A stretch of 20,000 nt of DNA from Mesotaenium endlicherianum. Its lineage: Eukaryota. The notes below the pieces were generated by a model. It ran no database searches and was not told the DNA's origin. It saw only the letters and a program-made list of their open reading frames with translations. A program made the translations under genes and the position numbers. This document shows positions 1 to 20,000 of the stretch, one piece after another (position 1 is the stretch's first letter; each line of letters begins with the position of its first letter). The DNA lies in assembly GCA_009602735.1 (NCBI GenBank), contig WELA01001161.1, positions 56,565-76,564 of the forward strand. The letters are read 5' to 3'.

Positions 1-1
1 A

Positions 2-574
2 GGACCTGCCTAGCACGAGATCATAAAAGCCAGTGTTGAGTACCTCAAATGTAAGCGTTTCAGTTAGAACTGCAATGCCAGAACCTAACTGGACCTCAAT
101 AGGCTTGGTTATAACTCCTCCCGGGATACTTGAGGCATCTCCAAGGAATATTTTTCTATTCCCTTGGGTGACAGTAGGCAGCCTTAGCCGCTTAACTAAG
201 TCCTTGTGAATAAAAGTATGTGACGCCCCTCCGTCAACAAATGCCCTCACCTTCCTACCTGCAATCATGCAATGCAGTAGGATAGGGGGGACTGTCTTTT
301 CCTGACTTTCGCATTGTTCTCCTGACGTAGCAAAGAAATGTTGGACATCAGGTGGAACAAGAGCATCCAGAGTGTGCACTCTCTGGACGTCTATATTACT
401 GATGGTCTCCTTTATCTGTTTGTCAGGCATGCATAGTGAATCCAGTTCAGCAGGACCCATAATACCTGCTACGAGGGCAGCTAGTGACGACTCACTATCT
501 CTAGCATCCTCACAGTCAGTAGACTGGATTACTGACTGTTGCTGTCTTTTAAAGGCTGGTCTTTTCTCTCGACC
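2..574 (-). CDS. pol: Pol N-terminus, retropepsin-type aspartic protease (partial; no own start needed, reached by -1 frameshift from gag)
   Basis: Manual translation gives an open frame from 574 to the window edge: ...PPILLHCMIAGRKVRAFVDGGASHTFIHKDLVKRLRL...FEVLNTGFYDLVLGRS. Catalytic-type motif VDGGAS (DGG at 227-235) and C-terminal YDLVLG motif. Not in the supplied ORF track. Confidence 0.88.
512..553 (-). promoter_or_regulatory. Programmed -1 ribosomal frameshift signal (slippery heptamer plus stem-loop)
   Basis: Minus strand: T TTA AAA heptamer (547-553) in gag phase, 7-nt spacer GACAGCA, perfect 10-bp stem ACAGTCAGTA/TACTGACTGT with 8-nt loop (512-539). The pol frame opens just upstream (stop at 575-577). 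Confidence 0.85.
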
Positions 575-2007
575 TTAGGCAGGTGCTTGACCGGACACTG
601 TTCTCTGTAGTGGCCTTTCTGCTGACAATGGTAGCAAGTAGATTTTGCTGAGGCTGGTCTCGGCTTAGTCCTACCACCACCCCTTCCATAGCCACCTCGA
701 GAGGGACCACCTCTACCTCTAGACTGAATAGCATTGTACTCATACTCATATTCATCACCCTGATTATCCTCAGCCTGGTCTCCTTCAACTGCATTGTAGG
801 AACCGTGGGGCTTTTTGACAATCTTAGACACCAAAGCGTTACTCTGGCGCTTGTGATTGAACTGCTGCTGATCCCAGGCGTCAGCATCCTGGATCAAGTC
901 AGCCAGTTTCTCATACTTTTTCTCAGCAAAATGACCAGAGACCTCGGATTTCAAGCCATACCTGAAGTATGCTATCCTATACCGTTCTGGCAAATCAGGC
1001 TGCTTCATCATGTTCTCTTGGAACTTTTGAGCAAACTCAGCAACTGAAGTGGTCTGCTTCAGTGTCAGGGAGATCATCGCATAGATAGCTTTCTCCTGCT
1101 GGTTGATGACATCAAACTTCTCATGCAACTTCTCGACAAACTCTACCCACGTAGGGTCACCGAGTTGCCGAGCCTTACGCTCTTCCTTCCAGTAAAGCCA
1201 CCAGTCTGCGGCACTGCCTTTCAGTAGCGCACCGGTGTGCCTGACCTTCTCGTAATCTTGCAGTTCTGGGTAGTTCTCCAGCCACTGCTCAACATCCGCG
1301 AGAAACTTGATCAGGTAATATTTTCTGTTTCCCTCAGGATCATAGTCCTGGGGAGGTTTCGGCTTGGGCTTACTAGGCCCTCGGCCACCACCACTAGTGG
1401 TGTGAGACCCCAGTTGGTCTCTGTCCCGGAGTAGGGACATTATGATTCTTTTGTCCTCCTGCTGGGACTGATACATGGTCGCCATTTGCGACTGCATCTG
1501 AACGAACAATGCTCCCAAGTCTACATTTTGGGGTGGTAGATTAGCAAATGCAGCAGCAGCATTGGCATCTACTCGCTGAGTAGTGTCCTCAACAATCCCT
1601 CTTGCTCCTGCAGCAGCAATTCCTGCCGCATTCAGCCGGTCACGTATTTGACCTAGGGGTACATTGAGTTGTACGGCAGGAGGTGGGTTCAGAACATTGG
1701 CCCTTGATGCCATAAGTTCTTCAACAGTGCGCTCGTCAGCTGGCTGTCCTTCCCTCCTTTGTATATCTTCAGCGGCCTTTGCTACTTGTTCAGCTTCTAG
1801 TCTGGCTATCTCCTCCTCAGCTTGCTGAGCTGCGACTGAGGCAATAGCAGCTGCCTCATCTGCAGCCTCCCTAGCTGCAGTATCCGCTACTGCTTCCGAA
1901 TAGGTACGGTTTCCCGCTACATGGCTTTCCGCCTGGTTTTCGACATTCTCGTTATCCTGGTTCTCCATGTCTCGGGAGTTGCTAGTTTGAGACCTTGTCC
2001 TTACCAT
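529..2007 (-). CDS. gag: Gag of element A (retrotransposon gag domain plus one CCHC zinc knuckle)
   Basis: 492-aa intact ORF; starts MVRTRS; capsid-like LLKGSAADWW...TWVEFVEKLHEKF...LKQTTSVAEFAQKF...YFRYGLK; RGG-rich stretch; CYHCQQKGHYREQC knuckle. Confidence 0.93.
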   Translation of the reverse strand: MVRTRSQTSNSRDMENQDNENVENQAESHVAGNRTYSEAVADTAAREAADEAAAIASVAAQQAEEEIARLEAEQVAKAAEDIQRREGQPADERTVEELMASRANVLNPPPAVQLNVPLGQIRDRLNAAGIAAAGARGIVEDTTQRVDANAAAAFANLPPQNVDLGALFVQMQSQMATMYQSQQEDKRIIMSLLRDRDQLGSHTTSGGGRGPSKPKPKPPQDYDPEGNRKYYLIKFLADVEQWLENYPELQDYEKVRHTGALLKGSAADWWLYWKEERKARQLGDPTWVEFVEKLHEKFDVINQQEKAIYAMISLTLKQTTSVAEFAQKFQENMMKQPDLPERYRIAYFRYGLKSEVSGHFAEKKYEKLADLIQDADAWDQQQFNHKRQSNALVSKIVKKPHGSYNAVEGDQAEDNQGDEYEYEYNAIQSRGRGGPSRGGYGRGGGRTKPRPASAKSTCYHCQQKGHYREQCPVKHLPKVERKDQPLKDSNSQ

Positions 2008-2028
2008 ACAAAGAAGACTGTGGTAACT

Positions 2029-2040
2029 GCTCCGATACCA
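2029..2040 (-). promoter_or_regulatory. Primer binding site, tRNA-iMet type
   Basis: Minus-strand TGGTATCGGAGC, 11/12 match to the plant consensus TGGTATCAGAGC; 2 nt from the inferred LTR end and ~20 nt upstream of the gag ATG. Confidence 0.85.
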
Positions 2041-2042
2041 CT

Positions 2043-2777
2043 CGACTTACCAAATAGGCGATTAACAATTAATAAAGATCTTTATATCAGCAAGTAATCT
2101 TTATGGTATTTCCGTTAACTGGTTAAACGGCAAAGGACAATACACTAGCAGGGAATAATACTCGTAAGTCAAATGCGAGTAAACTAGCATCAATAATGCA
2201 AATCAGTAAACTCATACATAAGCAAGGTTAGAAGACAGTGCGTATCAATGGCTTCTCGCCTTGGATTCAGATCTCTCTCAGTAAGCTGTACAAGAGAGTT
2301 GGCCTCGTTTCCGAATGCCGAACTCGAGAGCAATGCCTAGCATATGTACATGGAATGAGTTTACGGTTCAACGGTCAGTGCGATGGCACCGCCTACCCGG
2401 GAGTTAACCACGTTGGTAGGACCTCGGTTAACCAAATCCACCGCCATCTCCCATCATCCCGAATAGCCATCCATCACGGGGATGTCATCTGGCCATTCAT
2501 CTAGCAGGTGGTACTTAGATGCATATCAAGGCAGTTCGCTGCTACCGAGCACGGAAGTCAGCTGGCTGTCAAAGAATGTGTCAGCAAGCTGACTTAAGTT
2601 GACTTCAGCCTGTTGCTTTTGGCCGAGTCATTAAACTGATAATTATATAAAGTCCAGCAGACTGATTATTAACTAAAGTTCAGCAGACTGACTACTAACT
2701 AAAGTTCAGCAGGCTGAACTAAATTAACTATTATATTTAAATGAATATTATGTCTACTAATATACTGATTCATTACA
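2043..2777 (-). repeat. 5' LTR of element A (~735 bp)
   Basis: Non-coding segment between the PBS and the insertion junction. Begins TG(TAATG) on the minus strand; ends ...GTAAGTCG (CG rather than canonical CA). The partner LTR is outside the window, so the limits are inferred. Confidence 0.75.
2649..2720. repeat. 26-bp tandem repeat (~2.8 copies) inside LTR A
   Basis: AAAGTCCAGCAGACTGATTATTAACT (2649-2674), AAAGTTCAGCAGACTGACTACTAACT (2675-2700), AAAGTTCAGCAGGCTGAACT (2701-2720). Confidence 0.9.
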
Positions 2778-4189
2778 CTGGACGATGGTGCACGTCAAAG
2801 GTGTACTCCTGCAAGATGAGCGCCCACCGTGCGTACTTGCCTGTCAAGCGCTCCGACGTCATGAGCCACTTGAGTGGCTGATGGTCGGTGACCAAGCAGA
2901 AGTGGGTGCCGTAGAGATAGTGCCTGAAATGCACAATCGCCCATACTGCTGCCAGGCACTCCCCCTCATAGGAGCCGTAGTTGCCCTTGGCACGGTTGTT
3001 GCTGCGGCTGGCGTACGCCACCACATGCTCGAAGCCGTCATGCTCCTGCACCAGCACAGCTCCAAGCCCTGCCTGCAACCAGTCGGTGTGGAGGATGAAG
3101 AGCTTCTGATAGTCAGGCCGCCGTAGTACTGGGGCGCTCACCAACAGCTCCTTGAGCTTGTCAAACGCTGCCTGCTGCTCTGGTCCCCATACGTAGGCAA
3201 CGCCCTTGCGTAGCAAGTCGTTGAGCGGCTTGGCCAGCTCGCTGAACCCAGGCACAAAGCGGCGATAGCAGTTGGCGATGCCAAGGAAGGCCCTCAACTG
3301 TGAGAGGTCGATCGGCGGCGGGATGCCTGTGATGGCCGAGATCTTGGCCAGCTGAGGAGCCAAACCACTGGAAGACAGAAGATGCCCGAGGTACTCCACC
3401 TTCCGGGTCCCAAAGGTGCACTTGCCTGGATGACTCTTGAGCCCAACGGCCTCCAAGCGGTCCAGAATTGTGGTGATATGCGCCACGTGCTCCTCAAACG
3501 TCTCACTAAAGACGAGTACGTCATTGATGTAGCACCGGGCAAAGGAGAGCCCTGCCAGCTCCTTATCCATGACTCCTTGGAAGGTGGCAGGAGCGTTCTT
3601 CAAGCCGAAGGGCATAACCCTCCACTCGTAGAGACGCTGCGATCCCCAAAAAGCCGTCTTATGCTGGTCCTCCTCCGCAATGGGTATCTGGTTGAAGCCC
3701 TGCCTCAAATCCAGCATCGAGAACCAAAGTACAAGCGCCGATGTCGTCGAAGATCTCGTCAGGGGTCGCCATAGGGTATCTGTCCTACTCAGTGACCTCG
3801 TTAAGATTACGATAGTCACCGCACATCCTCTTCTCAGACCAGTTGCCTGAGGCGTCCTTCTTAGCTGGCATGACTGTGGGCGCAGCGTAGGTGGAGGTAG
3901 ACTCACGAATGAGCTGACCCTCCTCTAGCTTGCCTGTCTGCGTGCTGATCAGGTTGTCCTCAAAGCGGCTGTAACGATAGCGCTTCTGGAAGATGGGCAC
4001 GTCTGTCTGGAGGGGTATCCTCATAGGGTTGCCTGTGTAGCGCCCAAGATCGTGCATGCCGCTGGCAAAGCTGGCACTGCGCCGTGCATCCAGCAACACC
4101 GTGAGCTGAGCAGCCTGTGCCCCAGTGAGAGTCCCCCCCAGCTTCCAAGTAGGGACAGCTGGTGGTGGCTCCTGCGCTACGGCTGGCAC
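2778..4189 (-). pseudogene. pol: Reverse transcriptase and RNase H of element B, disrupted
   Basis: Joining ORFs 3785-4189 and 2773-3906 gives YAAPTVMPAKKD...KRMCGDYRNLN, *DRYPM, LDLRQGFNQI, KTAFW, MPFGLKNAPATFQ, YIND (for YIDD, 3520-3531), YLGH, LRAFLG, LHTDW, VAYASR, EGECLAAVWAI, LVTDHQPL. In-frame TAG at 3785-3787, 1-bp frameshift near 3726-3728, truncated at 2778. Confidence 0.93.
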
Positions 4190-4589
4190 CTCCTGCCCTG
4201 CTGCTGGGGTGATTTATGGGGCCGCAGGCGTCACCTGTCCTGCAGCTGGCTGCACTCGGCCTGCCTCGAGTGCCCTCTCCTCGGCAGCTGCTGCCATCTG
4301 CCCTGCACCACCTGTAGGCGGCGGAGAGCGTGGAAAAAGAAACGGGGAACGAAACTCCCTGGGTCGCTGTGAGGACTCCTGTCTCCTCCTGCCCCCCCCC
4401 AACGAACCATAAAAACAAGGACCTGGACGAGGCGCAGGCGGCTGCTGGGAAGCTGGACCCTCGCGCTGGGAATGCCAGGTCGTACCAGGCGGGGCGCGGT
4501 CGTCGCCGTCGGAATCTCGATCCATGGCGTCATAGAACTGGTCCATCTCAGGATGACGAGCCTGGGCGTAAAGGGGAGTCAGGGCCTGT

Positions 4590-5545
4590 GTTTGCAGGAG
4601 AAGCCACGTCAAAACGTTGGCATCGATAGCCTGGCAAAGGAGACGCACGCGGTTGACCTCGGTGATGCCGTCCACCTGTGTGAGGTGCGGAGGGAAGCCC
4701 ATCGCACGCTCCATCTCCACGGCACGGGGTCGCTGGAACATGCCAGTCTTGAGGTCAATGATCATGCCGCGCTGGTCGCCCACGTAGGCCGCGCTGTCGT
4801 AGCGACTCACGAACGTAGGAAGCGCCCGCGTGACGTCGTGGATGACCTCACACTGGGCCTGAGAAGAATGCGGAAGGGCGACCACACGCTGGGCCAAGCG
4901 CGCCACGTCGAGGATGGAGTCAATGTTGCGCGTGTGGCGTGGATGTGCGGCCGCTAATGCCTCAAGCGTGCCTGGCATGGCCAGGTTGGTGAAGTAGGCG
5001 CGCACACGATGCGCGAAGGAACCAATCTGGGCAGCGTTGATGACTGCCTCACGATCGACGTAGCTGTTGCAGGGGGAAAAGTCTGCGCTGACGTTGGGCC
5101 AATAATTGTGGCGGACAGCCACGTTCTCCAACACCCAGGCGAGCGTGTGCGGAGGCTGGCGGTCCTCAACCATGTTGAGGACGCGGAGCAAGTGCCAGTA
5201 CAAGGCCGTACGCAGGTCACCGAGCGCGCTGCCCTGTCCCGCAATGGAGAAGCCCTGGCACTCCCAGCCAGCAATGATGAGGTCAATGGGCCCGAGGCGC
5301 GTGATGTGCTCGGCGGTAATGTCGCGTATGTCCATGGGCCAGTTAGTCTGGGCGTGGTAGAAGGCATGCTCAGGGAAGAGGTCGGGGAAGCGCTCGTGGC
5401 ATAAGGCCATCTGCCTGCGGGCGACCTGCTGCGCCTCGCCATTGGGGTCCACGTAGACGTACCGACGTACGGGGATGCCAGCCTGCAGGGTGGCCAACAA
5501 CCCTATCGCAATGCCGGCGAAGAGCTCGACGAGGACAATGCCGTC
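4590..5545 (-). CDS. C5 DNA cytosine methyltransferase domain within the polyprotein of element B (part of ORF 4214-6124)
   Basis: Motifs in canonical order: I LVELFAGIA (FAG 5513-5521), II YVYVD, III DI, IV DLIIAGWECQGFSIAG (5258-5269), V DLRTALY, VI WVLENV (5120-5128), VIII AHRVRAYF (5000-5011), IX RAVEMERAMGFP, X-like RLLCQAID. Same frame as the downstream RT N-terminus, separated by one TAA at 4214-4216. Confidence 0.9.
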
Positions 5546-6124
5546 GGGACGTTTGTCGAGCTGTGCGGTGTAGATAGGCATAGGAAGGGGGCGACAGCCC
5601 AGGGCGGGGTTACCGGCCTGCGCTGGCGGTGGATAGGAGCGCAGCAGACTGTGCTGATGGGGCGCCATGCGGAGGGCCGCCACTGCGAGCTTTGCGTAGT
5701 GGCGAGTAAGTCGAGGAATGCGCTCGAGCAGCGGCTGCGGACGAGCCGTGCGAGAATGTGCCTGATAAGTGCGCCAGCGCGCACGCGCGTCCTGCGAGGC
5801 CTCCTCGGGCACTGGGCGGGCCAAAGCCTTCGCGTCGCGGACGCACTGCTGCTGCCACCGGTCCCTCGTCCTGTAGTCTGCGTGATGTGAAGCGGCGTGG
5901 GCCAGCTGCTCTGTGGCGGTGCGCTGGGGCAGCTGGGAATGCTGATCAAAGTACGAACGCTGACGCTCGCGAAGATCCGCCTGAAGGGGCACTGTGCAGA
6001 CGGAGCGCTCGTCCCAATGTGCTGCCTGTTGAGGACGGACGAGCTGACGTGGGGCAAGTTGGACTCGCGGGCACAGCGACGAAAGAGATGCGAGTCGGAC
6101 GCGCTCCCGCTGGCTCCGCTGCAT

Positions 6125-7405
6125 GGGCCCTGCGCGTGTTGCGTGCGAACGAGGATGACGGTCGCGGAGGCGCGCAGCGGTGCGGGCCGCCTTATGAGGA
6201 GGTGACCCAGACGGCCCGTTGCCGGCTATGTGACTGCGCGGGACGTTGGTAGGCTAGCCAGGCGGCGTCTGGTATAATGCGTGAGCTGCAGTGGTGGAGG
6301 AAGACTGTGCGTCATACTAGCGGGTGCGGAGATCGCGCGGACCGTCATACGGTGGTGTGACTGAGCGCGGGCGCGTCTCGCGCAAAGGAGTGACCTCTCT
6401 CTCCTCGCAAAGAGGAGGGGCCTCCCGTGCGTCCCTGGGAGTGTCGTGCAGAGGCGTGACCTCGCGGGCAGCCCTGGTATGCTCGCGGATCGAAGTGACC
6501 TCGCGTGCGCGCCGGTCTAGTGGCAAAGTGCGGCGTGCGAAGCGTAGACCTGGCCCGGCGTAGGGGGAAGGACCTGTACGCCGAGGACCGAGGATGCTGG
6601 TCCTGGCCACTGTCTGCTGCGCACGTTTGGCTCGCGGGTCGATGGCGGAGGCGCGACCTGGCCAGCCTGTGCTCAGGCTGTTGCCAGCGAACAAGTGCGT
6701 GACGTCACGGCACTCGTTGCTGGTCAAACAGTCGTGCTGTATCGGACGACTAGGCCCGCCGGCGCATGGATGGGCTCGACGGGGATGGGCCGTGGTCTTG
6801 TGAGAGAGAGAACTGAAGCCGGGAGGCCCTGTAGGCTGGCGTCGGACGCGAGCTATAGGCGTGAGCGGCGATGGCTCTGCTGACGGCTGGGCTGCGGGCT
6901 CCTCTGCGGCCTCCTGGGACCACTCCTGCCACTCCTCCTCCTCGCTGCTCAATGACGCGTCGTTGGACCTGCCTGGGAACGCTGCCTGCCTCATGGCCTC
7001 ATCCTCAGACGTGGTAGTGCGTGGCCACGAGTCGCCTGTCCTGTGCGACGGTGCGGGTGAGGGCAATTGGGATGCCATGCGGTACTGGATGGCGACCCCT
7101 ACAGGCACTTCATGCCGTACGCGGACGTGTGATCTTGAGGAGGGTCCGCTCGCCAGCCGCGCACGCGTCAGGTGCGACGGCTGCTGGCGCGGCTGCCAGG
7201 ACTGGCGCAGGTGTGGTTGCTGGGGAGCTGCCAAGTGGCGCCTCCCAATCGCTCCTGGGGTTGCGGGAGCTGGTGTCCGGTCCAACATCCATGTCGGTGT
7301 TGGCTGCCTTGGACGCCGCTCGCGACGCCCTCCCCCCGATGCGTGCGTACGCCGAAGCCCCCGTAGCGCGAATTGCGTCAGCGCGAGGGTTTTGTGCGCA
7401 GCCAA
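6125..7405 (-). pseudogene. Low-complexity Pro/Arg/Ala-rich polyprotein linker of element B with short internal repeats
   Basis: ORF 6317-7405 is in frame with ORF 4214-6124, separated by two TAG codons (6317-6319, 6254-6256). Contains repeated AREVT(P/S)-type units (~6340-6510) and an acidic SSEEEEWQEW patch. Confidence 0.6.
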
Positions 7406-9692
7406 GGTTTAAGCCCTGGCTTTGCGCAACCGTGAGCGTGCCGTCGGCGCTCCGCACAGCAATCTGGCCGCACAGCGCAATCAGGGATGCCCCCTCCTGA
7501 CTAAGAATGGCGATCGAGGCCGCCGAATCTGCGCTGGCCGTGCCGGACTGCGTGCGCGCGCCACGTGGAAGGACGTGTGTGCCGCTGGCGTGCGCAGCTG
7601 CTGCTGTGGCTGCCGAGCTGCGATCTTGTAGCTGGCTGCCCGGCAAGCCTCGCGCCGCCGTGTGAGATGTAAGCGGGCGCGTGAGAGCGCGAGTGTGCGC
7701 GTGGCTGCCGACAAGAGCGGCCTGGCCTGCCAAACACGCGGCAAGTGTCGGCGCATGCTGGACCTTGCTGCTTGCAGCAGCCAGCAGGGTGAGACCCTCC
7801 TGGCGTTGCCGGCAAGTGCGCAGATCTGCGCACGGAATGGCGACGCGTACGGCGAGGGCCGCGGCAGCCGTGTGTGCTGCAAACATGTCACTCAGCTGGC
7901 GAGCGCGCCCTGTTGCGACAGCTGTCGATACGCAGACTGCTGCCAGCACTGCTGGCGTCAGCAGGACGGCACAGACCAGAGGGGTTGCCGAAGCCTGCGG
8001 CTGTGCTGGCGTGTGAGCCGGACCGTCTAGGGGCGCGTCGGGAGCTGCAACGTCTGTGACGCCGGGTAGCGAGACCGCATGAGCCTGCAGCCTGCCATCT
8101 GGCAGCCCGACCGGACGAGTGCAGCGGCTGCTGACGGACATCAGCGCAGAGTGCACAGGTCTAACAGAAGCGTCTGCGCAGACGTCTGCGGCGCTGGTCG
8201 CCGTAGCTCTGTCGTGGGGCGGGCGCGTGCAAGGCTGCAGCGCTGCTATAGCGCCAGGTGCCAGCCTCTGAGGTTGCCACGTGTTGGCGTCGTGAAAGTG
8301 CGCAGGAGCTGTGCAGACGCCAGCTGTCGGAGCTGAAGCGTCGGACAACGGGACGCGTGCAAAGAGGGCTCCGCACGCGTCGTAACTGTCAGTGGCGACG
8401 AGACCACGGAGTCTGGCGTTCTCTGCGTTGGCCTCTACGAGGGCGTCGCTGACGTCGTCAAAACTGTAGTAATCGGCTCCGGGGGTCAGCGCGGCGTCCA
8501 TCGTAGCCGAGGCTGCCGTCATCGAGGGACGTCCACCCGTGCGAGGGTTACGCATGCCCCAAAGTCCTGCTGCTGGCGCAGGGCCGTCACGGAGCTTCTT
8601 CTGCAGGCATACAATCTGCAGGTGGCCGGCCTTCCCACAGTAGGTACAGTCACCGGGCTTGCCATTCTGCGCAATAGTGCAGTTCTGGCGAGAGTGGCCC
8701 GTCTTCCCGCAAAACCAACAGGGGTCACTCGTCGTGGCGGCCATGGAAATGCGGCCACGCGGAGCCCCGCGCTGCTGGGTCTGCTGGGACAGCTGAGAGC
8801 GCTGGGGCTGCTGCTGCTGTTGGGGCTGGCGAGCCGGAGTTAGGCGCATCGTCGTGGATGGCAGCACCAAAGACTCCTCGCGTACGCCCGTGGATGCGAG
8901 GCCTACACGATCGCTAATGTTGCTCCGTGCGGCGGCCAAGCTCTGCTTCACGACTGAGAGGTAAGCGTCCTCCAGCGAGTACTCGGAGCCGATGTGGTAG
9001 ATGAGAGGAGCCATGGCTCGCTCCCTCAAACGTGGCTCTACGGCGCGCAAGAAGATCTCCGCTGCCTCCCGGTCAGTGATGGTGCCAACGTCTCGGCGAA
9101 GGTGCGTCAAGCGGCGGTACATCATGCGGATCGTCTCGTTCTTGCGGCTGCAGAAGTGGTGCAGCTTGTACACCTTCTCTTTGGTCGCGGCCTGGAACTC
9201 CTTCCTGAGGACGTCCCAGAAGGCCTTGACCGGATCAGCAAGAAGGGTCTCCACTGGGGGTTCCCCCACAGATTCTGTGCGTGCGTAGATCTCGTCACCC
9301 TTCTCACGGAATGTGTCACGGGCCTCGTAGAGGAGATAGCGCGTGAACGTATAGAACACGTCACGCTTAGTGAGCGCGGGCGTCTTAAGCCTCGCGGTCA
9401 CGAACTCAGCCTCGAACTCTGAGATTGTGTCGTCCAGATCACAGGTTCCTGGTCTGCCGCTGAAGCGGAAGAGGGAGGACCTGTCAGCCTTGACCTCGTG
9501 GTTACCTGCCATGGGATACCAGGAATCGTGGTGAGCCCACTGGGAAGACGGCTCAGGGACAATCACAGGAAGCACGAGTGCTGGCTGTTCCCCTTCAGAG
9601 GGCTCAGTGACAGTATTGAGATCGGAGTCTGAGTCTTCTCCACTAACCCCTTTGTAGTAAGGCTGGTAAGCACGCCCACTACGGGTAGGCAT
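7110..9692 (-). CDS. gag: Gag of element B (two CCHC zinc knuckles) with a long Ala-rich C-terminal extension
   Basis: 860-aa ORF starting MPTRSGRAY; capsid-like FRFSGRPG...NETIRMMYRRL...EIFLRAV; knuckles CWFCGKTGHSRQNC and CTYCGKAGHLQIVC. The 3' end overlaps ORF 6317-7405 in another frame, implying a frameshift between ~7115 and ~7400. Confidence 0.85.
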   Translation of the reverse strand: MPTRSGRAYQPYYKGVSGEDSDSDLNTVTEPSEGEQPALVLPVIVPEPSSQWAHHDSWYPMAGNHEVKADRSSLFRFSGRPGTCDLDDTISEFEAEFVTARLKTPALTKRDVFYTFTRYLLYEARDTFREKGDEIYARTESVGEPPVETLLADPVKAFWDVLRKEFQAATKEKVYKLHHFCSRKNETIRMMYRRLTHLRRDVGTITDREAAEIFLRAVEPRLRERAMAPLIYHIGSEYSLEDAYLSVVKQSLAAARSNISDRVGLASTGVREESLVLPSTTMRLTPARQPQQQQQPQRSQLSQQTQQRGAPRGRISMAATTSDPCWFCGKTGHSRQNCTIAQNGKPGDCTYCGKAGHLQIVCLQKKLRDGPAPAAGLWGMRNPRTGGRPSMTAASATMDAALTPGADYYSFDDVSDALVEANAENARLRGLVATDSYDACGALFARVPLSDASAPTAGVCTAPAHFHDANTWQPQRLAPGAIAALQPCTRPPHDRATATSAADVCADASVRPVHSALMSVSSRCTRPVGLPDGRLQAHAVSLPGVTDVAAPDAPLDGPAHTPAQPQASATPLVCAVLLTPAVLAAVCVSTAVATGRARQLSDMFAAHTAAAALAVRVAIPCADLRTCRQRQEGLTLLAAASSKVQHAPTLAACLAGQAALVGSHAHTRALTRPLTSHTAARGLPGSQLQDRSSAATAAAAHASGTHVLPRGARTQSGTASADSAASIAILSQEGASLIALCGQIAVRSADGTLTVAQSQGLNLGCAQNPRADAIRATGASAYARIGGRASRAASKAANTDMDVGPDTSSRNPRSDWEAPLGSSPATTPAPVLAAAPAAVAPDACAAGERTLLKITRPRTA

Positions 9693-9883
9693 ACGCTGAA
9701 GATTCTAATTGCGTGCAGGCAAAGAGACATCTTTTTAGAAGTAAGGAGTGTGTACTCTCCAGAGTGAGCACCTCAAGATTGTAATCTGGTAGGAAAACAA
9801 CTAATGAAGTCTGGCCCAAAAGATCACTGGAAGCACATGATGATCTTCAAGAGTAGTCCTATGGCAGGGGGTATAAGCTGTGA

Positions 9884-9895
9884 CTTTGCTCACCA
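9884..9895 (-). promoter_or_regulatory. PBS-like site of element B (priming tRNA not identified)
   Basis: Minus strand ...CTTCACA AG TGGTGAGCAAAG: LTR-type CA end, 2-nt spacer, then TGG. Confidence 0.6.
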
Positions 9896-9897
9896 CT

Positions 9898-11543
9898 TGT
9901 GAAGTTCTTCTAGTGACTGGAAGCCAGCAAGGCTTGCTCTTCATAAGAGAGAGACTAAGTGGTCCTGAAAACACAAGAGATAAAAGTGTAAGCTTTACTG
10001 ATAATCTCTGTGACTTATAACTGGCATAATGGGACTTCTAAAAAGATGTTCCTCTAGGGACATCTCTAGCACTTATACTCCTGAAATCCCGACGTCGTAT
10101 GCGGCGGATCCAATGCATGTAGTCACTCTAGGAGGCTCTCCTATGTCCACTAATGTGTACAAGGCATGTACTAGCACTCCTATAGGCTAAGCATAACTCA
10201 AACCAATCAAAGCAAAGCACGTAAAATATGCTAAGTGTCTCTCGTTGGTGGAGCTTACCTTGGGTAGTTCTACCTAGATAGCGCCTCAAAAGTGAATCTG
10301 GAACTTGAGGAAGCTTCCTCTAGGAGATGGTGATGCAGTCACCAAGTTATAGCCTCAATAATGCACTCGTACTATGGAAATGCAAGACTTATGTAGTCTA
10401 AAGGGCTCGCGGATTTGTGCGCACAAAGCTAGGGGTCCTTGGGGTCACGAATAGTCAACATTGTCACCTTTGGGTGCATGAAGTCACAAGTTGGCCATTT
10501 GGTGTGGTTCCGCTAGGTGCCGAAAGGAGTGCGGACTAGATCGCGTCTACTTCGCTCGATAATTAACCAAATGACGCAAAACCGGTGCCATTCGGAAGAT
10601 GCTTCGACGCGCTACACTTTGGTAACTTGGAAATCTAGAGAAGGTCAACATATGGATGCGTAAAGTCAATGCAAAGTTGGTCTTCCTAGGTTGATGGTTC
10701 GCACAAGTAGAGCTTGGGTTCGCACGTCAACCTCGACTTAATAAATCATGACAAGAGAGAGTCTAAGTGGTCCTGAAAACACAAGAGATAAAAGTGAGCT
10801 TTACTGATAACTCTGTTGCTTACAGCTGGCATAATTGACGTCTAAAAAGATGTCATTCTAGGGGCATCCACTGCTATATACTCCTTGGAAAACCGGCGCT
10901 GAAGGCGGCGGATTCAATGCATACAGTCATGCTAGGAGGCTCTCCTAGGTCCACGAAAGTGGAGGCAAGGCATGTACTAGCTCTCCTATTGGCTAAGCAC
11001 AACACACACCAATCAAATATAGTGCAAGAAAGAGACTGCATGGCTCTCAATTGCGGACCTTACCTCGACCAATGCTACCTAGATAACGCCTCAAAAGTAG
11101 ATCTGAAACAGGAGGAAGCTTCCTCTAGGAGTGAGTGATGCAGTCACTTAGTTATAGCTCAAATGGTGCTCATATACTATGCTATTACATGCTAAGTGTA
11201 CTTTATCAAGCTCGCGGACTAGAGGTCCTTGGAGTCGCGAAGAGCCAACAATGTGACCTTTGGGCACATTGAGTCACAAAGTGGCCTTTGGTGAAAACCC
11301 GCTAGGGGCCGGTAGGTGGCGCGGACTAGATTGTGAATATCTCGCTTGACACTTGACCAAATGGCACGCAACTGGTGTCGTTCGGAAGGTGACGCGACGC
11401 TCTACACTTTAGCAATTTGGAACGCTAGCAAAGGTCAACATATGAATGCGTGAAGCAAGGTCAAAGTCGGCCCCTCCTAGGTCGATGGTCGACACACGTG
11501 TGTCTCGGCTTGGGCGACGGTCCCGACCTAATGAGTCATGACA
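9898..11543 (-). repeat. 5' LTR region of element B, made of two diverged ~800-bp tandem units plus a unique 48-bp PBS-proximal end
   Basis: Unit 1 9946-10753 and unit 2 10754-11543 both begin (plus strand) AGAGAGAG(A/T)CTAAGTGGTCCTGAAAACACAAGAGATAAAAGTG and end TCATGACA (minus-strand TGTCATGA, an LTR-type TG start). They are colinear throughout. Confidence 0.85.
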
Positions 11544-13869
11544 CCTCGTCGGGACGCGTATTTTGAATATTTTGAAAATACGTCGAAATACGTGGTGTAA
11601 TACGTCGCTCATTGACCAATACGCAAGTATCCCATAACTAGGACTGCAATAGGATGGCATGTGTAAGTTCTAATCTTGATTTCTTTACAAGTTGAGTACC
11701 CTTACTCAATCGTGCAACTTTCAATCCGTGAAAAGCCCGCGAGCTTCTCCCTACGAATTGCCTTGAACGATTACAACAAGCGACGAGTCATAATAAGTCA
11801 ACAAGATACATCGACGCTAAAACAAATTGATTCTCACAAGAACTACCTGAAGCCATGCCACAAAATACACGCCACGAAATACATGAACCAAGCAGCTAAC
11901 CGTGGCGGCCAAACGTGTGCCATGCTGCTAGGACTTGTCTACGCGCCCCAGCGGAACCAGGCTAGGCACAGCCCCGACGTGGCGGTCATGCGCCACACCG
12001 ATGTCACGTCTGACGAAGAAAGAGGAATGGAGCCGAGGGAACTTTTAAAAATTGCAAATCCAGTGGAACCGTCAAGAACAAATGGAAACCTTCGTAGACA
12101 TTCTCATCTCGAACCAAACAGCTAAATCTCAAGACCTGACAGTCAAATGCGCACGCTTGGTAAGAAATGAGTACGTAGTTTTACGTAAGATTATTATGGA
12201 GAGAGTGGAGGTTTGCTCTCACAACTTTCACAAGAGTGGACCTTATTGAAACATGCAAAGTGGTGCTCATACTAGACTTCCTTTCTCCTACAAACTTCAG
12301 GCCTCTTTTGACAATTTACTTACAATTCAATCACATGTTGATCTACCTCCTTCCGTTGGCCTCCTCCGCCTACTTTCAATTTGCAAAGGTCTCCTTTATT
12401 GCTTTCAACCTAAGGCCCAGATATGCCTAGACCCTTTCCAAAAGCCATGACTAACACAATTTGAAAATTTGTGTTCAAATTGCCTGATTTGGAAAGAAAG
12501 AAGGTAACGATAGAAAGAATAGTTGGAGTAGTAATATGCTACAATGTGCGTCATCTTTTTGTGTCTAATCCTCTCTATGTCTAGCTATTACTTATTGATT
12601 TATGTTTGCTACTATTTTGCTGACGTTTCTATTGGCCTGACTATGTGAGAAAATGCCAATATGATGCTATTGCTGTGTTGGAGTTGGTCGCCGGATCTTC
12701 TCTGCAGATAATTGCCAATTGACATTGGTGTACTAAACAATAGCAAAAACACAATATTCCGCATGGTTCTTACTAGTGGCTGTTACGGAAAACTGAGGCT
12801 CGTGCTCAAAAATCCTTTTTCAACTCCAAGTATGGGGGTTAGCGGGGTGGGCGGGTGGGTAAGTGTAGCAGCTTATGTCCTGTTGCAATGAATGGTGCAT
12901 TGCAGGTTGAAGTTTTAGAGTTCGGGTGTGTTGAGTGAAAGCGACAAAAGCATTTGAAAAATCAACAATTTTCACACTTGTCAAACTTCAGTTTGCCATG
13001 TCGCAAACCTTCAATTTGCATCAATAACGAGTGTTGTTGTCGTACGGGTTTGCGCCTGTTCGTAAAATGCACTTCTCTTAAATTGCTTATAGCTGGAACA
13101 AAAGAATATCTCACAAAATATTCATGTTAGGGTCACTAATTAGTCATCTCAACTTTTCTGACACACAAATAAAGAGAAGATGTTGCCTCATAGTGATGTA
13201 CAAGTGCGGTCCAACAAATTATGGGCGTCATAAACATGTGACCTAAGCGATTGTTCAAATAGTAAATATGAATATTTACATCACACCACTCTATTCCTAG
13301 CTATACCATGTATGTCTACGATCGAATCTATCATAATGTGTTAATGCACGTACTTTGCCAAGCAAGCAAACCTGCTTCTAAGACATCATAATAAATGACA
13401 CCCTACACCCGCTTTTCTTCACGTTGTAGACCAAATAATACATAAAGAATGAAAGAAATTATTTGCCTACGATAGTGAAAAGCCATATCACGACTTGAGC
13501 AAATCCCCATTCAATCCGAGGAATAATTAAGACTGACTGTTGTGTTGTATTGTTCAAAGTCAGCTACTCTTCTATTTCTCTATTTCATTGATTGAGCAAG
13601 CTGATTGCGATTTCAAGACTTCATCTTGCAATGCTTTCTATCATTTTGTCAACTATCAATATGGATGTTCCTAGCATATTGAAAAACTTAAGCCTTAGCC
13701 CATAGTTGGCTCTAGGAGGCATTTTTGGAGGACCCCTATCCACTGTGACCCCCCAGCAGGGGCATGCAACATGTACAGAAGAAGTTACAAGAGAAATTAT
13801 CATAAAGAAGTTACCTGGAGGAGAGGTCACAAAACACAGGTCCTGGAAGAGGCTTATATAGGGACGGTT

Positions 13870-16750
13870 TTATGTAAGAAGTGGTTCGTTGAGCGTGGGT
13901 GCTTCTTCGCGATCCTTATTAGTGCAAGCAAGGTGCTTGTACAGGACAACAAAACCTAATGCTAGCATAATAACAACAGTGGAACTTAGAAATACACCTT
14001 CATAGCTCCACCTTGAGAGCTCCGTTTCTCCCGGCGGACGAACTTCTAGTATTTGTATTTTCTCCTGCAAACCATTTATTTCTCAAACATAAGTTCGCAC
14101 CTCAAAGCAGGTCTCATGTGGTCATGATATCACCCATTTTTGCTTGCACATCTCTCGAAAGGTACTAACAACAAAGAACCCTCCTTTGCACGAAGGCTTA
14201 TCAAGAGTTGACATACTCGTATGACCACCAACGCATCAGTATATTCCCTGATCGGTCTTATCCTTCCTGCACTCTAGTAACTTCTTGCAGCTGCCACATT
14301 GACTAGCCATCGATTGAAGCATGCAAAGTTACCACGAAACTCCCTGATTTTGGTTCTCAAAGGCAAGTGTATCATTGAGGTACCCATACATGCTTTGTGC
14401 ACCACCTAACAATATGTATTTAGGTGATAACAGGCATGGGCAAAAAACACATGAAAAACTTGTGGGCACATTGACGTGCACCACCAGCACGGAACACTAA
14501 TGTTTCATAAACATCAGAGCCAGAACTTTGACAATGATGATTGCCACTTGTCCACCAGATTGCAGTTGACTCTGGAGAACCCCACATTCTCACACAATGT
14601 CATAAGAACAAGCGCCCGGCACAAGCATTCATACGTGAGTTGACCTCAGCCTACCTGAGCACCAATGATGGCAGTAGTGAGCATCAGAATGTAGATCAGC
14701 ACCCCGGCTTTCACTTCCCACACCTGGACTTTGCTGCCCCCCCCTTGATGGCCCTTATAGAATAGAACGATGCCTCTTATTACCTGCCAAAACCATCAGA
14801 ATGAGGATGCCATTACAGTACGTCACAGGGCTGTAGAAGTTCACTGAATCCATCCTCTTGAGGAAATGCAAAGGACCAATCTCGACGAGGAGCTTACGGC
14901 AAGCTAAGGTTCCACAGAGATGATGCTGTAATCTTTGCGACAACAGCAACTCCAATCAGCGTCCGGACCTCCTGTATGAGCCTCTTCTCAAAAGGCGGAA
15001 AAGCATGTAATGCATGTCTGAAGACAGTTGAAGCTACTAAGCCAGCCACGCAGAGCTCGTCCCGGGACTGAAGGGGCCAAGCACTCCACCACCTAGCTGC
15101 TGCACGCGACACTTTGGCTGGCAGAGGAAAGATGGTCCTAAGATTCAAGAGAAATTGTGAAACCAAGCCCACATATGACAATAGCTCATAGACAGAAACC
15201 CAGGCCTGCCACAAGAGGAGTCAGATGTGCTGCGGGTGGGGAGCTTCAGGGCACGCATGCCTGTGCAGTGAGACCTGCTGTTGCCACGAGCCCCAGCCAG
15301 CTGTGCAGGCTGTACAGGTGGAACAGCCCAGCAAGAGCCTTGTATCTGTACGCAAATGCTATGCCAATGTAGCCCAGCAGGAGAGCGGCAACTTGAGTGA
15401 CGTGGTATGAAGCTCCACTCGACGCTCCACTCGTCTTCGTGCTGCTTTCCCCCCTGCCCCTTACTATAGCTGCACATTCCATACATACACACAAAAAACA
15501 GAATTGGCTCTTGTGTCGAGTATATTGGATTCTACACCGTCTGCTGCGCCCCCGTCACTTGGCTTGAACAGGGGATGTGGATGACAAATGGACTCCCAGG
15601 AGAGCTCCAGAGTGCCAGACTGAACTGCTAAGGAGTCTCATGGCCGTCAAACGAGGTCTTTGGAAGTGTGATTTTGTGATGCATGGCATCCTTGCCATCA
15701 TCAGCAATGCTTTGCCGAGCTGACTGCAGCTTTAGCCCCCAGCTAAGAGACTAGCAGACATCCTGATGTGCGACAATGGCCTGTTAGTTGAAAACCGATC
15801 CTTTTGTAAGCATCAAGTGTAGCAGTTGCATGCTCTGCCCTCGTTAAAAGCCGAGGCTTTGCTCGGGAGGCTGGATAAATCTCAAGCACAAACAGGCCAC
15901 CCACAACCATCCCACGATATGAACCAGCATTGTGCGAGACAAGCTAAGCATCACCCTCACATCCCTCAAGCTCGTGTGCAACCTTGAAGCTGCGGAAATT
16001 CTCCTCCCCGAGTGAAGAGGCACATGTAGGGGGGTGCAAAAGGCTGCAGGGGTGCTGAAAGATGGAGTACCTTGACTCAAAAGACAGATGAATCCAGCCA
16101 CCATGAAAATTGGGTGAGCCTGTTTCAAGATCAGAGACGAGTATGCCATGGGGTGAGCTGAATGATTAACATTCAAACGACACTTTCTGGCTTGGAAAGA
16201 GTCGAATGACAATGATTAACACGCAACCGACACTTTATTGCTTGGGGAGAGTTGAATGACAATAGGGTCGCCCCCTTACATTCGTCAGAACACTGGCCTG
16301 ACTGGTTAAATGAAAGCACAGGATGAATGAAATGTTTGGACAGGCAATCATTTAGAGGCCCAGTCACTTGATGCGATTGCAGAAGTTCTGGATTGGTGGT
16401 TTACTCTTCAGTACGCGGTTTGCACGGCAATTCCAGCAACAATGGGAGCAGCAGGAAAGTTGCAGTCAGATCAACAGCCTGCAGAAGTTGTTGTCAGAGA
16501 CTGCAGCTCGAGACACTATAAATAGTTTGAAACATGGAAGCAGCTATCAATGGACAGTTTAGCTAAGAGGCTAGAAATGAGTCTGGAAACATAAAGCAGC
16601 AGCTGTGACAGCACCTCCTGTTGAACTTACATTCCAGACGTGAACAAGTATCTCCCCCTTTGCTGGGATCCAGGATATCTCTTTGTGGAAGTAGAATATC
16701 CAGGTCAATATCAGCACAAATGTCAACACTGAGAGGACGTCAATTACAAC
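13870..16750 (-). CDS. Cytochrome b561 family transmembrane protein (ascorbate-dependent reductase-like), spliced; first exon unresolved
   Basis: Exons 16631-16750 (VVIDVLSVLTFVLILTWIFYF...VWN), 16071-16119 (AHPIFMVAGFICLLSQ), 15261-15469 (...SYHVTQ...LYSLHSWLGL...AQ), 14655-14783 (VIRGIVLFY...WEVKAGVLIYILML...GAQ), 13870-14064 (EKIQIL...EPLLT*). Splice phases are consistent. SLHSW and NxHP are b561 signatures. Confidence 0.85.
16161..16260. repeat. 50-bp tandem duplication in a b561 intron
   Basis: AATGATTAACATTCAAACGACACTTTCTGGCTTGGAAAGAGTCGAATGAC (16161-16210) versus AATGATTAACACGCAACCGACACTTTATTGCTTGGGGAGAGTTGAATGAC (16211-16260). Confidence 0.85.
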
Positions 16751-18471
16751 CTGCAGGGGCAAAGAGGACTACATGAAGGTGAGCAAAAAGACCTCATACT
16801 GCTCTACACGCTTCTAGAGGACGAAGTTTGGTTGATATGTATTGGCACGAAGGTGGAATAAAATTCTGATCTGTTTCAGCTGGCGAGACCCATCCCCAAA
16901 CTGGCCTGCATCTCTCAATGCCTTGGACATGCATAACCGTAAGTTTTCAATCTCATCATAGCTTTACCATCCAGCATATATATTCCCACTGATACAATGC
17001 TTGCCCTTCATGTGGTAACTAGTGAGTAATATGAACCTGTAAGTGAACAGGTAGGTGACATGCAGCAACAATCATCTCGTGTGCTCTGCGTCACCTTCAG
17101 TGCAGTGCCACATTCGGTGAGGCCACGATGGAGAATATGGACTTGTTTGGTACTAGTGACCATGATCAAAATTTCAAATTGCACATAGTCGCCAAGATGC
17201 CAAGATGCCAAGATGCCGTATACACTGCCTCATTGCAATTTGCGATTGTCTGGATCAAGCAGCCAGTACTAGCGGACTTTCATCAGATAATGAAATACAC
17301 ATTGATCTTACTACATACATACTGGTGAATGCAAGGATGTACAGAGTCAGACTCAATGATAATGGTGCTGGAAGCTTTTTCCAATTTCTAGCTTACGTCT
17401 GAATGTAGGCAATGACTGAGTTATTGTACCTGTAAACGACGCGCATTTTGCTCAGCCATGGTGTATCACCTTGCTTGCTTAGGACGGTTGCACGAAGAGC
17501 TCCGATAAGCACATGCAGCCAGCTGCCTGCTTACAGACAGTCGGACTTATTTCTTGTCGTAGACACTGGTACATCACACGTTCACAGAGGACATTCTATC
17601 ACATGGCTCGCCTCTCACCGCGCCAGTCTTGTAGAATTGGTACAAATGTATCTTTCTCAATGATCGATTTTCTGTCCCTAAAATGAACTTGCTAGTGGTG
17701 TACACTGTATACTAGGGTCACTTTTAAAAAATTACCACAAATGTGGGATTACGGTCTTACGGGATGAACTCCTGGGCAGAGGGTTCCTTGGCCTCCAGCG
17801 TTGGCATTGAATCGGATCGCGATACGTGTTTCTCTGACGAGTTTCGTAGGCGACATCAACTTCACACAAGTTCACAGGTTCCATATCGTCGCAAATTTAA
17901 GTCGCAGAGGACTTTTTAAGGGGTGTTTCAGGTCCAACTGCTGCACCAGAAATGTTGAGAGCCAGACTTGGGGCTAATAGACCCCCAGGCCCTAGATCTC
18001 AACATTGGACGATCGGATGCATCTACTTAGGTGACACACCAATAACTCGGTCCTTCCAGACTCCGAGCTATTGGTTTGATTTGAAATGTGCAAAGGTCCG
18101 AGCCAGGCAACATTCTTGTCATAATTTCCTTCACCCATGCACGGATGGCCAGGAAGTGGTATTGCACTGGCCAGTCTTAGGGATATTTGTATGCTGATGA
18201 AGGTAGCTGAATTTTATCCAATAAGGGAGGAGTGCTGGTTGTCTGACTTTTAAGGCTTAAACGAACTTGGCCGTTGCTACTGATGCCCATGTGTTTCCTT
18301 TTCTTTCTTCATGCGCAACCGAAGTGTTATCCCAGACCAGATTTGCGACTTTTCCTGTGCACTTGCTCGCATCTGTAGGTCCAACGTCATGGATAGACTT
18401 TCACCTAGAACTGTAGACGTAAAAAGTATCTACCCCGAGCACACTCAAGTTGAGATTTGAAGGCCTCTGCA

Positions 18472-19941
<1,470 letters not shown>

Positions 19942-20000
19942 GTGCGCTGCAGATGAAGCTGTCATTTGCCTGCCTCGTGGAGTCCACCCGTTCCCCCCCC

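Follow-up and report, generated by a model that had tools for sequence, protein, structure and literature searches.

A predicted DNMT3-like cytosine methyltransferase domain in the Pol region of a Ty3/Gypsy retrotransposon family of Mesotaenium endlicherianum

It is a puzzle why a transposon should carry the very enzyme by which it is silenced. The design itself is already known from a Gypsy element of Klebsormidium nitens with a DNMT3 domain in Pol (KnitGypsy-Dnmt3; de Mendoza 2018, PMC5890265), which is, as far as the accessible text of that article goes, the sole published Gypsy example, has few copies, and bears a domain that had no activity in yeast, a result its authors call inconclusive. 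The puzzle returns with a 20,000-nucleotide stretch of the Mesotaenium endlicherianum genome (contig WELA01001161.1, positions 56,565 to 76,564; hereafter the window), in which a preliminary description, made from the letters of the sequence, placed a C5 cytosine methyltransferase between the gag and reverse transcriptase (RT) of a Gypsy element. Here we report on this element and its relatives, with two sets of observations that appear to be new. First, sequence comparison points to a deep-branching family with relatives in Closterium, Mesostigma and Scenedesmus, and to two positions of the domain that seem to match two groups of RT. Second, relatives of the family show split repeats, signs of purifying selection, and an in-frame stop that is conserved ahead of RT. 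The interest of the locus comes from how large the family is and from the wider lineage around it; the window copy itself is only a fossil.

The domain (Table 1) is almost certainly, as judged from sequence and structural modelling, a DNMT3-like C5 methyltransferase, and one that belongs to the Pol of a Gypsy family. The C5 methyltransferase proposed for this locus was recovered by Pfam as a match to PF00145 (42.8 bits, cut-off 22; E 6e-11), and the motif order described for it is indeed present on the minus strand within one stop-free frame (6253-4214), in the standard and not the DRM-rearranged arrangement, with motifs I, IV, VI, VIII, IX and X located; when the domain-bearing open reading frame (ORF) was shuffled 10000 times, four motifs in this order turned up by chance 8 times. 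When PDB sequences were searched, DNMT3A, DNMT3B and DNMT3C made up the top 29 matches, with E values from 1.6e-13 (DNMT3A, the best) to 1e-6, and the next enzyme kinds reached only ~1e-3. A profile built from 58 sequences gave DNMT3A at 9e-27, DRM2 at 3e-10 and HhaI at 3e-9, and the AlphaFold model of the domain (pLDDT 93.9) had DNMT3A as its top Foldseek match (E 1.5e-20, TM 0.70). Atlas returned mostly phage methyltransferase clusters; a recent phage origin was considered and rejected, because sequence, profile and fold all point to DNMT3 and because 9-10 phage or bacterial rows fall outside the element domains.

Across an alignment of 134 relatives, from which 16 short matches of the best 150 were omitted, 133 retain the catalytic Cys, all 134 the motif VI Glu, and 133 each of the two motif VIII Arg; motifs I, IV, VI and VIII are intact in the window copy. 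Glu instead of Pro stands directly before the catalytic Cys in the window copy and in 76 of the 134 relatives. At one motif X position the window copy deviates from a residue kept by 125 of the 134, a change private to this copy, with 99% of sister depth lacking it.

By its domain content, the element that hosts the domain is assigned to Ty3/Gypsy, with the domain lying between gag and RT-RNase H. Within the domain-bearing ORF (6253-4214), an Arg/Ala/Pro-rich stretch precedes the domain and a linker of ~125 aa follows it; the next segment (3785..4213) matches a relative's RT at 56% in tblastn, and the RT catalytic motif (3531-3520) has lost one acidic residue in the window copy. The gag part matches gags from relatives that also bear the methyltransferase, in Closterium (E 1e-9) and in Klebsormidium and Mesostigma (E 0.004), and lies in a different frame from the methyltransferase and RT in the window copy; none of the listed slippery heptamers was found in the gag/pol overlap. 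The low-complexity region that separates gag from the methyltransferase is common to many sister copies. No protease was recognized in the window copy of this first element by Pfam, by a profile of 13 relatives' proteases, by BLAST or by Atlas, so that the protease of the element is either too diverged for recognition or absent.

At the other end of gag, both LTR-like units begin with an octamer that also opens the 5' repeat of two relatives (L002 and L019), and DNA contig depth is raised over the LTR-like region up to 10200; the 3' split-repeat part of the element is not preserved in the window. A spliced joint with GT..AG borders (9963-10258, on the element's strand) lies in an LTR-like unit and was seen in three RNA runs, with 3, 5 and 7 reads, and in one contig set. 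After RNase H the first element is truncated by a nested second Gypsy element, and its integrase end is cut off. The nested element was recognized by Pfam from Ty3_capsid, Retrotrans_gag and an aspartyl protease, and is marked by loose contig ends at 2777 and 2042 and by very high depth; its primer site is presumably of the Met type, and its LTR has ~50x the summed depth of the methyltransferase region.

Table 1. Features of the window, in order of position, with motifs listed under the domain that contains them.
Feature	Position	Strand	Details
Nested second Gypsy element	2..2777	minus	LTR 2777-2042; primer site 2040-2029; gag 2046-529; protease 574-2
Remaining RT and RNase H	2778..3784	minus	RVT_1 E 7e-26, RT_RNaseH E 1e-34 (Pfam); truncated at 2778
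Linker end and N-terminal RT, in frame with the domain	3785..4213	minus	closes at a stop
Stop-to-stop ORF holding the domain	4214..6253	minus	679 aa; first ATG 6124
Predicted DNMT3-like C5 cytosine methyltransferase domain	4590..5545	minus	Pfam, PDB, profile, model, Foldseek; motifs I-X
Motif I	5527-5510	minus	
Motif IV, with catalytic Cys	5275-5252	minus	
Motif VI	5134-5120	minus	
Motif VIII	5014-4994	minus	
Motif IX	4720-4691	minus	
Motif X	4639-4619	minus	
GC-rich low-complexity region, gag to methyltransferase	5546..8600	minus	~3 kb; X1/X2 contigs cover all of it
gag ORF	7110..9692	minus	two zinc knuckles, 8720-8679 and 8648-8607; long Ala-rich tail
Two head-to-tail LTR-like units	9945..11543	minus	~810 nt each, 74.5% identical
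Cytochrome b561-like host gene, expressed, multi-exon	13300-17650	minus	five main introns (477-679 nt); one alternative joint
Second host gene	17900-20000	plus	two introns confirmed by RNA

Two host genes, with introns of 187-679 nt, lie further along the window. An exon of the cytochrome b561-like gene has no sequence-database match, and its best PDB match, to 4o6y (a plant-type ascorbate ferrireductase chain), is weak (E 4e-4, against 0.07 for the next). The second gene, which we take to resemble ALWAYS EARLY/LIN-9, is broken by what looks like an assembly gap, a run of poly-C/poly-G containing an N at about 19297-19547. A short repeat at 12457-12890 shows many loose read ends and RNA coverage.

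The methyltransferase stretch had been described as uninterrupted, intron-free and in frame with RT, and hence as part of the polyprotein. One stop-free ORF does hold the domain, in the frame in which RT starts; the continuity breaks at a stop (4214-4216) that separates the domain from RT, at a frameshift near 3726, and at gag, which is in another frame. Further stops lie in RT (3785-3787) and upstream (6254 and 6317). Given these stops and the frameshift, the nested Gypsy element that cuts off integrase, and near-zero RNA, the window copy is a dead relic that makes no enzyme.

Because the window copy is interrupted between domain and RT, polyprotein continuity rests on sister copies. The stop at 4214-4216 is absent from all 27 X1 and all 17 X2 contigs that cover the site, a difference at 3787 is carried by nearly all sister depth (45 X1 contigs), and the extra base at 3726 is missing from 8 X1 contigs. 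Pieces of other copies (4191-4617 and 4204-4646) start within the end of the domain and continue a little beyond the window's stop, and X1 and X2 contigs span all 30 bins of 2000-10200, none alone spanning the whole element. X1 and X2 are DNA runs from one sample, possibly the source of the window itself, and so they show sister copies and not independent occurrence. The absence of the pre-RT stop from all 27 sister contigs argues that the family made a fused protein and is not a one-off capture, and we infer that its domain and RT would have been read in a single frame. Summed depth over the domain is ~200-400x that of single contigs, a crude depth ratio and not a true copy number, by which the family comprises roughly hundreds of copies. 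Two runs with other organism labels (X5 and X8) gave the same profile at <1/1000 of the depth; since this may be carry-over, they were set aside as evidence for other hosts.

The same contigs bear on the reading that the domain is a one-off captured fragment of a host DNMT3, a functionless passenger, or a product of mis-assembly. A broken, near-silent window copy would fit that reading, as would an element spanned whole by no single contig; however, sister copies carry the methyltransferase segment, with X1 and X2 contigs covering the domain, and contigs of other copies bridge it into the linker towards RT. The same order is also found in unrelated genomes and metagenome loci, and relatives appear to be under purifying selection (below). 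This reading is thus largely refuted, and we regard it as very improbable.

Three raw RNA runs that share a species label give a mean depth of no more than 0.04 over 4431-5532, and the neighbouring cytochrome b561-like gene reaches ~10-40 and has spliced joints consistent with the window sequence. Element reads in these runs come from LTR-like units only, from diverged copies and on the element's strand, and the family's coding region is near silent in all three. No RNA dataset is listed as containing the domain.

An exhaustive search for relatives of the domain gave 1607 clusters (50% identity) at E<=0.001, with 111 at E<=1e-30, the closest relative being only 40% identical. The architecture had been called rare rather than unprecedented; it does have precedent, and with this number of clusters it is less rare than was implied. 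Word-indexed searches came back near blank, with 0 longer proteins and 1 near-length protein, which reflects a limit of sensitivity, as the exhaustive search found many relatives; likewise, Pfam fails to detect the domain in 6 of 27 relative proteins scanned. A protease, RT, RNase H or integrase lies on the same protein in 98 of the best 150 matches, the other 52 being too short for the domain to be placed. In 10 of the 150 the domain comes after protease or before RT, the arrangement of the window, and in 88 it follows RNase H or precedes integrase, in many cases on a protein that ends in a PHD finger.

Organism names, drawn from six of 30 proteins looked up, include Closterium and Klebsormidium for the window's position and a Mesostigma relative that is unplaced; one integrase-side protein is from the chlorophyte Scenedesmus. 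The host genes and the named relatives that share the window's position point to a probable streptophyte host. The integrase-side clade (P0011, P0021, P0050 and others) has the order RT, RNase H, DNMT3-like domain, integrase, PHD, and two single-ORF relatives (P0018 and P0156) hold the domain inside the Pol frame. From metagenomes, 80 loci were kept of at least 381 confirmed; the first 24 and L028 bear the domain, with RT, where present, downstream, and in L008 and L014 the order is gag or protease, methyltransferase, RT, RNase H, integrase, PHD.

Co-inheritance of methyltransferase and RT, for which separate trees had been proposed as a check, is borne out by the 52 elements that carry both. 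In each of the two trees a single branch, with SH-aLRT support of 100 for RT and 99 for the methyltransferase, separates off the 10 elements that have the methyltransferase before RT. RT and methyltransferase distances are correlated over all 52 (Mantel r 0.64, p 0.001); when the two types are taken separately, r is 0.82 for the window's type and 0.38 for the integrase-side one. Among 17 well-supported RT splits, 12 recur in the methyltransferase tree and 2 conflict. These trees came from a quick search, with no K. nitens member in the RT set, and kin share labels, so they support long co-inheritance and not co-evolution. A more careful methyltransferase tree, rooted on 9 phage or bacterial rows and built without host DNMT3, L029, L015 and P0156, sets all 41 element domains apart from those rows (100/100); within it the integrase-side group is a clade (96/89) and the window's domain a lone deep branch. 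The quick tree's hint of a nested integrase-side group does not carry over to this tree, whose base is unresolved.

For the domain, dN/dS is 0.10-0.12 among three stop-free relatives (L008, L011 and L014), with dS >1.3 in two of the three pairs, and RT dN/dS is 0.04 in the one pair tested among them; pairs from the decayed L001 family give 0.38-1.2 on the domain. These ratios suggest purifying selection on the domain in three relatives of the window's family. The reading that we favour, and think fairly likely, is that this Pol-borne domain, in its position between gag and RT, methylated the element's own new cDNA in active members. The domain would be translated in one frame with RT, would be packaged into the particle with Pol, and could there, or in the pre-integration complex, meet double-stranded cDNA and methylate its cytosines; an insert methylated in advance might resemble host heterochromatin, or start silent, and survival of the element would be favoured. 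Two points that weigh against this reading are the inactivity in yeast of the Klebsormidium domain, inconclusive as its authors hold that result to be, and the lack of a recognizable protease in the window copy, which leaves no evident means of releasing the domain from the polyprotein.

The relatives include two subfamilies in which an in-frame stop has been retained between the methyltransferase and RT. In L008, L011 and L014 (L008:4661, L011:2081, L014:5083) it is followed by CAR-YYA, a motif with a density of 0.09 per kb in these loci and one that we take to be a readthrough context of the tobacco-mosaic type. In the L001 family, 18 of 20 loci, some of which are one insertion assembled twice, have the stop at one place, followed by CAA (for example L003:1813 and L019:6940, in the context CAA-CCC-ATG). 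The conserved stop is a candidate site of readthrough or reinitiation, and in these subfamilies translation that ends at the stop would yield the methyltransferase along with Gag, RT being reached only if ribosomes read through or reinitiate. For the window's own family, X1 and X2 contigs show neither a stop at the equivalent place nor a readthrough signal. One member of the L001 family, L019, holds a complete element (L019:1679-10805) in which the split repeats run A-coding-B-A-B and the target duplication is 4 bases long; its A repeat opens with the octamer of the window's two LTR-like units, and only the octamer is common. L019 is an integrase-type element with DIRS-like repeats.

A stop of this kind would yield much more methyltransferase than RT, as might be expected if the enzyme acted, with a PHD finger at the integrase end, on chromosomal DNA, either at the insertion site or on sister copies, as a copy-number brake or a source of local heterochromatin. 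The PHD finger that ends many relatives and the 88 of the best 150 matches in which the domain adjoins integrase point the same way. However, the window's family lacks such a stop at the corresponding site, its internal region is near silent in the three RNA runs, and the window copy has no 3' end, so that any PHD part is out of view. Chromosomal action is accordingly an unlikely account of the domain.

CG observed/expected is 1.0 in the domain, 0.5 in host genes and 0.47 in the coding part of the nested element, and this lack of CG depletion disfavours repeated CG self-methylation; active dinoflagellate DIRS elements likewise show no CG depletion, according to the accessible text of PMC5890265. 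The C-to-T changes private to the window copy (5 CG, 7 CHG and 10 CHH of 34 sites, from 40 listed rows minus 6 that were under 85% shared, with 1304 further rows not in the tally) are close to the availability of the contexts, with no context signal at these 34 sites. Undepleted CG would also suit a domain kept mainly as a DNA- or RNA-binding module, for target choice or cDNA protection, with catalysis secondary or directed at RNA, and so would the inactivity of the Klebsormidium domain in yeast (reported in the same text) and the Glu before the catalytic Cys. We consider a binding module quite improbable: the SAM-binding and catalytic residues are almost invariant at only 30-40% identity, which argues for catalysis, and the fold is DNMT3-like and not DNMT2-like. 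Methylation of the element's own cDNA is the account that we retain.

We tentatively suggest a wider picture, in which Gypsy-DNMT3 elements would form a large, old green-plant lineage with two positions of the domain (before RT in the streptophyte type; before integrase in a clade to which Scenedesmus belongs), usually with PHD. A leaky stop in one clade would put the enzyme on the Gag side, in capsid-like amounts; the window's family, some hundreds of copies and perhaps without a recognizable protease, would be a separate deep branch; and such families could have supplied the de novo methylation of their hosts. A larger family, many public RNA runs for the organism and more than 100 divergent relatives offer natural domains for assay, copies for dN/dS and methylome tests, and the two positions and the relatives' conserved stop are handles on the timing and amount of enzyme needed.

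Gypsy-DNMT3 is cited as known for streptophytes in the accessible parts of two sources (bioRxiv 10.64898/2026.05.21.726589; PMC12344493), and those of PMC10952607 and PMC6317226 hold no further such element. In the literature searched, mostly open papers without figures, nothing was found on the breadth of the lineage, on its two domain positions or on the conserved stop; the supplementary trees of PMC12344493 may hold more such elements. Human DNMT3A/B and moss DNMT3 have the same fold and motif order as the window domain. Unlike these host enzymes, the window domain is ~22% identical to human DNMT3, has no PWWP or ADD that could be found, has no introns and lies in a repeat family; the lack of introns, the high copy number and the RNA depth given above for 4431-5532 do not fit a host DNMT3 gene or retrocopy.

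DAM-LTRs and EpiLTRs are likewise Gypsy-like LTR elements with a DNA methyltransferase in Pol, as far as the accessible text describes them (bioRxiv 10.64898/2026.05.21.726589). They carry an adenine methyltransferase, EpiLTRs adding a DNMT4-related domain at the end of pol and a chromodomain, and their authors call them distinct from streptophyte Gypsy-DNMT3. Identity of the window's element with either was rejected, the domain being DNMT3-like and upstream of RT and no adenine methyltransferase being present among 7 ORFs scanned with Pfam (the 3' end of the element lies outside the window copy). Retrotransposon-encoded C5 methyltransferases are also described for Symbiodinium in the accessible text of PMC5890265, as SymbioDIRS-Dnmt3 and SymbioLINE-Dnmt, which confirms, with the Klebsormidium element of the same article, the precedents that the preliminary description had named. 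The former is of the DNMT3 type, shares its ORF with RT, and has two coexisting domain orders, as do the Gypsy relatives. The dinoflagellate DIRS domains methylated CG in yeast, and they are the only ones of the two kinds for which activity was shown there; SymbioDIRS is a tyrosine recombinase element and SymbioLINE a LINE, neither being Ty3/Gypsy.

The closest comparison is with KnitGypsy-Dnmt3, for which the accessible text of PMC5890265 gives a Ka/Ks <0.2. The window's family shares with it an intron-free, non-rearranged DNMT3-type domain in Gypsy Pol, and the K. nitens protein GAQ93235.1 (P0067), from which we take the domain order of KnitGypsy-Dnmt3, was matched at E 3.4e-35 and has the order zinc knuckle, protease, methyltransferase. 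The A-coding-B-A-B repeats described for KnitGypsy-Dnmt3 in that text are shown by the relative L019; the window copy keeps only 5' units, which have the opening octamer in common with it. Unlike KnitGypsy-Dnmt3 as described there, the window copy has ~3 kb of low-complexity sequence leading up to its domain, and a protease was not detected in it; the window's domain, ~34% identical, forms a deep branch of its own and is not sister to P0067, and the window's family is much larger, at roughly hundreds by the crude depth ratio.
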